From positions 17,121 to 81,120 of IMG/VR virus record IMGVR_UViG_3300045988_138926: DNA of 64,000 nt; one strand, written 5' to 3'. Within the stretch, counting starts at the first letter, position 1. The number at the start of each line of letters is the position of its first letter. The translations under genes were made by a program, and so were the position numbers. Positions 1 to 64,000 of this stretch are shown in pieces. The notes under the pieces were generated by a model. The model was not told the origin of the DNA. It saw nothing but the letters and a program-made list of their open reading frames with translations, and did not search any database. Origin of the DNA: a virus.

Positions 1-1749
1 ATTCTTTCCAAGTACGTCAATGAAAACCAGAAAGAGATAGACGAGCTTGAAGCACAATTTCGTTCTTTCGCTGAAATCGTTTATGGCAAACAGGAAGAAT
101 CTAAGCGTAACGAGAGGATGGATGCTTTTTTCAGGGATGGCGGGGTTGTTGATCTGAATCAGGTAAAGAAACAAGCTAAGGCTTTTAATATTGCAGAATC
201 AGATGCTAAGAACTGGATATATGACGAGTATGTTAAGCAAACCAGAAAAATGGCTGAAGGTGGACCTACTCAGAAGGAGCTGGAGGAACTTAGAAAGAAT
301 GCTATCGGCTACAATAAGCTTATCAATCAGTTATTTGGACGAACTCTTAATATGACTGTATCTGATGTTAGTGGTCGTGAGCAGATCCTTAATCCTGATT
401 CCAGTGTCAATGCCAACCAGAATCTCCAACATAGAAGCAATTTAGGATACGGCAGGGTAAATGATAAGGCGGTATCTAATTTGCTCGACATAAACCGATG
501 GGCTAACAAGTACAATACGGATGGTGATTTTGATACAGAAGGTTTCCAGAAAGGATACAACAGGCAATTAAATGCATTGTGGGCGTTAGCTGATGTAGGC
601 GCTATTACGAATGCTGATGCAGCCAAGAAATTCAGAGATGAATACGGATTCTGGGGCCAGGACGCCGGAAGCTACGGAGGGAATCAGGCTTATAATTCAT
701 TTGCCGTAGATGATAAGTTTGGTCAGACAACAGCTACTCGTTCTTATTATGGGTTGGACGTTGTTTCGGCAGAGCAAAAAAGATTGTTAAACGAAAAAGG
801 GATAAAGAATTATGTTGACTTATTTGGTGATAAATCTGATGCCGCTAAGAAGATTCTGGGCTCCGATTATAATAAGTTTGTTGCTTTAAGAGATAGTGGG
901 TTAATGCCGGAAATAGACTTCGTTCTTGAGTCTGTTAAACCAGAAATGAAGCCTATTGAGGCCGGTCCCATAGCACCAGGCCTTACACCGCCTAAGATTG
1001 GATCTCCTGGAGGGATAGAGGTAAAACCGAAAGCAAGTACGCCTACGACTGCAACCGACACCGATACAGAGGAGGTGGTTGAAGACAACGGATCTAAAGG
1101 ACAGGGCAGACCGGCGGCGTTCGGTCCTATCTTCCCAGAGATGCTGAGAACGCTCGATACAGGCTTGGAGATAGAAGGTCTGGAAAGACATCAGGCTCCG
1201 AGAATAGATCCGGTTCTTCAATCTGCTGATCAGTATATCAACGAGCTCAACCGCGCGACATCGGCTCAGTTGGACGCAGTAGGTGACGTGCCCGACTCCC
1301 AGCGGGCTGCTATTCTGGCTAATATGAACGCCATAGCTGGAAGCAATATAGCCAAGTACGTTAATGAAGTAAATTTCAATAACGCAAGGCAAATAAACGA
1401 AGCTGATAGATTCAATGAAATGGCTTATGTTCAGACAGATGATAAGAACATAGCAGAAAGGCAACGTTATGAATCTGGGTTGTTGAAAGCTATGGCTATA
1501 AGGGATGAAAATCTTGCTCGTTATTATGACAGTATAAACAGCGAGATACAGAATAAGTTTAATGTTCGAACTTCATTAAATACCATAGCATCCATAGCTC
1601 CGAATATGAGAATGCTTCCAAGTGGTCAAATTATTTACGTTCAAGGCAATCAGGATGTGATGAATATGGGTGATTATTCTACACCTTATTTGAAGAGCTT
1701 GGAGGATGATGAAGAAGATAAATATAAAAAGAGAAGGAGAAATAGCTGA
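1..1749 (+). CDS. 5'-truncated large ORF (at least 583 codons; listed ORF 543 aa from ATG 118), unknown function, virion/late-block protein
   Basis: Frame 1 is open from base 1 with no stop before the ATG at 118, so the gene probably starts upstream of the window. A Pro/Thr-rich linker is present (PPKIGSPGGIEVKPKASTPTTATDTDTEE). The stop overlaps the next start (ATGA at 1746-1752). Confidence 0.8.
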   Translation: MLSKYVNENQKEIDELEAQFRSFAEIVYGKQEESKRNERMDAFFRDGGVVDLNQVKKQAKAFNIAESDAKNWIYDEYVKQTRKMAEGGPTQKELEELRKNAIGYNKLINQLFGRTLNMTVSDVSGREQILNPDSSVNANQNLQHRSNLGYGRVNDKAVSNLLDINRWANKYNTDGDFDTEGFQKGYNRQLNALWALADVGAITNADAAKKFRDEYGFWGQDAGSYGGNQAYNSFAVDDKFGQTTATRSYYGLDVVSAEQKRLLNEKGIKNYVDLFGDKSDAAKKILGSDYNKFVALRDSGLMPEIDFVLESVKPEMKPIEAGPIAPGLTPPKIGSPGGIEVKPKASTPTTATDTDTEEVVEDNGSKGQGRPAAFGPIFPEMLRTLDTGLEIEGLERHQAPRIDPVLQSADQYINELNRATSAQLDAVGDVPDSQRAAILANMNAIAGSNIAKYVNEVNFNNARQINEADRFNEMAYVQTDDKNIAERQRYESGLLKAMAIRDENLARYYDSINSEIQNKFNVRTSLNTIASIAPNMRMLPSGQIIYVQGNQDVMNMGDYSTPYLKSLEDDEEDKYKKRRRNS

Positions 1750-4700
1750 TGGCTTCACAATATAGTATTCTAAGGCAATATGCCCCGTATGTTAGTCCTT
1801 ACAACATAGATCTTGTTAAGGACGTCATGATGTACAAACAGCAGAAGGTTGATGCTGCTCGTGAAAAGATCTATACCCAGGTAGATTACCTTATGGGTCA
1901 AGAGATAGATAAACCTGAAGCCCGCGCTTATATGGAGGATAAGATGTCAGGTGTGATTGCTAACATCAATCAAAAATTCAAAGGCGTGGATCTTTCTTCT
2001 GATGGTGTTACGAGAGCCATACAAGGAGAGATAAGTTCGGTGTTGGATGATACGGTCATTAACGCTATTGCCGGTACAAAAGAAGGCAAGAGGGTTATGA
2101 AGGAAATAGAATCTATAAAACAGAATCATCCTGAACTTTATTCTCCTATTAATGAATGGCATGCTTTGGATCCTTATTACAAATGGAGGTCAGATGGTAA
2201 AGCAGGATCAAGGTTAGGAGGTCTTCATTATTCTCCTTATGTTGATTATACTAAGGAGATAAATAAGCTGGTCAGTGACTTTAGGAAAAACAACGAAGGC
2301 AAGAAGATTCAGACAACAGAATATGATGTTAAAGGTAATCCTACTGGTGGAATCATAGAAGTCAACGTAGATGAGCTTACTGATTCCCAGATAAGGAATT
2401 TTGTGTCTGCTAACTTATCTGAAAACATGAGGAATCAGATGAGAATAGAAGCATCATACATGGCAGCTACCAATCCGGTGTTCAGTAATCCGGATTTGGT
2501 TAGTCAATACATTGGGTCTTATGTCGAAAGATATGATAGGCACATAGGAGCATTGGAAGCAAAAAAGAAATCAGTAGGGGATAATAAGGATATTATTGAT
2601 CGTATTGACAGCCAGATACAGGAAGCTAAAAATCAGAAAGCAGAAGCTAAGAGGGAGGCAGATATAATAATAGCTTCATCAGATCCAGTAGCGGCTGCTA
2701 ATTTTGTTGTTACCAATAATCTTTTCGATAAGATGACTGATGCATGGAGATACGACAATACAAGTTTTGAAAGGAAGAAAGATGATCTTTATTTTGCAAG
2801 GTTGGCAGAGGATAGGGCTCAGCAAAAGTTTTTGACTGATAATGCTAAGTCTATGGTTGAAATATCATTGGCAAAAGAGCAACTTGCTCAGGCTAAGATT
2901 GAAACCGAATACATGCGTACTTACGGTGCCAAGATGGGAACTGAAAGCTCATCCGCAGGCACGACAGGCGCAGGCGGTATAAGGGTTCCTATGGCTCCTA
3001 TGGACGGTCCTACGGCTATTAACTCTGGAACGGGTAAGACAGGATCTATTAACTTGGCTAATATTCCTTATGAGTTACTTAAATCTCATTCTACAGATCG
3101 TAAAGCCAATTTATTGAAATTATATAATTCATTATCTCCTACAGACAGAAGTAATATCGTTGCAGCATCATACGAAGAAGAAAAAACTGACCCAGGATTG
3201 TATGCTAATATGACTCCTGAAGAACGGATATATTCTTATTTAAAAAATAATGGAGGTCAGAAAAACGGATATTTTGGACAAGGAAATAACAGATTGTCTG
3301 AAGCTTATGATGCTTTACTTCTTTCTGATTCTAAGGCAAATGGAGCTACAAAGGCTATAAATAACATAACTGATTATCAAATAGATAATATAGTTACTAA
3401 AAAAAATAAGGATATTATCAGTAAAGTTCGTAATGCTAAGTTTATGAAAGGAAATTCTTTTATAAATCTTACCGATACAGATGATAAGGCTGGAGCCTTC
3501 CTGCTCGCCACAGCCATAACAACTGGTGTATCTGATGCCGTAGGGTTCAGAGAATACATGATGGACCCTTCAAGAGGAATAGATATTCTTAGTGCTATAT
3601 CTCCGTCATTAGGGGCTAAGGTGAGTGCCGGCAAGTTGGGGAAAAACATATCTGATGCTATTACAAGCGAGAATAATGGTTCCTCTACTGGTACATTAGC
3701 TCTTATTAATGGAATGAAGAAACTCAACGGCGATCCTGATTTTAATATATCTGATTATATGACCATAGATAAGGATGGTGATATAGATTTAAAAGATTAT
3801 CAGGAAGGTGAACCATTAACTATTACCCAGCTAAGATATGCTGAGAAAAACAGTAGAGTGTCTGATATGATAGCAGGTCAGATGCAGGATGAGATAAAAA
3901 TGTCTGTATCTCCTGATCAGATTTCTGATAAGTTATCTCAGTATCATTACCTTGATTCTTACAAAAGATACAATTGGAATGCCGATTCACCGGAAAAGTC
4001 TTTGCAGAAGGCTCAGTTTAGAAGATTGTCTGGTTACATGGCAGGAAAGGTAAATAATCTGGATCCTACTGCTATTAATGCCATTAATATGGATGCCGAG
4101 ATAGATAATGGCACTGTTAGAAGATTCTTGACTGCTCAAGTAGGTTCCGGTAAAAATTCTTATGTTACAGAAAGGGTTGAGATTACGAATGACGAGCTTC
4201 TTAAGGCGGGTATAGATCCTTCGGTCGAGGAGCGTAATTATCCGGTGGATGGTTACAAATCAAGTTTTGGAACCTGTGATTTTGTAGATACCGGAAAGAA
4301 GGAAGGTTATTCTTATGATAAGTATCTTATACGTAATGGTCTTCCCCGTTTGGCTTCTAAGGCTGATGTTAAGAATGATCTTTATGATATAGTAAAGGTT
4401 CATGGTTCTTACCTTAAGCCAGAAGAAATGAATGTTGTTAAAACCCTTGTTGATAATTTTATTGACATGTCTGATAATATATCAGTTCAGTTGGAGGGAA
4501 TGGACGATAGGGGTTCAAGAGAGGTAGCGGTCAATTTCTATGACAAAAGGACTAAAAATTCTAAAAATCCTGCATTGTTGTTCTCGGATTTTGTTCCTTT
4601 GGATCCAGGTAATGATGAGTATGCGGATTACTGGAATAGCATTCACCAGAAGTGTCCTCAGTACTTCTTTGTAAAATATGTGAAGGAGGCTGTTCAAGAA

Positions 4701-4808
4701 CGTCTTGATCAGATGAGGGATCCGTATATGAGAGGAATAAATATCACGCCCAATATGAATGACAAGTTTAGTAAGTTGAACGATTTTTTGCAGAAAATTT
4801 ATGGCTGA
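1749..4808 (+). CDS. hypothetical large protein, 1019 aa, unknown function (virion/late block)
   Basis: Long uninterrupted ORF. Its start overlaps the upstream stop and its stop overlaps the next start (ATGGCTGA), i.e. translational coupling. No motif recognisable by eye. Confidence 0.85.
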   Translation: MASQYSILRQYAPYVSPYNIDLVKDVMMYKQQKVDAAREKIYTQVDYLMGQEIDKPEARAYMEDKMSGVIANINQKFKGVDLSSDGVTRAIQGEISSVLDDTVINAIAGTKEGKRVMKEIESIKQNHPELYSPINEWHALDPYYKWRSDGKAGSRLGGLHYSPYVDYTKEINKLVSDFRKNNEGKKIQTTEYDVKGNPTGGIIEVNVDELTDSQIRNFVSANLSENMRNQMRIEASYMAATNPVFSNPDLVSQYIGSYVERYDRHIGALEAKKKSVGDNKDIIDRIDSQIQEAKNQKAEAKREADIIIASSDPVAAANFVVTNNLFDKMTDAWRYDNTSFERKKDDLYFARLAEDRAQQKFLTDNAKSMVEISLAKEQLAQAKIETEYMRTYGAKMGTESSSAGTTGAGGIRVPMAPMDGPTAINSGTGKTGSINLANIPYELLKSHSTDRKANLLKLYNSLSPTDRSNIVAASYEEEKTDPGLYANMTPEERIYSYLKNNGGQKNGYFGQGNNRLSEAYDALLLSDSKANGATKAINNITDYQIDNIVTKKNKDIISKVRNAKFMKGNSFINLTDTDDKAGAFLLATAITTGVSDAVGFREYMMDPSRGIDILSAISPSLGAKVSAGKLGKNISDAITSENNGSSTGTLALINGMKKLNGDPDFNISDYMTIDKDGDIDLKDYQEGEPLTITQLRYAEKNSRVSDMIAGQMQDEIKMSVSPDQISDKLSQYHYLDSYKRYNWNADSPEKSLQKAQFRRLSGYMAGKVNNLDPTAINAINMDAEIDNGTVRRFLTAQVGSGKNSYVTERVEITNDELLKAGIDPSVEERNYPVDGYKSSFGTCDFVDTGKKEGYSYDKYLIRNGLPRLASKADVKNDLYDIVKVHGSYLKPEEMNVVKTLVDNFIDMSDNISVQLEGMDDRGSREVAVNFYDKRTKNSKNPALLFSDFVPLDPGNDEYADYWNSIHQKCPQYFFVKYVKEAVQERLDQMRDPYMRGINITPNMNDKFSKLNDFLQKIYG

Positions 4809-7800
4809 CAATAATATAGATAGATATAATCCTGCTGCTAAAACCACTTACGAAGATGTGGCAAGGCAAAGGAAATTAGCCGAAGAAGAGAATTACACTC
4901 CGGCTACATTACCAGAGACGACAACACCTCTGGTTCCTAATTATATGCCTGGTGAAGGTGTGTATGCCCAACCTAAATTTCCGGATTACGCATCAAGGAT
5001 AGCTGCTGCCGAATACGAAGAACCGTATATAGCCAAGGAGATAAGCAACAGCTACTCGGAGGCACTGGCTCGTAACAGCTACAGGGGGGCTACACCTGCC
5101 CCGCCGCCTCTTAATCCCTATGGACCGAAGGTAAGTATCCGTGAAAGTCATCAGATGGGTAATGATGGGGTATGGCGTACAAAATATCCCAACTATATTC
5201 CGGGTATAAACAATGAGGATTATTATGCCAGAAGACAGAGCGGATGGAGTAAGTTTTGGAATGGTGTAGGCAAATTCGCTTTAAAGTCCGCATTGTACGG
5301 TGCGCAAGGAGTTGTGTCATTGCCTGACAAACTTATCAATATGGCATCTGAGGGAAGTTACAAAGCTGCGTTAAACACTAACATGGATAAGTTTGTAGGT
5401 GATCTTGACCAGCAAATAGACATGCTTCTTCCCCATTATTACAAGAAAGAGGTAGAAGATTATAATTTTGGTCAGAAGCTTTTTAAGGATACCGGTAATT
5501 TCTTGTGGAATGACGTCCTTGGTAATGGTATGTCTTTTACCGTAGGAGCCATGATATCAGCGTACATGACCGGAGGACTTGGAGTTGGATCATTGGGTAA
5601 TATAGGCGCTAAATTAGGTGGAAGAATCGGAGCTAAGTTAGCAGCAAGGCAAGCTGCCAATAGGGGCATAGGAAGCCTTAAAAGCGTGTTTAACGACTAT
5701 GTAAGAAAAGGAGTTGCTACCGGAAGAAATGTAGGGGAGGCGGCTAAGACCATGACGTTGTTGGCTACCAGTGCCGGATTCGAGTCATCGGTTGAAGCAA
5801 ATTCTTTTATGAAGCAATCTGAGTCTGATTTCAAGGATTATTATCGTAAGATTTATGGTCGTGATCCCAATGCAGAGGAAATGGCTGTTTTTCGTAATTC
5901 TAATGCTGATGTAGGTAGTGCTATATTTGCCGCCAATATGGGTATCATAGGATTATCTAACTGGCTTCTTTTTGGTAAGTATATAGGGTTAGGAGGCAAG
6001 GCTATACCAGGGTTGGAAAAGAGGCTCAACAAGCATTTATTTGGATTAGGGACGGAAGTTGCTAAGCCGGGAGAGATGGCTATTAAAATAACCAATCCCA
6101 ATATAGGACAGAAGATAGCAGGCAATGTTTTCAATATCATGAAAAGACCGGTATCTGAAGGCTTATGGGAAGAAGGATCTCAAGGTGCTGTTCAGAATAC
6201 GGCTGAGGAATATGTTAAGTCAAGATATGATAATGTCGCCATGAACGGAGCCGTTGATGTTCTTGATGCTATTTCTGAAGGATTTAAAAAGCAATATACG
6301 TCTAAAGAAGGATGGACTGAAATAGGAATCGGTGCTATTATCGGTTCTTTGTTTGGTATGAGAGAAGGCTTCTTTGGGGTGAAAGAGTATAGTAATAGTC
6401 AGATCTTGCTGGAAAGGCAAGTGAATGAATATAACAAAGCATCTTCTAATCTTAACACGGCGGCTTTGAATACGTTGAAAAAATCAATGAGTTTAGGGCC
6501 TCAAGTTCGTTCCGATGCCCAGTCTATGACTGGTAAGGAGCTTGATGATGCTATGTTTGAAAAGATGTCTATTGACAACCAAATGGGAACCTTAGAGGAT
6601 TCGGCTGAAAATTTCCGGCAGATGATTGATATGATGCCTATTTCGGAAATAGCCGAAGCTAATGGAATGTCTTTAGAAGAGGCAAAGAAATACAAGGATT
6701 CTATTATTGATAATTATAACAATCGTCTTTCGGATTTCAGATCTGCCCAGAGTTTTGCCGAAGATCTTATAGGTGATGACTCTAAGATTGAATTTAGAAA
6801 ATACGTGGCTCGTAATGCCTTCCTTGGTCTTCAATCAGAATCAAGAATGAAAGACATAGCTTCTGTCATAGAAACGCTTTCAGGACAGCCTCGCGTGGCA
6901 GATGCGCTAAGTACGTTCTCCCGGCTGTCGGACAGAGCAAGGGAGCGGGCGATGGCTATCCGTGGCATACGGTCAAGGATAGAAGAACTTGAATCCGAAA
7001 TAGAAGATCTTGCTACCCGCCCTCGTAACGTAGAAGGGAAAGATCCACAAGCTGAATCCATACAACGAAAAACCAAAGAATTGGAAAGCCTTAGAACCAA
7101 TTATAATAATTCGTTGTCTGAGTTATCAACGTTAATAGGAAAAGAGTTTTCGATAGAAGAGCTGGTAAGTAAAACCGAATCTGTTTTATCTTCTCCTCTT
7201 TCTCCCATAAGTTCACAAGATGTGATAGAAGCCTATGATACGCTTGTGGCTTTTGATGATTATTTTAATGTAAAATCAAGACAGGAAAAGAAGTTTACAG
7301 CCAAAGACAAAGCCATGAGATCCTTGGTAAATGAATACCGAAGGAGTTTGATGGACTATAGGAATATGAATAACTTCTTGTCTAAGATGCTTGATAAAAG
7401 ATTCTTAGCTAAGGAAAATAGGGGATTTTCAAAAGCGCTGTCTTCTCTATGGTCTACTCCTTATAAAGGGGATGACAAGGTTCCTGATTTTGCAGAGCCT
7501 AATAAAGTTGGTGAATATGACACTGATGAGGTAGTAGATCAAGCTGTGTCAGAAGGTAAGATTTCGGAAGACGAAGCTTGGACTATCAAGGCTTTTATGC
7601 ATGCTCTTGATAAAGTAAGGGAAGATAGGATGAAGGAAGCAGAAGATGATATAAAAGAGTCACCGCTTACGGAGTCTGTATCGGATGAAGATTATGAGGC
7701 TGCTATGGATAATCCTATTATGGTTCCGGCCGTAAGGCAGTCTATAATTGATAAACTATATACAGGTAATGCCGATCTTCTTACTGCGAGAGAAAAAGAT

Positions 7801-10800
7801 GTGTATGATAAATACAAACAAGATTTTGATGATTATGTATCGTCTTTGGGTGACAGTCCTGTTAATCTCATAAAATCATTATCTGAGAAGGCTGATAGGC
7901 TTACAAGTCCGAGATCTGTGTATGAGGATAATAAAGCTATTATTGATATGGCTAAATCCAATTTAGAACCAGATCAAAGGAAGGAACTTGATGATGCTAT
8001 TTCTTCGTATGTTGATATAATGAACAGACGGGATAAAGGGGAGAAGGTTGACGAAGATAAGCTTGCCGATTCTGTATTTACCATAGAAGATCTTGGCCAG
8101 GTTGGAAACATCACAGATCTCCTTCCTTATATCGAACAAAACAGGATTATTGATAAAGGTCGTATTTCCGAATCTACGTTAAGTAATTTTGGGGAGGATG
8201 ATACCAATATAGATTCTCTTGTAAATGAGTTAGATGAATCCGATAATACGCCTGGAGCTAACATAGATAGTGCCCAAAATCCAGAGACGTTGATGGTTAG
8301 AAGAATATCCAACGATGGCAACGAAAGGTATGAAATTGCGGGTCTTAGAGCCGATAAATTTATATCTTCTATAAAATCATTGGTTCCTATTCAAATAAGC
8401 TCTGAAACGAACGCTAATGGTACTAAAAGGTATTCTCTTAACATAGGTGGAGAAACGGCTACTATAATTGAACTGCCTTATCATGCGAGATGGTCTATAG
8501 ACAAAGAATCGGCTCGTGTTCTTAACCGTTACACAGACGTGTCTATTCAGGACGTGGGTAATTCCTATTCTTTGGTTTATAAGCGTCTTGATTCAGATGA
8601 ATTGGTTCCGTACAGAACGGGTGTCGGATTCGGAGAGAATGAGGTAGATAAAATAGATCAGGAAGCATTATCTTCTTTGAAAAAAGGAGATAAGGTTAAT
8701 CTCGAAATAGATGTAAATGATACTTATAATCAGTCTCTTTTTGCCGAATACAATGATGCTGTTCAGTCCGGCGATAAAAAAAGAATAGAATCTGCTGAGA
8801 ATAAACTGGTGTCCAATATGGTTATCAAGGTCATGAGTGGGAACAGATTCGTTTCTGTTGTAAAAGCTGATACAGGAGGCATAGATGGTATAAGTAAAAT
8901 AAGAAGAACGGCTTTTAACAAGTGGAAGAAGGACGCCGGCCGGTCGGCTACCATCGGCGTCGGCACGCATGTTGTTGCCCAGACCCTTCCCGGAAGACCG
9001 GTGTTTAACATGAAGGTGAACGGTCAAGGATATGGCCAGATAGAAAATCTCCCTATTACCGAAAAAGGTGCTGAAAAAGTATCTGATGTTGGATATGTAT
9101 TAAATGGCAAAGTCGTGCTTAAGAACGGATCTAAATACACAGGCTTCCCATTTGCTTATTCTATATTAAATGACAAGGGGAATAATTACAAAAATGTAAG
9201 AGTTCCGGTAGTCGTCATCAAAGGTAAAAACGGTCTTAATTATCTTTTCCCAGTTAGCCTACGTTCTGTAGAATCAGAGGAAGGGCAGAAATGGATGTCT
9301 TTTATAGATATGCTGCTTGAATCTGGTGATTCTGAATTGCTACAGATGGGTCAAGATGACATACAAGATCTTAATGCGTATCTAACCAAGTTAGGTCTTG
9401 ATCCGGCTTCGTATCAAGTATCGTATTTGAATCCTATTTCAGGGCTTAGAAAAGCTCGTGAGGCTATAGAAAAATTATCTACGGTTCCTGATGTTGTTAA
9501 GTGGGTAGAAGATGAAAGCAGGAATGTGAAAGACATTGTGACGTCTGAAGTAGAATCTGGAATAGATTTCGAAGGTGAGATGTTTGTCGCTCCTAAGATC
9601 AGGATTCAGTTTGGCAAATCATCTTCCAGACCTAAATCGCTTATAGAGGATGATCTTCCTTTCTCTGATGAGGGTAAGACCGTTACTTCTAAGGTAGAAG
9701 ATGTGGAAGTTTATGAAGAGGAAATGCCAGAGGAAGGGGCTGTCCGGGAGACTCAGCCGGCGCCATTAGCTCAGCCGGCTCCTGCGGCACAAGCTGCACA
9801 GTCTTTACCTGGCAAGAAGCGTACCTCCAGGAAAAACTTCTCTCTTATGTTAAACGAAATAGAATCTCATATAGAAAAAGAAGGATTGCTGTCTTATGCT
9901 AATATTTTTGATTTTATAGCAAGAAAGATTGTAGGAGGTGATTTGAGGTTTCTTCGTGAGAGAGGTAATCCTAAAAGTCTTAAGGAGGAAATGGGATTAG
10001 AACCTAAAGGAACAGTAGGTGATAAAATATCCACTCCTTCCAGTAAAGGTGGTAAGACCTTAGAAGAATACGTTTCTTGGCTTCGTTCTCAAACAGATCA
10101 GGTGGTGGTTGATTATGTTGGTCCAAGATCTGACGAACAAATTATATCAGAGTTGAAAAACTTTTTGAAATATATTAATTTTGTTCCAAGCAAGGCTTTG
10201 AATTATTCTCTTAGAGTCAATGGCATGGATGCCCTAAAAGAATATGGCACAAAAGAGGAAGTAGAAAAAATGGAATCTGACATCAATAGTTTGGTTTCTG
10301 AAGTTTTGCCTACGGTAGATAATCAAACTGTAGAAGATGTTTCTACTGCAATAGAATCAAATAACCTGCCTGCCATATGGAGACCTATGGAAAGCCTTGA
10401 TATGACAAACGAGGAAAAAATAGAGTTTTTGAATAACGTAGCAGATTTCCTTAGCGGCATTCCAGAGTATGATGCTGTTGTGGAGTCTATAGAGTCAGAA
10501 TCAGATAATATTTTAAATGATGGAAAAGAAGGAAGTGCAGAAGGCGGTGCAGTACGCGCTGAGGAAGATGGCGATAAAAAGGGAGATGGAAAAAGAGAAG
10601 GACAACCCAGAGATGATGGCAAAGCTGAGGGAGATGTCTATTTACCTGGATCTGAAGAAGGAAGAGTAGATAACTATAAGAAGAACGGAGATAAGTTCTC
10701 TGATATTGCCGAAGTTACTTTATGGTTACTTAGAAGGGCTGCCGGCATAACCTCTATCCCGGAAGGAGAAGAGGTTTATGTAGAGGGGGATGAAGTTAAT

Positions 10801-11445
10801 AGCATTATGACCGATATGGAATCAAGGTACGGGATAGACACCATCAACCACTCGCATACGACTAAGGCTATAAGGGATCTTAACGGCGTATCAGGTTATA
10901 AAGTAGAATACGGCTTAACCTTTTTAACATACGATCCTTTTATTAGAATATCCAATCCAAGGAAAGAATCTAAGGCCGAGAAAGACGAACCTCGTATATC
11001 CGAAGAACCGCTTACTCACATATCAAGGGTAACAACCCCTTATTTCCTGTACGGCGGTGATGAAGCATATACATCTGTTCCGGCTAAGGTAGAACCTATA
11101 CCGGAGAAGATAATGGGTCGTAATGGCATTAAATTTGGTATGAGTGTAGTCGAGTTAACCAAATTAGGGTACAAAAAAGCTGGTGGAAACTGGATATATA
11201 AATTCTATATGAACTCAGGTGTGTATGATTTGTATAATATCAGTACCGGTGAAGCGTTTAGGGTAAAACCGGATCTTGGAGTTAAGATAAGTTCCAGTGC
11301 ATTCATCCGTTCTTTATCTCAATCTGGTAGAAAAATACAAAATATGATGAGTAATATGAGCCAGGAAGAGATAGATAGGAATAAGAATCTTGTAGAAGGT
11401 TCTGATAATTCGGATTCGATAAATGAGTTAAATAAGGAGTGTTGA
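4801..11445 (+). CDS. giant protein, 2214 aa, unknown function (candidate virion/injected or tail-associated protein)
   Basis: 6.6 kb ORF, third in the coupled chain. It has acidic low-complexity tracts (EGSAEGGAVRAEEDGDKKGDGKREG...) and a Pro/Ala/Gln linker (QPAPLAQPAPAAQAAQ). Many antisense shadow ORFs lie inside it. Confidence 0.9.
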   Translation: MADNNIDRYNPAAKTTYEDVARQRKLAEEENYTPATLPETTTPLVPNYMPGEGVYAQPKFPDYASRIAAAEYEEPYIAKEISNSYSEALARNSYRGATPAPPPLNPYGPKVSIRESHQMGNDGVWRTKYPNYIPGINNEDYYARRQSGWSKFWNGVGKFALKSALYGAQGVVSLPDKLINMASEGSYKAALNTNMDKFVGDLDQQIDMLLPHYYKKEVEDYNFGQKLFKDTGNFLWNDVLGNGMSFTVGAMISAYMTGGLGVGSLGNIGAKLGGRIGAKLAARQAANRGIGSLKSVFNDYVRKGVATGRNVGEAAKTMTLLATSAGFESSVEANSFMKQSESDFKDYYRKIYGRDPNAEEMAVFRNSNADVGSAIFAANMGIIGLSNWLLFGKYIGLGGKAIPGLEKRLNKHLFGLGTEVAKPGEMAIKITNPNIGQKIAGNVFNIMKRPVSEGLWEEGSQGAVQNTAEEYVKSRYDNVAMNGAVDVLDAISEGFKKQYTSKEGWTEIGIGAIIGSLFGMREGFFGVKEYSNSQILLERQVNEYNKASSNLNTAALNTLKKSMSLGPQVRSDAQSMTGKELDDAMFEKMSIDNQMGTLEDSAENFRQMIDMMPISEIAEANGMSLEEAKKYKDSIIDNYNNRLSDFRSAQSFAEDLIGDDSKIEFRKYVARNAFLGLQSESRMKDIASVIETLSGQPRVADALSTFSRLSDRARERAMAIRGIRSRIEELESEIEDLATRPRNVEGKDPQAESIQRKTKELESLRTNYNNSLSELSTLIGKEFSIEELVSKTESVLSSPLSPISSQDVIEAYDTLVAFDDYFNVKSRQEKKFTAKDKAMRSLVNEYRRSLMDYRNMNNFLSKMLDKRFLAKENRGFSKALSSLWSTPYKGDDKVPDFAEPNKVGEYDTDEVVDQAVSEGKISEDEAWTIKAFMHALDKVREDRMKEAEDDIKESPLTESVSDEDYEAAMDNPIMVPAVRQSIIDKLYTGNADLLTAREKDVYDKYKQDFDDYVSSLGDSPVNLIKSLSEKADRLTSPRSVYEDNKAIIDMAKSNLEPDQRKELDDAISSYVDIMNRRDKGEKVDEDKLADSVFTIEDLGQVGNITDLLPYIEQNRIIDKGRISESTLSNFGEDDTNIDSLVNELDESDNTPGANIDSAQNPETLMVRRISNDGNERYEIAGLRADKFISSIKSLVPIQISSETNANGTKRYSLNIGGETATIIELPYHARWSIDKESARVLNRYTDVSIQDVGNSYSLVYKRLDSDELVPYRTGVGFGENEVDKIDQEALSSLKKGDKVNLEIDVNDTYNQSLFAEYNDAVQSGDKKRIESAENKLVSNMVIKVMSGNRFVSVVKADTGGIDGISKIRRTAFNKWKKDAGRSATIGVGTHVVAQTLPGRPVFNMKVNGQGYGQIENLPITEKGAEKVSDVGYVLNGKVVLKNGSKYTGFPFAYSILNDKGNNYKNVRVPVVVIKGKNGLNYLFPVSLRSVESEEGQKWMSFIDMLLESGDSELLQMGQDDIQDLNAYLTKLGLDPASYQVSYLNPISGLRKAREAIEKLSTVPDVVKWVEDESRNVKDIVTSEVESGIDFEGEMFVAPKIRIQFGKSSSRPKSLIEDDLPFSDEGKTVTSKVEDVEVYEEEMPEEGAVRETQPAPLAQPAPAAQAAQSLPGKKRTSRKNFSLMLNEIESHIEKEGLLSYANIFDFIARKIVGGDLRFLRERGNPKSLKEEMGLEPKGTVGDKISTPSSKGGKTLEEYVSWLRSQTDQVVVDYVGPRSDEQIISELKNFLKYINFVPSKALNYSLRVNGMDALKEYGTKEEVEKMESDINSLVSEVLPTVDNQTVEDVSTAIESNNLPAIWRPMESLDMTNEEKIEFLNNVADFLSGIPEYDAVVESIESESDNILNDGKEGSAEGGAVRAEEDGDKKGDGKREGQPRDDGKAEGDVYLPGSEEGRVDNYKKNGDKFSDIAEVTLWLLRRAAGITSIPEGEEVYVEGDEVNSIMTDMESRYGIDTINHSHTTKAIRDLNGVSGYKVEYGLTFLTYDPFIRISNPRKESKAEKDEPRISEEPLTHISRVTTPYFLYGGDEAYTSVPAKVEPIPEKIMGRNGIKFGMSVVELTKLGYKKAGGNWIYKFYMNSGVYDLYNISTGEAFRVKPDLGVKISSSAFIRSLSQSGRKIQNMMSNMSQEEIDRNKNLVEGSDNSDSINELNKEC

Positions 11446-11484
11446 GTATGAGAAGGAGATTTTTTTAATGCTGCGGATAATTTT

Positions 11485-11979
11485 GTGGGAGGATGTTATA
11501 ATAAGTTATCCAATGAAGATATAAAAAGGCTTGGAGGAAAAAGACCTTATGTATGTCAGTTTAATAAAATTCATATACATATAGGACCTGTATTAAAAGA
11601 TAATGATTCTGATGAAAGTTATGTAATGTTTAATAGCGACTGGAATTATGGCGGTTATGAATCTATGGTTTATCATCATAGCAATAATGGTATTTTTATA
11701 TTAGGTGAAAATAAAATTGGTAATATAGAAGACCATATACAAGATCTAACATATTGGTACGAATATGATCCAAGCATTAATGAAAATTATTGTTATTGTT
11801 ATTATGAAGCTGATAATAGCGGAAATGCCATTAAATTGAATGGTGAGTTTAGTAATGTCAGCACCGTTTTTAACATTCCCAGTTTGAAAGTTACTACTCT
11901 TCGTGATGGCGGTTTAAGTTTTCCAGAGATTTATATAGAAGGAGTTTGGGATCCGTTATTGTATAAGTCGGTTTTATAA
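11485..11979 (+). CDS. hypothetical protein, 164 aa (GTG start; true start uncertain)
   Basis: The ORF track start codon is GTG. First in-frame ATG is further in (around 11619). A TAatTTTG motif overlaps the annotated start. Asn/Tyr-rich small protein. Confidence 0.4.
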   Translation: MGGCYNKLSNEDIKRLGGKRPYVCQFNKIHIHIGPVLKDNDSDESYVMFNSDWNYGGYESMVYHHSNNGIFILGENKIGNIEDHIQDLTYWYEYDPSINENYCYCYYEADNSGNAIKLNGEFSNVSTVFNIPSLKVTTLRDGGLSFPEIYIEGVWDPLLYKSVL

Positions 11980-12005
11980 TTAACTTTGCAAAAAAGTTAA
12001 TCATT

Positions 12006-14264
12006 ATGGGTGTCAAATGTCAGATAGAAAAAAAGGAAAATGAAATAAAACGGGTTAAGGCTCCTAACGGGGAGCCTTCCGTTCTTTACGAAAGTGCCTT
12101 AAAATTATTAGGAAACAGCGAGCGGGCCCTTCAGGTATGGGCTAAGGTTTACACTCCTGGTTTTTTGTCGTATTACGGTCATTGGAATAACCCGGCTCCA
12201 GGGGAGATGTTTAATACCGATTCCAATGGTGAACCTCTTTTAGAAGACGTGCTGTCGTATATGAAGCGTCAAACTTATTTTGCCGATCCTCTAACGGATC
12301 AGGATGTTAAGGATGTAAGAGATTTTCTTTTATCTACCTATGGTGTTTATACGGCACCATCATTATCCAACATCATTCTTCATTATTTTTATGTAGATGG
12401 TAGTTTGATACTGAATGAGCAGAATTTAAGAAGATCAGGCTTGTATAATGAAACAGAGATAAGTAGAATCTTATCTGATCCTTCTGTTCTTAATGAAGTT
12501 TCGACATCCATGAGGAAGTTATTGGATTATTCCAATAACGAACATGATAGGGAAAAAGATAATTATTTTATGTCTGTTGACTATCAGTATGGTCCTATTG
12601 TTTACAAGGAGGGAGTGTTTAACCAATTTGGTAAAAAAGTACCATATAATCCTTCTGAGCTTTATTATGCTATGCGTAAAACAGTAGCCGGCATAAAAAA
12701 ATTTTCTGAATTTTCATCTGCTTTTGAATCGTTGAGAAACTCATATCCTGAACTGGTTGAGAAATTTGTTTCTGATAAAGAATTTGCCGAATCTATGTTT
12801 GATGAGTTTTTATCTACGAATAAGATTCCGGTAATAAACATAGAAGGGGATGATGTGGTAGAAGGCAAGAGAAGATCCTTGTCTAAGCTACAAGATCTGT
12901 CTTATTACAATCCTGGCAAAATAGAGTTCCTAAGAGCTCGTATATCAGCTTATTTACATAGGGTTAATGCCGACACCGAATCCGATTTAAGAAGCATGAT
13001 ATGGGATATAGAAGAGGCTTGTACGTGGTTTGGCATAGATATAATAGGGGCGTCAGAAACTTATGATGGCACAGAAGAATCTTTGAATAAGATAGATAAT
13101 TTGATGCTGGATCTTGATATTTATGTGGCCAGGCATAATGATGTAAATTATGCTCCAACGCTGGCATCTTCTATAGATGATGTTCTTGGTGATAGCACAG
13201 ATTATTATTTTGGATTATTACCGGAGTATATGAATAATTTGAATATCGTTTATTCTGAATCCGATATAGACCCAGTAGAGGCATTTGAGAAACATTCATT
13301 GCTTAAGGTAGGAGATAATCTATATCAAAGGATCAGCAAAGATGATCTTAACGAGATGTATCAAATATCAACAGTGTTAGCCAAGCACAACCTAACTCAT
13401 TTTTCTACTAAAATATATCCTGAATCTTGTTTTAAGAACGGCGTTTTGGATAAAGAGAAAGTACGGAACGTAGATAATAATACGCTCATGGCTTCCATTA
13501 AAAAATACGTCAGATCGTTCATGGATTCTCAGAACACGGAGGACATGATAATGACCAGGATGGCGTTTGGGCACCCGGCGGTACTTGACGTTCCTTACGT
13601 GGATGTGGATCGGGAGTATAGTCGATACATGAACAAAAAACAAGATAGCGAAAACCCATTATCCTTATTCGATTTATACCAATCTTACCTTGACAACAAA
13701 CTCCATAAAACAAAATTATATGATAATGCCTATAAGTATCTTGACTTCAAACCTGGTCCATCTTTGGGCCTTATTTCTGATGATCCTGATATTTTGAAAT
13801 CAATAGAATTATCTTTATCTGGAAAAGACAGGTTGATGTTGTTTGATTATAGCATGACCAGTACCGACCCTTCTTTATCAGAATTGTTTTATTTGGAGAA
13901 GTATGACTCTTCGTATGCCGGGAATGATTTTGAACACTATTTTTACACCAGGCACCCGTATCTGTTAAAAGAAAAATCGGGCCCTAATATCGTAGAGCAA
14001 GATGGTGTTATAACAGCCGAAGGTATTTATGATAATTTTATAAGAGTAGGTAATAAGATATGGTCTAAAGTAAGCGAGAGTAGTTCCGGCTCTATCTACC
14101 AAAATCTGACAGGAACCGAATCGGAGGTGAAATACGATTCTACTCAGAAGGCTAAGACGGTAGAAACTGATTACGCTCCATACCAAAATAGATCTGGCTT
14201 GACGCAAGATATGACCGTAAGCAAGTCTGAATTGGATGATCTTAATAAATTGGAATGCAGGTAA
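12006..14264 (+). CDS. hypothetical protein, 752 aa, unknown function
   Basis: Long ORF co-oriented with the late block. It is followed by an intrinsic terminator hairpin. Confidence 0.8.
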   Translation: MGVKCQIEKKENEIKRVKAPNGEPSVLYESALKLLGNSERALQVWAKVYTPGFLSYYGHWNNPAPGEMFNTDSNGEPLLEDVLSYMKRQTYFADPLTDQDVKDVRDFLLSTYGVYTAPSLSNIILHYFYVDGSLILNEQNLRRSGLYNETEISRILSDPSVLNEVSTSMRKLLDYSNNEHDREKDNYFMSVDYQYGPIVYKEGVFNQFGKKVPYNPSELYYAMRKTVAGIKKFSEFSSAFESLRNSYPELVEKFVSDKEFAESMFDEFLSTNKIPVINIEGDDVVEGKRRSLSKLQDLSYYNPGKIEFLRARISAYLHRVNADTESDLRSMIWDIEEACTWFGIDIIGASETYDGTEESLNKIDNLMLDLDIYVARHNDVNYAPTLASSIDDVLGDSTDYYFGLLPEYMNNLNIVYSESDIDPVEAFEKHSLLKVGDNLYQRISKDDLNEMYQISTVLAKHNLTHFSTKIYPESCFKNGVLDKEKVRNVDNNTLMASIKKYVRSFMDSQNTEDMIMTRMAFGHPAVLDVPYVDVDREYSRYMNKKQDSENPLSLFDLYQSYLDNKLHKTKLYDNAYKYLDFKPGPSLGLISDDPDILKSIELSLSGKDRLMLFDYSMTSTDPSLSELFYLEKYDSSYAGNDFEHYFYTRHPYLLKEKSGPNIVEQDGVITAEGIYDNFIRVGNKIWSKVSESSSGSIYQNLTGTESEVKYDSTQKAKTVETDYAPYQNRSGLTQDMTVSKSELDDLNKLECR

Positions 14265-14308
14265 TTTTTGTATACATATATATAGTTTTTTCATAGTTAT
14301 AATTTGGG

Positions 14309-14340
14309 AAGTGAGGCTTGTGAAAGTCTCACTTTTCTCA
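14309..14340 (+). terminator. rho-independent terminator after the 752-aa gene
   Basis: 9-bp stem aagtgaggc/gtctcactt with loop ttgtgaaa, followed by TTTTCTC. Confidence 0.5.
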
Positions 14341-14488
14341 TATATGTACGTATATCAATAACATACAAGAAAAGTTAGATTTTCATTGTTTATGAATTAT
14401 TTTTATTAAGTTTGCAATATTAGTTTCAGGAAGGGATTATGGAAATAAGGAAAAAGTAAGAACCGAACGTAACTAATAACAGTAGGAA

Positions 14489-14686
14489 ATGAGAATCAGT
14501 ACCATCAAACGTAACAACAGCATTCATCTTATGTATAAAAACATTATGAATGATTTAGGTCAATTAAGAACTGTAGTTTCAAAATCCTATATTTATAATC
14601 TGATACAAAATCAAACCGGATTAAGTATCAGAACTATATCCCATGTCTTGAATCACACAAAAGAACAGGATACAGATTCTTTGTGA
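14489..14686 (+). CDS. small hypothetical ORF, 65 aa, inside a 700-bp intergenic region
   Basis: Only ORF in the 14265-14973 gap. Weak coding evidence. Confidence 0.2.
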   Translation: MRISTIKRNNSIHLMYKNIMNDLGQLRTVVSKSYIYNLIQNQTGLSIRTISHVLNHTKEQDTDSL

Positions 14687-14767
14687 AAAGCATACATTTT
14701 CATACATTTGTGTGTTCTTTAGTTTTTAGATTTAAGTTTTTCATGGTATTAGTTTAGATTAGTGTAG

Positions 14768-14804
14768 ATCAGGGTTCGCAGTGATGCGGGCCCTGATTTG
14801 ATTT
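14768..14804 (+). terminator. GC-rich hairpin plus T-tract, intrinsic terminator
   Basis: atcagggttcgca/gcgggccctgat, a 12-bp stem with two G-U pairs and loop gtgat, then TTGATTT. Confidence 0.45.
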
Positions 14805-14973
14805 AAAAAGTATTAAAATATTTGTTATTTAAAATCTTGTTCCTATCTTTGTTCCAGAAACAATGAACAACGAGATCCCACCTCTGGTTGTTTGATGTTG
14901 AAAGATATTTTTGGCTCATTAGGGTTTGTCATAGTGGGATCTGACATTCTCTTTTGGGCCTATTTTTTTTATT

Positions 14974-15834
14974 ATGTGTAATAGTATTATTTTAAAATTA
15001 GAAGATATATCTTCTATCAAGAGGTATTTTGAGTTTATCTTGTCTCAAACAGAAAAAGGCGAAAAGTTTCCCATTAAACTTGATGATGTTTTCGCTCTTG
15101 TGTATAGTAGAAAGGATAAGGCTGTTAGAGCACTTATAGATAGCGATCAATTCATGCAAGATATTGATTATAAGGTTTTCCCCCTAAATGGGGAAAACTC
15201 AAATGGTGGTAGACCCTCTATGGTCTACATGTTGTCTGTATCATGCTTAGAATATTTTATAGCCAGAAAAGTTAGATCGGTTTTTGAGGTTTATAGAAGT
15301 GTATTTCATGGATGTGTTTATAATGAAAAAAGAAAATTAATACCTGATTTCTCCAATCCAGCAGAGGCAGCAAGAGCATGGGCCGATCAGTATGAAGCTG
15401 CTCAGAGAGCTATAGCTGAAAAATCTCAGGCAGAGGCAGAGAAGCAACAAGCCTTGAAAACAATAGAAGAGCATAAGCCTGATGTAGAATTTGCCGAGTC
15501 TTTTAGGAAAGTAGACCATAACAATATGTGGCTGATTCGTGATATTGCCAAAAAGTTAGAACAGAATGGTGTTATCATCGCTGAAAAGAATTTACGTTCA
15601 TTCCTTGAAGAAGCTAAGTTTATGTTTAGAAACGGTCTTGGAAAATGGGAGTTGTATAGTAATGTTGTAGCTAAAGGATATGGTGTGTATAGATCATATT
15701 TTGTAGATAAGTATTCCGGAGAAAGGGTTAATCAACAAACTATCTACATGACAGGATCCGGATATGAAGTAACCCTCAATGGCATAAAAGGAAAACTTAA
15801 AAATGTATTTTTAAAATATGGTAAATTTTCTTGA
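14974..15834 (+). CDS. antirepressor-like protein with C-terminal KilAC-type domain
   Basis: DFSNPAEAARAWADQYEAAQRAIAEK..., then IRDIAKKLEQNGVIIAEKNLRSFLEEAKFMFRNGLGKWELY...GYGV. This matches the remembered KilAC pattern NPAxLARAWAEEYE ... FAKLL ... LFxWLR. Sits at the start of a gene array after a long regulatory gap. Confidence 0.55.
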   Translation: MCNSIILKLEDISSIKRYFEFILSQTEKGEKFPIKLDDVFALVYSRKDKAVRALIDSDQFMQDIDYKVFPLNGENSNGGRPSMVYMLSVSCLEYFIARKVRSVFEVYRSVFHGCVYNEKRKLIPDFSNPAEAARAWADQYEAAQRAIAEKSQAEAEKQQALKTIEEHKPDVEFAESFRKVDHNNMWLIRDIAKKLEQNGVIIAEKNLRSFLEEAKFMFRNGLGKWELYSNVVAKGYGVYRSYFVDKYSGERVNQQTIYMTGSGYEVTLNGIKGKLKNVFLKYGKFS

Positions 15835-15845
15835 GTTTATTTATA

Positions 15846-15885
15846 GGTAGTGTTTTAAAAGAATAAAAAACACTACCTTTTTTTG
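15846..15885 (+). terminator. rho-independent terminator after the KilAC gene
   Basis: ggtagtgtt/aacactacc, a 9-bp stem, followed by TTTTTTTG. Confidence 0.55.
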
Positions 15886-15953
15886 TTTCTGTCTTTTCTG
15901 AAAATACTTCTCTTCTATAGGAAATAAACACACCCATATTCCACCCTGCAATC

Positions 15954-17018
15954 ATGATCTTTGTTACGTGCTTCATGCACGTATGTTTAACAATTAAATA
16001 CTATAAAATTATGGGTGGTGATAAAATCGTCCTTTTAGATGGAGCCGGGGCTAACGGTGGTGGTGCAGCCACTAACGGTCTTCTTTCAATGATTCCCGGC
16101 ATGTTTGCTAATTTGATAGGTGGTAATAAAATGGATCCGAATCTGGTGGCGGCTTTGATGAACGGTCGTAACAACCAGGACGGTTTCGGTGGGGCTAACG
16201 GTTGGTGGCTCTGGATAATTGTTTTGTTCTGGCTGTGGGGTGGACGCGGCTTCGGTAACGGTTTTGGAAATGGCGGTGATTGTTGCGCCAATGGTTTGCC
16301 GGCTCAGTTGAATAACGATTACGGTCGTGAACTTTTGATGCAGGCAATTCAAGGTAATCGTAGCGCCATAGATCAGATTGCTTCTGCTTTGAACTGTTCT
16401 ACTACTCAACTTCAGAACGCTATCTGCAACGTACAGGGTGCTATTGATAAAGTAGCTGGTCAGGTAGGTATGACTTCTCAGGCTGTTATCAACGCAGTTC
16501 AACAACAAGGTTGTGAAATAGGAAATCAAATCAGCTCTTGCTGCTGCAATCTGAGTTCGTTGATCAATCAAAGCACTTGCCAGACTCAGGGAATGATTAC
16601 TCAGCAAGGTTTTGATAACCAGCTTCGCACGTTGGAACAAACCAATATCTTGCAGAACGGTCTCAACCAAGGTCTGGCTAACAATCGTGAGCAAGCTACA
16701 AGCCAATTCAATATCTTGTCTGCGAAACTTGACGCCCAAACCGTTATGATCAACGACAAATTCTGTCAGTTGGAAATGAGGGAGATGCAGAACACTATTG
16801 CTCAACTTCGTGAAGAAAAAGCGGCTTTGACAGCTTCGGCATTATCTCAGCAACAAACCCAGAATATCGTTGGTCAATTACGCCCGACGGCCGTCCCGGC
16901 CTACCCCTCTTGTTCTCCTTACCAGGCTTATACTTGGGGACAGGTATTCGGAGGAGGTTGCTGCAATAACGGATGTGGATGTAACAACGGATGTTGCAAT
17001 AACAACGCTGCTGTCTGA
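15954..17018 (+). CDS. Gly/Asn/Cys-rich low-complexity protein with one predicted TM helix, 354 aa
   Basis: N-terminus GAGANGGGAATNG..GFGGANG, then hydrophobic WWLWIIVLFWLW. A Gln-rich central segment. C-terminus GGGCCNNGCGCNNGCCNNNAAV. Two long antisense shadow ORFs (16086-16805, 16795-17370) are rejected. Confidence 0.7.
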   Translation: MIFVTCFMHVCLTIKYYKIMGGDKIVLLDGAGANGGGAATNGLLSMIPGMFANLIGGNKMDPNLVAALMNGRNNQDGFGGANGWWLWIIVLFWLWGGRGFGNGFGNGGDCCANGLPAQLNNDYGRELLMQAIQGNRSAIDQIASALNCSTTQLQNAICNVQGAIDKVAGQVGMTSQAVINAVQQQGCEIGNQISSCCCNLSSLINQSTCQTQGMITQQGFDNQLRTLEQTNILQNGLNQGLANNREQATSQFNILSAKLDAQTVMINDKFCQLEMREMQNTIAQLREEKAALTASALSQQQTQNIVGQLRPTAVPAYPSCSPYQAYTWGQVFGGGCCNNGCGCNNGCCNNNAAV

Positions 17019-17041
17019 TTTTATTAAGAAAGGAGGCTAAT

Positions 17042-17455
17042 ATGGCTTGTGTTTCTAAAATAGGATCGTTGTATGAGATGGTTACGAAGAATGTTATTGT
17101 CAGTACGACAAATACAGTCTTCGGTATTAACCCACGGGCTTGGATCGCCCTTCCGTGTGAGGGTCTTATCCTTCTTAAAATAAGGCAAGTAGTCCCCACA
17201 GCCGGAAGTGCTCTACCGGTACAGATTGCGGTCCCGGCAAACAGCACAGTTTCAACAGTAGGATCCGACACCTGTTGCCCGGTTACGGGAGTGAATGTCG
17301 TGAACCCTATTAACGTAGCTGTCACGGGTGCTGCTATGGTAAATGGCACAGAACGCCTTCTGTACTTCAATAAAGTTCGTGGCGTGTTAAGATTAATGGA
17401 TTGCTGTGTTCCAGTAGCGGCAGCCCAGGCGTCTGAAGTTAAAGCAGGTAAATGA
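17042..17455 (+). CDS. hypothetical protein, 137 aa
   Basis: ORF 24 nt after the previous stop, beta-rich and Val/Thr-rich. Followed by a terminator. Confidence 0.55.
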   Translation: MACVSKIGSLYEMVTKNVIVSTTNTVFGINPRAWIALPCEGLILLKIRQVVPTAGSALPVQIAVPANSTVSTVGSDTCCPVTGVNVVNPINVAVTGAAMVNGTERLLYFNKVRGVLRLMDCCVPVAAAQASEVKAGK

Positions 17456-17462
17456 TTTCAGT

Positions 17463-17490
17463 AGGGTGATGGAGATCATCACCCTATTTT
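17463..17490 (+). terminator. intrinsic terminator
   Basis: agggtgatg/catcaccct stem with loop gagat, then ATTTT. Confidence 0.45.
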
Positions 17491-17505
17491 CACCTAACTA
17501 ATATT

Positions 17506-18000
17506 TTGATCATGTTTTCAGATTTGAAGAAAGGGTTTCAGGTACATACCCTTGATACTAATACAGTACCTAAATACGAATTGGGAAAGGTAGTAGCCGT
17601 ATCCGAACCCAGGTATCTTCCTCCTCAGCCAGGTCAGTATCAGGCGATGCAGACCCGCGTGGTGGATCTGACGGTAGAGCTCACTGGCGAAACCAAGACC
17701 TATACGGTCCCGGAATCCCAGAATGTGGCTAAGGCTATGGGCATAACATTATCTACCAGCATAGATCCGATTATGAACGAACTGAATGCCATAAAAAGCA
17801 CCAGTCAGGAAATAATAGACAGCGTAGATGCCCATCGTGCCAAGATAGAGGCTTGTGAATCTATATTAGAAGACATCAATCCGGCATTCAAACAAACGAG
17901 AGAGCAGGATCGTAAAATAGCTGGTATAGAAAATAAGGTGAATGACCTTACTGATTCATTCGAAGATTTAAAGAAGTTAATTGTAGAACGTTTGAAATAA
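17506..18000 (+). CDS. hypothetical protein, 164 aa
   Basis: ORF with a coiled-coil-like C-terminus. Confidence 0.6.
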   Translation: MIMFSDLKKGFQVHTLDTNTVPKYELGKVVAVSEPRYLPPQPGQYQAMQTRVVDLTVELTGETKTYTVPESQNVAKAMGITLSTSIDPIMNELNAIKSTSQEIIDSVDAHRAKIEACESILEDINPAFKQTREQDRKIAGIENKVNDLTDSFEDLKKLIVERLK

Positions 18001-18007
18001 GTATAAT

Positions 18008-18376
18008 ATGATAGTATATGATTTAAATTCAGGACACAGAGAATATCCTGGATATGACGAGATAGAAGACAGACGAGGTGGAGGCAGAGGCAGAAGCCGG
18101 CGTTCTGATGGGACGTACATGGGATACGGTGGTGGTATTTACGACCATTACGGTATGCATGAGAAGATGAAGGAAATGGAAGAACGCGAAAACGAGCTGG
18201 AAGAAAGGGAAAGAAGGCTTGAAGAGCGCGAACGTCGTCATGAAATGGAGGACCGGGAATACCGGAGGATGGGTTACGAATCCTACCCGACCGATTACTA
18301 TGGAGACGACAGATACTACGGTGACGGACCTCAGATGCGTAGAGGTCGCGGACGTGGCAGAGGTCGTTCTTATTGA
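18008..18376 (+). CDS. Arg/Glu/Gly-rich disordered protein, 122 aa (RGG/RGRGRGR plus ERERR repeats)
   Basis: GGGRGRSRRSDG ... ERENELEERERRLEERERRHEMEDREYRR ... RRGRGRGRGRSY. Extreme composition. Candidate nucleic-acid-binding protein. Confidence 0.5.
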   Translation: MIVYDLNSGHREYPGYDEIEDRRGGGRGRSRRSDGTYMGYGGGIYDHYGMHEKMKEMEERENELEERERRLEERERRHEMEDREYRRMGYESYPTDYYGDDRYYGDGPQMRRGRGRGRGRSY

Positions 18377-18469
18377 GGAGCAGACGCAGAGGATCCAGCT
18401 TATCAGAAATATGTAGATACTTACGGCTATCATTTTTCTAATGCTCTCGCTGATGAGGCGGTAAAGAAG

Positions 18470-18763
18470 ATGGTCAACGTCGATGGATCCAAGAGGATCT
18501 GGAAGCAGCCGGAAATAAAAGATATTTTTGAAAAGTGCGGAGCGAAGAAGCCGGATAAAGCGACATGGGGCGATGTCCAATATGTCTTTGCAATGTACTA
18601 TTCGGATGGTTTTCCGAAGGTCTTCAAATGTGAGAACGAGTTGGTGAAAGCTACGTTAATGTATTTGGATGATCCGGATGCTCCCGAAGGAGTAGCCTTT
18701 ATAAGATGGCTTGCCGTGCAAGATTACCTCGGCGAAAAAATAAACTGGAAGGATCTGACCTAA
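18470..18763 (+). CDS. hypothetical protein, 97 aa
   Basis: ORF followed by a GC-rich hairpin and T-tract. Confidence 0.5.
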   Translation: MVNVDGSKRIWKQPEIKDIFEKCGAKKPDKATWGDVQYVFAMYYSDGFPKVFKCENELVKATLMYLDDPDAPEGVAFIRWLAVQDYLGEKINWKDLT

Positions 18764-18867
18764 GATCCAGACCCAGGTCCTTCCGGTGGTGCGGGAGCCA
18801 TAGTAAAAAATATGATTCCCGCATTCCCGTTTTTCCCGTTTGGAAAAAAAGGAATAAAAATATTATA

Positions 18868-18908
18868 CCGGTCGGCGGGCAATAGAATACCCGTGGCCGG
18901 TTTGTTTC
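18868..18908 (+). terminator. GC-rich hairpin plus TTTGTTT
   Basis: ccggtcggcggg...cccgtggccgg, an imperfect GC stem, then TTTGTTTC. Confidence 0.4.
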
Positions 18909-18921
18909 ACATAACTTTTTT

Positions 18922-19104
18922 TTGGATATGAATATAGCACACGAATCTAAATCGAATAAAACCCCATTGTATTTAATAGGAGAGTTGATTGGCGTACCGA
19001 ATACGGTTATGGACACGGCATTGCATGAACTGAAAGATAGAATAGATAAAGACCCTAAATATAAAGATGTTAAAAATTGGCTCGAATCTTTACCCAAGAT
19101 CTGA
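18922..19104 (+). CDS. small hypothetical ORF, 60 aa
   Basis: Short ORF followed by a terminator. Confidence 0.3.
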   Translation: MDMNIAHESKSNKTPLYLIGELIGVPNTVMDTALHELKDRIDKDPKYKDVKNWLESLPKI

Positions 19105-19126
19105 ACCTATTTTTCCCAATACCAGG

Positions 19127-19157
19127 CCCGATGCGATTTTAACGTATCGGGTTTTTA
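19127..19157 (+). terminator. intrinsic terminator
   Basis: cccgatgcg/cgtatcggg stem followed by TTTTTATTTT. Confidence 0.5.
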
Positions 19158-19206
19158 TTTTAATTCATATTGTTTTATTTTAAATCTAATTAATTTATGA
19201 ATGTCG

Positions 19207-19214
19207 TACATTTG
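19207..19214 (+). promoter_or_regulatory. TAcaTTTG, Bacteroidota-type -7 promoter motif candidate
   Basis: Exact TAnnTTTG match 17 nt upstream of the ATG at 19232, directly after a terminator. Confidence 0.25.
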
Positions 19215-19231
19215 TTGAAAAAGTATTTTTT

Positions 19232-19459
19232 ATGGAAAATAAGGAAGATTACGTTGGTTACGAAGATCAAGAACTGTGTAACCGGTATTACAAAGAGGCC
19301 GAAGCCATGAGGCAAAAGCAGGACTGGTCTCGGCTTAGGGCTGTCCCTGCTCCGGCCAAGGGAACGCCATCGCCCGGCTGGGGTCAGCTTGGACGTGGAA
19401 ATGAAGTTCGTGTCAAGTACGTTAGCATCAATTCAGGATTGGGAGGGGATAGATTATGA
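19232..19459 (+). CDS. small hypothetical ORF, 75 aa
   Basis: ORF. Its stop overlaps the next start. Confidence 0.4.
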   Translation: MENKEDYVGYEDQELCNRYYKEAEAMRQKQDWSRLRAVPAPAKGTPSPGWGQLGRGNEVRVKYVSINSGLGGDRL

Positions 19460-19671
19460 CTGTAGAAGAATTAGCCGGCAAAAGATACGGTGGCGAATTT
19501 GTTTTCATGTTTGGTCATCTTGAAGGTAGAACAAGATTCGTTTTTGAATGCTTTGATCCAAGACCTGATCATGAAGGTAAAAACACTTATATAGTTTCTT
19601 ATTTTGATAAGGGACTTCGTAGAAGAGATGTGGTAGATGTGCCGTGTTATATGAATATTTTGCCAAAATAA
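19456..19671 (+). CDS. small hypothetical ORF, 71 aa
   Basis: ORF coupled to the upstream ORF. Confidence 0.4.
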   Translation: MTVEELAGKRYGGEFVFMFGHLEGRTRFVFECFDPRPDHEGKNTYIVSYFDKGLRRRDVVDVPCYMNILPK

Positions 19672-19874
19672 TGGAAACATTAATCTTAGATGTACCTGTA
19701 TTTTCCGGTAAGATTATTTCTCCTATCTGGATTAAAGCCGTAAGAGATTTTCAATCCAAATCGAAGACAGAAAGAGACTCGTATTGTTTGATTTGTGGAT
19801 GTACAGGAGGGTGTAACTTGTGCGATGATATAAGTAAATATAGGATTTCAGAACAATTAAAATATTACAAATAA
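19644..19874 (+). CDS. small Cys-containing hypothetical ORF, 76 aa
   Basis: Contains CLICGC...CNLC. Confidence 0.35.
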   Translation: MLYEYFAKIMETLILDVPVFSGKIISPIWIKAVRDFQSKSKTERDSYCLICGCTGGCNLCDDISKYRISEQLKYYK

Positions 19875-19995
19875 TGGAATTAAAAGATTCAGTCAGGGTA
19901 ATGACTAAAGAAGAGTTCGAATCAGCAATCAACGAAGATATTAAATTCGTTGAAGGAATTAAGCATTTTTTAAACATGATGATGCTACGAGGGTA

Positions 19996-20604
19996 ATGGA
20001 ACACGTAAAGTCCGTGTTAGAGGCATCAGTAGACTACCACTACCCGAATCATCCTGAACCTGAAGCAGAACCTGGAGACATGGGAGAGGTTTCTGATGGA
20101 TACCATACTTTCAATGAATTGTATCGGTACCGCATGTTGTATAACGCCGCCTTCTTTAATCTATTAGCCAGAAACGGACAGGTTGAAGTTTGCAAATCAA
20201 GGAGACACAGCGATGGAGAAAAATGCTTCGGTTCTGATGATTGGTTTATTGTGATGGCGATCCTACCTACCGGTCAGGTATCTAATCACTATGAAAGCAA
20301 ATACTGGGATTTGTTTGATGTTCCTGAAAGAGAAACCGCTTTCGAATACGATGGCCATACACCAAATGAAGCTGCCGACAGACTTAAAAAGTATCTCAAA
20401 CTGCCTCGTCGTGGCATGACATTCGAACAGGCTTTAGAACGGCTTAAATTAGGTCGTAAGATAAAAAGAATCGATTGGGGTAAAAAGTATATCTGTATGT
20501 TTGACGTAAATATATTGATGGTAGATACAGGTCAAAAAGTAGCATCAAATTGGAATCCAACCGAACATGATATTATGTCTAATGACTGGGAGATTGCGGG
20601 ATGA
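19996..20604 (+). CDS. hypothetical protein, 202 aa
   Basis: ORF. Stop overlaps the next start. Confidence 0.6.
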   Translation: MEHVKSVLEASVDYHYPNHPEPEAEPGDMGEVSDGYHTFNELYRYRMLYNAAFFNLLARNGQVEVCKSRRHSDGEKCFGSDDWFIVMAILPTGQVSNHYESKYWDLFDVPERETAFEYDGHTPNEAADRLKKYLKLPRRGMTFEQALERLKLGRKIKRIDWGKKYICMFDVNILMVDTGQKVASNWNPTEHDIMSNDWEIAG

Positions 20605-20876
20605 GTTTGTTTGTATGTTCAAAATGTGGCTGTATAGATAATACAGCCACATCATATTACTGGGCTCTTATAAGACCTTGTAAGAATCGTATTTACGATA
20701 AGTCGCTAAAGGGATATGAAGGCAAGCCTCTTTGTTCTGAATGTGCCGCTATTGAATATAGTAAGGGGGGAGAAGTGGTGGTAGTTCCTGGAACGTGGCA
20801 TGGTAAGTTCAAGAAAGAATGGCCTACTGAAGAAGAAAAGAAGCATATTGGTAAAAACGGTATTTTAAATATGTAA
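20601..20876 (+). CDS. Cys-rich zinc-binding-like small protein, 91 aa
   Basis: CSKCGC...C...CSEC. Confidence 0.5.
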   Translation: MSLFVCSKCGCIDNTATSYYWALIRPCKNRIYDKSLKGYEGKPLCSECAAIEYSKGGEVVVVPGTWHGKFKKEWPTEEEKKHIGKNGILNM

Positions 20877-20879
20877 ATT

Positions 20880-21185
20880 ATGTGTGATAAGGAAATTGTT
20901 GTATGTGCAGCTATATGGGTTCAAGATCACAAGAACAAGCCTCACGGTCCAGTAAATATACCATCTGGAACCGTATTTTGTGGATTGAGACACTGTTCCA
21001 TAATATCGCAACATGCGGCATACGGTATAGCCCATAAAAACCGCAGTGTTCAAGGATTTTTGACAAGCAAGAATCGGTTTTTAACAAGAGAGGAAGCGTC
21101 TGAACTTGTTAGAAACAATAATCAGGAAATGGTAGTAGATAGGAGTGTCATTAGAGAACAATTGTATTCAGAAGATCTATATTAA
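20880..21185 (+). CDS. hypothetical protein, 101 aa
   Basis: ORF. Confidence 0.45.
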   Translation: MCDKEIVVCAAIWVQDHKNKPHGPVNIPSGTVFCGLRHCSIISQHAAYGIAHKNRSVQGFLTSKNRFLTREEASELVRNNNQEMVVDRSVIREQLYSEDLY

Positions 21186-21202
21186 CTAAAAAACAAAACA
21201 AC

Positions 21203-21556
21203 ATGGGGTTTAAAATCAAAAAGTCAATCACTTATGATATGATGGACGACAGTCGGGTAGAGTATGAATTTGATAATACCAATGATTTAAATCATATCAT
21301 ATTTAAAGGTAATTGTAGAGAACCTTTTTCATTTAGCAGAGTACTTGTTGAAGAATTAATTAAGACATTTGAAACCATACAGGATAGATACTCTGATAAT
21401 TATGAACTTAAGGTCTATCTTTACAATTGTATAATTCAACTGAGCGTAAATCCAAAGGACCCCAGTGAATCCTTTTTTGGCGTATATGATAGAGATGAGA
21501 TGAAATTGATATACGGAATAAAGATCAGTATTCTGAAAGGAATGTTTGGCATATGA
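21203..21556 (+). CDS. hypothetical protein, 117 aa
   Basis: ORF. Confidence 0.45.
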   Translation: MGFKIKKSITYDMMDDSRVEYEFDNTNDLNHIIFKGNCREPFSFSRVLVEELIKTFETIQDRYSDNYELKVYLYNCIIQLSVNPKDPSESFFGVYDRDEMKLIYGIKISILKGMFGI

Positions 21557-21659
21557 TTACCAAGCAGGACATATCATAAAAAAATGGCGGAATTGAACTA
21601 TTTAAACAAATAATAAAGTCGGATACGTAAGTTATCCGACTTTTTCATATATTTGCGTT

Positions 21660-21983
21660 ATGGCAAAAGGTTATTATTGGATACCACAAACAGATGAAAC
21701 GTTAAATGGCAGAAGCTATTACGTGGCTAAGATAGTAGGGGATATCACGTTTGATACTAAACGAAAAAGAATCGTATTTCAAGCTGATAGGTATTTCCCT
21801 GTAGGATCTGTTTTCCATTTTACGCACAATTGCTTCAATTATATCATAACTTGCCGACTTCGTAAGCCGGGGCTTTGGTTTGAAGCCAGGAGAGAAGATT
21901 CGGGCTCTATTTGCCCTGAAGATATTGAGCGCTTTGAATCGGGAAGGTTTATACACCGAGATGGGTACATGCATTACATATAA
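21660..21983 (+). CDS. hypothetical protein, 107 aa
   Basis: ORF. Confidence 0.4.
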   Translation: MAKGYYWIPQTDETLNGRSYYVAKIVGDITFDTKRKRIVFQADRYFPVGSVFHFTHNCFNYIITCRLRKPGLWFEARREDSGSICPEDIERFESGRFIHRDGYMHYI

Positions 21984-22095
21984 GCTGAACTTGACGATTT
22001 TTCGTCAGATTATAATTTTTTTCTCATATTATTTTTAAGCCATCAGACTGAGAAGTTAGGTGGCTTTATTTTTTATGATATGCTTTATTTTTAAC

Positions 22096-22103
22096 TACCT
22101 TTG
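22096..22103 (+). promoter_or_regulatory. TAccTTTG, Bacteroidota-type -7 promoter motif candidate
   Basis: Exact TAnnTTTG match 23 nt upstream of the ATG of the 2148-aa gene. Confidence 0.25.
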
Positions 22104-22126
22104 TCTCATAACAAAAATGTTTTATC

Positions 22127-25100
22127 ATGGTATCAACGTGTATTATTAAAAGAGATAATAAAAAGAAAGTTGTTTCTGTCTCTACCAGATCAGGGGACAG
22201 GTCTATGTTGTTTGATAAGATAGCATCTATTCCTCTTATGGAGAACAGGGAACGGGCTACTACTGTTTTTAAAACCGTATTTTCTAATAAGTTCTTAAAG
22301 GCTTTTGGCGACTGGAGAAAGAGAGTGCCTATCAACAAACAGGCCTACAATAAGGTGAAATCCAACATCGATCTTATTCCGGAAGCCTATAGAGAAAGGG
22401 TACTGGATAAGGCTTCTAAGATGAGTAATCCTGTTCTTGTGTCAAAATCAGATGCACCTTATGAAATCCAAGAATCGGGCTTTGGATTTTACAGCCAAGA
22501 TCTGGGTGATAATATTATGTTGGTGGATGCTATGGTTCCGTCAAGTATTTCCGTACCGGAAGGACCGGGAATAGACGCCGGGCAGTATTTACAAGATGCT
22601 ATATCTTCGGACTTCACTCCCGTATCTATGGTACAGGATAAGGGTGTTAATTATATGGTTATAAAAGACGGTCTTAAGATATTTAGCCCAGAAGAGTTAC
22701 CACAGACAGATTCTAATCCTGTGGGTGTAACGTATCAGACCGGAGAGCCTCGTTTGTTTTTCATGAACGATCGTAATCAATTATTTGAAGATTACGGAGA
22801 AGCTCTTCGCTCTGGCGGGAATGATATTAGAATAGGATTCTTATCAGGCACCGTTCAAGAATCTACCGTGGATGGCGTGGCAGACATTACTTACAAGGCT
22901 GGAAAGTATGTTCTTAATAATCCCAAATCTTTTATACCGGTCATGACCGCTTCTGCTTCTACTTCTTTATCAACAAAAGGTGGTATAATTAACTACCTTA
23001 TAAAGAAAGGTCTTTTGTCAGGATCTAAGATATTCGATCCTGAAACAAGAAGCTATTATCTTACAGGAGAAGGTCATACAGGACAAATTAGACTTTTCAA
23101 TTCAGCCTTATCCTACACCGAGCTCCGTAATCATTTTGGTTCAGATGTTTCCATGAACGACCAAGGTATGATAACCATAAGCTCGTTGGATAATAGTAAG
23201 GTAACTATGAGGCTCGCCACCGGAGGAACGGAAAGGGTTAGCAAAGAGCAGATAAAGAACGATCTTAAGTCAGGAAGATACAATGAATTGGACGCCAAGT
23301 ACGATCATTTTGATGCGCTTGTAGTTTCATTCATATTAGAAGACAACGATCTTTATGCTGATACTAAAGCTAAGATCGTATCAGATTATAGCAGGCAGGA
23401 ACGTGATCAACGAAATTCTATTGTCGAGATACTGAAAACGTTGGGCGTTAGTGTCATAGGTATGACCGATTATATAGAGAAGTATCAAACCAAATACGGG
23501 CACGAACCTTCTGCTAAGGCATTGGCGGATATTGCCAATAACGTAATAGCAGTTGGTGAAGATGCTACTTTATCTGATTTAGTAGAAGAAACAGCCCACT
23601 TCCTTGTAGAGGCATACAGAGATCAGAATGCTGTTGAGGCTGTTCTGCAAGATGTAGAAGGTACGGAAGAGTGGAACCAGTATGCAGGTCAGTATTATAA
23701 TACATACGGTAAGGTATATGAGGGAGCTGAGCTTGATAATGCGGTTAGGAGAGAAATTCTTGGAAAGATCCTCGCCAGGGAGATGCAGACCGGAACAGCA
23801 CAGGCGCCGGTAGAGCCCACCTCCTTCCTGGGGCGCGTCCGGCAGCTTTTCTCTGGAATAGTAAGCTGGCTTAAATCAGCTTTATCAACCCAAAGACAGG
23901 ATTTGAATAACGTTATTAAAAACATTCGTGATCTTGCCATTACTGACATAGATAAAGGATTTGACACTTCTCTGTTAAAGGATAATGACTTTACATTATA
24001 CTCCCTTTCTTCTATGAACAAGAACAAGTTTCTTGAGTCTAAGATCAGATCGCTAAGAAAAACATTAAGAGACTTACGTCAGATAAGCTCTGATAGGGCT
24101 GTAACTACGTCTATGACCCTTGCGCAGCTTAAGACCATAGAGGATAAGATAAATAAGGTAGAGACCGAAATAGACAAGAATGAGATGGCGGCTGCCATGA
24201 ACAGCATGATCTCCACAGCCGAAGCTCAGGTCAGATACTTAAGCAATGTGGTGAACACCATCCTTCATGGTGATACCAAAGACGGCAAGCTTCACTTCAA
24301 TACCAATGATCGAAAGAACGTAGATATTATTGACAATCAGGTTCTTCCGATCATGAACGATCTTCGAGGATATATCTGTAACAGAAGTACCGAATTTGAT
24401 GAACGTGAAAAGCAGGATTATACAAATAGGATCAATACCGTCATTGCCGACATCAATGGTATTCAGTCTGATATTAAATCAGTACAAGACCTTGATGAAA
24501 GTACGTTGCTTGATAAGTTAATGAACGAACTTCATGTGCCGGCAGATAAGGTAAAGAGAGTAAAAGAATTTTTCGACAAGGTTCAACACGATGTTTCTTG
24601 GATAAGTAGGTGGTTTGGTATATTAGAGCATTCTTCCAGTCCGTTCAATAACGCTCTTGGAGCTATGATTGCCAAAGACAATTACAATGCGATGGTGAAT
24701 GCCCAGCCCGCCATATCCGACTTCCTGGCATATGCGAAAAAGCATGGTTTTAACAAATCTGAATTTGAAAAACTGCTTCAGAAAGTAGACGGCAAAACTT
24801 CTAATTACCTTCGTAGTGCTCTTGATATGGCTAAATACGATCGTAATAAGAAGCTGGCGCAGATGCGAGCGTTTGCGACTGCCATGAACATAGAGATATC
24901 AGAAGAAGAAATTGGTGATGTGGTTGACAATAACCGTAATTACGTATTTAAAAGAGAAGTAGTTGACAAGGATGGAAATACGGTTACTGAAAACGCTAAA
25001 TTCAAACCATCGTCTGATAGAGTTAATACCGATATTTTTACCATCGAGCAGGAAAAGATCTATACGGAACAGATGGAAAAGTGGGATGCTGAAAATTCGG

Positions 25101-28100
25101 AACTGGAATTTAGCGAAAGTTATGCCACAAGAATGGAATCCATATACAAAAAGGCTGAAGAAGAATTAGGGCATCCGGTTTCTCAAACAACCAAAGAATA
25201 CCTTAATGCTCTATCCAGGCAAAAACGGATATTGAGGCAGCCTTTTATTGATAGCGGTGGTAATTTTGATGAGGTTGCCTATTTTAAAAGCAGCAATTAC
25301 GAAGAAGAAGGACTGCTTCGTAAACAACGTAAGGAAGCAGCTTCAGAATACATATATGTAGGAACCAGGAGAGTGGAAAAAACCGGCGACCAACTTAAGA
25401 TGGCTAAAGAAATACAAGCTATAAATGAAGTTTGGAGAAAGGAATCAAATAATGTTACCAATGCCGTATCAGAATCGTTTTTGCAAAAATTAAGAACGAT
25501 TCAGAGCGAGTCGGGAGGAGAAGCTGCGCTGAAGACACTTATGTTGGGAGGTCACCTGTCGTTCAATGATCGGTTTTGGAATGAAGTAGAATCGGAACAG
25601 TCGGCGCGTACCGAATCAAATAACAAGGCTTCGTATCTTAAAATGGCGCATGATATCATTAGTTCTACGACAAGTGATAGAGATGCGACTGACGTGGATT
25701 CGATTGTGAAAGATATAGAAAAAAATAAGGCCATTATCAAGGAAATAATCGGAAACAATCGCGATGTGGCTGATATCGGAGAAATTAACGAAGCGACATT
25801 TACCTCATCCGAAAGAGATGCTTTTAGGGCCGCATCTGAAGCTATTGAAGCTGATTACGCTATCTTAATAGATTATGCTAAGATGGTGGGTCTTGAAGAT
25901 ATTGATAAGTACCTTACTAAAAGCAGTAAGGCCGAAAACGAAGTAAATCAGTCTTATTTAAATGCTCTTGCTGACTCCAAGGAAGTGGAATGGAAGTTCG
26001 TACAACGTCATACTACGGCGAAGAAAGCAAAAAGGATTCAGGCTTTAAGGGATAAGCTGTTTAAGGCTGCTGATAACCGATATCTGTTTACCGTATCTGA
26101 AACCAACTACCTGTCAGAAAAGCTTGGTATAAGCAAAGAATTAGACGGTAGAGATTTTAGGAATGCTGTTAATGCTAAGATGGCCAGCTTATTTTTAAAT
26201 AATACAAGGGAAGAGGGTATAGAAGCTGACATAAAAGCGGGCATAGAAGAAGCTAATGCTATTGTTAATGAATTTGCCAGGAGCCAGGTCTTTTCGTACT
26301 ATAAACGCATGGCGCCTACTGGATATGCGGCTATGATCGACAAAATCGGTCGAGGTGAGATAGATGTAGCGCAGATGGTTAAGGACGTACAGAATGGGAC
26401 ATCCACACAAGATTATGGTATGGATATATCATACCTGTCTTTTGACCCTGCAAGAGCATGGGTGGCTGAATCCGAGGCCGAAAATAGCGGTCGTAACCCT
26501 GATTATGTAAAAGACCACGGGTATGGTCATCGTATGCCCAAGAAGAGCCTGTATCGTGATGAATCGTATTTCAACGACTTCGGCATTAAGTATGATGCTG
26601 ATGGTAATGAGGTCGCTACTAAAAACGTAGAGCAGTGGAATATGATTCAAAAACTCAAGGAAATAAAAAGACAATCCCTTGATCTATATAAAGAGCAGAG
26701 CCCTAATCTGTATGCTATTCCACAGATATCCAAACAAGATATAGAACGTATAGAAGGATTGGGTATTAACTTCAAAAATACGGTTCGTAATTTTGTATCA
26801 GATCTGTGCCTGGACAGAGTAGACGATTCTTTATACGGTAAAACCAGACAAGGGGAAGTATATGATCCGGAAGACAGACTTAGGTCTATACCTAAATACT
26901 ACATATATGAATTGGAAAACCAAGATGATGTATCTCACGATTTTGGCTACTCTTATTCGATGCTTATGATGCAGTCATCGTTATACAACGAAAAGCAGAA
27001 GTCTATAGAGCTTGCCCAAGGACTGGAACAGATGTTGCTGAATAAGCAATTTGAAGGCGGGAAGAAAGCTGAAGCAACCCAAGCATATCAGATGTTCAGG
27101 GACTTCTTCAATGACCATTATTATGGCATTAGGATGAACACCAAAAAACTGACGGTAAACATCGGTGGATACACAGTAGACCTTACCAGGATAATGATGG
27201 CCGTTGAAAGATTTATGTCGGTCATGAACTTGGCGCTGTCCCCGTTTGTGGCAGCTACTGGCGCCTTAACAGGTCATATTAACCTCATCATGGAATCTGC
27301 CGTAGGACAGTATATAAGCAAAGATTCCCTTAAATACGCATCGGCTGAGTTTTCACGTCTTGCGCCATCTTGTATAGCAGAAACCGGAGACATAGATAGG
27401 AAAAGCAAATTATATGTCATAGGTGAGAGAATGGGGATTTTCAACATACGAAACAGAATGTATGGTGCCGGATACAATAGAGTGGCCAGGACCTTAATGC
27501 GTTCACCGATGTATGCTTTTATGGAGATCATGAACTACCCTCTTGACCCGCAGGTTATGATTGCCACTATGGATAACGTGCGATACTATAAAGGTCGGTT
27601 CTACACGTTCCAGGATTTCAAGATGGAAAAAGAACGCAATAAAGAACAGAGTACTATAAAAAGAGAATGGAATGCATTAAAAGATCGTACTTTATGGAGT
27701 ATGGTAGACGTCGTGGATGGAAAGGTGGTCGTAAAACCTGGATCGGGTGTTACTGCCGAGGAAGTTGAAACCCAAATGGCTATAACCCGTAATCAAGTTC
27801 GTAGCTTGTCTCAGATATGTAACGGATCTTTGAATGAAGAAAATCGGACTGCCGCATCACGCAACTGGATAGCCAGGTTCATGACCGCCCACCGAGGATG
27901 GTTGGTGCTGGCGGCTCAACGTCTGTGGAAAAGGCGTGGCTTCAATTTCCAAACAATGCAAGAAGAGGAGGGACTGTCAATTACGTTAAAGAATATGATA
28001 GCCAAAACATTTAGCTTAGCTTCCGAGTCTGGTATGAAAAACATCATAGATGCCTGGAACGAAAATAAAGACAATATGAATGAGGTAGAGAAAACTAATC

Positions 28101-28573
28101 TCAAACGCCTCAGTGTCTATGCCGGTACGTTCCTTATCATGCAAGCCGTATCTATGCTTCTTGCCGGGTGGCGTGATGATGATGAAAACGAAGAAAGTTG
28201 GCTTACTCAATTCGGATCCTACGTCGGATTCAGAACCATAAATGAAATAGCTTCACAGATGCCATTTATTATGGAGCTTAACGTGGTTGATATCATTAAC
28301 GACCCGTTTGTTATGGGACGGAAACTTAAGGACCTTACCGATCTTAGGAATTATTCACTTGATAAAGTAACATCTGGTACATACAAGGGGGAGGCTAAGT
28401 TATTTAGGCAACTCGCCAAACAGACGTTTATCAAACAATGGTATAATATCAAGACGCCGGAAGACGTAGCGCGCGCCTATAATTGGTGGCAGCAGACGAA
28501 CAACAAGTCAATGATGTTCTTCATCGGCGCCACTCCTGATTCGGAAGGAGACGATGATGTTAGTTACAAATAG
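22127..28573 (+). CDS. giant protein, 2148 aa, unknown function (second >2000-aa ORF)
   Basis: 6.4 kb ORF. Mostly alpha-helical by composition. No catalytic motif recognised by eye. Confidence 0.9.
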   Translation: MVSTCIIKRDNKKKVVSVSTRSGDRSMLFDKIASIPLMENRERATTVFKTVFSNKFLKAFGDWRKRVPINKQAYNKVKSNIDLIPEAYRERVLDKASKMSNPVLVSKSDAPYEIQESGFGFYSQDLGDNIMLVDAMVPSSISVPEGPGIDAGQYLQDAISSDFTPVSMVQDKGVNYMVIKDGLKIFSPEELPQTDSNPVGVTYQTGEPRLFFMNDRNQLFEDYGEALRSGGNDIRIGFLSGTVQESTVDGVADITYKAGKYVLNNPKSFIPVMTASASTSLSTKGGIINYLIKKGLLSGSKIFDPETRSYYLTGEGHTGQIRLFNSALSYTELRNHFGSDVSMNDQGMITISSLDNSKVTMRLATGGTERVSKEQIKNDLKSGRYNELDAKYDHFDALVVSFILEDNDLYADTKAKIVSDYSRQERDQRNSIVEILKTLGVSVIGMTDYIEKYQTKYGHEPSAKALADIANNVIAVGEDATLSDLVEETAHFLVEAYRDQNAVEAVLQDVEGTEEWNQYAGQYYNTYGKVYEGAELDNAVRREILGKILAREMQTGTAQAPVEPTSFLGRVRQLFSGIVSWLKSALSTQRQDLNNVIKNIRDLAITDIDKGFDTSLLKDNDFTLYSLSSMNKNKFLESKIRSLRKTLRDLRQISSDRAVTTSMTLAQLKTIEDKINKVETEIDKNEMAAAMNSMISTAEAQVRYLSNVVNTILHGDTKDGKLHFNTNDRKNVDIIDNQVLPIMNDLRGYICNRSTEFDEREKQDYTNRINTVIADINGIQSDIKSVQDLDESTLLDKLMNELHVPADKVKRVKEFFDKVQHDVSWISRWFGILEHSSSPFNNALGAMIAKDNYNAMVNAQPAISDFLAYAKKHGFNKSEFEKLLQKVDGKTSNYLRSALDMAKYDRNKKLAQMRAFATAMNIEISEEEIGDVVDNNRNYVFKREVVDKDGNTVTENAKFKPSSDRVNTDIFTIEQEKIYTEQMEKWDAENSELEFSESYATRMESIYKKAEEELGHPVSQTTKEYLNALSRQKRILRQPFIDSGGNFDEVAYFKSSNYEEEGLLRKQRKEAASEYIYVGTRRVEKTGDQLKMAKEIQAINEVWRKESNNVTNAVSESFLQKLRTIQSESGGEAALKTLMLGGHLSFNDRFWNEVESEQSARTESNNKASYLKMAHDIISSTTSDRDATDVDSIVKDIEKNKAIIKEIIGNNRDVADIGEINEATFTSSERDAFRAASEAIEADYAILIDYAKMVGLEDIDKYLTKSSKAENEVNQSYLNALADSKEVEWKFVQRHTTAKKAKRIQALRDKLFKAADNRYLFTVSETNYLSEKLGISKELDGRDFRNAVNAKMASLFLNNTREEGIEADIKAGIEEANAIVNEFARSQVFSYYKRMAPTGYAAMIDKIGRGEIDVAQMVKDVQNGTSTQDYGMDISYLSFDPARAWVAESEAENSGRNPDYVKDHGYGHRMPKKSLYRDESYFNDFGIKYDADGNEVATKNVEQWNMIQKLKEIKRQSLDLYKEQSPNLYAIPQISKQDIERIEGLGINFKNTVRNFVSDLCLDRVDDSLYGKTRQGEVYDPEDRLRSIPKYYIYELENQDDVSHDFGYSYSMLMMQSSLYNEKQKSIELAQGLEQMLLNKQFEGGKKAEATQAYQMFRDFFNDHYYGIRMNTKKLTVNIGGYTVDLTRIMMAVERFMSVMNLALSPFVAATGALTGHINLIMESAVGQYISKDSLKYASAEFSRLAPSCIAETGDIDRKSKLYVIGERMGIFNIRNRMYGAGYNRVARTLMRSPMYAFMEIMNYPLDPQVMIATMDNVRYYKGRFYTFQDFKMEKERNKEQSTIKREWNALKDRTLWSMVDVVDGKVVVKPGSGVTAEEVETQMAITRNQVRSLSQICNGSLNEENRTAASRNWIARFMTAHRGWLVLAAQRLWKRRGFNFQTMQEEEGLSITLKNMIAKTFSLASESGMKNIIDAWNENKDNMNEVEKTNLKRLSVYAGTFLIMQAVSMLLAGWRDDDENEESWLTQFGSYVGFRTINEIASQMPFIMELNVVDIINDPFVMGRKLKDLTDLRNYSLDKVTSGTYKGEAKLFRQLAKQTFIKQWYNIKTPEDVARAYNWWQQTNNKSMMFFIGATPDSEGDDDVSYK

Positions 28574-28709
28574 ACGAAGAATATCGGACTTGCATTGTTT
28601 TTGTATGATTCCAATATGCTATATTAGTATCGTCAAAGAGTAGATTGTACGTTTTTTGTTCTTACTTGAAAGATTATGTAGGTTTAATTTTTTCTGAAAT
28701 TGTTTTCTT

Positions 28710-28751
28710 ACCGGTTCTCAGTCAGAGATGATAGAGAACCGGTTTCTTTTG
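28710..28751 (+). terminator. intrinsic terminator closing the plus-strand block, at the convergence point
   Basis: accggttctc/gagaaccggt, a 10-bp stem with a 14-nt loop, then TTCTTTTGTT. Confidence 0.45.
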
Positions 28752-28784
28752 TTATGAAAAAAAGGTATATAATTACCTAAGTTT

Positions 28785-29273
28785 TTAAGCATTAACTTCA
28801 TGACCTTCCCTATCTGTTAAAGCCAAACCAACACCTTCTATAACGTATCCTACTACAGGAGCCTTATCAAATTCCTCCTTCGTAGCCCAAGTAGCATTAT
28901 CAGGCATCAGATCCTTAAATGCATCCGAAACATCACCTTGGCACCAGCAGTTATTTGATGCAACAATACCCTTCCCTTCGATATTGATATACATTTTTCT
29001 TCCACCACATCCAAGGCTATTCCATCCTCTTGGCACGTTTTCCACCATAGGCTTAAGCACCCAGCTTTCACCGTCTATCCTAACCCATCCAGGATCGTCT
29101 TTGTGCTTGTCGTACATATTTTGCCAAAAAGAGCATTCGTAGCACCATCCCTTGTCTTCCATGATAGTTCTTATCTCACACCTTTTAAATCCATCTGCAT
29201 CCAACGTGTGCGGAGAATGAGGCTGGTGAGGGGTGCCACATTTTGGACATACGAGTTTTAAATTATCTTTCAT
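28785..29273 (-). CDS. hypothetical protein, 162 aa, Cys/His/Trp-rich
   Basis: Last gene of the minus-strand array. CPKCG...C...C motifs. Confidence 0.55.
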   Translation of the reverse strand: MKDNLKLVCPKCGTPHQPHSPHTLDADGFKRCEIRTIMEDKGWCYECSFWQNMYDKHKDDPGWVRIDGESWVLKPMVENVPRGWNSLGCGGRKMYINIEGKGIVASNNCWCQGDVSDAFKDLMPDNATWATKEEFDKAPVVGYVIEGVGLALTDREGHEVNA

Positions 29274-29508
29274 ATTGCTTTACTTTTACGATTTTAATAG
29301 AATCACCAATATTGTATTCTCCTTGGTATCCAACGAATTTTATAATTTTATTATTTTTAAATATTGAAACTCTTTTGTCTTCACCATAATATATCACACG
29401 TCCACCATCTAAAGGAAGTAGATCATATATAACCCATCCTTCATTAACCTGATGATTATTTGAACATGATGATAATACTAATGTCATCAATAAAATAAAA
29501 TACTTCAT
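29263..29508 (-). CDS. small lipoprotein, 81 aa
   Basis: MKYFILLMTLVLSSCSNN is a signal peptide with lipobox L-S-S-C. This implies a bacterial host. Confidence 0.6.
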   Translation of the reverse strand: MKYFILLMTLVLSSCSNNHQVNEGWVIYDLLPLDGGRVIYYGEDKRVSIFKNNKIIKFVGYQGEYNIGDSIKIVKVKQYER

Positions 29509-29515
29509 ATTATTT

Positions 29516-29707
29516 TCAGCATAAAAATTTGTAACCTGGTTTTACAGCTTCCGCTTCTTCTCTCGTATCAAACATTAAGGTAGTGACAGCTCCTATGCCT
29601 TCACAAACGTAAGATACTTTTACCCACCACCTAAAAATCCCAGAGCCGTAATCATCATAGTACGGCTCAGAAAGAACTTCTTCTACATACCCATCCAAAT
29701 AATTCAC
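29516..29707 (-). CDS. small hypothetical ORF, 63 aa
   Basis: ORF in the array. Confidence 0.35.
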   Translation of the reverse strand: MNYLDGYVEEVLSEPYYDDYGSGIFRWWVKVSYVCEGIGAVTTLMFDTREEAEAVKPGYKFLC

Positions 29708-30426
29708 GATCGCTCCTCCTTATTTTCAGATTCTGCCTCTTCGAGTATGCTGATCACCTTATCAACAATATCCGAATCGGACATTTTCTCAATAAAAACA
29801 TCCATCGCCTTAGTTATGTCATTGGCTTCTTTTTCTTCAAGAGCTATTTCCCCACCGGTAATAGCATCAGATAATGATGTAGATAAGTGTCTTATCTTAT
29901 CAATGCTCATAAACGTAAATGGATTACCACCCCAGCCACCACCCATTTCTTTCATGATCTGATATCCACCTGAGATAAGTCTGCCTGATGTCGTGGCCAA
30001 GGAGGATACGATTAGGGACAGTACCGCCGCTTCCGTCCGCTCCTCGGACACACCCCTCGACCACACGGCTGCCCTTATAGCGCCGGCCAGGTCGTCTATG
30101 TATGGCATGAGGCAATCTTCCATCGCTTGTGTTATATCAGCTATAACCTCACTACGCTCTTTATTTATGTAGTAGATAGAAGCATTGTACTTCTTTATCT
30201 CTTTGTCCATATCATTTAAAAGACGCTTGATATTGTGCTTATACATAGGACTGGTTTTAATTACTTCCTTTAGCTTAAGAATGTAATTATAAGCCTGGTC
30301 GTTTACGAACAACGTCATGGTCTCAACCGTTGAATGAAGCGTGTTAAGACTGTTAAGAATCTTATCGAAATTGTTTATCAAATAAGCTTTTCTGGCTTTT
30401 GCCGCGTAATTAATCATCGCATTCAA
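29704..30426 (-). CDS. hypothetical protein, 240 aa
   Basis: ORF with overlapping start/stop to its neighbours. Confidence 0.6.
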   Translation of the reverse strand: MNAMINYAAKARKAYLINNFDKILNSLNTLHSTVETMTLFVNDQAYNYILKLKEVIKTSPMYKHNIKRLLNDMDKEIKKYNASIYYINKERSEVIADITQAMEDCLMPYIDDLAGAIRAAVWSRGVSEERTEAAVLSLIVSSLATTSGRLISGGYQIMKEMGGGWGGNPFTFMSIDKIRHLSTSLSDAITGGEIALEEKEANDITKAMDVFIEKMSDSDIVDKVISILEEAESENKEERS

Positions 30427-30952
30427 ATTTTAGATTTTCAAGTTCGAGTATTTGTAACCTAAGAGACTTAATTAAATCCGTTCTCTGTTCCTCTGCATGT
30501 TTTAAAGCCTCTTCCTTGCTTTCAAAAGCACAATCCCCTATCTGATAAGGGGTGTAACGACCAGGAGTGTCGGCTAATAAAAGACCACCACAATCTTCTA
30601 TTCTGGCTTTTACCTTTCTTATTTTCCCATCTTTTAGACACATGTCCGTAACCCATACGAATTTACCATATAATTTATCATACTCTTCTAATCTCTCTTC
30701 TTGCAATTCATACCATTTAGGCTTAGGAAATCTTAATGTGAATCTAATTTCGGTATCTTTCTCTAAGACATTAATATCATACGCCTCCGGCCACAGTTCT
30801 TTTATACTGTCTTCGTCTTCAGCATACGCCACCAATACAAATGAATTACTGGATTCTGCGCTACACCAATACGGGTATTTTATAGGCCATTTGACTGGAC
30901 GGTAATCATTGTCACAGTCATCCTTTCTAATGTGAAATCTTGCTCTGATCAT
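30410..30952 (-). CDS. hypothetical protein, 180 aa
   Basis: ORF. Confidence 0.55.
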   Translation of the reverse strand: MIRARFHIRKDDCDNDYRPVKWPIKYPYWCSAESSNSFVLVAYAEDEDSIKELWPEAYDINVLEKDTEIRFTLRFPKPKWYELQEERLEEYDKLYGKFVWVTDMCLKDGKIRKVKARIEDCGGLLLADTPGRYTPYQIGDCAFESKEEALKHAEEQRTDLIKSLRLQILELENLKFECDD

Positions 30953-30953
30953 A

Positions 30954-31262
30954 TTATTCTACTTTTTTGATTTCGCTCAAATCGTCTTCATACACCAAAT
31001 AAGATCCTCTTCCAGGTCTTCCTTCTTTATTGGGTGCCTGGATTGTAAATATGACTGTTCCAGCACTCATGATTTGAACGCTCTTGAAGAAACCAACAAG
31101 AGATTCTTTCGAACGTTTGTAAAGAACGCTCACTTTATCTCCCTTCTTGAATCCATAAACAGAATCGAAATAATCCTTTTTAATTCTTTCAATATTACTT
31201 CTGTGTTTGTCCATTGCTTCAAACTCGTCGTCTAACAGACGAATCATTTGTTCTTTTGTCAT
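30954..31262 (-). CDS. hypothetical protein, 102 aa
   Basis: ORF. Confidence 0.5.
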   Translation of the reverse strand: MTKEQMIRLLDDEFEAMDKHRSNIERIKKDYFDSVYGFKKGDKVSVLYKRSKESLVGFFKSVQIMSAGTVIFTIQAPNKEGRPGRGSYLVYEDDLSEIKKVE

Positions 31263-31347
31263 TTCTTTTCCTCCTTATAATTTATGATGTGAATGGTTTT
31301 GTTAATTCACCAAAGCGCTTATTGATGACAAGCACCTAATTATGTTA

Positions 31348-31977
31348 TTATTTAAATCTCCATATATATCCATAAGCCATGAACTTATCCCCTCTACATA
31401 CCTTTGATACAAAACTTGGATCATATCCGTCATTCGCCACAGATGACACCGATTCGTAGTTCTTTAAAACATTCCCCTCTTTATCTAATTTTAAAACTTC
31501 TTTTTTTAGGTGATCGTATAATCCATTTTCATGATTCAATATTGATGCTTTCGACATCTTTTCTTTTACATTTCTTCTGCTAAAAACATCTTTCATTGAA
31601 TTTGCAAGTTTCTCTTTAACATCCTCTCTATTCATTGCTAATTTTAAAGATTTCGAGGCGTTTATTCTTGTTTGTGGAAAATTACAATTCTCTTTTGGAG
31701 TGCACCATCTTAAATTGTCGCTTCGATTATCATTTCTTATACAATTTATATGATCAACATGATTTTTCCATTCTTCTTTTTCACAAAATGCCAATGCTAC
31801 AAGCCTATGTACATAGAGTTGTTTTAGCACTCCCTCTCTTCTTAAAGACACAGTATTATATCCATTTTCTTTTTCTTGCTGTTTCAATATTTTCATGCTT
31901 TTCAGACTTCTAATATTACCCATATTACTTACTTGATATCCATTATATCCGTCAATATCAGCCCATTTTTCTTCCAT
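31348..31977 (-). CDS. free-standing HNH homing endonuclease (HNH_3 / NUMOD-type)
   Basis: NGYQVSNMGNIRS ... LYVHRLVALAF ... VDHINCIRNDNRSDNLRWCTPKEN. Flanked by 70-85 nt gaps unlike its neighbours. Confidence 0.75.
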   Translation of the reverse strand: MEEKWADIDGYNGYQVSNMGNIRSLKSMKILKQQEKENGYNTVSLRREGVLKQLYVHRLVALAFCEKEEWKNHVDHINCIRNDNRSDNLRWCTPKENCNFPQTRINASKSLKLAMNREDVKEKLANSMKDVFSRRNVKEKMSKASILNHENGLYDHLKKEVLKLDKEGNVLKNYESVSSVANDGYDPSFVSKVCRGDKFMAYGYIWRFK

Positions 31978-31992
31978 TGTTATTTCGCTTTT

Positions 31993-32517
31993 TTATATTA
32001 ATCCCTTCCCGTGCTTATCATACCACAGCATAGTTATCACATTCCATGCAGCCGCAGCTAAATGGTGCACGTTAGTCTCTTTATCCATTCTCTCTCCTTT
32101 CAGGTATGCCATTATATGCCTGGCAGCCGCAGCACGATACCGTTCAAACCCGTTGTCAAGGTTCTGCCATTTATTGGGTCCGTACTTCTTTGCACCAGCA
32201 TGATAGACTCTTACAATGTCTTCAATCTCCTCCATTGGAAGTAAATCCCATCGTAGTTTATCGTCAATGATGTCATTTTTCACCGATTTGTTTTCTCTGG
32301 ATACTTTGACAGGAATAATACCCATAATATCCGTTTCTGTGACGAACGTCTCTCCATTGCAACAAACCTCGGCATATTCATCATTTACTTCTATGTCTGA
32401 TACCGCCTCGACTATAGCTCCTTTGGTGATTTTAAATTTGGAGCTGATTACATCGTCTTCCAACATGCGAAAAATAGATCCTTTTGGATAAAGGATATTT
32501 TTAGTATTATCATCCAT
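31993..32517 (-). CDS. hypothetical protein, 174 aa, possible nucleotide pyrophosphohydrolase-like (DUF5664-like) C-terminal domain
   Basis: YHAGAKKYGPNKWQNL...ERYRAAAARHIMAYL...HHLAAAAWNVITMLW. This resembles a phage dNTP pyrophosphohydrolase N-domain pattern. Low certainty. Confidence 0.5.
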   Translation of the reverse strand: MDDNTKNILYPKGSIFRMLEDDVISSKFKITKGAIVEAVSDIEVNDEYAEVCCNGETFVTETDIMGIIPVKVSRENKSVKNDIIDDKLRWDLLPMEEIEDIVRVYHAGAKKYGPNKWQNLDNGFERYRAAAARHIMAYLKGERMDKETNVHHLAAAAWNVITMLWYDKHGKGLI

Positions 32518-32572
32518 CTTTTATCTTGTTTTATCGTTGCTTTAATTAATTGATATAATAATATATAATCCA

Positions 32573-33199
32573 TCATCCTTTTTCTACAAAGCGATCAAAT
32601 TCTTCTCCGCTCATGACAATGCGGTTAATGATAATTATGCCGTTATTGCTATAACTATCATTTTTAACTCCCATATCATCAAGCTCCTTCTTTAAGTCTT
32701 CAAATGTGGGACCTTTCTTGTCTTTGAAAAATAAAGTAGCATGTGCAACCTTTCCGTTGTTTAGTTTTACCCTCACGGTATAGATATACCCTTTTTCCTC
32801 TTCATCCTTTTTGTTGACACCATCAAGGATGCTATTTATCATATCCTTGTCCTCACGTGATAGGTTGGATATGGCTATTCTGCCCTTTAATCTAAATATT
32901 TCGTTTTCGTTCATGACTTTCTGTTTTTTATTGTTTTCAAAATATTGTCTTACAGCTTCTATAGCCTTATCATCATCAAAAGCTTCTTCAAACTCCGTGT
33001 AGAACCTATCTCGCTCCATGCAGAATGTGTTTTTCCCTTCCGGTATAGGACGGAACACAACCACCCTCTCTTTGTCGTGATTGGTTCCTATTATGTTATT
33101 GTCTAAGATAATAGAATACTTTCTTGAACTTTTGTTGATAACAACATCATGTTGAAGACCATACAATTTAAGTATTTCCCTTAATTCATTTGTTTCCAT
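32573..33199 (-). CDS. hypothetical protein, 208 aa
   Basis: ORF. Confidence 0.55.
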   Translation of the reverse strand: METNELREILKLYGLQHDVVINKSSRKYSIILDNNIIGTNHDKERVVVFRPIPEGKNTFCMERDRFYTEFEEAFDDDKAIEAVRQYFENNKKQKVMNENEIFRLKGRIAISNLSREDKDMINSILDGVNKKDEEEKGYIYTVRVKLNNGKVAHATLFFKDKKGPTFEDLKKELDDMGVKNDSYSNNGIIIINRIVMSGEEFDRFVEKG

Positions 33200-33556
33200 T
33201 TACATCACTCCTACTAAATTCACTTTTATAGAACCATTTATGGTTTTAATGCTCCCATCTATGGTTGAAATCACATCATCTATATCATTTATAATGCCTT
33301 CCATGTCATCAACCACCTCCTCCATATCAGTTACAGCCCGATCTGATTCCCAATATCTTTCTGAGTCTTGTAACGATTCCGGTATATTATCTCTCGCCTC
33401 CGTCTCTTCATCTAAAATCATATCAATATCATCTTTGGCTGAATTTATGTTGTGCTTTAACTCCGATAACTTTGATTTGATGTATTCAAAATCTGTTTTA
33501 TACTTATTTGCGTTTTTGATAACATCTGATATTTTTTTTCTTCTCTTGTTGTTCAT
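33200..33556 (-). CDS. acidic hypothetical protein, 118 aa
   Basis: ORF. Asp/Glu-rich. Confidence 0.45.
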   Translation of the reverse strand: MNNKRRKKISDVIKNANKYKTDFEYIKSKLSELKHNINSAKDDIDMILDEETEARDNIPESLQDSERYWESDRAVTDMEEVVDDMEGIINDIDDVISTIDGSIKTINGSIKVNLVGVM

Positions 33557-34983
33557 GCTTTTATCCTATTATAATATTCGATAATCTTTTCTTTCCTATC
33601 TCCCGGTTTTACTGCCATATTCTCAGCCAAGAACCTAAAATACGACACCGGTATGTCCTTGAATCTAATTCCTTCATATTTTCCAAACCACATTATTATA
33701 CTGTCAAGATCGTCTTCTCTCCTACCATCTCCATTCACAGATTTAAGAGAAGCTGCCCGGCGAAGGATTTCGTCTTTGGTAACAATATCCCCCATCCTTA
33801 TATTGGACAGAAGTTGATCGCCGGCAAACATACACCATCCCTTAGAAGGAAATTGTTCGATCGTTAAATCTTCTATCCGGCCGAAACGCCTCATGTTGTC
33901 GCAGCAATCAACTATCAGCGCCTCTTTCTTGTCAGGATGGATGCGGACGGCGCGGCCTAATATTTGGTAATAAGTTGAATATGAGAAAGTTGGTCGACCA
34001 AACATCACACAATCAAGTTCAGGAAAATCAAATCCGGTAGCAAGCGTTGAATAATTAAAAACCACCTTCAACTTACCTTCTTTGAAATCGGATATGATTT
34101 GCTCTCTTTTCTTTTTGGTTGTTAGCGATGTTACGACACCGGTTATGGCTCCCATCCTGGCATTCATGAACTCTGATATTCTATTACATGATTCGATAGA
34201 ATCCATGCAAACCAAAATGGCTTTACGCTCGTTCATAAGTTGAAGAAGGCGCTTGTAGATAGAGTTGTTTAAGCCGTTTCGTACAATACTTTCTTTAATA
34301 GATTCGTTGGTGTATTCGGCTCCGGTGCTGTTTAACATCAGAGCCGATTCATCAAACGACCATCGTTCGTACTTAAGTGGGCACCAAAACCCTTGAGAAG
34401 TTAGCTCTTGTATTTGAGTTACGTGAACTATCTTCTTAAAGAAGTTATGTTCGTCTTTCGTCAGCATATTGAGCTTGCTATAGTTCCCTTCCAGCATGGA
34501 GCTGTAGGTCCGGAGGCGGCAGGGCGTGGCAGTGAAGCCCAGCACCTTCGCCTCTGGGAACTCGTTCATAAACTCCATAAATTCAGAACCTTCTTCTGGG
34601 GAATATCCTGAATGACATTCGTCTATCAATAAGGTATCTATCCCTATATCCTTCAACTTCGCTACATCTTTCTTTATGCTCTTTAATGTTGCATAAGTCA
34701 TGGCCGACAGTTCTTTTACACCACATGAAGCAGAATATATAGTAGGCTCAGAGCCGAATGATATAGCCTTCGCATAATTCTGCTCCAGAATCTCTTTAGA
34801 TGGTTGCAATACAAGAATAGGTCTTTTTAATTCATGAGCTATCTTGCTAATTATTAAAGACTTCCCCGCTGCACACGGCAAGACTTCTATGCCAGGCTTC
34901 TTAGATCTTCCTGTAAGAAACTTAAGCCCGGCATCTACTGCCTCTTTTTGGTAAGGTCTAAGTTCAAAGCCCACTGCAATCAA
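33553..34983 (-). CDS. SF2 DNA/RNA helicase (DECH-box, UvsW/type III res-like)
   Basis: LRPYQKEAV; Walker A LPCAAGKS; Walker B LLIDECH; motif III FTATP; helicase C-terminal domain. Confidence 0.75.
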   Translation of the reverse strand: MIAVGFELRPYQKEAVDAGLKFLTGRSKKPGIEVLPCAAGKSLIISKIAHELKRPILVLQPSKEILEQNYAKAISFGSEPTIYSASCGVKELSAMTYATLKSIKKDVAKLKDIGIDTLLIDECHSGYSPEEGSEFMEFMNEFPEAKVLGFTATPCRLRTYSSMLEGNYSKLNMLTKDEHNFFKKIVHVTQIQELTSQGFWCPLKYERWSFDESALMLNSTGAEYTNESIKESIVRNGLNNSIYKRLLQLMNERKAILVCMDSIESCNRISEFMNARMGAITGVVTSLTTKKKREQIISDFKEGKLKVVFNYSTLATGFDFPELDCVMFGRPTFSYSTYYQILGRAVRIHPDKKEALIVDCCDNMRRFGRIEDLTIEQFPSKGWCMFAGDQLLSNIRMGDIVTKDEILRRAASLKSVNGDGRREDDLDSIIMWFGKYEGIRFKDIPVSYFRFLAENMAVKPGDRKEKIIEYYNRIKA

Positions 34984-35362
34984 TATTATAATTCTGTGCG
35001 TAAAATCTTATTTCTTCTACCATTATTTTCCTTGCTATTTCTATATCGTCTTCATCCAAGCATATATTACATTCTACATAATCGGGATACGATATAGTAT
35101 TTGCATCTCCTATCGTGTATGCGCAACAATAATCAAACTCTGGTTCTTTGGCTACAGGAATAAAATCTTTGTCATCTGCCTCTGACAAAGCGCAGTACTC
35201 AACATCTGTTTCACACAATACAGTCAATTTTTCGACTTTTATAGTCAGATTATTATCTTCATAATGACCACTATAAAGCCATAATTCCTTCCCCTTGTTT
35301 TTGTAGAAGTCATCCAGTCTTTCCTTGATACTTTTCGCTTTTTTGATTTCAATCTTTTCCAT
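34964..35362 (-). CDS. hypothetical protein, 132 aa
   Basis: ORF. Confidence 0.45.
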   Translation of the reverse strand: MEKIEIKKAKSIKERLDDFYKNKGKELWLYSGHYEDNNLTIKVEKLTVLCETDVEYCALSEADDKDFIPVAKEPEFDYCCAYTIGDANTISYPDYVECNICLDEDDIEIARKIMVEEIRFYAQNYNIDCSGL

Positions 35363-35372
35363 GACATTTTTT

Positions 35373-35681
35373 TTAATTAGTTATTAAAATATATCTTTTA
35401 ACAATATCTTCAAGCTCCATAGAAAATAACAAACCTGGGCTTTTTTCGTACTCGTACAGAGTGTACCCTTCCTTTATGTCTAATATCTTAATCACATGCT
35501 TGCCTCTTTCAAATGGATCCGTGAAGTAGCCTTTGTATTCGTATCTTTGACCTACTTTTATTTTGTCGGTTTTCTTCTTCATCTTATACCGATCTATCGC
35601 CCTGCTTATTTTTATAAGAGCCGTTACAAACAGGTATGATAATAAAAAGACTGCCGCTCCTGTTATCAATGCTTCTTTCAT
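35373..35681 (-). CDS. small membrane protein, 102 aa
   Basis: N-terminal TM helix ALITGAAVFLLSYLFVTALI. Confidence 0.45.
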   Translation of the reverse strand: MKEALITGAAVFLLSYLFVTALIKISRAIDRYKMKKKTDKIKVGQRYEYKGYFTDPFERGKHVIKILDIKEGYTLYEYEKSPGLLFSMELEDIVKRYILITN

Positions 35682-35847
35682 TGCACCTCTTTTAAGTAAT
35701 TAAACCAAATAGCTTCCATCTTTTCCTGAAGCTCAAACGCCTTTTTAAAATTTCCGCACCGTACCGCCACGTTCCTCATCTCTTCAAGATATATGACTTC
35801 CGGATCTTGCCGGTATTTTGTTCTTAACTTTTGAACATCCTCGTATT

Positions 35848-36867
35848 TCATCGCTTTATCTTTTTAGACGGATCCCAATCTGAAGAGAAAGGGCATTCGT
35901 TTTTGTTATGTAATCCAAAGTCACAATAATAACACAGTGCCGACGGGCAGGGTAGCTTGTTTTGCGAAACAGGCTGGCTTAGGGTGGCACGCCGCTTGCT
36001 ATACCTGGCTCCTTCTGCTCCCTGGATGTACGCTTGAAATGATTTTACACTATTATCTTCAAAATCATACATTTTAGATAAAGTGTCATTTAGCATCTCT
36101 ATAGATTTTGTTTTACGTTCCTCATCCACTTTAACCTTTTGGTATTGTCTGGTCCTGGTAAAGAAATAGATGTTCATATCTGGCAGAACTCCACCATATT
36201 TTCTATAGATGTAAAACGAATATATAGGATGCTGTAAATTCGTTTCCAACTTCTTAGAATCAAAAACCTTATTACCTGATTTCCAATCTATGACATAATG
36301 GTGAACTACGTTCTTGCTCTTTATAGCCAGATGAAGATCTACCGATCCTACTATGTACACATGTGTATGAACGTCACCATTTATATCAACAGGCTTAGGA
36401 AGACGATACGGCAGCACAAAATCTTCTTCGACTCCAATTATAGCGCCGTGTCTGATAAGTTTCTCACAGGGATTAAGATCACTATCAGCTATCATAAACC
36501 TATTGCCATCTTTTTTAAACAGATCCACAATCCAAGCAAGAAGTTCCCCAGATTGCTTCATGGCCATCATCATATTTTCTGGTGATTGCCAAGGTATGTC
36601 TTCTTGGTAAGCATAGTAACTTATCGCTTCCCCCAGGTCTTTGCCAGAAGGCTGTCTTCCGTTCTTAAAGAAGTATTCCAGTGTCTTATGGATAACCGTA
36701 CCATAGGATGTAGCTTCTTGTTTTTCCGTAGACCTTTTGCCCTCCACGTAAGTTTTATACCATTTCATTGGACAAGTAAGAAACGTATCTATCTGGGAAT
36801 AAGATATGGCAAGACGTTTCACACCATTAAACTCCTTATATAGCAAATGCGTTTCCGGGACCATCAT
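35848..36867 (-). CDS. Cas4/RecB-like PD-(D/E)xK exonuclease with Fe-S cysteine cluster (putative)
   Basis: N-terminal Cys (FLTCPMKWY). Core D...VIDWKSG. C-terminal CPSALCYYCDFGLHNKNECPF (C-x5-C-x2-C-x9-C). This is the Cas4/AddB nuclease architecture. Confidence 0.45.
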   Translation of the reverse strand: MMVPETHLLYKEFNGVKRLAISYSQIDTFLTCPMKWYKTYVEGKRSTEKQEATSYGTVIHKTLEYFFKNGRQPSGKDLGEAISYYAYQEDIPWQSPENMMMAMKQSGELLAWIVDLFKKDGNRFMIADSDLNPCEKLIRHGAIIGVEEDFVLPYRLPKPVDINGDVHTHVYIVGSVDLHLAIKSKNVVHHYVIDWKSGNKVFDSKKLETNLQHPIYSFYIYRKYGGVLPDMNIYFFTRTRQYQKVKVDEERKTKSIEMLNDTLSKMYDFEDNSVKSFQAYIQGAEGARYSKRRATLSQPVSQNKLPCPSALCYYCDFGLHNKNECPFSSDWDPSKKIKR

Positions 36868-37211
36868 AAGTCATTGTCTTTAAATCCTTCTGGGTAATAT
36901 ACGACATACTTCTTACCGTCTTCTGGTGTCATGGCAAACTGCATGTAGTTATTACGATTACGATGCTTGCCATCCAATCCTCGTTTCCAATACAGGATAC
37001 CGTCTATATCCACATAAGATCGGCCGCGGTCGGCTCTAACCACGTCCGTGTGTAGCAGATACCCGTCGGAAGACACAATCCACACTTTATCCCCTTTGCT
37101 TAAATAAGATATTCTTTTTCTTACAACAACCCTTTTCTTATTATCCAATACAAATTCCTCGTCAGTCATACTCTTCATCCTCCTCTTCTTCTGTTTCAAA
37201 ATCAATTCCAT
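36864..37211 (-). CDS. hypothetical protein, 115 aa, immediately downstream (minus-strand sense) of the orphan omega-RNA-like element
   Basis: ORF. No IscB similarity. Confidence 0.5.
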   Translation of the reverse strand: MELILKQKKRRMKSMTDEEFVLDNKKRVVVRKRISYLSKGDKVWIVSSDGYLLHTDVVRADRGRSYVDIDGILYWKRGLDGKHRNRNNYMQFAMTPEDGKKYVVYYPEGFKDNDL

Positions 37212-37311
37212 ATCCCATATTCTATTAAATATATTTAAAGTTATTCGTATGTTTTAATACATCCCCTCGGAGACCTTTCGGTCTCCTTGGTAGATGTAAA
37301 TCCCGTTAGGG

Positions 37312-37523
37312 ATAAGTCAGGATTTCTCCTGTAAGTACCCATCGCCAATGTTATAAGAGGTTTTATATAATGGCAACACTGTTTCGTCAAATACACTACT
37401 CCTGTTTAATCACCATCCTTAGAGCTACGGACTTGGGTAAACATCCGTAGGTAACTATCTATTCTCAAATAACGTAGCCTTCGTTTCAAGGCTTAGGCTA
37501 ATAACCCGATCTCTGAAAGAGAT
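37312..37523 (-). ncRNA. orphan IscB-type omega-RNA (HEARO)-like structured RNA, paralog of the element upstream of iscB
   Basis: About 75 percent identical over roughly 210 nt to 49176-49387 in the same orientation. Differences are compensatory in at least three stems: cagga/tcctg vs cagag/ctctg, agcctt/aaggct vs agtgtt/aacact, and atctct/agagat vs aatagc/gctatt. Strand is inferred from the iscB copy. Confidence 0.55.
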
Positions 37524-37750
37524 GTATTAAACTTTTATAATAGAATTATATTAGTTTAATACTATTTGGGGTTATAACACTGATCATAATGCTTGGTCAG
37601 TTCTTCTGGTTCTAAATCTTGTCCAAAATCCATGTTAAAAATATCGTAATTAGTAAAGCACTAAAAATCACTATTCCTGCTGGCATGAAATCTATAAATG
37701 CTGCTTTTGCTTCTTCAATTAGGCCCAAGTGTAACCTTGGGCCATTGTAT

Positions 37751-39451
37751 TTATTTTTTGTCATCTCCTTTTAATTTCTTTAAAGTATCTGCAATCGGAA
37801 GCTGATCGATGACTCCCAATGCCGGAGCGACGGTCTTGACAACATTGTTAAGGAAATTACCGGTACTGTTCTGACCGCCGTCAAATACCGTGATATTTCC
37901 GAGGTTAATGTGCTCAAATGCTTTAACCTGTTCTCCAGCAATTTCTTTCCACTGATTAACCATCTTGTACTGGATGGCGATCTGGGGATTGGATTCTGCT
38001 GCTTCCACCATAGCCTTAAATCCGTCGGCTTCTGCCATTAACGACTTTTTCTTACCTTCGGCTTCTGCCTCCAGCTTCATCTGAATAGCTTTTGCCTCCG
38101 CCTCAGCTTTTGCCAAATGTGCTGCTGCCTCAGCCTCAGCCCGGCGTTTGATCTTCTCGGCCTCGGCATCAGCTTGTAAGATAGCCTCTTCCTTCTGGGT
38201 TTCAGCCGGCACAATCTTTTCAGCCTTAAGCGCAGCCTGAACTTTCTTAGCCTTAGCTTCTTCCACTTCTTTATCAGCAAGCTCTTTTGCCGTTTTTACA
38301 GCCGCTTCCGATTTAACTTTTTCTTCTCCGGCCTTCTTTTCTGATTGAGCTTTGATAATCTGTAGTTCTGATACTGACACAGCAACCTCCTTCTGGGCAT
38401 TGTTGTATCCTATAGACGCATTTTTCTCAGCCTCAGCCTTCTTAATCTGAGCTTCAGAGTCTTGTATTGCTATAGCTGCTTCCTTGTCAGCTTCAGCCTT
38501 ATTCTTTCCGACTTCTTCCATCCTTTCAGCCTCGGCTTTATTTACTTCAAGTTCTGCCTTAGATCTTACAATCGCCGATTCCTTGTCGGTTAAAGTTTTT
38601 GCGATAACCGCAGCCCTGTCTCTATCTGCTTGAGCTACGCCGATCTGTTTCTCTTTATCGGTTAAAGCCAAGGCTATTTCTTTTTCTTTCTTCGTTTCAG
38701 CTACTATCGTTTCCTTTTCTTTTTCAGTACAAGCAATTTGAATCTCTTGTTCTTTTTTGGTATTAGCCACAGCCGTTTCTTTCTCCTTCTGCTGTACAGC
38801 AATCTTAATAGCACCCAGCTTCTCCTGCTCTTCGATATTAGCTTGTGCTTCGTTCAGAGCCCTACTTTCAGCCTCCTTACCAAGGTTCATAATATAACCT
38901 GCTTCGTCTCTGATGTCACTGATGTTGATGTTCAGGAGGTAAAGACCTAACTTGTTAAGCTCGTTATCAATGTTCTTTCTTGCCTTATCCAAAAACTCAT
39001 CCCTGTCAGAATTAAGTTTTTCGATTGTCATTTCAGCAATAATCAAACGCATCTGACCGTAAACGATGTCCGTAATAAGATTTTCAGTAGATTCGGTATC
39101 CATCCCCAAAAGTCTTTCTGCCGCATTTTGCATGATTTCGGGATTTGTACTGATAGCTACTGTAATGGTCGTAGGTACATCTACTCTAATATTCTGAGAT
39201 GACAAAGCACCGGTAAGCTTGCAATCTATTTGCATAGGCTCCATTGACAAAACATCATAGCTTTGAATAATAGGCAAGACGAATGCCGCTCCACCATGAT
39301 ATAATTTCGCCGACTTCTTTTCCCCACCTGTCTTACCGTAAACGACCAAGACCTGATTAGGCTTACATCTACGATACCTTGATAAGACTCCGATGATTGT
39401 CAAAATAATCACTACAGCTAAGATAGCTGACACGTACATGATTGTTGTCAT
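37751..39451 (-). CDS. flotillin-like SPFH/band-7 protein (FloT/YuaG-like), 566 aa
   Basis: N-terminal TM anchor YVSAILAVVIILTIIGVL, then an SPFH domain, then a long Ala/Glu/Lys-rich coiled coil (EAEKNASIGYNNAQKE...KAEAEAKAIQMKLEAEAEGKK) typical of flotillins. Confidence 0.8.
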   Translation of the reverse strand: MTTIMYVSAILAVVIILTIIGVLSRYRRCKPNQVLVVYGKTGGEKKSAKLYHGGAAFVLPIIQSYDVLSMEPMQIDCKLTGALSSQNIRVDVPTTITVAISTNPEIMQNAAERLLGMDTESTENLITDIVYGQMRLIIAEMTIEKLNSDRDEFLDKARKNIDNELNKLGLYLLNINISDIRDEAGYIMNLGKEAESRALNEAQANIEEQEKLGAIKIAVQQKEKETAVANTKKEQEIQIACTEKEKETIVAETKKEKEIALALTDKEKQIGVAQADRDRAAVIAKTLTDKESAIVRSKAELEVNKAEAERMEEVGKNKAEADKEAAIAIQDSEAQIKKAEAEKNASIGYNNAQKEVAVSVSELQIIKAQSEKKAGEEKVKSEAAVKTAKELADKEVEEAKAKKVQAALKAEKIVPAETQKEEAILQADAEAEKIKRRAEAEAAAHLAKAEAEAKAIQMKLEAEAEGKKKSLMAEADGFKAMVEAAESNPQIAIQYKMVNQWKEIAGEQVKAFEHINLGNITVFDGGQNSTGNFLNNVVKTVAPALGVIDQLPIADTLKKLKGDDKK

Positions 39452-39482
39452 AACTTTTAAAATTTAATTGTTGATAAAAAAA

Positions 39483-39971
39483 TTAGATACTTAATTCTCC
39501 TTCTTCATATTTTATATTCGCCTTGTCGCCGTTTTTGTAGGTTTTTCCAGACAAGCATCTTACTCTCATTTGCTCTTGTCTTCCATTTTTCGAAATATTT
39601 ACCATATAATGATTCTTCCCTGATCTAAATACTATCTCCACTTCTCTTCCGTTTAAATCTTCCGGACATTCGTACACCATTTCTTGCTTTAACTTAAGAA
39701 GTAACTTATATACGTAAAACAAAATGATAAAGAAAAACGACCCTATCACAACCCCTACTAAATGGGAACCCGAAAAGTACGTGGCCCAGCTATATCCAAG
39801 AATAAAATGCGTTATACCCTTGAATGATATGATGTCCGACAAAGACATGCTTAAATCAGAAGCACTGTCAATATCCGTATCCAGATCAGATCCTAATATC
39901 GACAACAAAAACTGTATAACAAAAGCAAATGATGCTATTAAAGCCATGCATAAAATTATATCACTTCCCAT
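39483..39971 (-). CDS. NfeD-like membrane protein (YuaF-like flotillin partner), 162 aa
   Basis: Multi-TM N-terminus followed by a soluble beta-rich C-terminal domain. Lies immediately upstream of the flotillin gene, as in nfeD-floT operons. Confidence 0.55.
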   Translation of the reverse strand: MGSDIILCMALIASFAFVIQFLLSILGSDLDTDIDSASDLSMSLSDIISFKGITHFILGYSWATYFSGSHLVGVVIGSFFFIILFYVYKLLLKLKQEMVYECPEDLNGREVEIVFRSGKNHYMVNISKNGRQEQMRVRCLSGKTYKNGDKANIKYEEGELSI

Positions 39972-40212
39972 ACCCTTCTGTTATTATTTTGTAAACAAGA
40001 TCAGTCATATCTTTGATGGTCTCCATATCATAATCAATAATAACAATATTGAATTTTTGTTCCACCATCACTTCCAGTTCAATTTGATCAACAGAATCTA
40101 ATCCAAGTTCTTTAAACGTCACATCTTCTTCATGAACTATATCTATTTCCGAATTAAGAAACTGAGTAATAATTATATCCTCTATTATCTTTCTGATTCT
40201 TACTTTTTCCAT
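39961..40212 (-). CDS. acyl carrier protein-like, 83 aa
   Basis: FKELGLDSVDQIELEVMVEQKFNIVI matches the ACP phosphopantetheine-attachment motif LGxDSLdxVELvM. Confidence 0.65.
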   Translation of the reverse strand: MEKVRIRKIIEDIIITQFLNSEIDIVHEEDVTFKELGLDSVDQIELEVMVEQKFNIVIIDYDMETIKDMTDLVYKIITEGYGK

Positions 40213-40913
40213 TGCTTTCTAATTTTGTTAAATAAATACGTTTTTATGTTTTTCAATCGCTCTTTGTCTGTTTCAGAACTTCCGGTAAACAAATAATCCG
40301 GATTGCCTTTAGCTGGCGGCGTAGGCAATTTAGATACGGCAAACAACCAATCCATTTCCTTATTCTTCTTAGACTCCAAATAAGGCTCGGTAGCGATCTT
40401 AAATTTTTCAGCTATTAAGTCAAAGAGCTTTGAATTTTTAAGGTTCATATGAACTGAAAAAGCCTGAGAAGGCGGTTTCCATATGAAGTTGCATAAGCTC
40501 ATTGTATAATCTCCTGACTCTGCTATATAAGATTCCGTTACCTGAAGTATGACCTCTTTCTTGAATGAGGTGTTACCCATAAACCAACACAATCTGGATT
40601 CTGCTTCTTTTCTGCTGACACCTATGTCTTTTGAATATGATTCGTACATTCCTATCATAATCTTCAACGTTTCCAGAACCTCGTCTGTCATTTCCGGTGT
40701 CTCTATATAATTCACAAAAGACGTTCCTTTGTTGGTCAATCTCATCACGCCTGATTTTAATTTCTCAACCAGGCCAAGCTCTATATACCTCCCAGCATCT
40801 TCTTCCGGCATGGCTTCGATCATAACCGTATCCTTCTGTCTTATGGCAAGAAGATTGGCAAGATCATTAGGAGTCATGTCTGATGCTGCAAGTTGTCTGA
40901 AATTGATGTACAT
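40200..40913 (-). CDS. hypothetical protein, 237 aa, first gene of the ACP-NfeD-flotillin run
   Basis: ORF. Its stop overlaps the ACP start. Confidence 0.6.
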   Translation of the reverse strand: MYINFRQLAASDMTPNDLANLLAIRQKDTVMIEAMPEEDAGRYIELGLVEKLKSGVMRLTNKGTSFVNYIETPEMTDEVLETLKIMIGMYESYSKDIGVSRKEAESRLCWFMGNTSFKKEVILQVTESYIAESGDYTMSLCNFIWKPPSQAFSVHMNLKNSKLFDLIAEKFKIATEPYLESKKNKEMDWLFAVSKLPTPPAKGNPDYLFTGSSETDKERLKNIKTYLFNKIRKQWKK

Positions 40914-40915
40914 TC

Positions 40916-41197
40916 TTAATCAGCTTTAATAAAAATAACATTCTTGTTATCTTGTCTATCAACATGTCCACATGGACCAATAATTATGTCTGTACATGAA
41001 CAAGAATCGTAATCTTCGAATATACATCCATCGCATGTATCACCTTCCACACATTTCAATTTTACAAGTCCGGCAGTAAATACTTCTCCTACTTTAAATT
41101 CCTTCTTTTCCATATTCCCTCCTTGTTTTTTAACTGTTGTACCCTTCTTTAATAATCGAATTTCTACCGGTAGATACCGACTGTCGAAGATCGTCAT
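40916..41197 (-). CDS. Cys-rich small protein, 93 aa
   Basis: C..C..C clusters. Confidence 0.4.
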   Translation of the reverse strand: MTIFDSRYLPVEIRLLKKGTTVKKQGGNMEKKEFKVGEVFTAGLVKLKCVEGDTCDGCIFEDYDSCSCTDIIIGPCGHVDRQDNKNVIFIKAD

Positions 41198-41732
41198 GTA
41201 CAGAATCTACCGTAGAATACTTGTTTCTGGTTGTAAAAATCACTTCCAGCATCTCCTTGTAATCACCTAAAGCTACTTCGTATCTCGGATCTACTTTGGC
41301 TTTTCTTTCAGCCTCTGCATTACTTTTAGCCAGTTCTCGATCAAGAAGATCTTCTTTGATTCGGTCAGCAATCATATCAAGTTCTTTTTTAATAACTTCT
41401 CCTGCTGCCCGAAGTTGACCTTCTACGTCACCAAGCTGGTCTTGGACGGTACCTATTTCTTTCTTTAGACGATCGTATTCGTTAATCATACCCATATCAC
41501 CTGCATAGCCGGAAAAGTCCTTGATTATTTTGGTTCCTTCTTTAAGGAGCTCAATGACTCGTCTTTTACGTTCTCTGCTTATTAAAGACGGAAGACGATA
41601 ATTCATATCCGCCACCGCCTTATCATGTATGGAGTTGATTAAAAACATCTCTCTTTCATCCCCTGCAAATTCAGTAAGAACCAAAAGGAACTTACTTATC
41701 AGGTATTCGTTTTCTTCTACTGTTAGTCTCAT
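41130..41732 (-). CDS. hypothetical coiled-coil protein, 200 aa
   Basis: ORF. Confidence 0.5.
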   Translation of the reverse strand: MRLTVEENEYLISKFLLVLTEFAGDEREMFLINSIHDKAVADMNYRLPSLISRERKRRVIELLKEGTKIIKDFSGYAGDMGMINEYDRLKKEIGTVQDQLGDVEGQLRAAGEVIKKELDMIADRIKEDLLDRELAKSNAEAERKAKVDPRYEVALGDYKEMLEVIFTTRNKYSTVDSVHDDLRQSVSTGRNSIIKEGYNS

Positions 41733-41747
41733 GGTTCTTATTTTTTT

Positions 41748-42881
41748 TTAATACAATGACTGTTCTTCTTTTGTCTCTTGTTCTTGTTCCTGATTGTCCG
41801 TAACATCTTCCACAGTATAGAGCTTGGGCGGCGTCGGCGGCTGGTTGGGGTTCACGAACTTCGTCCCTCCCTCCCCGTACATCCATCCATGCCCCGGCAA
41901 GATCTCTGGGTGGATTGTATTAGTAAGCTCTTCCATACTAACTTGCCTTACCTTCAGTATATGATGAAACACCAGTCCGGCTGTCCTGAATGATGTTTTG
42001 TTTTCAGTTTTAAACCTATCAAGAGTCTGATACCAATCTTTCCCAAATATCATATACTTATCCAGCCCGTACCTACGAGGATTGTGCAAACCTATCATTA
42101 ACGTACATAACTGACCCAGCGTATCAGACTGGTAAAAATCAGAAAGACGCGGAGGCTGCTCTTGTGGGCTTTTTATCCTTCCTTCTATCTCTCTGTTGAA
42201 TTGGGATATGATGAGGAAAAATATGTTTTTATATACTAATTTAGCTTCGTTCATAACCGCCACCAAATCATCTATAGCCGACTTAGGATCTAACCCCATT
42301 CTTTTTATCAAAGCAATATGATCGACTTTAAATATTATAAGACGTTTGTCTTTATGTTTGGTAGCTATATGATACACAGCCGCCTCAAACTCTTTTACCG
42401 TACACGGAGCATCGATGTATATTATATTATTCCTGATTTCACCTTGAAGGATTTCAAACATCCTCATCTCTTCTACTGTATTAGAATCTTGCCTTCTTAA
42501 TATTTCAGGAGCCCGCTTTTTCATATCCTGGCTCATTCTACGAAGAAGAAGATCTTGAGGATTCATTTCGAACTCGCAATTAACAAGAAAATAATCTTCT
42601 GCTTGCGGGTTGATCATCGGATTCATCACATTTTCCAATATCTTTTGGGCCACATACGATTTACCCACAGATGGCCGAGCCCCTATGGCAATAGCATGCT
42701 GAGGGAAAATACCTCCAAGCAAAGCCTCATCAATATAATCGTATCCGGTTTTAGCGGGGATAAGCTCTCCCCGCCTGTATTTTAAGATATTCTCATACGC
42801 CTCTTCCATAACCTGTTTGGAGGTTTTGAATATCCTTCTTATATCTATCCTATTTGCTATCTCCTCGTGCATTTTTGTCAC
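41748..42881 (-). CDS. DnaB-like replicative helicase (RecA-fold C-terminal domain)
   Basis: AIAIGARPSVGKSYVAQKI is the Walker A; VNCEFEM is equivalent to the SLEM motif. Overall DnaB C-domain pattern. Confidence 0.6.
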   Translation of the reverse strand: MTKMHEEIANRIDIRRIFKTSKQVMEEAYENILKYRRGELIPAKTGYDYIDEALLGGIFPQHAIAIGARPSVGKSYVAQKILENVMNPMINPQAEDYFLVNCEFEMNPQDLLLRRMSQDMKKRAPEILRRQDSNTVEEMRMFEILQGEIRNNIIYIDAPCTVKEFEAAVYHIATKHKDKRLIIFKVDHIALIKRMGLDPKSAIDDLVAVMNEAKLVYKNIFFLIISQFNREIEGRIKSPQEQPPRLSDFYQSDTLGQLCTLMIGLHNPRRYGLDKYMIFGKDWYQTLDRFKTENKTSFRTAGLVFHHILKVRQVSMEELTNTIHPEILPGHGWMYGEGGTKFVNPNQPPTPPKLYTVEDVTDNQEQEQETKEEQSLY

Positions 42882-43161
42882 CTTTTGTATCCGATTTGGA
42901 TCCCCTATTAGCTTTTACTGATTTATACCTAAGACCGTTTTTGGTATGAGAACAATCTTTGCCTTTCCTCCAGCTTTTGCCTTTCTTCTTGTCCGTTTCG
43001 TAGTTTTTACGACCAAGCTCCCGGCGTTTGGCTTTCTGTTCCGGTCTGGCATTTATCTCCTTGTCCTTTTTAGCCTTTTTCTTCCTGGCTTCGGGATGAG
43101 TCCTGTAGTACTCTGTTGATCTGCCCATCTTCTTACATTTTTTTGATTGATAATAGCACAA
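42850..43161 (-). CDS. highly basic Lys/Arg-rich small protein, 103 aa
   Basis: KKKAKKDKEINARPEQKAKRRELGRK... Confidence 0.4.
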   Translation of the reverse strand: MCYYQSKKCKKMGRSTEYYRTHPEARKKKAKKDKEINARPEQKAKRRELGRKNYETDKKKGKSWRKGKDCSHTKNGLRYKSVKANRGSKSDTKGDKNARGDSK

Positions 43162-43179
43162 AGATAGGCAATTCTCGCC

Positions 43180-43746
43180 CTATTTCAACCTGCCGTAACT
43201 CATATCAGGATCACACCAGACATACCCGTCTTTCTCATCATGAAGATACTCAGGACATCCTCTACATGCGCTACTTCCTGACACTATTTGATTGTTTTTA
43301 TTAGGGCACTTATCTCCAGGTTTATGCCATTCTATTCTCGAACTTGATCGCTCTTTGTTTACATGACAGAATTGAAATACTTTTCCCATCGTCTTCTCGC
43401 CAAACATACCTATATGTGTGTATTCTTCCGGTATAGAGAGAAATTCAGATAAATCTTTATACATCCTTTCCCGTTCCTCCGGCGTAGACCATAGTCTGTC
43501 AAGTTCGGCATGGACTCTTATCTTAAGAGATCTCAGTGATGGCCCCGCAAGCCGGCCTTTAGCTTTTCCCTTATTCGGCCCTGATTCATGAACACCGACA
43601 TAAGCGTTGCATGGTTTACACATCATAACCATCCCTAAGCCTTTTCTGCTATATATTTTATCGGCATTGACCAACTCGGTTTCTCTTCCGCAATAAGGGC
43701 AAATTTCGCCTCTTAAAATCCGTTGTTGCCGCACATTGAGTTCCAT
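43180..43746 (-). CDS. zinc-finger protein, 188 aa
   Basis: CPYCG...CKPC and C-terminal CRGCPEY motifs. Confidence 0.5.
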   Translation of the reverse strand: MELNVRQQRILRGEICPYCGRETELVNADKIYSRKGLGMVMMCKPCNAYVGVHESGPNKGKAKGRLAGPSLRSLKIRVHAELDRLWSTPEERERMYKDLSEFLSIPEEYTHIGMFGEKTMGKVFQFCHVNKERSSSRIEWHKPGDKCPNKNNQIVSGSSACRGCPEYLHDEKDGYVWCDPDMSYGRLK

Positions 43747-43991
43747 ACTCTATCCTTTTGTTTCTCTTTAAACTTTTCATACAAACTGCTTTCAGTTTCC
43801 ATTTCCGAGATCTCCACCTCTACGTCCTCTCTTTTGAAAATTACTTTCTTGGCTGTAGGATACGCACATTTAGAGATACGAATAGCATTACGAATAGCGT
43901 AAACAAAATACGTTTCTGGTGATGATTCGATCACCACTACCTCGTTTAAAGTGTTTTTATAATTTTCCATGTTGTTATCTACTTGCTTCAA
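43713..43991 (-). CDS. hypothetical protein, 92 aa
   Basis: ORF. Confidence 0.4.
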   Translation of the reverse strand: MKQVDNNMENYKNTLNEVVVIESSPETYFVYAIRNAIRISKCAYPTAKKVIFKREDVEVEISEMETESSLYEKFKEKQKDRVWNSMCGNNGF

Positions 43992-44328
43992 TTACACACC
44001 CTGGATTATCTTCACATGCCTCTTTGTATTCGATAAGAAACTTAAGAAATGAATCATAAGACCCCCATCCGTTTTCTGGTTCGTATCTCAAAAGACTCTT
44101 TCTCTTGGAGATCATAATATATATACCTTTTGTGAGTATCTTCACCATCTCCTTAGTATCTATTTCCCTGCCCAATTCTTCCGGTCTCCAAACATAATCG
44201 TATAGTGTTTCTTTGTTTTCTGATACGAATATTTTTTGTGCCATCTTGTTCATGTTGTGGGTGATGTTTGCAACCCATTTACGATCCTCTTCTTTCTTCT
44301 TGCTCTTAATATAAACGTCCAGGCTCAT
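43975..44328 (-). CDS. hypothetical protein, 117 aa
   Basis: ORF. Confidence 0.45.
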   Translation of the reverse strand: MSLDVYIKSKKKEEDRKWVANITHNMNKMAQKIFVSENKETLYDYVWRPEELGREIDTKEMVKILTKGIYIMISKRKSLLRYEPENGWGSYDSFLKFLIEYKEACEDNPGCVIEASR

Positions 44329-45319
44329 AATATTTCTCTTTTACTTTGTTATTAATTATCAAATCTGCCACATCATCTCCGTCCCCTACATTCTCAACAC
44401 TCTGAAGATAGTCCGATACTTTTATCCTTGACTTCATCATCATCCCATCTATCTTTTTACTCCATGTGTCAAATGCTTGTCCTTTGTCCGGAAAAGCTAC
44501 AGTCTTTCTATCTTTTAAAACATCTATCACTTCCGGTCTTAAGTTCTGCAACCCACCGGTAGCTACAAACAACTCATCTGGTTTATTCACGGCGCATATA
44601 ATAGCCGTCTTTTCTGACTCCACCAAATTAACTACCTTATCTGGATACTGGCTTAGAAGATGTTCTCCAAACAGGCATTGTCTAAGCAAGAAGTCTCTTG
44701 CATGCAACGAGTGATAAAACATGACATGAGGTCGCTCATTGTCACCGTCTTTTTCCTTCACTCTTTTTACATCAATCTCATTCCCCTGGCTGTCGGTCTT
44801 TATATAAAAATCCATAATCTTGCCGGTTCTGCATACAAAGTCCTTATCTATCTGCCAGAATATACAACACCCTTTCCATCCCCATAAGTCCATTGTTCCG
44901 ACATGATACCTTCTGAATACATCAGATACCCTTTCTTTTCCCCATAGAGACGATAAAAATCTAAATACGGTGTTTCTATCGTCTGGGACTACAGTCCTCT
45001 CAAACTCGCTAAAAGGTATGTAATTTACAACGTCAGGATTTATAGGAGGACGATAAGCTCTTATACACTTATTTCCCGAAATCCAAAGATCTTTGTCACC
45101 TACATCCTTACCAGTGGGTCGTTTATCGTAACCGCAAGTCCGTTCGTGATCGCATCTTCCGAACTCGTTTCCAACAACCTGACCTGTTGCCACATCAATA
45201 TAAGGAGTGAGGCACCGGCTTTTCCCGCAAGCCGGGCAGGTCAGCTTTAGTCGGCTCCTGCCAGGCCTGCGGTCAAGTTGAAACCGGGGTACGTTTTCGT
45301 ATCTTCTAAAATCAAGCAT
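44306..45319 (-). CDS. zinc-finger plus TOPRIM-like protein, putative DNA primase
   Basis: CPACGKSRC...RCDHERTCGY zinc ribbon. Then LVESEKTAIICAVN...TVAFPDKGQ, resembling the TOPRIM E...DxD pattern. Confidence 0.4.
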   Translation of the reverse strand: MLDFRRYENVPRFQLDRRPGRSRLKLTCPACGKSRCLTPYIDVATGQVVGNEFGRCDHERTCGYDKRPTGKDVGDKDLWISGNKCIRAYRPPINPDVVNYIPFSEFERTVVPDDRNTVFRFLSSLWGKERVSDVFRRYHVGTMDLWGWKGCCIFWQIDKDFVCRTGKIMDFYIKTDSQGNEIDVKRVKEKDGDNERPHVMFYHSLHARDFLLRQCLFGEHLLSQYPDKVVNLVESEKTAIICAVNKPDELFVATGGLQNLRPEVIDVLKDRKTVAFPDKGQAFDTWSKKIDGMMMKSRIKVSDYLQSVENVGDGDDVADLIINNKVKEKYYEPGRLY

Positions 45320-45328
45320 AATGCTTAT

Positions 45329-46648
45329 TTATATTACAAATCTTTTAGACATTTCCTCAGCAATATCATATACGACAATATGATCCTCTTCATTGTAAGG
45401 CTTATTGATATTCAGCACTCCCTTTCTCACTTTGAACCTCTTGTCTTTTCTGATATGATTCAACATCCCTTGTTGGAATACACAGTCTGCCTTCTCCATA
45501 GCAGCATTTTTATCAGACCATTCTTTTAGCGTATAACCTTTACTGTTCGTGCTTTTTGGAGAAAAATTCATAATACGTGCATCAATTCCGTACCAGTTTT
45601 TAACCATTCTCCTTTCAGCCTCCAATTGAAAAGCATGTTCATTTCGTATGTCACCTGATTTAAAATCTAAGATAACAATCTCTTCTTTCTCCACTTCTCT
45701 CACTTCCTTCTTCGGATCTCCTTTTTTGAACTGCCCCGTAGCCCTTTGATATACGGCTCCAAAATAACCTTCTTCTTTGTATTTGAATGTCATTTTAACC
45801 ATCGCATCAATAGGTGTTGCTACAAGGTAATCCTCTAAAGAAAGGATTCTTTCTATCATCATCGGCTTAACCTTATACTCCGAACAAAACTTAGCAAACT
45901 TCATAACTCTGACAATCATATCGTCAAGATCATCTATGCTACCAAAGAATTTGTCAAGATTCTTTTTCGATATCTTCAGCTTGCCTTCTTGCACTGTCTT
46001 AACTATAAAACTTCGATTTAAGACCATATCTCTACCTGTCAAGTACAATCCATATAGGTAGTGCATGATCGTTCCTTTATCTGCATCATATTCTGATACT
46101 TCTTCCGGATTGCGACCAATCATCCTCATCTCCTGTCTCCATTCTTGAAGAGCCGTCTTGTCATCTACGAATCCGTCTCTGATCATGGTTGTTACCGAGG
46201 CGTATATCTTGGCTGTCCCATCGTCCATCTTTCTTACATAAAAACGATTACCGTCTAATGTCAATCTTACGAATTTGGGAGTCTCGATCTTCTTTAACTC
46301 ATCACAGATATAAAACGGTTCTAACGTTTCCTGATTTTCTGTAAACGGATTCGAATCCTCTTCTCCAGGGTTAGGAGCGGCTTCCTCCTCCGGAGCTTCC
46401 GGTTCCTCCTTCTGGGCCTGCTCTGGCTCAGGCGCCGGCTCTTCAACTACTGGAACCTGTCCACCTCTTTCCGCTATGTCTCTGTTCTTTATTAAAGACA
46501 TAACCTCCTTCTTCAACTGCTCCGGTGTTTGATTAGGATCTGACACCGACATCACAACATCGTTCATTCTAAACAACGTATTTCCTTTTCCCTCCACCAT
46601 AGGTACAAACCCTAAATCTGTCAATATTTTTATTTTCTGTTCTATCAT
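45329..46648 (-). CDS. hypothetical protein, 439 aa, possible PD-(D/E)xK nuclease domain
   Basis: Acidic Pro/Glu linker, then ATPIDAM...EIVILDFKSG...QLEAERR motifs compatible with a PD-(D/E)xK fold. Confidence 0.55.
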   Translation of the reverse strand: MIEQKIKILTDLGFVPMVEGKGNTLFRMNDVVMSVSDPNQTPEQLKKEVMSLIKNRDIAERGGQVPVVEEPAPEPEQAQKEEPEAPEEEAAPNPGEEDSNPFTENQETLEPFYICDELKKIETPKFVRLTLDGNRFYVRKMDDGTAKIYASVTTMIRDGFVDDKTALQEWRQEMRMIGRNPEEVSEYDADKGTIMHYLYGLYLTGRDMVLNRSFIVKTVQEGKLKISKKNLDKFFGSIDDLDDMIVRVMKFAKFCSEYKVKPMMIERILSLEDYLVATPIDAMVKMTFKYKEEGYFGAVYQRATGQFKKGDPKKEVREVEKEEIVILDFKSGDIRNEHAFQLEAERRMVKNWYGIDARIMNFSPKSTNSKGYTLKEWSDKNAAMEKADCVFQQGMLNHIRKDKRFKVRKGVLNINKPYNEEDHIVVYDIAEEMSKRFVI

Positions 46649-46730
46649 CGCAATTTCTCAATTAATTCCTCTTTAACATAATACAACACAGTTACAGTCT
46701 CATCAATATCTGTGGCTGCTTTCTCAAATA

Positions 46731-47252
46731 CTATTTGGGGTTATATCTGTCAATTATTTCAATAATCAACCTACCTCTTTCTTTAATCATTCCCCTGCTT
46801 TCCATATCCAGTACCTTCTTTACCGCATATTTCCACACAAAAGGAAATTCTGTTTCAAGTTTATCAAATTCTATCCGGTCAAGATACATGTCGAATACCG
46901 TATGCTCCGATTCATGTAGAAAAACTATATTATCTCTGCAAGTGGCAACCGACTTATATATCCTTTTCGGAAGTATGTGACATACGTTACATACTGTAGG
47001 AAAATGAATAGCCCTACCAGTCATAGACATCCGAATACTATTTAGCTCTTCCAGCATAAGACGAAAAAACCCGGATAAATCCGGGCTCTCTAACTTTTTC
47101 TTCTTGCTGCTGTTTTTAATGGATGTAATTCTGTTTTTCTTCTTCGGAGTCAACTCTTTGCTCCTGCAAGCCTGGCATAAGCCATGACTTCTTATCATCA
47201 CTTTTCGTCCGCATCGTTCGCAGACGTATAGCTTCTTTTCCTTGCTTTCCAT
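46731..47252 (-). CDS. zinc-ribbon protein, 173 aa
   Basis: CERCGRK...CQAC at the N-terminus. Confidence 0.5.
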   Translation of the reverse strand: MESKEKKLYVCERCGRKVMIRSHGLCQACRSKELTPKKKNRITSIKNSSKKKKLESPDLSGFFRLMLEELNSIRMSMTGRAIHFPTVCNVCHILPKRIYKSVATCRDNIVFLHESEHTVFDMYLDRIEFDKLETEFPFVWKYAVKKVLDMESRGMIKERGRLIIEIIDRYNPK

Positions 47253-47437
47253 TCGAATAATAATGATATTATTGAAAAGAACAATCCCGCTGAAGCCAGT
47301 AGATAAGGTACGTTCATTAATAATTTAGATACCTCGTCTGTCTTAATCACTATCAGAAGGAAAGCGCCTGCTGAAAGCAATGATATTATCGCCACAACAA
47401 GCGCTATGTTGGAAACTACATCAGCCTTACTCTTCAC
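47198..47437 (-). CDS. small membrane ORF, 79 aa
   Basis: Two hydrophobic helices. Overlaps its neighbour. Weak. Confidence 0.3.
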   Translation of the reverse strand: MKSKADVVSNIALVVAIISLLSAGAFLLIVIKTDEVSKLLMNVPYLLASAGLFFSIISLLFEWKARKRSYTSANDADEK

Positions 47438-47924
47438 TCTTCTTCTCGCCTAATTTTTCAGCTCCCTTCTGAAGATCGTATTTGAATACGTCAATGATCT
47501 TCGTTTCAGCAATAGCTTCGCAATTCCAGTCTCCTAACGTGCCCTGCATACCTTTAGTTAACACAGCTTCGGCATCTTTAGGATTGCCGGCTTGGACATA
47601 CATATAGCATGGCGTTTTCTTTTCTTTACCTTTCTTTTCATCCAGTGTAATGTAATTCACCTTGCACTTATACCAGTACTCAGCTTCTCCGTTGAAAAAG
47701 ATTTCTGACACTTTAATAGGGTTAATTTTTACAACCTCGAAAGAATTGTACAAATCCTTAAAGATCTCCAACGATCTTGATTCTGCCTCTGTATAAGACA
47801 AGGCATCTACCAAATACTTTTCAGTTACTTTCTTTTTTTTGCCGTTCTCGATATTATCAATCTCGGCTTTTACCGTAATTTCAAACCAACGATTCATGTC
47901 TATATTTTTATTCAAATTAATCAA
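47427..47924 (-). CDS. hypothetical protein, 165 aa (TTG start in track; the ATG at codon 10 is a more likely start)
   Basis: ORF. Confidence 0.5.
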   Translation of the reverse strand: MINLNKNIDMNRWFEITVKAEIDNIENGKKKKVTEKYLVDALSYTEAESRSLEIFKDLYNSFEVVKINPIKVSEIFFNGEAEYWYKCKVNYITLDEKKGKEKKTPCYMYVQAGNPKDAEAVLTKGMQGTLGDWNCEAIAETKIIDVFKYDLQKGAEKLGEKKSEE

Positions 47925-49147
47925 TCCATTTCCTTTTGTACCATAAAGCGTTTACACCTTGATAATTTCAATTTCTTGTATGTAATATCTCTTTGGTTTT
48001 TACCATCAATATCTCGAATATTAAAACTACCGGTTTTACGCCTTGCAAATATAAAGTAATAACTGTTTTCAAACATAACCCTATCAAACAATCGGAAACC
48101 AAAAACTTCAAAAGGAGATTGATTTGGTCTTTTTATCCCTCCTTTTGGAATCTTTTGTTTATGGATCTGACGATTATGTCTTCTTACTAATCTTACTTTA
48201 TAATAATAACCTAACCTTATAGCATCAAAGTTTTTAGAAATAACAAATGCATCGAAAACATGAGATTTTTCAATACCATGTTTAATCCTATTGTATTTTG
48301 TAACATAACCGAAAGTCATAGAAATGTTGTCGTATTTAGATTTTAGTTCTTCATACAATCTCCATTTCATTATTCCCATTACGGCTGCGTCGCGAAGCGA
48401 CTTGCCTCTTCTGATCTTTAAATCTATATTACCTTTATGGTATTCTTTATGACAAGTTTCACATAAGGTAATAAGATTAGATGGGGAATCTCCACCTGTC
48501 TTTCGTGATTCAATATGATGAACATTCAATACTGGGTCTTTTGACTTTCCCTTACAATGCTGGCATTTATGTCCATCTCTTGCTAAAACATATTCCCTAA
48601 CGTTCCAAAATCCAAGTTGATCACCCTCCTGATATTCTTTACCTGATATATTAGGATTGTTAATCTTTTGAGTATCAAATTGAGCTACTTCGATAACAAT
48701 ACGAGATATTGGTAATATAGAACATACATTGTCAATAACACGAATATGGGCGTCTACTTTGTATTTCACCGAAGGTGCTACCCATCCCGGACGCTTACTT
48801 TTTATTCTATTATCAAAACGAGGTTTTCTATATCTCAATCTATTTCGTCTTGATCTTCGTAGCTCCCTTCTGGTAGACAAAAGATCTACAATATCATTTC
48901 TAAGGATTACTTCACTACTGTAAAGTTCTTTGCTTTTCGTTGTAGCCGATAAACCAACATGTTTAGTACCAGCATCAACGCCTAACACAATTTCTTGTTT
49001 GTAATCAGATGTTACGTACATTAATTTGATGGTAAACGGACATAGGTTTACAACGACTGCCTTTTTGTCTTTAAGCAGTCTCCTAACCTTACCATGCCTT
49101 GTTGTGGGCATCATAGGTTTACCATTTATGTCTTGTACGTACACCAT
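47921..49147 (-). CDS. iscB: IscB, RNA-guided HNH+RuvC nuclease of the IS200/IS605 (OMEGA) family, 408 aa, catalytic residues intact
   Basis: PLMP-like N-terminus (KPMMPTTRHGKVRRLL). RuvC-I IVLGVDAGTKHVGLS. Arg-rich bridge helix RRELRRSRRNRLRYRKPRF. RuvC-II IVIEVAQFD. HNH CQHCKGK...NVHHIESRKTGGDSPSNLITLCETCH. RuvC-III HVFDAFVIS. Confidence 0.85.
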   Translation of the reverse strand: MVYVQDINGKPMMPTTRHGKVRRLLKDKKAVVVNLCPFTIKLMYVTSDYKQEIVLGVDAGTKHVGLSATTKSKELYSSEVILRNDIVDLLSTRRELRRSRRNRLRYRKPRFDNRIKSKRPGWVAPSVKYKVDAHIRVIDNVCSILPISRIVIEVAQFDTQKINNPNISGKEYQEGDQLGFWNVREYVLARDGHKCQHCKGKSKDPVLNVHHIESRKTGGDSPSNLITLCETCHKEYHKGNIDLKIRRGKSLRDAAVMGIMKWRLYEELKSKYDNISMTFGYVTKYNRIKHGIEKSHVFDAFVISKNFDAIRLGYYYKVRLVRRHNRQIHKQKIPKGGIKRPNQSPFEVFGFRLFDRVMFENSYYFIFARRKTGSFNIRDIDGKNQRDITYKKLKLSRCKRFMVQKEMD

Positions 49148-49175
49148 ATCTACAAACGTTTTTAATGTTTATTCA

Positions 49176-49387
49176 ACATAAGTCAGAGTGAAACTCTGTT
49201 AGTACCCATCGCCAATGTTATTTAAGGTTTTTTTGTAAGCAACACTGTTCCTGAATACCAGAACTGTTTAATCACTTACCTTAGAGCTACAGACTTGGGC
49301 AAACATCCGCAAGTAACTATCTATTCTTAAATAACGTAGTGTTTGTTTCAACACTTAGGCTAATAATCGGAATAGCTTTTGGCTATT
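49176..49387 (-). ncRNA. omega-RNA (HEARO-type) scaffold upstream of iscB
   Basis: Lies 29 nt upstream of the iscB start. Hairpin-rich (cagag-tgaaa-ctctg; agtgtt-tgtttc-aacact; aatagc-ttttg-gctatt). Has a covarying paralog at 37312-37523. The guide segment is expected just beyond 49387. Confidence 0.6.
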
Positions 49388-49600
49388 ATGCATAATACAA
49401 TACAAATTGGTTATGATTTGTATGAGTTATGTATTATTCTCGATTATTCGTAGCTACGAAATACTTACACCCCTCTAAGTGCGTCAGGGCTTCAATTATA
49501 GCATTCTTTATCTCTTTTTCTTCCATTATGTTTGTTTTTTTTGGACAAAGATATGTCTTTTGATAATAAAAAAGATTCAAAATGATTTAATTTAGCTTAA

Positions 49601-50044
49601 TTACTGCTCTTTTGATTCGTCCGGTATAGGCATGTCAAACTTTTTTCTGATAAACGACTCTGTTTCTTCATTGAATGGATAGGCTTCCTTAATAAAATTC
49701 ATAGCTACTTCCATGTCACCGTCTGCTATATCTTTATACCTTTCAAAGATACCAACCAGGTCATTGTTGTATGAACGTTCTTGTTTTATGTTGTACACGT
49801 ATTTCAATACCCTGTCTTTAATTTCATTGGCTTTTTTCACAGTATCATTGAAGGAATTTGCACTTTCCAATTCTGGATCTTTGTTTTCCTTGTTTACCTT
49901 ATCAAACTCTTCCTCGCTATATCCTGCTTCTCCTGTAATGGCTGGGCAAACACTTTCCTCTATGATCCAAAATTGTTCATACGAGCCTGTCAGAAACCTT
50001 GATTCTATTTTAAATGCATTATATTTAACAAGCAAATTAGCCAC
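49601..50044 (-). CDS. hypothetical ORF, 147 aa, between iscB and tnpB; may overlap the TnpB right-end/omega-RNA region
   Basis: ORF with no HuH transposase motifs. Confidence 0.35.
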   Translation of the reverse strand: MANLLVKYNAFKIESRFLTGSYEQFWIIEESVCPAITGEAGYSEEEFDKVNKENKDPELESANSFNDTVKKANEIKDRVLKYVYNIKQERSYNNDLVGIFERYKDIADGDMEVAMNFIKEAYPFNEETESFIRKKFDMPIPDESKEQ

Positions 50045-51260
50045 CTCAGTTGCACCTTCTACGGTTCTAAAACCGATGCCGATATCTTTTAACTTGACAC
50101 ACTCCCATCGCTAAAGCAAATGGGATTCTTGGATACAAACGCAAGAAACCCCGATATTAATATCGCTGGAATTACTCTTGCTCTCCAATTCGGAAATGCC
50201 CTTCCGAAGTATATTACGGGCTGCAAGAACATCACGGTCGTTAACCGCGCCGCACGACGGGCATACCCACGTGCGGTCGCGTAACGACAGTCCTTTATTA
50301 ATGCAGCCACATTCACAAGTTTTGGAAGAAGGATACCATTTGTCAATCTTGTGTATCGTTACTCCATACTTTGAAGCAACGTACGTAAGTTTATCAATAA
50401 AAGAAGAATGACTAAGATCGGAAACTTTCTTTCCCCACAAACGTCTCATTCCTTCAATGTTTAGATCTTCAATAAAAATATAATCATATTGTTTACACAA
50501 CTGGTGTGCTAATCCCCATTGAAAGTCTGATCGAAGATCGTTTATTTTACGATACGCTTGTTGGAGTTCAAACAGTCTCCTTCTTCTATTGTTGGATCCT
50601 TTCTTTGCATTAGAAAGCTGTTTGTTTAGTTTTCTAATCTTGTTTTGATATTGTTTGAAGAATAGAGGAGAATCAATTTTGTTACCATCGCTTTTAGTTA
50701 GATAAGTTTTCAGCCCAAAATCCAACCCTATAGATGCACCATCATGTGTCTTTCTATAAGAGTTTATAAGATTATGATCTGTAATAATTATCAGGCTATA
50801 TCGATAGCATGTTTCTCTAACTATTCTAATTTGTTTAACATTACCTTCGTAGACTCTACTGTATGAAAATCTAAATCGTTTCTTTCCTTTATTGATTGTT
50901 AGACAATTACCATTCAGGGTAAACCCACCTTGTTTGAATACAAAAGAATTGAATTTCTCCGGTGATTTAAACTTAGGAGGTCGTTTAGCCAACTTCTTAA
51001 AGAAACGATTATAAGATTCATCAAGACGTTCAAGTATTTCTTGCACTGTTTGGGAATGAAGAAGATTTCTTTTTATCCTTTTAGCAAAATGCTTCTTCAT
51101 CTTACCAATTGATATATATTTTCCAAACAGTTTGTAGTATCTACGTTGTAGAGCTAACGCATGATTCCATACAAAACAACATTCTCGAAGCATTTTGTCC
51201 AGATACTTCGTTTTCTTGGAATGATAGATGTTGTATTTGTATGAAATCATTTTTTTATTT
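49950..51260 (-). mobile_element. IS200/605-family TnpB-only element; right end and omega-RNA expected within about 49950-50250; boundaries approximate
   Basis: Inferred from TnpB, whose omega-RNA derives from the ORF 3' end plus right end. No TnpA ORF nearby. Confidence 0.4.
50111..51250 (-). CDS. tnpB: TnpB, RNA-guided RuvC nuclease of the IS200/IS605 family, 379 aa
   Basis: RuvC-I ASIGLDFGLKTY. RuvC-II IFIEDLNIEGM. Zinc finger CECGC...CPSCG. RuvC-III NDRDVLAARNI. The 3' part is locally GC-rich relative to the rest of the window. Confidence 0.85.
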   Translation of the reverse strand: MISYKYNIYHSKKTKYLDKMLRECCFVWNHALALQRRYYKLFGKYISIGKMKKHFAKRIKRNLLHSQTVQEILERLDESYNRFFKKLAKRPPKFKSPEKFNSFVFKQGGFTLNGNCLTINKGKKRFRFSYSRVYEGNVKQIRIVRETCYRYSLIIITDHNLINSYRKTHDGASIGLDFGLKTYLTKSDGNKIDSPLFFKQYQNKIRKLNKQLSNAKKGSNNRRRRLFELQQAYRKINDLRSDFQWGLAHQLCKQYDYIFIEDLNIEGMRRLWGKKVSDLSHSSFIDKLTYVASKYGVTIHKIDKWYPSSKTCECGCINKGLSLRDRTWVCPSCGAVNDRDVLAARNILRKGISELESKSNSSDINIGVSCVCIQESHLL

Positions 51261-51325
51261 GTAATTTTGATTCAAAATTAATCAAACCAATTCATCCACC
51301 TTCTAAAGTATGGTGGTTTTGTTGG

Positions 51326-51511
51326 TTAAATAATCATAAATACTGGAACTCCCGTTCTTGGATACACGACTTCTTTTTCGTTCTTTATATTCCAGTTTTT
51401 AGCTTCAATTGGAATACCTTTACCAGCAAGCTCTTTGTCTATATACAGATATATCTCTTTGCATGTCAATGACACAATCTCATCTCTGCTTAAATCAAAA
51501 ACTGTTTTCAT
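51326..51511 (-). CDS. small hypothetical ORF, 61 aa
   Basis: ORF in the co-oriented array. Confidence 0.3.
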   Translation of the reverse strand: MKTVFDLSRDEIVSLTCKEIYLYIDKELAGKGIPIEAKNWNIKNEKEVVYPRTGVPVFMII

Positions 51512-51711
51512 TTTTTTTTATTCATTAAATTAAACAACTTACTTCTTTGTTCAGGCTCCGTATATTCCACCCATATATCGGCTGCCACATTTCTAAGAAA
51601 TTCCATAAAGTCTTGATGATCCCTATATTCAGTAGAATCTATTTTCTTTATAAAACTTAGGATTTCCTTTAGCATTTTATTGTTTTCTTCAAGAAGCTCT
51701 CTGTCGGTCAT
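51508..51711 (-). CDS. small hypothetical ORF, 67 aa
   Basis: ORF coupled to its neighbour. Confidence 0.35.
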   Translation of the reverse strand: MTDRELLEENNKMLKEILSFIKKIDSTEYRDHQDFMEFLRNVAADIWVEYTEPEQRSKLFNLMNKKK

Positions 51712-51732
51712 GATCTCGTGAAAATATATTAT

Positions 51733-52068
51733 TCAACATGTAATAGGCAGTAAATTTTCGATGTAGGCCCATCTTACGATATGGAAAATTCTAACAGCTA
51801 TTTTCCAATTAGAGTTATTTGGCCCACAGACAATAGGAGTTTCATCTTGTTTAATAGCAATCAACATTCCACTGTGTTGTGGTGTTTCGCTTGCATCATG
51901 CCACGCACTGTTGATGCTCCATTCTGCACCCGCCATGAAGTCTTCACGGCAATTATCCTTGCGTAAAGCATAATCGTCTGCATCCACTTCTTTGATAACG
52001 TTTCGCCTAAAATGTGTTTTACCTATGGAATAATCTTTTGCTGCTTTTTCAATATCTTCTCGTTTCAT
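51733..52068 (-). CDS. hypothetical protein, 111 aa
   Basis: ORF. Confidence 0.45.
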   Translation of the reverse strand: MKREDIEKAAKDYSIGKTHFRRNVIKEVDADDYALRKDNCREDFMAGAEWSINSAWHDASETPQHSGMLIAIKQDETPIVCGPNNSNWKIAVRIFHIVRWAYIENLLPITC

Positions 52069-52081
52069 TTCTTTTTAAATT

Positions 52082-52501
52082 TTACAGCATAGATTGAACA
52101 TATTCCAAATATTCTTGAGCTTGTTCAGGGGATTCGAATTGAGATGTCTCTTCGTTATATAAAGGAGCATAGTTGGCTTGTTTCAATAAATTGTCGTAAA
52201 ACATATTGATGAATATTTTTAATAGATCGGCTGTATTATTCGCTGTTCCCATTGTTACTCCATGACATCCATCTCCCATATTTACATATTCGTTACTAAA
52301 AGACATCCCACCTTTTATACCATATCGAATTTGAGCGATGTATATGCGTTCGAAATGTACTTCAAACCAAAGATTATGTTCTGATTTTTCATATTCTTTG
52401 ATTGATAAGCAGAATATGCCAAAAACAAATTTCAACTCTTCTTTTGTAATTTCTGCCGGATTTTTTGTCAATATTTCTTTAACTTGTTCTTTCGTTATCA
52501 T
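52082..52501 (-). CDS. hypothetical protein, 139 aa
   Basis: ORF. Confidence 0.5.
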   Translation of the reverse strand: MITKEQVKEILTKNPAEITKEELKFVFGIFCLSIKEYEKSEHNLWFEVHFERIYIAQIRYGIKGGMSFSNEYVNMGDGCHGVTMGTANNTADLLKIFINMFYDNLLKQANYAPLYNEETSQFESPEQAQEYLEYVQSML

Positions 52502-52661
52502 GATTCGCTATTTTTTAAAGTTTATCTATTATTTTGTTACCCATTTCCTGCCATTCATCACTCACGCTTATAACCAATCCTATGACAGTGAATGATAATA
52601 ACAACGTAAAAATAAGCCATAACAGAAAGCAGATAAAAACACATACATACCTCATGATTTT

Positions 52662-53429
52662 TTAGTTGTTAGATAAAAGCAAAATCGGTTCATTTGACTC
52701 CGCAATTGCTTTTATTTGTTCTGGATTGATAAAACTCTTGACTTGTTCACTTATCTTACAAATAGATTTGATCATATCAACGAATAATTTTGAGGTGCAT
52801 TCGTTGCATTCCACTTCCATTACCGGCTTATGTCGATTGTATGATATGCATGTTACATAATTCAGCCAGTGCGCATAAGTTCCTTTTTCTGTATTTAACC
52901 TGCCGTATTCTACTTTTGTCTCTCCATTACCATATTCAATTACTCTTTTTAGAAATGGTTTTGCATAAACACTAAAACCGAAAGGTTGGGTGTTTAAGGC
53001 ATCTAAACGAGAAGTTCCATCTCTCCATTTCCCGTTTTCATCACCTCCTGTCCATTCTTTAGAGGCATTAGGGACAATATTTCCATTTTTGTCATATGAA
53101 AACATGCAATTCGTTTCCAGTTGATACTTAATAACAGGCACTTCCTCTACTATTTTATAACTCAAACATCTCTTCAGAACTTCCCTGATTTGACTTTCCA
53201 AGTCAGAAAGTGCTATACTATTGAAATATCCTTCGTTGCCTAATCTGTTTGTAGGTAATTTGATCCCATAAGAATGAATCTTATCCACATCTTCTTTTGA
53301 CAAGGTAGTGGTAAACACTCCTTCTTTGGTGACATTTACTTTAACAGTTACGGACAAACTGTTGTTAGCATTCTTTTCCGTTATATTTAGTGTTGTTAAT
53401 GCTGCCATAATCAGATCTTTTAAAATCAA
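52662..53429 (-). CDS. hypothetical protein, 255 aa
   Basis: ORF. Confidence 0.55.
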   Translation of the reverse strand: MILKDLIMAALTTLNITEKNANNSLSVTVKVNVTKEGVFTTTLSKEDVDKIHSYGIKLPTNRLGNEGYFNSIALSDLESQIREVLKRCLSYKIVEEVPVIKYQLETNCMFSYDKNGNIVPNASKEWTGGDENGKWRDGTSRLDALNTQPFGFSVYAKPFLKRVIEYGNGETKVEYGRLNTEKGTYAHWLNYVTCISYNRHKPVMEVECNECTSKLFVDMIKSICKISEQVKSFINPEQIKAIAESNEPILLLSNN

Positions 53430-53704
53430 TTCGAATAAATATAATACATTCCTGCTTCATATACCCTATGTACATCAGGGTCATTCTTGTCTTCCGGTTC
53501 CAATTCACTCTCTTCGCGAGTATAATCCCATTCAGAGTTGTAGTACATATCCTCATTTGTTTTCTCCAAGGAGCAATCTTTCATCAAATTCATATTTTCT
53601 CCCCATACTGCAACTTCTTGTCGTTGCTCTTCTTCTGCCATAAGGGATATTTTGTCTTTTAATTCTTTCCAGGTATTTTCAATTCCTTTCTCATGTTCTT
53701 TCAT
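53426..53704 (-). CDS. acidic hypothetical protein, 92 aa
   Basis: ORF with stop/start overlaps. Confidence 0.45.
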   Translation of the reverse strand: MKEHEKGIENTWKELKDKISLMAEEEQRQEVAVWGENMNLMKDCSLEKTNEDMYYNSEWDYTREESELEPEDKNDPDVHRVYEAGMYYIYSN

Positions 53705-54507
53705 TCATTTGTTTCGCTTATAAAATTAACAACATTCTTTAGATACCCTTCTGTCATCTCTATGAAATTAACACAATCTAATTTGCTTAATTTGTAAATC
53801 AATGCCGGATTGTGTATTATGGCTATAATTTGTGTTTGTGGTTTATGAAATGACAATACATTGTAAATCTGCATTATGTTGTCAATATCAAGATTCCTGT
53901 CTGGCTCATCCATGAGAACCGTGTATTCAAAACTGCTTTCTGTTAATGTTATGCGGTTTCTTTTATAATACTTCAACAGGTTATCAATTCTTTTAATCCA
54001 AAACGCATTTGATTTTTTCTTGTATTCTACAAGATCTTGTATTGGAAATGTATAATCCTTTTGACCGAACATTAAATTGAAAAGTGATTCCAATGATAAC
54101 ACCACTTTTTCTCCATAAGATTTTTGAATGCTATTCACATACAAATCGAAATTGCTGATGTTTTTTGATACACTATCTCGATTTGTCTCCGTTGACGGCA
54201 ATAAACGGAATACTTTCCCTGCATAATCGGATGATATATCAATCCCATCAAAAACCTTATCATCGTCATCAAATATAGGTGGAAAATCCAGTGCCTCGGT
54301 CGGCATTTCAGAGCACATGGATTTCTCGCATAACGCATACATTGATATGATGTTAAGCAAAGTTGATTTTCCACTACCGTTTTTACCTATAATTACATTC
54401 ACTCCTGACTTGAAAATAAATTCTCTGCCATTTTCAAATGCTTCTATATCCGAAACATATTCAAATGGAGTTTTTGTATTGTCTTTTATTTTTACTGATG
54501 TTATCAT
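53701..54507 (-). CDS. P-loop ATPase, ABC/AAA_21-like (SMC/RecF/OLD N-domain type), 268 aa
   Basis: Walker A VIIGKNGSGKSTLLNII. Walker B VLMDEPDRNLD. Confidence 0.6.
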   Translation of the reverse strand: MITSVKIKDNTKTPFEYVSDIEAFENGREFIFKSGVNVIIGKNGSGKSTLLNIISMYALCEKSMCSEMPTEALDFPPIFDDDDKVFDGIDISSDYAGKVFRLLPSTETNRDSVSKNISNFDLYVNSIQKSYGEKVVLSLESLFNLMFGQKDYTFPIQDLVEYKKKSNAFWIKRIDNLLKYYKRNRITLTESSFEYTVLMDEPDRNLDIDNIMQIYNVLSFHKPQTQIIAIIHNPALIYKLSKLDCVNFIEMTEGYLKNVVNFISETNE

Positions 54508-54550
54508 ATGTAATCCTTTTTAAAAATCAATTACCGCCCGAACCCTGTTA

Positions 54551-54796
54551 CTATTGTACTTGTTGCTGTAGTTCGTGTAGCCACTGGAGAAGCTCACGTA
54601 CCATGCGTTGCTCTGGCTGCCCCGTCCACTCCCTGTACCCTACATTAAAACCAATAGGATCATACCTTTTGATCATAGTGCCATAATTCTCTCTACCGCA
54701 ATATCTGTTCCTTCCTCCAATAATCCATGCTTCATCGTCTCTATCTGGAGATATGGAGTTAAGATATTTTTCATAATCCTTTCTACTCTTTCCCAT
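54551..54796 (-). CDS. hypothetical protein, 81 aa
   Basis: ORF. Confidence 0.4.
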   Translation of the reverse strand: MGKSRKDYEKYLNSISPDRDDEAWIIGGRNRYCGRENYGTMIKRYDPIGFNVGYREWTGQPEQRMVRELLQWLHELQQQVQ

Positions 54797-55151
54797 CTTT
54801 GTCTTGATTTAAGCAATAGTTAATAAAATAAGCAACCTGTTCATTTTCCCCTGGATTATTATAATCATAAAAAGTCATATCAGTATAATCCAGCATGACT
54901 ACACGAAAATCGTTTTTTTTGACATACACTTCCGTTAAATACATAGGATTTTCATCAATTTCTATTATCACCGGAAACTGATCATCAAAGTCAAATACAT
55001 CATTAGTTTCTTTAAATTCTTTAAACCCTTTAAATTTTAGCCTTATAATTCCATTGTTTTCTGCTAATGCTTCTCTGATGTACTCTAATCTTTTTGCATT
55101 CAGACTGGCCTCTGCTTCTTCTATTTCTTTATACAACTTATTTAAATCCAT
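54783..55151 (-). CDS. hypothetical protein, 122 aa
   Basis: ORF. Confidence 0.5.
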   Translation of the reverse strand: MDLNKLYKEIEEAEASLNAKRLEYIREALAENNGIIRLKFKGFKEFKETNDVFDFDDQFPVIIEIDENPMYLTEVYVKKNDFRVVMLDYTDMTFYDYNNPGENEQVAYFINYCLNQDKDGKE

Positions 55152-55653
55152 ATTCCACTATATTTATGTTATCGAATTTTTCTTTTATAATATCCAAGGC
55201 GCGGCACTCGTTTGTTATCATGGCATACTTACCTGGCTTCATTCTCCACAAATTAAAATACCTTGTCACATTCATAGTGGCATTAAATAATGATATTTCA
55301 TATTTTGTGTTTCCATTTTTATCACGTCCTATGTTTTTAACATAACATATGTCTGGCTCGTATTTGAAATAATTTAAAAGCCTATACCAGCCTTTTCCCT
55401 GACATGTCTCAAAATTCCATTTTCCAACAAGCCTTCTGTATCCTCTTACTGGTATTTTCACTATTTCCCTTGGCACGATTTCAATATACTTTCCTTCTCC
55501 GATTGGTATAGTCATATTACCTGCCTCTTCCGTGCAAAAGTATTCTATTTCAGATGCCATGTCTTTATATACATAGAACCGGTATAGGTTCCCGTCAGGG
55601 TCTACCCGATCCATGTAATATAATATCACTTTGTCTACTTTTATCGTTTTCAT
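55138..55653 (-). CDS. hypothetical protein, 171 aa
   Basis: ORF. Confidence 0.5.
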   Translation of the reverse strand: MKTIKVDKVILYYMDRVDPDGNLYRFYVYKDMASEIEYFCTEEAGNMTIPIGEGKYIEIVPREIVKIPVRGYRRLVGKWNFETCQGKGWYRLLNYFKYEPDICYVKNIGRDKNGNTKYEISLFNATMNVTRYFNLWRMKPGKYAMITNECRALDIIKEKFDNINIVEYGFK

Positions 55654-55973
55654 TCCTTTATTCTACTTATCTTTAAATTGTTATTCTTACAGTATTCCTT
55701 CAGCCAACTATCCGTTAGATAACGATTGACTCTATCATATTTCTTTTTCGAACCCTTGCTCCAGAATTTCCATTCGTTTGTGATATCATACCCATATTTA
55801 TCAAACCAATAGATATAATACACTACGTTACCGTATAAATCTACTCTTTTTCTTTCCTGTATGACTACCTCGTAAGGTATCTTCTTGTCTCTTTTCTCCA
55901 TCTTTGTCCTCCTTTCTTGAATAAAAAAAACGGCACCTATCTTCACAGACCAGTGCCGGTAACTAACTCGCAT
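55650..55973 (-). CDS. hypothetical protein, 107 aa
   Basis: ORF. Confidence 0.45.
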   Translation of the reverse strand: MRVSYRHWSVKIGAVFFIQERRTKMEKRDKKIPYEVVIQERKRVDLYGNVVYYIYWFDKYGYDITNEWKFWSKGSKKKYDRVNRYLTDSWLKEYCKNNNLKISRIKE

Positions 55974-55979
55974 GGAAAA

Positions 55980-56390
55980 CTACTTAACCTCAACTAATTC
56001 TACAGAGCTGTAGAATTTAGTGAAGCTACCAACAAATTCTCTTATATTTTTATATTCTTCTGGTCGTTTTCTGTTACCGTCTTTTATGTAATTCACCCAC
56101 AGTCTATCCTCTATGTTCTTAATCGCATTTTCTATCGTAAATTCGTCGCTGACACACATTAAGCACGAAGATCCGGTTTTCTTATGTGGTTTGTACATTC
56201 TTGAAAAAGACCACATTTTTATCCTGTCGTATATATATCCGTTGTTTGGATAAACGAATCCTATCCGGCTGTCACCTTCTTTGGCATAAAATACACCTGG
56301 CTCCTTCCCGCCCTTTCTATATACTACGAATCCTTTTTCTTTTAGGATCTTAACCACTTTATTTAATTTATTTTCTACGTTCATTTTCAT
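55980..56390 (-). CDS. hypothetical protein, 136 aa
   Basis: ORF. Confidence 0.5.
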   Translation of the reverse strand: MKMNVENKLNKVVKILKEKGFVVYRKGGKEPGVFYAKEGDSRIGFVYPNNGYIYDRIKMWSFSRMYKPHKKTGSSCLMCVSDEFTIENAIKNIEDRLWVNYIKDGNRKRPEEYKNIREFVGSFTKFYSSVELVEVK

Positions 56391-56841
56391 GCAAAAATTT
56401 AAAAACGACCTTCATTACATTTCCAAAGTTCTCCACCTTAACCCACTCATGAGCTACTGCTCTAAGTACGGATGTTTCGTATGTCGGAATATCGTCTTCT
56501 TCAACCACCTTACAGGAAGCCAGAACTCCTTCAGTCGGCTTTAGTCCGCGGTCATGCAGCTCGCAGAGACCGTCCGGCTGGCGGAATGCGCACCACCCGT
56601 CTTTCTCTGTTGGCTGGATCATCGCTATTGGTTTTTCTTTCACGGCAAGATACCCTACCATCCACATTGTTTCTTTTAACCTGTCAGCGTATCCGGCATC
56701 TATGATAGCCTCTATGTCTTTTGGCGTACCAATACAAGGAACCTTACACATGTTCTTGCATTTATCACATGCACAAGGTTGCTCCCATCTGTTATGATCT
56801 ATACCTACCAACTTCTTTATCCGTTCTACTTCTTCTTTCAT
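56368..56841 (-). CDS. Cys-rich hypothetical protein, 157 aa
   Basis: CACDKCKNMCKVPC cluster. Confidence 0.5.
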   Translation of the reverse strand: MKEEVERIKKLVGIDHNRWEQPCACDKCKNMCKVPCIGTPKDIEAIIDAGYADRLKETMWMVGYLAVKEKPIAMIQPTEKDGWCAFRQPDGLCELHDRGLKPTEGVLASCKVVEEDDIPTYETSVLRAVAHEWVKVENFGNVMKVVFKFLHENERRK

Positions 56842-56842
56842 A

Positions 56843-57124
56843 TTATACTATCTCTGTTAGTTTTTCATAATACAACTTCATTTCCGGTGAAGCATATTCC
56901 ATGAATGCTTCGAATAAGTAGGGTACCTCTATTATCATATTCACATTACAACCTTCTGCCTGTGAAAGAGATTCAAGATCATTACTGTATGAACACGTTA
57001 CATGAGCTCCTACATTAAACACATGTAAATCTAATCTTACATATTCCATACATAAATCTAACGCTTTAAACAAGTTCTCTACCTCAATCTCCTGAAATAG
57101 GTCTATAAACATCCTTAAATCCAT
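56843..57124 (-). CDS. hypothetical protein, 93 aa
   Basis: ORF. Confidence 0.4.
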   Translation of the reverse strand: MDLRMFIDLFQEIEVENLFKALDLCMEYVRLDLHVFNVGAHVTCSYSNDLESLSQAEGCNVNMIIEVPYLFEAFMEYASPEMKLYYEKLTEIV

Positions 57125-57507
57125 TATTTTACTACCCTTTCTATGTGTTTAATTAATACTACTGCCATCCCCTTACCTGTTTTTATCGCACATTCCGATC
57201 CTTTTATCCATTCTACACACCCTACATACTTTTCCGTAGCATGAAATCCTGGATTGTATTTCCCAGATGTACTGAACTCTACCGTATCCCCTACCTTCAG
57301 ATCATCAAAAGCAATAGACCATGTGGTCCAAATTCTATCATGTCTCCCAGGCTGAATGGCTCCGATTACGCCTTTTTTACGACCGTTTTTTATCGCCCTT
57401 AGTATTATCTTCCTATCACCTTCGATAAGGCTGCAAAAGCGCCCGTAAAAGGTCAAATCAACCTGTTTTCCTCCTATTTCTTCTCTTATTTTTGTTATTC
57501 TGTTCAT
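57124..57507 (-). CDS. hypothetical protein, 127 aa
   Basis: ORF. Confidence 0.5.
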   Translation of the reverse strand: MNRITKIREEIGGKQVDLTFYGRFCSLIEGDRKIILRAIKNGRKKGVIGAIQPGRHDRIWTTWSIAFDDLKVGDTVEFSTSGKYNPGFHATEKYVGCVEWIKGSECAIKTGKGMAVVLIKHIERVVK

Positions 57508-57751
57508 TTTCTGATTTTGTTTTATTTTTTTCTTTGTTTTTTCTATCTTCTATAGAAGATGATAATAACATTATCTTTTCTATGTTACTTTTCGACTGTA
57601 AAAAAGAATCGCATTTCATTACTACTACCACCTTCTTAAGTTCTCCATTATCATATAGCGATACACGCATCATGTTTTGCACCTCGTCCACTATCAGACC
57701 TGGAGTAGTCTTAGCCATTTTGCGTAGCTTATTATACTCCGGTCTTTCCAT
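57458..57751 (-). CDS. hypothetical protein, 97 aa, basic C-terminus
   Basis: ORF. Confidence 0.4.
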   Translation of the reverse strand: MERPEYNKLRKMAKTTPGLIVDEVQNMMRVSLYDNGELKKVVVVMKCDSFLQSKSNIEKIMLLSSSIEDRKNKEKNKTKSENEQNNKNKRRNRRKTG

Positions 57752-58016
57752 TTCCTCTGTTTATTACTCTATAGTATTTATCCTTATCCCCTTCTTTCAA
57801 CTTCTCCAGATAGAAAATTCCATCATGTAAATGAGACAAACAAAACCTGTATCCGTATTTCTGTACTCTTCTTACATGATCCCTCAGTCTTATCTCTTCA
57901 CTTTTGTCTTGTACTTTGATTTTAATACTGTCTCCTTCTTTGATTGTGTATAAAATAGTTTGAATCTCTTCTTTTTTCATCTTATAAAATATTTTAACGG
58001 CAGCACCTATACTCAC
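57732..58016 (-). CDS. hypothetical protein, 94 aa
   Basis: ORF. Confidence 0.4.
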   Translation of the reverse strand: MSIGAAVKIFYKMKKEEIQTILYTIKEGDSIKIKVQDKSEEIRLRDHVRRVQKYGYRFCLSHLHDGIFYLEKLKEGDKDKYYRVINRGNGKTGV

Positions 58017-58043
58017 GCACCACTACTGCCTTATGTTTAACAA

Positions 58044-58853
58044 TTAAATACTTAACTCTTCAATGGTCAAGCCTTTTTCTTTTGCCCACTTTAGCATCGC
58101 GCATAATTCTGTTTCTGACTTATATTTCGGATCACGCCACGCCCATCCGAATTTATCCAGGACATGATGATATAATTCGTCGGCCTTTGCCGTGTAAATG
58201 TCTTTGAATAAATGCTCCGAACCTTCCGGTATAAGCATCTCTGTTGTTGCAAAATCGGAATACGATAAACATCCGTAAGCATATTCTGTTATTTCACTCC
58301 ATGCTTCTCCGGCTTTAAATCCAAATTCTTTTACAAAAGCCAAAGTTAGATACATATTTAATAATATTGTTACATCATATTCCGAATCTGACTTTCTTTC
58401 TATTATTTCCTTTTCAAATTCCTTTAAATCTTCAGGCCCTAAAAAGATGTATCCTGATACCGACCGGTAATTAGCCTCCGCATACTTCTTGCATTTATCA
58501 TCATTGGCAATCTTACCAATGTTAGATAACATCTTTTGCCTCCATTCATCACAAAACTCTACCCTTACATCCATCCAATCAGTACCATAATTGTGATCTT
58601 TTGGATGTCCGACCGATATTACCTTTATGTTATTCACACCATATTCATAAAGGCGTTCGCCCACCTTATTCGCCCATTCCTGTACAAAAGGAATAAACTT
58701 ATTGCAATAAGAATCAAAATCAAAATCTAATTCATCCTCATATTCTGGCATCTCTTCATAATCTTGTTCAAAGAAATAGCGAGGATCTGCTATTGTTTCA
58801 TAGAAACTTACGTTAATGAAACAAAACTCGTTGGTTGTCGTTTTTAATATCAT
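58044..58853 (-). CDS. hypothetical protein, 269 aa
   Basis: ORF. Confidence 0.6.
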   Translation of the reverse strand: MILKTTTNEFCFINVSFYETIADPRYFFEQDYEEMPEYEDELDFDFDSYCNKFIPFVQEWANKVGERLYEYGVNNIKVISVGHPKDHNYGTDWMDVRVEFCDEWRQKMLSNIGKIANDDKCKKYAEANYRSVSGYIFLGPEDLKEFEKEIIERKSDSEYDVTILLNMYLTLAFVKEFGFKAGEAWSEITEYAYGCLSYSDFATTEMLIPEGSEHLFKDIYTAKADELYHHVLDKFGWAWRDPKYKSETELCAMLKWAKEKGLTIEELSI

Positions 58854-59104
58854 AACTTTTTGTATTTACGTACATTTTTCTTGCCATAGAATCTACACAT
58901 GGCACGAATCTGACTATAAAATACTTTTGTCCTCCTGGCCTCAAAGTATTTAAACATTTCTTCATTCTTTGTTTCCCACACGTAATCCGTTTGGGAACTC
59001 ATGTGATTTTTGTCCTTGCGCGAATAATGGTAATATGATACCACAACACGTTTCGCACCATTCTTTACAGGTACGATATTCACATCTATGTTATTATCTG
59101 TCAT
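58850..59104 (-). CDS. hypothetical protein, 84 aa
   Basis: ORF. Confidence 0.4.
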   Translation of the reverse strand: MTDNNIDVNIVPVKNGAKRVVVSYYHYSRKDKNHMSSQTDYVWETKNEEMFKYFEARRTKVFYSQIRAMCRFYGKKNVRKYKKL

Positions 59105-59223
59105 ATTATTATTGTTTTATGCATTATACAAATACAAAGAGCGCATACCTTCACAGGCCGGCGCTCCTTTCAATAAAAATGAAAAAACTAATATTACATA
59201 AACATATTGTTTTCTGCTCTTTA

Positions 59224-59457
59224 TTACAATACTTTTGTTCCGCAATTATTATATCTTCCATGCTCTTTTTTCGTATCATTCAAAATTTCAAAAACCATCT
59301 TCTTATGATCTTTGTTTGGCAACTTGTCTTTAATAGCCGATATTACACCAGCTATAGACGTAAAGCCTGAATCCGTTATTGAACATAGTAATAATCCCCT
59401 GTCATCGCTGGTGCTTATCGCTGACGCCTTTATAATATCATTCTTATATATTCTCAT
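59224..59457 (-). CDS. hypothetical protein, 77 aa
   Basis: ORF. Confidence 0.35.
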   Translation of the reverse strand: MRIYKNDIIKASAISTSDDRGLLLCSITDSGFTSIAGVISAIKDKLPNKDHKKMVFEILNDTKKEHGRYNNCGTKVL

Positions 59458-59477
59458 AACTTTTTTGTTTTATTGTT

Positions 59478-59572
59478 TGTGAGATGCCCAGAATCGAACC
59501 AGGACCGGTACATACATGCCGGCACGCCGCGTCATCCCCCTATATGATACAGAAATAGGCATGCCTATCCTC
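59478..59572 (-). tRNA. tRNA-like element with a canonical T-arm and 3' acceptor strand (GGTTCGATTCT...), non-canonical or long 5' part; possible divergent or type II tRNA, or an intron-containing one
   Basis: Minus-strand RNA ends ...CCUGGUUCGAUUCUGGGCAUCUCAC. A D-arm-like UCAU-AUAGGGGG-AUGA is present. The 7-bp acceptor pairing is imperfect when folded by hand. Confidence 0.3.
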
Positions 59573-59633
59573 ACGAACCGACATGCCAAAACCCAAAACT
59601 TAATTTGATGAATAAAATAGATTAACAAAAATA

Positions 59634-59948
59634 CTATTCTAATTCTTTTATAATATCTTTCACAATATTCAGCCTTACCTCCTTCGTTTCTGGACTAAGA
59701 CAACCAAACCACCCATAAAACGTTCTTGTTTCCTCTGGTTCTGTGGCCATACTTATCTTCTCTTCCAATTCCGGGAAATATATTCTTACCATTTCGTCTG
59801 AACGAAACTCATAGATATTTTTATGTGTTTTGAAATACATAAACACTACATTTCTTAACGCAACACATATATATTCCCCATCCTCTAACCTATCAATCAT
59901 CTCATATACCTTTTCCCATATGAATAATCGCTCTTCTTTTGTAAACAT
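59634..59948 (-). CDS. hypothetical protein, 104 aa
   Basis: ORF. Confidence 0.5.
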   Translation of the reverse strand: MFTKEERLFIWEKVYEMIDRLEDGEYICVALRNVVFMYFKTHKNIYEFRSDEMVRIYFPELEEKISMATEPEETRTFYGWFGCLSPETKEVRLNIVKDIIKELE

Positions 59949-59956
59949 ATCCTTCT

Positions 59957-60304
59957 TTATTTTTGTGGTATTATTTGACTGTATGCAGACTTTTCCATGT
60001 ACACAACACTATGCTCCTGTCCAAGTATTTTCTTTGCTGCCTCTTTCTTTATCGCACAATATCTCCCTGTACGATACGGATTCTTTTGATCTGATCCATC
60101 CTCGACTTCGATAATAAAACAGCCTCCGTCATCTATTATCTTTTTGCAATTGTCACATACTCCTCCCGTGCATATATGATGCGGCGCCTGACCTTTGATG
60201 TTATTCCCTAATAAAGCAATCCCCATCTCTTCTCCACATATCATGCAGACTTCTATAGACGGATTCAATCCGTGTTCTGGATGTAATGTAATACTGTCTT
60301 TCAT
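59957..60304 (-). CDS. zinc-ribbon protein, 115 aa
   Basis: CMICGEE...HHICTGGVCDNCKK. Confidence 0.5.
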   Translation of the reverse strand: MKDSITLHPEHGLNPSIEVCMICGEEMGIALLGNNIKGQAPHHICTGGVCDNCKKIIDDGGCFIIEVEDGSDQKNPYRTGRYCAIKKEAAKKILGQEHSVVYMEKSAYSQIIPQK

Positions 60305-60333
60305 TTTCTTTCCTCCTTTGTTTTTAATATTGT

Positions 60334-60404
60334 GTGAGATCGCCGGAATCGAACCGACCTACCGCACCATGAATCCCATAAAGCAAATGCTCCGATCTTC
60401 GCAG
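60334..60404 (-). tRNA. tRNA-like element (T-arm GGUCGGUUCGAUUCCGGC plus acceptor 3' strand); 5' half non-canonical
   Basis: Ends ...GGUUCGAUUCCGGCGAUCUCAC. The flank TATTGTGTGAGATCGCC parallels element 1. Confidence 0.3.
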
Positions 60405-60646
60405 ACGGGAGCATTCTGTCTAAAGCATAAGAAAATTAATGAAGAAAATCTTCCTCACTTACGCCATAGCATCTAAAATAGCTATCAACACTATTTCTAT
60501 GACAAGCATAATAGAGAATGTCTTAAATATCTTTTTCATATCTCCTCCTTTTTTATCTGTTCTTTTCACGTTCCACAATAAACTGTTCCGGCTCTGCTCC
60601 GACCTACGTTCCACCTACAACCGCAGGCCTTAGCCCAAGGCGCCGC

Positions 60647-60907
60647 CTACTCCCCCTCTATGGCAGCCTGTTCGTACCTACAACACCAGTCTCCATCTAT
60701 ACAACTATTGCTATGCGATAACAAACATTTATCCTTATAACAATCATAAAAAATACATCTCTCACAACTGTAATCCCTAACATCTACACAGCTAACTACC
60801 TTAGCATATACTATACCATCACTGCCTTCTATTCCTTTTACCCCAAAAATAGAACCTTCTCCCTCCTTACTCAAATCTAAGTCAGGCGCAAAGTCATATA
60901 CGTTCAT
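60647..60907 (-). CDS. Cys-rich small protein, 86 aa, first gene of the minus-strand array
   Basis: Multiple Cys. ORF at the edge of a 2-kb non-coding region. Confidence 0.45.
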   Translation of the reverse strand: MNVYDFAPDLDLSKEGEGSIFGVKGIEGSDGIVYAKVVSCVDVRDYSCERCIFYDCYKDKCLLSHSNSCIDGDWCCRYEQAAIEGE

Positions 60908-60984
60908 GTTGTTTATGTTTTAATTGTTATACATTCCGATTACTACTAATCTATAGAATATAGGTTTCAACTCTCAACCTATTG

Positions 60985-61146
60985 AATTTTGTAGAATAAA
61001 CTCACATTATGCCGTTTTAAAGCACTGTAAGTCTTAATTTTGTAGGAAAACCCTACATAATGCTGTTTTAAAACGCTGATCTGTTGAATGTTGTTGGAAA
61101 ACCCTACATAATGCTGTTTTAAAACGCTGATCTGTTGAATGTTGTC
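60985..61146. repeat. tandem direct repeats, about 51-bp unit, 2 perfect plus 1 degenerate copy
   Basis: ggaaaaccctacataatgctgttttaaaacgctgatctgttgaatgttgtt at 61045-61095 and 61096-61146. A degenerate copy lies at about 60985-61035. Confidence 0.8.
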
Positions 61147-61147
61147 T

Positions 61148-61190
61148 GTTGAATTTTGTTGGAAGGAAGTTGAATTTTGTTGGAAGGAAG
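61148..61190. repeat. tandem 21-22 bp repeat x2 (gttgaattttgttggaaggaa), followed by a polypyrimidine tract 61195-61230
   Basis: Seen directly. The motif TTGAATTTTGT also occurs at 60981 and 61033. Confidence 0.8.
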
Positions 61191-61923
61191 TGCCCTCCCT
61201 CTCCCTCTCCCCAACCCCGGCTGATCCTCCGACTTTCTGCATAGAAACTGCGCTCTCGGCCTCACTACAGGCATACGGAGAGCGCTACAAGCTTATACTA
61301 TGGCATGGGATATGGGGTGTTTAGAGATAATATCATTCCATAGAGAGAATAGAGAGCCTTCAGCCCACGCCCTACCGTCTGCTCCTCCTATCAAGATAGA
61401 TATTCAAACCTATAATCAAAGCCAAAAACAAAAAGCAAAAGACCATTACAACATTATACTGATCCGCTCCGTACTCCAACATAGAACGAATACCAACCGA
61501 CAGAAAATAAAGATCAGCTACTAATAAAAACCACCACATAAAACAAAAAAAATACAATAAGTATGTCCGAAAATACGGGTATTATAAAGCATAACTAATT
61601 GATAATCAAGCATACCTTATTTTTAAGAAAAATACAATAAGCCCAATTTTCAATCCATAGAGACGAAAAAGGCGGCATCCGACACCATATTTTGGGTCAG
61701 AAAACCGCCTACAGTTTCGTTTTAGACCAATTTTAACGACAATATATAGACAAAATACCGGCATTATATCCAAACAGCCTTATTTTTGTTTCAATTTGAA
61801 CCAATATACGCATTCCTACCTTGTTTGTCGTCGTGTTCACTCTCAGAATATCCTACCCGTAAATAGAAAGAGTAGGATACAAAAATAGGGCTGCTCCGAT
61901 ATTCGAAACAACCCTATTCCTAT

Positions 61924-62130
61924 TTAAATACTGTTTATATTTTCCTTAACGTACGTTCTTGACGTATGAACTTTACGCTTGCACTTTTCTTTTCCGGTAT
62001 CGGAATGATACGCCTCTTTGAGATCACGATACAACATAAATTCACGATACGCTCTTTTCCGCTTTTCTTTGGCTTCTTTCCTGGACAGACCGCGAACATC
62101 TACCATGTAAGATTTAAATTTCCTTTCCAT
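61924..62130 (-). CDS. small basic ORF, 68 aa, in a gene-poor region; weak
   Basis: Lys/Arg-rich ORF. Confidence 0.25.
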   Translation of the reverse strand: MERKFKSYMVDVRGLSRKEAKEKRKRAYREFMLYRDLKEAYHSDTGKEKCKRKVHTSRTYVKENINSI

Positions 62131-62346
62131 TTTCTTTATGCTTTAATTATGATTAACCCCAGCGGTTAAGTGCTTCAATATAGAAACCCTCCGCCTCTTT
62201 GTACTCACTTTCGCTTAATGTTTCCACTGTATCTATGTAGTTACGCAATGTTATTTTTACGCAACTGTTTTTAGATTTATTGAACGCTTCAGTTAAAGCG
62301 TTAATCATTGCTTTCTTTTCCATGCTATTATATTATTTATAATTTA

Positions 62347-62410
62347 GAGGTTGCTCTGGAATCGAACCAGACACGCATTCCTATTCTATACGAATTTTAT
62401 GCTACAACCA
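62347..62410 (-). tRNA. short tRNA-like element (perfect T-arm UCUGG-UUCGAUU-CCAGA, acceptor GGUUG/CAACC); only about 63 nt, D-arm not evident
   Basis: Minus-strand RNA UGGUUGUAGCAUAAAAUUCGUAUAGAAUAGGAAUGCGUGUCUGGUUCGAUUCCAGAGCAACCUC. Confidence 0.3.
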
Positions 62411-62880
62411 ACAGCCCGTAATTAGTACGTAGTTCTTGTGTACAGGCCCGTACTATGTTGTTATTATATTTTCCGTCTGCTACACTATTTCGCCACACAT
62501 AACGGCATAGTGTCCTTGCGTTTTGATACGACACGTCCCTACATGGTAGGCTACATGCTTGTACCCTGTAATTTAATCTACAGCCTTGTTCTATTTTTTC
62601 GTGTAAGCAAGTAAGACACGTTTCGATCTGGAGATAAACCTCGTACAACGGTATGTTTTCCAAACTGTACTAACATACCTAACATAAACCACACTTATTT
62701 AGTGCAGTTCATGCAGCAATACCGTATTTTTAATTGCCAACGGCTTCGATACCGGTATATCTATCTCCAATATGTAAAATAACTCTCTGTTTTGTCAGCT
62801 TCAGTCTAAAGCATACGCGGGACGTGCACCCACTGACAACGGCGTACAGACGCGTTAAGGTACGCGCCCAACCTTGTTTT

Positions 62881-63420
62881 TCACTGCTGATTGCTTTCGT
62901 GTGCTAAATACTCAGATACACACTTTGCAACGGTACGAATAGAATAAGATTTGATCTTAACGGCTACATAAGTAGATTTATATTCGTCCGTCTCTTTAAC
63001 GATCCATTTTGCACTACTTTTCGTTTCCAACGTTTCCGCGGTTGCAAATCCGAAAGGCTTATACTCACCGCCATAAACTACATTATCGGAGCACCAATCA
63101 GCTGCTTTCGCCTCAATTCCTTTCTCTTTGTCTACTTTGTTATCCTTATATACTTTAGAGTATAGGGAAAACTTAATAAAGGTGTCGCCGACTTTAGGTA
63201 ACATTTGGCTACATACAGCAACTAAACGTTTTTTGTCTTTGGCGAGTGCTGCCACCTTCACCGCGTATTCTGCCGGTATTTCCAACGCTTTACATACCGC
63301 CTTGAGGTCTGCACAATTTGCAAATAAAGCATTGTACAACTTTACTGCACCTACTAAATTCGAGGCATTCTCTTTGATAACAGCGTTTTGCAGCTTGTTA
63401 ACGTTCTTCTTCGTAATCAT
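62881..63420 (-). CDS. hypothetical protein, 179 aa
   Basis: ORF with Lys/Ala-rich composition. Isolated gene upstream of a non-coding terminal region. Confidence 0.55.
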   Translation of the reverse strand: MITKKNVNKLQNAVIKENASNLVGAVKLYNALFANCADLKAVCKALEIPAEYAVKVAALAKDKKRLVAVCSQMLPKVGDTFIKFSLYSKVYKDNKVDKEKGIEAKAADWCSDNVVYGGEYKPFGFATAETLETKSSAKWIVKETDEYKSTYVAVKIKSYSIRTVAKCVSEYLAHESNQQ

Positions 63421-63649
63421 AACTCAATATATTTTAATTGTTAAACAAATGATATTCAATTTAATAGCCCACAACGCAGGCGATTAACAGATATAGATAT
63501 AGTTAGCCCAACGGGTACACTATATAGGTTTATCATGTCAACTATGTGCTATCGCTTTAACACATTGCAAATATACTACATTTATCAATACTACAAATAT
63601 ATATGCTATCTTTTTTTTGTTAACTTGTATTAATTTCGATTATATTATC

Positions 63650-63796
63650 TGATTATCAGCAAGTTATAAAACGAACGAGAGCAGTATTATACGCGTACAT
63701 TAATATGTAGAATATATGCTTATTTAAGTTGCTTATAATCAATAGGTTATAATAATACATTGATTATCAATAATTTAAATAAGTGATTGATAATCA
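63650..63796. promoter_or_regulatory. three copies of the 9-bp palindrome TGATNATCA (63650, 63761, 63788; a fourth at 61600), candidate operator or initiator sites
   Basis: Seen directly. Two copies extend to a similar 16-mer, TGATTATCAGCAAGTT and TGATAATCAGCGAGTT. Confidence 0.4.
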
Positions 63797-63818
63797 GCGA
63801 GTTTTTAGGTTTGAGGTA

Positions 63819-63875
63819 AAAACGCGTTTCCGGTTTTCCAGCGAAGGGGGTGTGGGGAAGAAAACGCGTTTCGGG
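63819..63875. repeat. two copies of the palindrome AAACGCGTTT within 15-bp repeats (AAAACGCGTTTCCGG and AAAACGCGTTTCGGG), 42 bp apart, flanked by G-rich and then C-rich tracts
   Basis: Seen directly. Confidence 0.7.
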
Positions 63876-63907
63876 GGCGGGAGGTTCGTGATAGGTACCC
63901 CCTCTCT

Positions 63908-64000
63908 CCCATCACATAAACATTTCACCATTCCTCTCCCTCATCACATAAACATTTTTCATATCCCTCATCACATAAACATTTTTCATATCCCTCATCA
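63908..64000. repeat. 27-bp tandem direct repeat array (ccctcatcacataaacatttttcatat), at least 3.3 copies, truncated by the window end
   Basis: Copies at 63938, 63965 and 63992, plus a degenerate copy at 63908. No spacers, so not CRISPR. Confidence 0.8.

What the first reader, a model, noticed from the sequence alone, without database searches (positions are those of the whole stretch)
59478..62410. Three tRNA-like elements with textbook T-arms but aberrant 5' halves
On the minus strand there are three segments ending in GGTTCGATTC[C/T] T-loop/T-stem plus a 7-nt acceptor 3' strand, at 59478, 60334 and 62347. Their flanks are similar (TATTGTKTGTGAGATSSCC).

By hand folding none gives a standard cloverleaf. 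Element 1 is about 95 nt and has a recognisable D-arm but a mismatched acceptor. Elements 2 and 3 are only about 65-70 nt, with 5-bp acceptor complementarity and no clear D-arm.

They could be genuine divergent or intron-containing phage tRNAs, including suppressors. They could be tRNA-derived fragments, for example decoys against host anticodon nucleases or att-like 3' halves. They could also be a new family of tRNA-like structured RNAs.
Basis: seen in the sequence. Interest (0 to 1): 0.5.

Follow-up and report, generated by a model that had tools for sequence, protein, structure and literature searches.

The report
tRNA "top-half" mimics between phage genes
Three conserved RNA elements in a crAss-like gut phage copy only the upper half of a tRNA (acceptor stem plus T arm, no anticodon), sit between small genes, and most likely act as cutting signals for the host's tRNA-processing enzymes rather than as working tRNAs.

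Summary
Three exact GGTTCGATTC T-loop motifs lie on the minus strand (0.12 expected by chance). Each forms a 5-bp T stem followed directly by the 3' strand of a 6-7 bp acceptor-like helix.

They are not tRNAs. ARAGORN and Rfam find nothing, even at permissive settings, and there is no D arm or anticodon arm. They are three paralogous "top-half" tRNA mimics of 45-62 nt.

- **Position:** each lies on the sense strand in an intergenic gap, 21-29 nt upstream of a start codon.
- **Upstream structure:** each follows a conserved hairpin, or for element 3 a pseudoknot, by 4-18 nt.
- **Comparative evidence:** several hundred related human-gut phage contigs show compensatory base changes (9 of 32 pairs in element 3) and a strong G·U over A·C bias. 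This means selection on an RNA fold of the sense strand.
- **Origin:** element 3 resembles the phage's own tRNA-Cys.

Best explanation, inferred and not shown: they are cis signals for RNase P and RNase Z that cut a polycistronic transcript, like plant mitochondrial t-elements or MALAT1 mascRNA. Rivals are trans-acting decoy RNAs, recombination or cassette-boundary sites, and decaying pseudogenes.

I found no Rfam family or paper describing them. I rate this a new variant of a known kind, of moderate interest.

The parts
59479..59539 (-). Element 1 core (61 nt). Acceptor 5' strand GGGGAUG at 59539-59533. Linker ACGCGGCGUG. Variable-arm-like hairpin at 59522-59505. T arm CCUGG-UUCGAUU-CUGGG at 59503-59487. 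Acceptor 3' strand CAUCUCA at 59486-59480. Discriminator C at 59479. The 1:72 position is a G·A mismatch.
   Evidence: Sequence. Pair counts 95.9% paired against 22-50% for slid controls. T-stem and hairpin changes keep pairing. Acceptor pairs 3:70 and 4:69 each show three pair types. No ARAGORN or Rfam tRNA hit.
59558..59587 (-). Hairpin upstream of element 1 (GGCAUG / CAUGCC, 18-nt loop). Its loop contains GUCGGUUCG, a partial copy of the element 2 T arm. It ends 18 nt before the element 1 acceptor.
   Evidence: Sequence. Repeat D14. Pairing kept with G·U variants (the double-sided counts for this helix are inflated by two misaligned rows, L013 and L101).
60334..60378 (-). Element 2 core (45 nt). 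Acceptor 5' strand UGGGAUU at 60378-60372. A 13-nt linker CAUGGUG+6 variable nt. T arm GUCGG-UUCGAUU-CCGGC at 60358-60342. Acceptor 3' strand GAUCUCA at 60341-60335. Discriminator C at 60334. The acceptor is 7 bp including G3·U70.
   Evidence: Sequence. 99.5% of cells paired. T-stem variants GCUGG/CCGGC, GUCGG/CCGAC and GUCAG/CUGGC all pair. In L062, three changes in the 3' strand all keep pairing. Rfam sees only the 17-nt T arm.
60386..60415 (-). Hairpin upstream of element 2. It has 8+4 bp with a GCGA (GNRA-type) tetraloop and a C/C internal loop, followed by UUGCUUUA. It ends 7 nt before the element 2 acceptor.
   Evidence: Compensatory changes AAUGCUCC/GGAGCAUU <-> AGUGCUCC/GGAGCACU <-> AACGCUCC/GGAGCGUU. 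Pair 76:103 is AU 28 / GC 18, and pair 77:102 is UA 47 / CG 4.
62348..62409 (-). Element 3 core (62 nt). Acceptor 5' strand GGUUGU at 62409-62404. An interrupted hairpin GCAU-AAA-AUUC-GUAUA-GAAU-AGGA-AUGC at 62402-62375. T arm UCUGG-UUCGAUU-CCAGA at 62371-62355. Acceptor 3' strand GCAACC at 62354-62349. Discriminator U at 62348.
   Evidence: 99.9% of cells paired, and 0 of 500 shuffles reach the observed covariation. Expanded set of 65 unique sequences: double-sided covariation in the inner hairpin, T stem and acceptor pair 6 (U·G / U-A / C-G). The weak Rfam tRNA-Sec alignment has the same ends, with D and anticodon arms deleted. Similar to the phage tRNA-Cys including the trailer CUCUAAA.
62414..62454 (-). 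Pseudoknot (or two mutually exclusive hairpins) upstream of element 3. S1 is AGUACG (62454-62449) / CGUACU (62429-62424). S2 is GCCUGUA (62447-62441) / UACGGGC (62420-62414). It ends 4 nt before the element 3 acceptor.
   Evidence: Independent compensatory variants. S1: ATCACG/CGTGAT and AACACG/CGTGTT. S2: GCCCGAA/TTCGGGC, GCCCGCA/TGCGGGC and GCCCACA/TGTGGGT.
59458..59478 (-). A-rich 21-nt leader between element 1 and the ATG of the 77-aa ORF (59224-59457). The sequence up to about 59465 is conserved with element 2's leader. Beyond it, relatives carry alternative genes.
60305..60333 (-). 29-nt leader with a GGAGG ribosome-binding site between element 2 and the ATG of the 115-aa ORF (59957-60304). 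The gene-cassette boundary in relatives lies about 20 nt after the acceptor.
62324..62347 (-). 24-nt AU-rich leader between element 3 and the ATG of the 56-aa ORF (62153-62323).
60595..60690 (-). Degenerate element-1-like copy. CAUAGAGGGGGAGUAGGCGGCGCC matches element 1's CAUAGAGGGGAUGACGCGGCGUGCC. It keeps a T-stem-like hairpin GUCGG-AGCAGAG-CCGGA, but the T-loop sequence is lost. It overlaps the stop codon of the 86-aa ORF.
   Evidence: Reading, repeat D4, local alignment score 28. Weak evidence.
61788..61818 (-). Degenerate element-3-like remnant. UAGGAAUGCGUAUAUUGGUUCAAAUUGAAAC matches element 3's UAGGAAUGCGUGUCUGGUUCGAUUCCAGAGC.
   Evidence: Reading. The same remnant is present in relatives. 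Local alignment score 28. Weak evidence.

Best explanation
**What it is (shown).** The three elements are paralogous, tRNA-derived RNA structures on the sense (minus) strand. Each reproduces only the acceptor/T-arm "top half" of a tRNA: a 6-7 bp acceptor helix stacked on a canonical T arm, with a short variable insert in place of the D and anticodon arms. They cannot decode.

**How it most likely works (inferred, not shown).**
1. The elements are transcribed as part of the long leftward transcript, which also carries the family's genuine CCA-less tRNAs upstream.
2. The host's tRNA end-processing enzymes recognise them.
3. RNase P cuts at the 5' end of the acceptor. The upstream mRNA is left ending just after a stable hairpin or pseudoknot that blocks 3' exonucleases.
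4. RNase Z cuts after the discriminator, or the element stays attached as a structured 5' end. This defines the 5' end of the downstream mRNA 21-29 nt before its start codon.
5. A small 45-62 nt tRNA-like RNA may be released as a by-product and receive CCA.

The elements would therefore punctuate a polycistronic array of small accessory genes. Because the copies are similar, they also serve as break points for gene-cassette exchange.
For: **Structure, shown**
- Three exact T-loop motifs against 0.12 expected.
- A strict T-arm scan has no false positive in 150 kb.
- The T loop is TTCGATT in 119 of 122 copies from loci not selected on the motif. Across all held copies the changes fall mostly at positions 57, 59 and 60; one copy changes position 55.
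- Helices are 96-99.9% paired, against 22-50% for slid controls.
- 9 of 32 pairs in element 3 show double-sided covariation in 65 unique sequences.
- The element 2 hairpin shows compensatory changes.
- G·U variants appear in 33 pair columns against A·C in 8 (569 against 10 cells). This is expected only if the minus-strand RNA folds.

**Not coding**
- G-run length changes and a 14-nt deletion lie inside the CDS annotated over element 1.
- There is a stop codon and a frameshift in the ORF over the element 3 pseudoknot.

**Context**
- All genes here are on the minus strand. The elements lie 21-29 nt before start codons and 4-18 nt after conserved structures.
- Relatives carry co-oriented CCA-less tRNAs Met-Gln-Arg-Cys 7-9 kb upstream.
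- Element 3 resembles tRNA-Cys (score 41 against 17.8 +/- 3.4 for shuffles).

**Substrate logic, from the literature**
- A 7-bp acceptor stem is a major RNase P determinant, and a tRNA-like Y RNA is cut by RNase P and given CCA (PMC4201824).
- Plant mitochondrial t-elements were found with the same GGTTCRANYCC screen. They direct RNase P/Z cleavage at mRNA ends (PMC1920247).
- In MALAT1 a protective 3' structure sits directly upstream of a tRNA-like RNase P substrate (PMC8457004).
Against: - There are no transcript data. No RNA end has been mapped, and transcription through the upstream hairpins is assumed. The element 2 hairpin followed by UUGCUUUA could be a terminator.
- The host and its RNase P and Z are unknown.
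- The 1:72 pair is mismatched in elements 1 and 3, and no CCA is encoded.
- The whole region, ORFs included, is 88-97% identical across the family. The elements are therefore not demonstrably more conserved than their neighbours, and the covariation rests on a shallow phylogeny.
- The acceptor sequences of elements 1 and 2 are nearly invariant while the real tRNAs' acceptors covary. This could point to a sequence-specific reader rather than a purely structural one.
Confidence: 0.42

Rival explanations
1. The elements work in trans as released small RNAs. They would be tRNA top-half mimics, CCA-tailed, that soak up or redirect a tRNA-binding factor. Candidates are host defence toxins that act on tRNA acceptor ends, host tRNA enzymes, or the phage family's own RNA toolkit (Ro60-like Rsr, CCA-adding-type nucleotidyltransferase, PNK).
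For: - The relative csAssE-Sib encodes Rsr, a CCA-adding-type nucleotidyltransferase, PNK/phosphatase and an NrnA-like enzyme. It also has a weak YrlA-like RNA next to rsr.
- The acceptor sequences of elements 1 and 2 are almost invariant, as expected for a sequence-specific partner.
- Three copies of one design suggest a dosage effect.
- This reading is compatible with the processing model, since release needs RNase P and Z.
Against: - No partner has been identified.
- The window's phage lacks the nucleotidyltransferase block, yet keeps the elements.
- rsr is about 75 kb away in the relative.
- There is no anticodon loop, so they cannot be decoys for anticodon nucleases.
- I found no literature precedent for phage top-half decoys.
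Confidence: 0.2
2. The elements are DNA-level features. They would be recombination sites or cassette boundaries, with the T arm (an inverted repeat around a 7-bp core) acting like a tRNA-type att core. Alternatively they would be part of a promoter for the downstream gene. In either case the RNA fold would be incidental.
For: - In relatives, conservation stops about 20 nt after the acceptor and alternative genes follow.
- Hybrids with the element 2 5' half and the element 1 3' half, joined in the T loop, were seen three times.
- Degenerate extra copies exist.
- AT-rich -10-like hexamers lie about 18 nt after TTCGAT (reading).
- A perfect TATAAT lies at 62468-62463.
Against: - The strong G·U over A·C asymmetry and the compensatory changes are strand-specific and fit RNA, not duplex DNA or a cruciform.
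- No integrase is annotated in the relative.
- The promoter scan finds nothing at the elements.
- The shared flank motif occurs only at elements 1 and 2, not upstream of other genes.
- Recombination between repeats follows from any repeated element and does not need to be its function.
Confidence: 0.13
3. The elements are decaying pseudogenes of duplicated phage tRNA genes. They would have no function and be retained only because the region is young or recently spread.
For: - Element 3 resembles tRNA-Cys.
- Two further copies are clearly degenerate.
- The whole region is 88-97% identical in all relatives, so there has been little time for decay.
Against: - Compensatory double changes occur in six helices, including parts that are not tRNA-derived: the pseudoknot, the element 2 hairpin and the inner hairpin.
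- A·C mismatches are rare singletons while G·U variants are common.
- The T loop is intact in 119 of 122 copies, while the degenerate copies lost it.
- The clean loss of exactly the D and anticodon domains in three independent paralogues is not what random decay gives.
Confidence: 0.1
4. The elements are functional but aberrant tRNAs: armless, intron-containing or suppressor tRNAs that decode codons.
For: - Each has a canonical T arm and an acceptor-like stem.
- Element 3 keeps the U73 of tRNA-Cys in most copies.
Against: - No 7-nt anticodon loop can be drawn in any of the three.
- Their inserts are 13, 29 and 32 nt.
- ARAGORN and Rfam are negative.
- There are no distant 5' halves.
- ORFs in the region read normally in code 11.
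Confidence: 0.02

Closest known systems
Plant mitochondrial t-elements (tRNA-like processing signals; Forner et al. 2007, PMC1920247)
   Same: - Non-canonical tRNA-like folds built around a perfect GGTTCRANYCC T arm and an acceptor-like stem.
- They lie between or next to protein genes in polycistronic transcripts.
- They were found by the same motif screen.
- They are thought, and partly shown, to direct RNase P and RNase Z cuts that create mRNA 5' and 3' ends. The released element receives C/A additions.
   Different: - They occur in an organelle, not a phage.
- There is no sequence relationship.
- For the phage elements no RNA ends have been mapped.
- The phage elements are shorter (45-62 nt) and each is paired with a conserved upstream hairpin or pseudoknot.
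MALAT1 / MEN-beta 3' module: protective triple helix plus mascRNA-type tRNA-like RNA (PMC8457004)
   Same: The architecture is a stable protective structure followed immediately by a tRNA-like RNase P substrate. Cleavage leaves the upstream RNA with a protected 3' end and releases a small tRNA-like RNA.
   Different: - It is a eukaryotic nuclear lncRNA.
- mascRNA keeps a cloverleaf-like shape with an anticodon-arm analogue.
- The upstream structure is a triple helix, not a hairpin or pseudoknot.
- No Rfam mascRNA hit was found here.
YrlA-type bacterial/phage Y RNAs (Chen et al. 2014, PMC4201824; Rfam RF02553)
   Same: - Non-coding tRNA mimics with a canonical T arm.
- They are also found in phages.
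- One member is cut by RNase P and given CCA.
- The close relative of this phage encodes Ro60-like Rsr and a weak YrlA-like RNA.
   Different: - YrlA is circularly permuted (T arm, then acceptor hairpin, then D arm).
- It keeps a D arm.
- It has a Ro60-binding stem with GNCGAAN0-1G.
- It lies next to rsr.

The three elements have none of these features and give no YrlA hit.
tmRNA tRNA-like domain
   Same: An acceptor stem plus T arm without an anticodon arm. G3·U70 is present in elements 1 and 2.
   Different: - There is no tag reading frame.
- There is no tmRNA call by ARAGORN or Rfam; only the 17-nt T arm matches, at 7.9 bits.
- G3·U70 is not conserved: A3-U70 and G3-C70 variants occur.
- The discriminator is C or U, not A.
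Repeated regulatory cassettes between hypervariable early genes of T4-type phages (PeSL elements), and RNase III sites between T7 early genes (both recalled from memory, not checked here)
   Same: Repeated structured intergenic elements that flank small accessory genes. They mark cassette-exchange boundaries (PeSL) or cut a polycistronic early transcript so that hairpins protect the ends (T7).
   Different: Those elements are promoter plus stem-loop units or RNase III duplexes. They are not tRNA mimics.

Membership tests
Canonical tRNA (Rfam RF00005 / ARAGORN) | T arm with a 5-bp stem and a GTTCRANYC-type loop | tested here: met
   All three have 5/5 paired stems and the loop TTCGATT.
Canonical tRNA (Rfam RF00005 / ARAGORN) | 7-bp acceptor stem directly abutting the T stem, followed by a discriminator | tested here: inconclusive
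   Element 2 has 7 bp. Element 1 has 6 bp plus a G·A at 1:72. Element 3 has 6 bp. Variation is mostly compatible with pairing, with a few double-sided changes.
Canonical tRNA (Rfam RF00005 / ARAGORN) | D arm and an anticodon arm with a 7-nt loop | tested here: not met
   The inserts between acceptor and T arm are 13, 29 and 32 nt. The only hairpins have 4-5 nt loops.
Canonical tRNA (Rfam RF00005 / ARAGORN) | Called by tRNA predictors or reaches the family gathering score | tested here: not met
   ARAGORN finds 0 genes. There is no RF00005 hit at E<=10. The best tRNA-clan hit is tRNA-Sec at 12.2 bits against a gathering score of 47. tRNAscan-SE was not available.
tmRNA | tRNA-like domain plus tag reading frame and pseudoknots; called by ARAGORN or Rfam | tested here: not met
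   ARAGORN makes no call. Only a 17-nt T-arm fragment matches beta_tmRNA, at 7.9 bits against 84.
YrlA / bacterial Y RNA | Encoded next to rsr (Ro60 orthologue) | tested here: not met
   In csAssE-Sib rsr is at 73.1-74.7 kb, and the elements are at 148.6, 149.8 and 0.5 kb. rsr is not in the window.
YrlA / bacterial Y RNA | Permuted order of T arm, acceptor stem-loop, D arm, closed by a Ro60-binding stem with GNCGAAN0-1G | tested here: not met
   The order here is acceptor 5' strand, insert, T arm, acceptor 3' strand. There is no D arm. Only UGCGAAG occurs, in the element 2 hairpin loop. There is no RF02553 hit at the elements, although a weak one (28.5 bits) lies next to rsr in the relative.
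t-elements (tRNA-like mRNA processing signals) | GGTTCRANYCC motif outside canonical tRNAs, folding into a non-canonical tRNA-like structure with an acceptor-like stem | tested here: met
   The definition is from PMC1920247. Element 1 reads GGTTCGATTCT, with T at the last position.
t-elements (tRNA-like mRNA processing signals) | Located at the borders of protein genes within one transcription unit | tested here: met
   The elements are intergenic, on the sense strand, 21-29 nt before start codons. Co-transcription is itself inferred.
t-elements (tRNA-like mRNA processing signals) | Transcript ends coincide with element ends; cleaved by RNase P / RNase Z; non-templated C/A added | not testable with these tools
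   No transcript data are available for this uncultured phage.
Phage attP copy of a host tRNA 3' end | Identity with the 3' part of a host tRNA gene and a nearby integrase | tested here: not met
   The genome-contig scan for GGTTCGATTCNNNNNATCTCAC gave 61 hits. None is a tRNA with this end. The only true copy is a 3.9-kb phage-like contig binned with a Veillonella MAG. No integrase is annotated in csAssE-Sib. Only an exact pattern was searched.
Viral 3'-terminal tRNA-like structures (TYMV/BMV type) | Located at the 3' end of an RNA genome, with a pseudoknotted acceptor, aminoacylatable | tested here: not met
   This is a DNA phage and the position is internal and intergenic. There is no Rfam Tymo_tRNA-like or TLS hit. 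Aminoacylation is not testable.

The most novel reading that the evidence does not exclude
A widespread group of human-gut crAss-like phages uses tRNA top-half mimics as a phage version of "tRNA punctuation". Host RNase P and RNase Z cut the accessory-gene transcript at these elements. The released CCA-tailed minihelices then act in trans as decoys or sponges for tRNA-acceptor-directed host defences or enzymes. This would be a new class of phage non-coding RNA with both a cis and a trans role.
Probability: 0.12. Interest if true: 0.85.

Novelty: new variant of a known kind. Interest (0 to 1): 0.58.

Why it matters
- tRNA mimicry as an RNA-processing signal is established in organelles, mammalian lncRNAs and a herpesvirus. 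I found no description of it for tailed phages or crAss-like phages.
- These elements occur in several hundred human-gut contigs.
- They are missed by tRNA finders and by Rfam. In GenBank one of them is annotated as a protein.
- If they are RNase P/Z substrates, they show how an abundant uncultured gut phage organises expression and exchange of its accessory gene cassettes.
- They would also provide a compact natural "cut here" RNA module.
- At the least, they define a candidate new RNA family with a pseudoknot and correct a mis-annotation.

Tried and rejected
- **tRNA and tmRNA prediction:** ARAGORN and Rfam at gathering score, then at E<=10 on 4 kb, then on each element alone. All negative.
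- **Relaxed "minihelix" scan of the whole window:** 18 hits against 10-21 in shuffles. This is noise apart from the three elements, so I switched to a strict T-arm scan.
- **Single-sequence folding:** z-scores of only -0.3 to -1.5, not informative.
- **Sigma-70 promoter and terminator scan:** nothing at the elements.
- **Ala identity (G3·U70) and His-like G-1:C73:** rejected, because these positions vary among relatives.
- **Extra-conservation argument:** rejected, because the ORFs are as conserved as the elements.
- **The element 3 pseudoknot as a remnant of tRNA-Arg:** not supported by alignment, z about -1.
- **Elements 1 and 2 as derivatives of a particular phage tRNA:** only T-arm-driven similarity.
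- **Split or intron-containing tRNA with distant 5' halves:** none found.
- **Y RNA membership:** rejected.
- **Host tRNA or att origin:** no matching bacterial tRNA.
- **Pfam and PHROGs on ten neighbouring ORFs:** all orphans.
- **Link to a phage CCA-adding enzyme:** the window's phage lacks that gene block.
- **Literature search for csAssE:** nothing relevant.

Full report
**1. The observation**

GGTTCGATTC occurs exactly three times in the window, all on the minus strand, at 59491-59500, 60346-60355 and 62359-62368. Dinucleotide shuffles give 0.12 matches on average, and none of 100 reaches three. With one mismatch allowed the count is at chance level, so the signal lies in the exact motif.

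Read on the minus strand, each motif is the centre of a complete T arm:
- Element 1 (E1): CCUGG-UUCGAUU-CUGGG
- Element 2 (E2): GUCGG-UUCGAUU-CCGGC
- Element 3 (E3): UCUGG-UUCGAUU-CCAGA

Each T arm is followed directly by 6-7 nt that pair with a stretch 13-32 nt upstream of the T arm:
- E1: GGGGAUG / CAUCUCA, with G·A at 1:72
- E2: UGGGAUU / GAUCUCA, 7 bp
- E3: GGUUGU / GCAACC, 6 bp

Finding such an upstream partner by scanning is not significant on its own. A relaxed scan of the window gives 18 hits against 10-21 in shuffles. A strict T-arm scan is very specific:
- In the window it hits only these three elements.
- In the whole 150-kb genome of the closest relative it hits only five of the six real tRNAs, a YrlA-like RNA and the three elements.

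**2. They are not tRNAs**

- ARAGORN finds no tRNA or tmRNA in the window.
- Rfam at gathering score finds only two HEARO RNAs elsewhere in the window.
- At E<=10 over 59000-63000 there is no tRNA-clan hit.
- With each element searched alone under the laxest filters:
  - E1 gives nothing from the tRNA clan.
  - E2 gives only its 17-nt T arm against a tmRNA model, at 7.9 bits.
  - E3 gives a 12.2-bit tRNA-Sec alignment against a gathering score of 47. That alignment runs from 62409 to 62349, the borders I derive, with the D and anticodon arms deleted.
- The inserts between acceptor and T arm are 13, 29 and 32 nt. None holds a 7-nt loop.
- No distant 5' halves exist.
- The same tools readily find the family's true tRNAs.

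**3. Where the window comes from**

The region is 90.6% identical to phage csAssE-Sib (OR575929.1). This is a 151-kb crAss-like phage from human gut, with annotated ring and muzzle proteins. The window maps to 80.6-151.2 kb of that record and continues into its first 2.2 kb, so the record is circularly permuted.

All genes around the elements are small minus-strand ORFs with no Pfam or PHROG function.

Relatives carry a genuine, CCA-less tRNA cluster (Met, Gln, Arg, Cys) on the same strand 7-9 kb upstream.

**4. Anatomy** (minus strand; coordinates in the parts list)

Each element lies in an intergenic gap with the same layout:
- upstream gene;
- a conserved hairpin (E1, E2) or pseudoknot (E3);
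- 18, 7 or 4 nt of spacer;
- the tRNA-like core;
- 21, 29 or 24 nt of A-rich leader;
- the start codon of the next gene.

**5. Comparative evidence for an RNA fold**

Sources of related sequence:
Nearly all were from 80-150 kb gut phage contigs, usually with E2 and E1 850-1250 nt apart.
- A scan anchored on the phage PNK gene gave 74 loci not selected on the motif.
- A metagenome scan anchored on the E3 insert gave 117 loci, about 112 of them true.

Pair counts:

| Element | Cells paired | Slid controls |
|---|---|---|
| E3 | 99.9% | 35-45% |
| E2 | 99.5% | 36-48% |
| E1 | 95.9% | 22-50% |

The double-sided counts for E1's upstream hairpin are inflated by two misaligned rows (L013 and L101).

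Covariation:
- In 65 unique E3 sequences, 9 of 32 pairs show double-sided covariation. It appears in both pseudoknot helices, the inner hairpin, the T stem and acceptor pair 6 (U·G, U-A, C-G).
  - S1 variants: AGUACG/CGUACU, AUCACG/CGUGAU, AACACG/CGUGUU.
  - S2 variants: GCCUGUA/UACGGGC, GCCCGAA/UUCGGGC, GCCCACA/UGUGGGU, GCCCGCA/UGCGGGC.
- The E2 upstream hairpin shows AU/GC and UA/CG exchanges.
- E1's acceptor pairs 3:70 and 4:69 each show three pair types, while 2:71 is broken in one lineage.
- In the unselected loci the T loop is TTCGATT in 119 of 122 copies. Across all held copies the variants fall mostly at positions 57, 59 and 60, the variable positions of real T loops; one copy changes position 55.

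Strand-specific bias: G·U variants occur in 33 pair columns and A·C variants in 8, or 569 against 10 cells. Mutation should produce both equally. Only an RNA of the minus strand tolerates the first and not the second. This argues against a DNA cruciform, a plus-strand RNA or mere recency.

Limits:
- The family is shallow. ORFs and elements alike are 88-97% identical, even where PNK is only 65% identical. No claim of extra conservation can be made, and the covariation rests on few independent events.
- RNAalifold proposes a rival pairing of the E3 acceptor 5' strand with an upstream ACAAC. Changes at G66 favour the acceptor pairing, but the alternative is not excluded.

**6. Not coding**

- GenBank annotates a 52-aa protein (WOZ57404.1) over E1. 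G-run length changes (3 to 6 G) and a 14-nt deletion inside it argue against a protein.
- The ORF over the E3 pseudoknot has a premature stop in L060 and a frameshift in L051.

**7. Origin and dynamics**

- E3 with its flanks aligns to the phage tRNA-Cys region with score 41, against 17.8 +/- 3.4 for shuffles. The match includes the acceptor (GGCUUGU/ACAAGCC against GG-UUGU/GCAA-CC), U73 and the trailer CUCUAAA. Much of the score comes from the T arm.
- I could not assign E1 or E2 to a particular tRNA.
- The window also holds two degenerate copies, at 60595-60690 and 61788-61818. E1's upstream hairpin holds a partial T-arm copy.
- In relatives, conservation stops about 20 nt after the acceptor of E1 and E2, and alternative genes follow.
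- Hybrids of the E2 5' half and the E1 3' half, joined in the T loop, occur three times. The repeats therefore mark cassette boundaries and mediate deletions.

**8. Mechanism**

What is shown is a conserved sense-strand RNA fold that copies the acceptor/T-arm half of tRNA. That half is the part recognised by RNase P, RNase Z and the CCA-adding enzyme (established knowledge). [quoted passage not shown]

The position between cistrons, immediately after a stable structure, matches two known systems:
- Plant mitochondrial t-elements. These were found with the same GGTTCRANYCC screen and direct RNase P/Z cuts at mRNA ends (PMC1920247).
- The MALAT1 module, where a protective structure precedes a tRNA-like RNase P substrate (PMC8457004).

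I therefore infer that the elements punctuate a polycistronic transcript, with confidence about 0.4. Rivals are a trans-acting decoy or sponge RNA (0.2), a DNA-level recombination or promoter role (0.13), non-functional pseudogenes (0.1) and aberrant decoding tRNAs (0.02).

The relative's Ro60-like Rsr, CCA-adding-type enzyme and PNK, and a weak YrlA-like RNA beside rsr, show that this phage group invests in tRNA-like RNA biology. But the three elements fail every YrlA criterion, and the window's phage lacks the nucleotidyltransferase block.

In the crAss-like phage phi14:2, early intergenic non-coding RNAs are highly expressed and unexplained (bioRxiv 10.1101/2020.03.07.982082). This is a lead only.

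**9. Novelty**

No Rfam family, no annotation and no paper in the searchable library describes these elements. tRNA-like processing signals are a known kind. A conserved three-copy top-half mimic with a pseudoknot, in an abundant gut phage lineage, is a new variant of it.

- Host tRNA or att origin is not supported.
- The host is unknown.
- One 3.9-kb contig carrying E2 and E3 is binned with a Veillonella MAG. This is a weak hint, and may be mis-binning.

Noticed in passing
window 49198-49414 (-) and 37331-37575 (-): Two full-length HEARO RNAs (Rfam RF02033), at 110.4 and 102.7 bits against a gathering score of 83. HEARO is the HNH endonuclease-associated RNA. They suggest two insertions of that mobile element in the replication-gene block. 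The window also has a TnpB-like match to csAssE-Sib at 50092-51254.
   Followed up: no
window 60979-61190 (both strands; non-coding stretch 60980-61900): Iteron-like direct repeats: three 49-nt copies spaced 51 nt apart, three 21-nt copies and three 14-nt copies. They lie inside a roughly 900-nt stretch without convincing ORFs, between elements 3 and 2. This stretch is poorly conserved with csAssE-Sib. It could be an origin, a set of protein-binding sites or an sRNA locus.
   Followed up: partly
window 61581-61609 (-) and about 61890-61935 (-): The best sigma-70-like promoter of the region is TTGATT-17-TATAAT. After the 68-aa ORF there is a 10-bp hairpin followed by UUUUUG. Its loop contains UUUCGAAUAUCGGAGCA, which is related to the arm of the element 2 hairpin (repeat D4).
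   Followed up: no
window 60459-60539 (-): A 26-aa, very hydrophobic ORF (MKKIFKTFSIMLVIEIVLIAILDAMA) with a strong GGAGG site lies directly upstream of the element 2 hairpin. It is conserved in relatives. It could be a small membrane peptide or a toxin-like peptide.
   Followed up: no
L183 22601-22705 (csAssE-Sib 72601-72705), outside the window: A weak YrlA (Y RNA-like) hit, at 28.5 bits with E 0.006, below the gathering score of 69. It lies just upstream of tRNA-Tyr, tRNA-Lys and a Ro60-related (Rsr) gene in the close relative. It is probably a phage Rsr/Y-RNA module in a crAss-like phage.
   Followed up: partly
L001 2541-2699 (csAssE-Sib 148558-148716), equivalent to window 59470-59628: The GenBank CDS WOZ57404.1 (52 aa, hypothetical protein) lies over element 1 and its hairpin. 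1-nt G-run length changes and a 14-nt deletion among relatives indicate a spurious gene call.
   Followed up: yes
window 54496-55486 against csAssE-Sib 135.4-144.2 kb: The window's phage lacks a roughly 9-kb block of the relative. That block includes the polyA-polymerase/CCA-adding-type nucleotidyltransferase. This RNA-toolkit gene is therefore accessory within the family.
   Followed up: partly
L157 (NZ_DXLG01000138.1, 3.9-kb contig of a Veillonella sp. MAG): This is the only hit in 185,579 reference genomes that carries true copies: element 2 and element 3. It is either mis-binned phage DNA or a weak host hint. The strong GGAGG ribosome-binding sites in this region are also unusual for a phage of Bacteroidota.
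   Followed up: no
window 61842-64000 and 59463-60322 against the ends of the csAssE-Sib record: The window runs across the start and end of the linear GenBank record. This shows that the genome is circularly permuted or terminally redundant.
   Followed up: yes

What the first reader, a model, noticed from the sequence alone, without database searches (positions are those of the whole stretch)
60908..62880. Two-kb almost gene-free region with iteron-like tandem repeats: candidate replication origin or structured-RNA locus
This region sits between the last minus-strand array gene (60907) and ORF 62881-63420, and it has no convincing ORF. It contains 51-bp tandem repeats (two perfect copies plus one degenerate copy), a 21-bp tandem duplication, and the recurring short motif TTGAATTTTGT.

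It also holds a long polypyrimidine tract (cctccctctccctctccccaacccc), A-rich tracts, several 6-7 bp stem hairpins, one TGATAATCA palindrome (61600) and a tRNA-like element. The only long ORF called here (60979-61242 minus) is an artefact of translating the repeats.

In a genome otherwise packed at about 95 percent coding density, 2 kb of repeat-rich non-coding DNA is a strong candidate for an origin of replication with iterons, or for non-coding RNAs.
Basis: seen in the sequence. Interest (0 to 1): 0.55.

Follow-up and report, generated by a model that had tools for sequence, protein, structure and literature searches.

The report
Large structured RNA in crAss-like phage
The supposedly empty 2-kb stretch of this abundant human-gut (epsilon crAss-like) phage holds three tiny protein genes, transcription terminators, the probable DNA-packaging start point and an uncatalogued ~530-base folded RNA with a tRNA-like end, all flanked by hypervariable tandem repeats, and nothing found here points to a replication origin.

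Summary
The repeats, C-rich tract, palindrome, hairpins and tRNA-like element are all present at the stated coordinates. The interval is not gene-free, and no evidence supports an origin.

Comparison used about 130 related loci. These were IMG/VR contigs plus GenBank OR575929, the epsilon crAss-like phage crAssE-Sib.

- **Small genes.** Three small minus-strand ORFs are real genes by codon-position variability: 55 aa with two predicted transmembrane (TM) helices, 68 aa, and 56 aa.
- **False ORFs.** The 88-aa ORF and the ORF across the repeats are not coding.
- **Structured RNA.** 62346-62875 (minus strand) is a conserved, nearly indel-free RNA. 99.5% of cells are paired. 23 pairs show compensatory double changes, against 1-6 in slid controls. 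A 4-5 bp terminal helix stacks on a perfect T-arm. It has no Rfam match.
- **Tandem arrays.** The 51/21-bp array, and a second 27-bp array at 63.9 kb, vary from 2 to about 11 copies between relatives. They are where most assemblies break.
- **Genome start.** The PhageTerm-defined genome start of crAssE-Sib maps to 61841|61842.
- **Origin signals.** Cumulative GC skew of the complete relative turns at the strand-switch points, 18 kb or more away. There are no DnaA boxes at the locus.

Verdict: a new large phage ncRNA inside a packaging and regulatory hub. The function of the arrays is unresolved.

The parts
60908..60979 (-). AT-rich (26% GC) leader upstream of the first gene of the long minus-strand array (ATG at 60907). 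It contains the box TGTATAACAATTAAAA (60918-60933), which recurs before the 179-aa gene at 63432-63447.
   Evidence: (D7)
60980..61191 (.). Tandem array 1: 51-bp units x3.2 plus 21-bp units x2.1. The shared core is TKAATTTTGTTGGAAG. The long units add CTACAnAATGCTGTTTTAAAAC, which contains the 10-bp palindrome GTTTTAAAAC. Copy number ranges from 2 to about 10 in relatives, and assemblies frequently break here.
61193..61218 (.). Conserved polypyrimidine tract, read as GGGGTTGGGGAGAGGGAGAGGGAGGG on the minus strand. It fits a G-quadruplex sequence pattern by eye.
   Evidence: column conservation 0.93-0.96
61372..61539 (-). Gene for a 55-aa protein, MWWFLLVADLYFLSVG...RRSRR, with two hydrophobic helices. 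The ORF list places its start upstream at a TTG (61557), but the conserved start is the ATG at 61539.
   Evidence: codon position 3/1/2 variability 399/139/26; intact in 65 of 66; no Pfam or PHROG hit
61540..61669 (.). Conserved A-rich spacer. It carries the direct repeat AAAAATACAATAAG x2 (61545, 61625) and the palindrome TTGATAATCAA (61599-61609).
   Evidence: D10; 92.8% mean identity; no covariation
61659..61710 (-). Hairpin AGGCGG...CCGCCU followed by UUUUU on the minus strand. This is an intrinsic-terminator-like element and may act in both directions.
61841..61842 (.). Position homologous to base 151256|1 of OR575929. That genome start was set from PhageTerm read-start analysis (P = 1.5e-22). 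The flanking sequence GTTCACT|CTCAGAATATCCTACCC is nearly invariant.
   Evidence: PMC11054128; 61843-61923 is the most conserved segment, 95.8%
61850..61920 (-). Two hairpins: ATCCTAC...GTAGGAT (61850-61878), and the intrinsic terminator AAUAGGGUUGUUUCGAAUAUCGGAGCAGCCCUAUUUUUG that directly follows the stop codon of the 68-aa gene.
61924..62130 (-). Gene for a 68-aa, very basic (K/R-rich) protein.
   Evidence: variability 603/158/56; intact in 60 of 82 as extracted; annotated as hypothetical WOZ57216.1 in the relative
62153..62323 (-). Accessory gene for a 56-aa protein, absent from about 30% of relatives.
62346..62875 (-). Structured non-coding RNA of about 530 nt with about 19 helices. The terminal helix GGUU/AACC (62870-62873 with 62349-62352) stacks on a T-arm, UCUGG-UUCGAUU-CCAGA (62355-62371). 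There is a candidate pseudoknot and there are invariant A-rich junctions. The 88-aa ORF 62397-62663 that overlaps it is not coding.
   Evidence: no Rfam match at E<=10
62881..63420 (-). Gene for a 179-aa protein directly upstream of the RNA on the same strand, probably co-transcribed with it. It has no known domain.
   Evidence: AF2 model unusable, pLDDT 39.7
63568..63601 (-). Two Bacteroidota-type -7 boxes, TATATTTG. The second has a TTTG 18 nt upstream. This is the candidate promoter for the 179-aa gene / RNA / small-gene transcript.
63650..64000 (.). Three TGATWATCA palindromes (63650, 63761, 63788), a G-rich tract (63847-63882), and tandem array 2. Array 2 has 27-34-bp units with core CCATCACAYAAAC, present in 2-11 copies in relatives. 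It starts at 63901 and runs off the window end. It is the other assembly breakpoint.

Best explanation
The interval is part of a compact, leftward-transcribed module of an epsilon crAss-like (Crassvirales) phage. It is not a gene desert or an origin.

**Proposed transcript layout**
- A host-type (Bacteroidota TTTG/TAnnTTTG) promoter at about 63.57 kb drives the 179-aa gene.
- Directly behind that gene lies a ~530-nt RNA that folds into about 19 helices. A short terminal helix closes it and stacks on a canonical T-arm, forming an 11-12-bp tRNA-like minihelix.
- Next come one or two tiny protein genes (56 aa and 68 aa).
- Two intrinsic terminators follow.

**Elements further left**
- A highly conserved non-coding stretch contains the site where the closely related crAssE-Sib genome was found to start in virion DNA. 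This would be a packaging start or terminus.
- Then comes a 55-aa membrane-protein gene.
- Then the C-rich tract and tandem array 1, immediately upstream of the long minus-strand gene array.

**Shown:** the coding status of each ORF, the RNA secondary structure and its strand, the hypervariability of the arrays, and the absence of skew or DnaA-box origin signals.

**Inferred**
1. The RNA is cut out of the polycistronic transcript by tRNA-processing enzymes (RNase P at the 5' side, RNase Z or exonucleases with or without CCA addition at the 3' side). It then acts in trans as a stable scaffold or tRNA-mimic RNA.
2. The two arrays are phased binding arrays for a DNA-binding protein, such as terminase small subunit or a regulator. 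They bracket the 2.7-kb module.
For: **RNA**
- 62340-62880 is 0.85-0.99 conserved and almost free of indels across 82 sequences.
- Its longest ORF is intact in 2 of 82 sequences, with variability at codon position 3 lower than at positions 1 and 2.
- RNAalifold on the minus strand gives 135-167 pairs.
- On alignment A1 (76 distinct sequences), 99.5% of cells pair. 23 pairs and 209 cells carry double changes. Shuffles give 12.7+-1.7 pairs and 57.5+-7.8 cells (0 of 500 reach the observed values). Slid controls give 1-6 pairs and 1-32 cells.
- U-G intermediates fit only the minus strand.
- The pseudoknot helix is 98.7% paired, with UA to CG to AU changes at one pair.
- The RNA is present at 84-95% identity in every spanning relative, even where the nearby PNK (polynucleotide kinase) is only 65-73% identical at the amino-acid level.
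- Its mean identity is 90.2%, against 84.2% for the adjacent 179-aa gene.
- Rfam has no match.

**Small genes:**

**Terminators:**

**Promoter boxes:**

**Genome start:** and PMC11054128.

**Arrays**
- Copy-number range.
- 74 of 87 contig ends within 58-64 kb fall in the two arrays.
- Many contigs of about 2.75 kb carry the 179-aa gene.

**Host and phage type:** crAss 'muzzle/ring' proteins and BACON-domain proteins are annotated in the relative. The epsilon group lacks its own RNAP and DNAP (PMC7886860).
Against: - There are no expression data, so the transcript ends, the processing and the promoter are all inferred.
- The single-sequence fold is not unusually stable (z = -1.72).
- The terminal helix is only 4-5 bp and invariant, so it is untested by covariation.
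- All sequences come from one phage clade at 84% identity or more. Covariation events are therefore few and phylogenetically linked.
- No homologue was found outside the clade.
- The RNA could instead be a cis-acting UTR element.
- The genome-start evidence comes from one relative and one program run reported in a paper, not from this genome.
- Nothing identifies the protein that would bind the arrays.
Confidence: 0.72

Rival explanations
1. Array 1, and perhaps array 2, is an iteron-type replication origin. A phage initiator would bind the phased cores, melt the adjacent AT-rich 60908-60979 segment and load the phage DnaB-like helicase. This would suit a phage that has no DNA polymerase of its own.
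For: - The cores are spaced at 21 bp and 51 bp, about 2 and 5 helical turns.
- Each long unit holds a 10-bp palindrome that is unique to this place in the window.
- An AT-rich flank of 26% GC lies alongside.
- Epsilon crAss-like phages encode only a minimal replication set (PMC7886860).
Against: - The cumulative GC-skew extremes of the complete relative are at 17.7 kb and 110.7 kb, not at the locus.
- The window shows no skew inflection at the locus.
- There is no DnaA box within 60.3-64 kb.
- The replication-factor, primase and helicase genes are 15 kb or more away.
- Copy number ranges from 2 to about 10 among genomes more than 90% identical.
- The unit is far longer than classical 17-22-bp iterons.
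Confidence: 0.13
2. The conserved non-coding DNA around 61540-61923, possibly together with the flanking arrays, is the packaging recognition region (pac or terminus). Terminase small subunit would bind repeated elements and cut at 61841|61842.
For: - The PhageTerm start of crAssE-Sib (P = 1.5e-22) maps exactly here.
- The cut-site flank is nearly invariant and is the best-conserved segment, at 95.8%.
- This DNA is conserved without RNA covariation.
- An imperfect 27-nt inverted repeat brackets the site, at 61766-61792 and 61876-61902.
- Known pac and cos sites use arrays of short repeats. This last point rests on established knowledge of SPP1, P1 and lambda, not on a test here.
Against: - The evidence is a single program result from one relative, with the packaging class not reported.
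- The arrays lie 650 bp and 2060 bp from the site.
- The terminase genes are about 20 kb away in the relative.
- Part of the conservation is explained by terminators.
- Contig ends cluster at the arrays, not at the site. Assembly behaviour at tandem repeats explains that clustering.
Confidence: 0.4
3. The repeat units are tandem host-type promoters on the plus strand. They would fire rightwards to make an RNA antisense to the 55-aa membrane-protein gene, in a type-I toxin-antitoxin-like arrangement.
For: - Units contain TAATTTTG, an exact Bacteroidota -7 box (TAnnTTTG), or TGAATTTTG on the plus strand.
- The small hydrophobic protein lies downstream on the opposite strand.
- The hairpin at 61670-61710 has A and T runs on both sides.
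Against: - No TTTG -33 element sits at the expected spacing (reading).
- The window's own units mostly carry the one-mismatch form.
- There is no covariation or other sign of a plus-strand RNA.
- The motif count is inflated by the repetition itself.
Confidence: 0.08
4. 62346-62880 encodes a protein, as annotated in the relative (WOZ57218.1). On this view the protein is hidden by frameshifts or by the stop-codon recoding known in other crAss-like phages.
For: - A CDS is annotated there in OR575929.
- An 88-aa ORF exists in the window.
Against: - The ORF is intact in 2 of 82 relatives.
- Variability by codon position 3/2/1 is 299/511/414. No phase is consistent in 60-nt windows.
- Substitutions are instead explained by base-pair conservation.
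Confidence: 0.02

Closest known systems
GOLLD and ROOL large ornate RNAs (Rfam families; Weinberg 2009 and 2017; cryo-EM nanocages, PMC12286853)
   Same: These are RNAs of 500-800 nt with many helices and unknown function. They are typically carried by phages or prophages and sit near tRNA genes. In the relative, a four-tRNA cluster and RNA-repair genes lie 4-6 kb from this RNA.
   Different: - There is no detectable similarity to either covariance model at E<=10.
- The host phylum differs: a Bacteroidota phage rather than Bacillota or lake bacteria.
- The tRNA-like T-arm/terminal-helix closure is not a defining feature of GOLLD or ROOL.
Bacterial and phage Y RNAs (YrlA), partners of Ro60/Rsr (PMC4201824)
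   Same: - These are ncRNAs with a module that mimics tRNA, including a T-arm, and some are substrates of RNase P and the CCA-adding enzyme.
- The close relative encodes a Ro60 homologue.
- No Rfam Y RNA was found next to that gene.
   Different: - Y RNAs are 80-130 nt and are encoded beside rsr. This RNA is about 530 nt and lies about 75 kb from rsr.
- By-eye scans found no match to the GNCGAAN0-1G motif (reading).
- There is no Rfam match.
tmRNA
   Same: The 5' and 3' ends pair next to a T-arm to form a tRNA-like domain that closes a large, pseudoknotted RNA.
   Different: - ARAGORN at default settings and the Rfam tmRNA models find nothing.
- The terminal helix has 4-5 bp and no G-U alanine identity pair.
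- The only tag-like ORF is not conserved in frame.
Iteron origins (lambda ori, P1 oriR, R6K) and repeat centromeres (F sopC, 43 bp x12)
   Same: Direct repeats in helical phase. Each long unit carries a short palindrome, as sopC units do.
   Different: - No adjacent initiator or partition gene is seen in the flanking genes examined here.
- There are no DnaA boxes and no skew signal.
- The unit is 51 or 21 bp.
- Copy number is highly unstable between near-identical genomes.
pac/cos regions with repeated terminase-binding elements (SPP1 pacL/pacR, P1 pac, lambda cosB)
   Same: A conserved non-coding segment contains the experimentally inferred genome start of a close relative, with repeats and an inverted repeat around it.
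   Different: The region is not next to the terminase genes, the arrays are 0.65-2 kb from the cut, and the packaging class is unknown.

Membership tests
canonical tRNA | Cloverleaf recognised by tRNA detectors (ARAGORN default settings, Rfam RF00005) | tested here: not met
   ARAGORN default finds 0 genes. Rfam tRNA is absent even at E<=10. Only at -ps85 does ARAGORN call a 71-nt 'tRNA-Tyr(ata)', with a mismatched acceptor and a weak D-arm.
canonical tRNA | T-arm with 5-bp stem and a UUCGAUU-type T-loop next to the 3' acceptor strand | tested here: met
   UCUGG-UUCGAUU-CCAGA lies at 62355-62371(-). The stem covaries: CG71/UA5 and CG48/UG27.
tmRNA | Detection by ARAGORN or the Rfam tmRNA models, plus a conserved tag reading frame | tested here: not met
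   Searches find nothing. The candidate tag ORF is frameshifted in many relatives.
Y RNA / YrlA | Size of 80-130 nt, encoded adjacent to rsr, with the Ro60-binding stem motif GNCGAAN0-1G | tested here: not met
   The RNA is about 530 nt. rsr is at 73.1 kb in the relative and the RNA at 0.5-1.0 kb. No Rfam hit. The motif was not found by eye. Ro60 binding itself is not testable with these tools.
GOLLD / ROOL | Match to the family covariance model | tested here: not met
   cmscan of 60500-64000 at E<=10 returns only three chance hits, none of them GOLLD or ROOL.
Structured ncRNA (generic) | Base pairs maintained by compensatory substitutions beyond the controls, with no coding signature | tested here: met
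   23 pairs against 12.7+-1.7 in shuffles and 1-6 in slid controls; no 3-periodicity.
Iteron-type replication origin | Direct repeats in helical phase | tested here: met
   Core spacing is 21 bp and 51 bp.
Iteron-type replication origin | Skew inflection, DnaA boxes, or an adjacent initiator gene | tested here: not met
Iteron-type replication origin | Replication actually initiates there | not testable with these tools
   This needs marker-frequency or 2D-gel mapping.
Type III toxin-antitoxin (ToxIN-like) | Repeat array followed by a terminator, then immediately by a ToxN-family toxin gene | tested here: not met
   Neither the 86-aa nor the 179-aa downstream protein has a Pfam or PHROG hit. 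Array 2 lies 480 nt from its downstream gene.
CRISPR array | Repeats separated by unique spacers | tested here: not met
   The whole units repeat head to tail with no unique spacers.
Phage pac/terminus | Read-start peak in virion DNA | not testable with these tools
   Reported for the relative only (PMC11054128). Homology of the site was shown here.

The most novel reading that the evidence does not exclude
The ~530-nt RNA may be a new class of giant tRNA-mimicking phage RNA that works with the phage's own RNA-biology toolkit. On this reading it would be matured by RNase P and CCA addition. It would then serve as the missing Y-RNA-like partner or scaffold of the phage-encoded Ro60, or as a decoy for host tRNA-targeting defences.

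The toolkit seen in the close relative comprises a Ro60 homologue with no recognisable Y RNA beside it, PNK, an NrnA-like phosphoesterase, six tRNAs and, in some genomes, a CCA-adding-type nucleotidyltransferase.

A second, smaller T-arm-bearing element at 60322-60440 would belong to the same system.
Probability: 0.12. Interest if true: 0.85.

Novelty: new variant of a known kind. Interest (0 to 1): 0.62.

Why it matters
- **Abundance.** Epsilon crAss-like phages are among the most abundant viruses of the human gut, with about 13-18% of crAss-like reads in one survey (PMC7886860). Almost none of their early genes are understood.
- **A concrete object to study.** A universally conserved 530-nt RNA is better conserved than its protein neighbours. 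It is absent from Rfam and is annotated as a hypothetical protein in GenBank. It can be taken directly to RNA-seq, structure probing, cryo-EM and pull-downs.
- **A wider pattern.** It adds a Bacteroidota-phage example to the puzzling group of large phage-borne RNAs (GOLLD, ROOL) and to the tRNA-mimic RNAs.
- **Practical points.** The two tandem arrays explain why assemblies of these phages break here. The locus also contains the probable packaging start. Both matter for genome finishing and annotation.

Tried and rejected
- **Rfam.** Gathering and E<=10 scans of the locus gave only chance hits. A gathering scan of the relative's rsr region and genome ends found only tRNAs.
- **Other non-coding blocks as RNAs.** 61190-61371 and 61540-61923 show no covariation above slid controls on either strand.
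- **Array ORFs as a repeat protein.** The unit lengths of 51, 21 and 27 bp are all multiples of 3, but the reading frame is not conserved.
- **2.7-kb direct terminal repeat between the arrays.** No contig among the 80 loci kept carries the 179-aa gene twice. The PhageTerm start lies inside the segment, not at its edges. Breaks at tandem repeats explain the contig ends.
- **Invertible segment.** All 65 spanning loci are collinear.
- **Protein function.** Pfam and PHROGs found nothing for the five proteins at the locus (55, 68, 56, 179 and 86 aa). For the five downstream neighbours the only hits were an unknown-function PHROG for the 115-aa protein and one sub-threshold Pfam hit. The AF2 model of the 179-aa protein had pLDDT 39.7, so no fold search was run.
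- **Host or prophage search.** The genome-contig scan with a 26-mer from the RNA returned only a 3.9-kb MAG contig and a 234-bp contaminant.
- **Paralogues of the RNA.** An nhmmer search of the window and the complete relative found none.
- **Link to a phage CCA-adding-type enzyme.** That gene is absent from this window.
- **Literature.** No description of a Crassvirales structured RNA was found. I could not check whether the Fremin et al. catalogue (PMC10690425) lists fragments of it.
Full report
**What is in the sequence**

- TRF reports a 51-bp repeat x3.2 at 60982-61145 and a perfect 21-bp x2.1 repeat at 61148-61191.
- The motif TTGAATTTTGT clusters there, with 5 of the 7 window matches at up to 1 mismatch.
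- The C-rich tract is at 61193-61218. The palindrome TGATAATCA is at 61600. Several 6-7-bp hairpins and a T-arm-like sequence near 62360 are visible.
- A second tandem array of 27-bp units begins at 63901 and runs off the window end.
- Four of the five TGATWATCA palindromes in the 64 kb lie between 61600 and 63796.

**Which genome this is**

- The only GenBank phage with similarity is OR575929, 'crAssE-Sib', a 151,256-bp genome at 88-96% identity.
- Its annotation uses crAss001 terms such as muzzle and ring proteins, and lists BACON-domain proteins.
- The paper describing it places it among the epsilon crAss-like phages (PMC11054128).
- This group is about 150 kb, is abundant in the human gut, and lacks its own DNA polymerase and the crAss RNA-polymerase block (PMC7886860).
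- I fetched 154 related loci from IMG/VR, 80 with the 179-aa protein and 74 with the neighbouring PNK. Of these, 65-131 span a given part of the locus.

**Coding status**

I used the relatives to ask which substitutions are tolerated.
- The ORF at 61372-61539(-) is intact in 65 of 66 sequences once the true ATG is used. It is 55 aa with two hydrophobic helices. Its variability is concentrated at codon position 3, at 399 against 139 and 26.
- The 68-aa ORF 61924-62130(-) gives 603/158/56.
- The 56-aa ORF 62153-62323(-) gives 189/79/83 and is missing from about 30% of genomes.
- The 88-aa ORF 62397-62663(-), annotated as a CDS in the relative, is intact in only 2 of 82 sequences and varies least at position 3.
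- The ORF through the repeats changes frame from genome to genome.
- None of the locus proteins matches Pfam or PHROGs.
- The interval therefore holds three small genes. The non-protein-coding parts are 60908-61371, 61540-61923 and 62324-62880.

**The structured RNA**

- 62340-62880 is 85-99% conserved with almost no indels.
- On the minus strand, RNAalifold predicts 135 pairs in 24 helices on a 76-sequence alignment (A1).
- Counting these pairs shows 99.5% of cells paired. 23 pairs and 209 cells have changes on both sides. Shuffles give 12.7+-1.7 pairs and 57.5+-7.8 cells, and 0 of 500 reach the observed values. Structures with the 3' partner slid by 1-3 columns keep relatedness and give 1-6 pairs and 1-32 cells.
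- Several hairpins have three covarying pairs and no violations.
  - One example is columns 196-202 with 208-214: CG65/UA8, CG51/UA24 and CG40/UA34.
  - Another is columns 322-324 with 333-335.
- Frequent U-G intermediates fit only the minus strand.
- A further helix, columns 456-463 with 484-491, would form a pseudoknot. It is 98.7% paired, with UA to CG to AU changes at one pair.
- One internal helix is replaced wholesale between lineages, GUAU/AUAC against GCCC/GGGC.
- The 5' and 3' ends pair as GGUU/AACC. They stack on a 7-bp extended T-arm whose loop is the canonical UUCGAUU. Together these give an 11-12-bp minihelix like the acceptor/T domain of tRNA.
- The RNA is present in every spanning relative at 84-95% identity, even where PNK is only 65-73% identical in protein.
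- On average it is better conserved (90.2%) than the adjacent 179-aa gene (84.2%).
- It matches no Rfam family even at E<=10.
- It has no paralogue in the window or in the complete relative.
- It was not found in representative bacterial genomes, apart from a short MAG contig and a contaminant.
- Caveats: the single-sequence fold is not unusually stable (z = -1.72). All the evidence comes from one clade.

**The rest of the non-coding DNA**

- 61190-61371 and 61540-61923 are as conserved as the genes, at 89.7-95.8%. They show no covariation above controls on either strand.
- They contain two minus-strand intrinsic terminators.
  - One follows the 68-aa gene directly, at about 61880-61920.
  - The other is at about 61659-61710.
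- Base 1 of OR575929 aligns to window 61842, and its last base to 61841. The authors state that this start was set by PhageTerm with P = 1.5e-22.
- The sequence around the site, GTTCACT|CTCAGAATATCC, is nearly invariant. The segment just to its left is the most variable of the region.
- The best reading is that this DNA is conserved for terminators and for packaging (pac or terminus). This rests on one published analysis of a relative.

**The arrays**

- In relatives, the distance from gene 60907 to gene 61924 ranges from 855 to 1218 bp. The variation comes from the number of units, 2 to about 10.
- The shared core is TKAATTTTGTTGGAAG, repeated at 21-bp or 51-bp spacing, about 2 or 5 helical turns. 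Long units add a segment with the palindrome GTTTTAAAAC, which occurs nowhere else in the window.
- Array 2 behaves the same way, with 27-34-bp units in 2-11 copies and core CCATCACAYAAAC.
- Of 87 contig ends that fall between 58 and 64 kb, 25 lie in array 1 and 49 in array 2.
- Many Logan contigs carrying the 179-aa gene are about 2.75 kb long, which is the inter-array segment.
- This is what de Bruijn assemblers do at tandem repeats. It needs no terminal repeat or inversion, and I found no evidence for either.

**Origin test**

- I assembled the complete relative from five fetched pieces. Its cumulative GC skew has its minimum at 17,716 and its maximum at 110,658. These are the two points where gene orientation switches.
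- The locus lies inside a 75-kb block of co-oriented genes, and the skew shows no inflection there.
- No DnaA box with up to 1 mismatch lies within 60.3-64 kb.
- The replication factor, primase and helicases are 15 kb or more away.
- The helical phasing of the cores and the AT-rich flank remain compatible with an origin, so I keep it as a minority rival at about 0.13.

**How it probably works**

*Shown:* gene and RNA content, the RNA strand, the structure, the terminators as sequence features, and the array variability.

*Inferred:*
- Two Bacteroidota-type -7 boxes (TATATTTG, one with a TTTG 18 nt upstream) at 63568-63601 on the minus strand start a transcript. It would cover the 179-aa gene, the RNA and the small genes, and end at the terminators.
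- The minihelix would let host RNase P, together with 3' processing and CCA enzymes, release a stable RNA.
- That RNA would act in trans as a scaffold or tRNA mimic.
- The surroundings are consistent with an RNA-centred function.
  - PNK, an NrnA-like phosphoesterase and four tRNAs lie 2-6 kb away.
  - A Ro60 homologue with no recognisable Y RNA beside it is encoded elsewhere in the relative.
- The arrays are most simply phased protein-binding sites bracketing this module. Whether they serve packaging, transcription control or replication cannot be decided from sequence.

**Comparison with known systems**

- The RNA resembles GOLLD and ROOL in size, ornateness, phage location and tRNA neighbourhood.
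- It resembles YrlA and tmRNA in using a tRNA-like module.
- It fails the membership tests of all of these: covariance models, size, adjacency to rsr, and a tag ORF.
- I therefore class it as a new variant of a known kind, large phage-borne structured RNAs, rather than a member of any described family.
- I found no description of it in the searchable literature. The crAssE-Sib record annotates a hypothetical protein over it.

Noticed in passing
window 60322-60440 (minus strand): A second small structured element sits in the next intergenic region. It has a hairpin AAUGCUCC...GGAGCAUU with three different compensatory variants among relatives. This is followed by a T-arm-like hairpin, GUCGG-UUCGAUU-CCGGC, about 25 nt before the next start codon. 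ARAGORN and Rfam find nothing there.
   Followed up: partly
window 60459-60539 (minus strand): A 26-aa hydrophobic peptide ORF (MKKIFKTFSIMLVIEIVLIAILDAMA) is preceded by a strong AAGGAGG Shine-Dalgarno sequence. Another AAGGAGG precedes the gene starting at 60304. Most neighbouring genes have no such sequence, which is odd for a presumed Bacteroidota phage.
   Followed up: no
window 37331-37575(-), 49198-49414(-), 47921-49147(-), 50111-51250(-): There are two HEARO (IscB omega-RNA) matches above the Rfam gathering score. One lies next to an IscB-like gene (RRXRR + HNH). The other appears to be solo, within a 361-bp insertion (37213-37573) relative to crAssE-Sib. A TnpB gene is also present.
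   Followed up: partly
window 63421-64000: A second regulatory intergenic region lies here. It holds three TGATWATCA palindromes, a G-rich tract (GGGGGTGTGGGG...GGGGGCGGGAGG) that is roughly the inverted counterpart of the C-rich tract at 61193-61218, and the hypervariable 27-34-bp array.
   Followed up: partly
window 60918-60933, 63432-63447, 58034-58049, 15984-15999: The near-palindromic box TGTWTAACAATTAAAW occurs four times with up to 1 mismatch. Two copies lie 8-12 nt before the start codons of the first genes after the two arrays.
   Followed up: no
window 60322 (relatives L002, L003 and others): About half of the relatives carry an extra minus-strand gene of about 395 bp inserted exactly at 60322, next to the small T-arm element. 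Other relatives have 550-980-bp variants.
   Followed up: no
OR575929 (L159-L161, L001): The close relative encodes several RNA-related functions.
- A Ro60/Rsr homologue at 73091-74725, beside tRNA-Tyr and tRNA-Lys.
- PNK, an NrnA-like phosphoesterase and four more tRNAs at 2.6-7 kb.
- A CCA-adding-type nucleotidyltransferase at 137063-137725, which is absent from this window.
- A complete diversity-generating retroelement.
   Followed up: partly
window 61822-61835: This genome and a few relatives carry a 14-nt insertion (ttgtttgtcgtcgt) just left of the position homologous to the crAssE-Sib genome start. The 35 nt to its left are the least conserved part of the locus.
   Followed up: no
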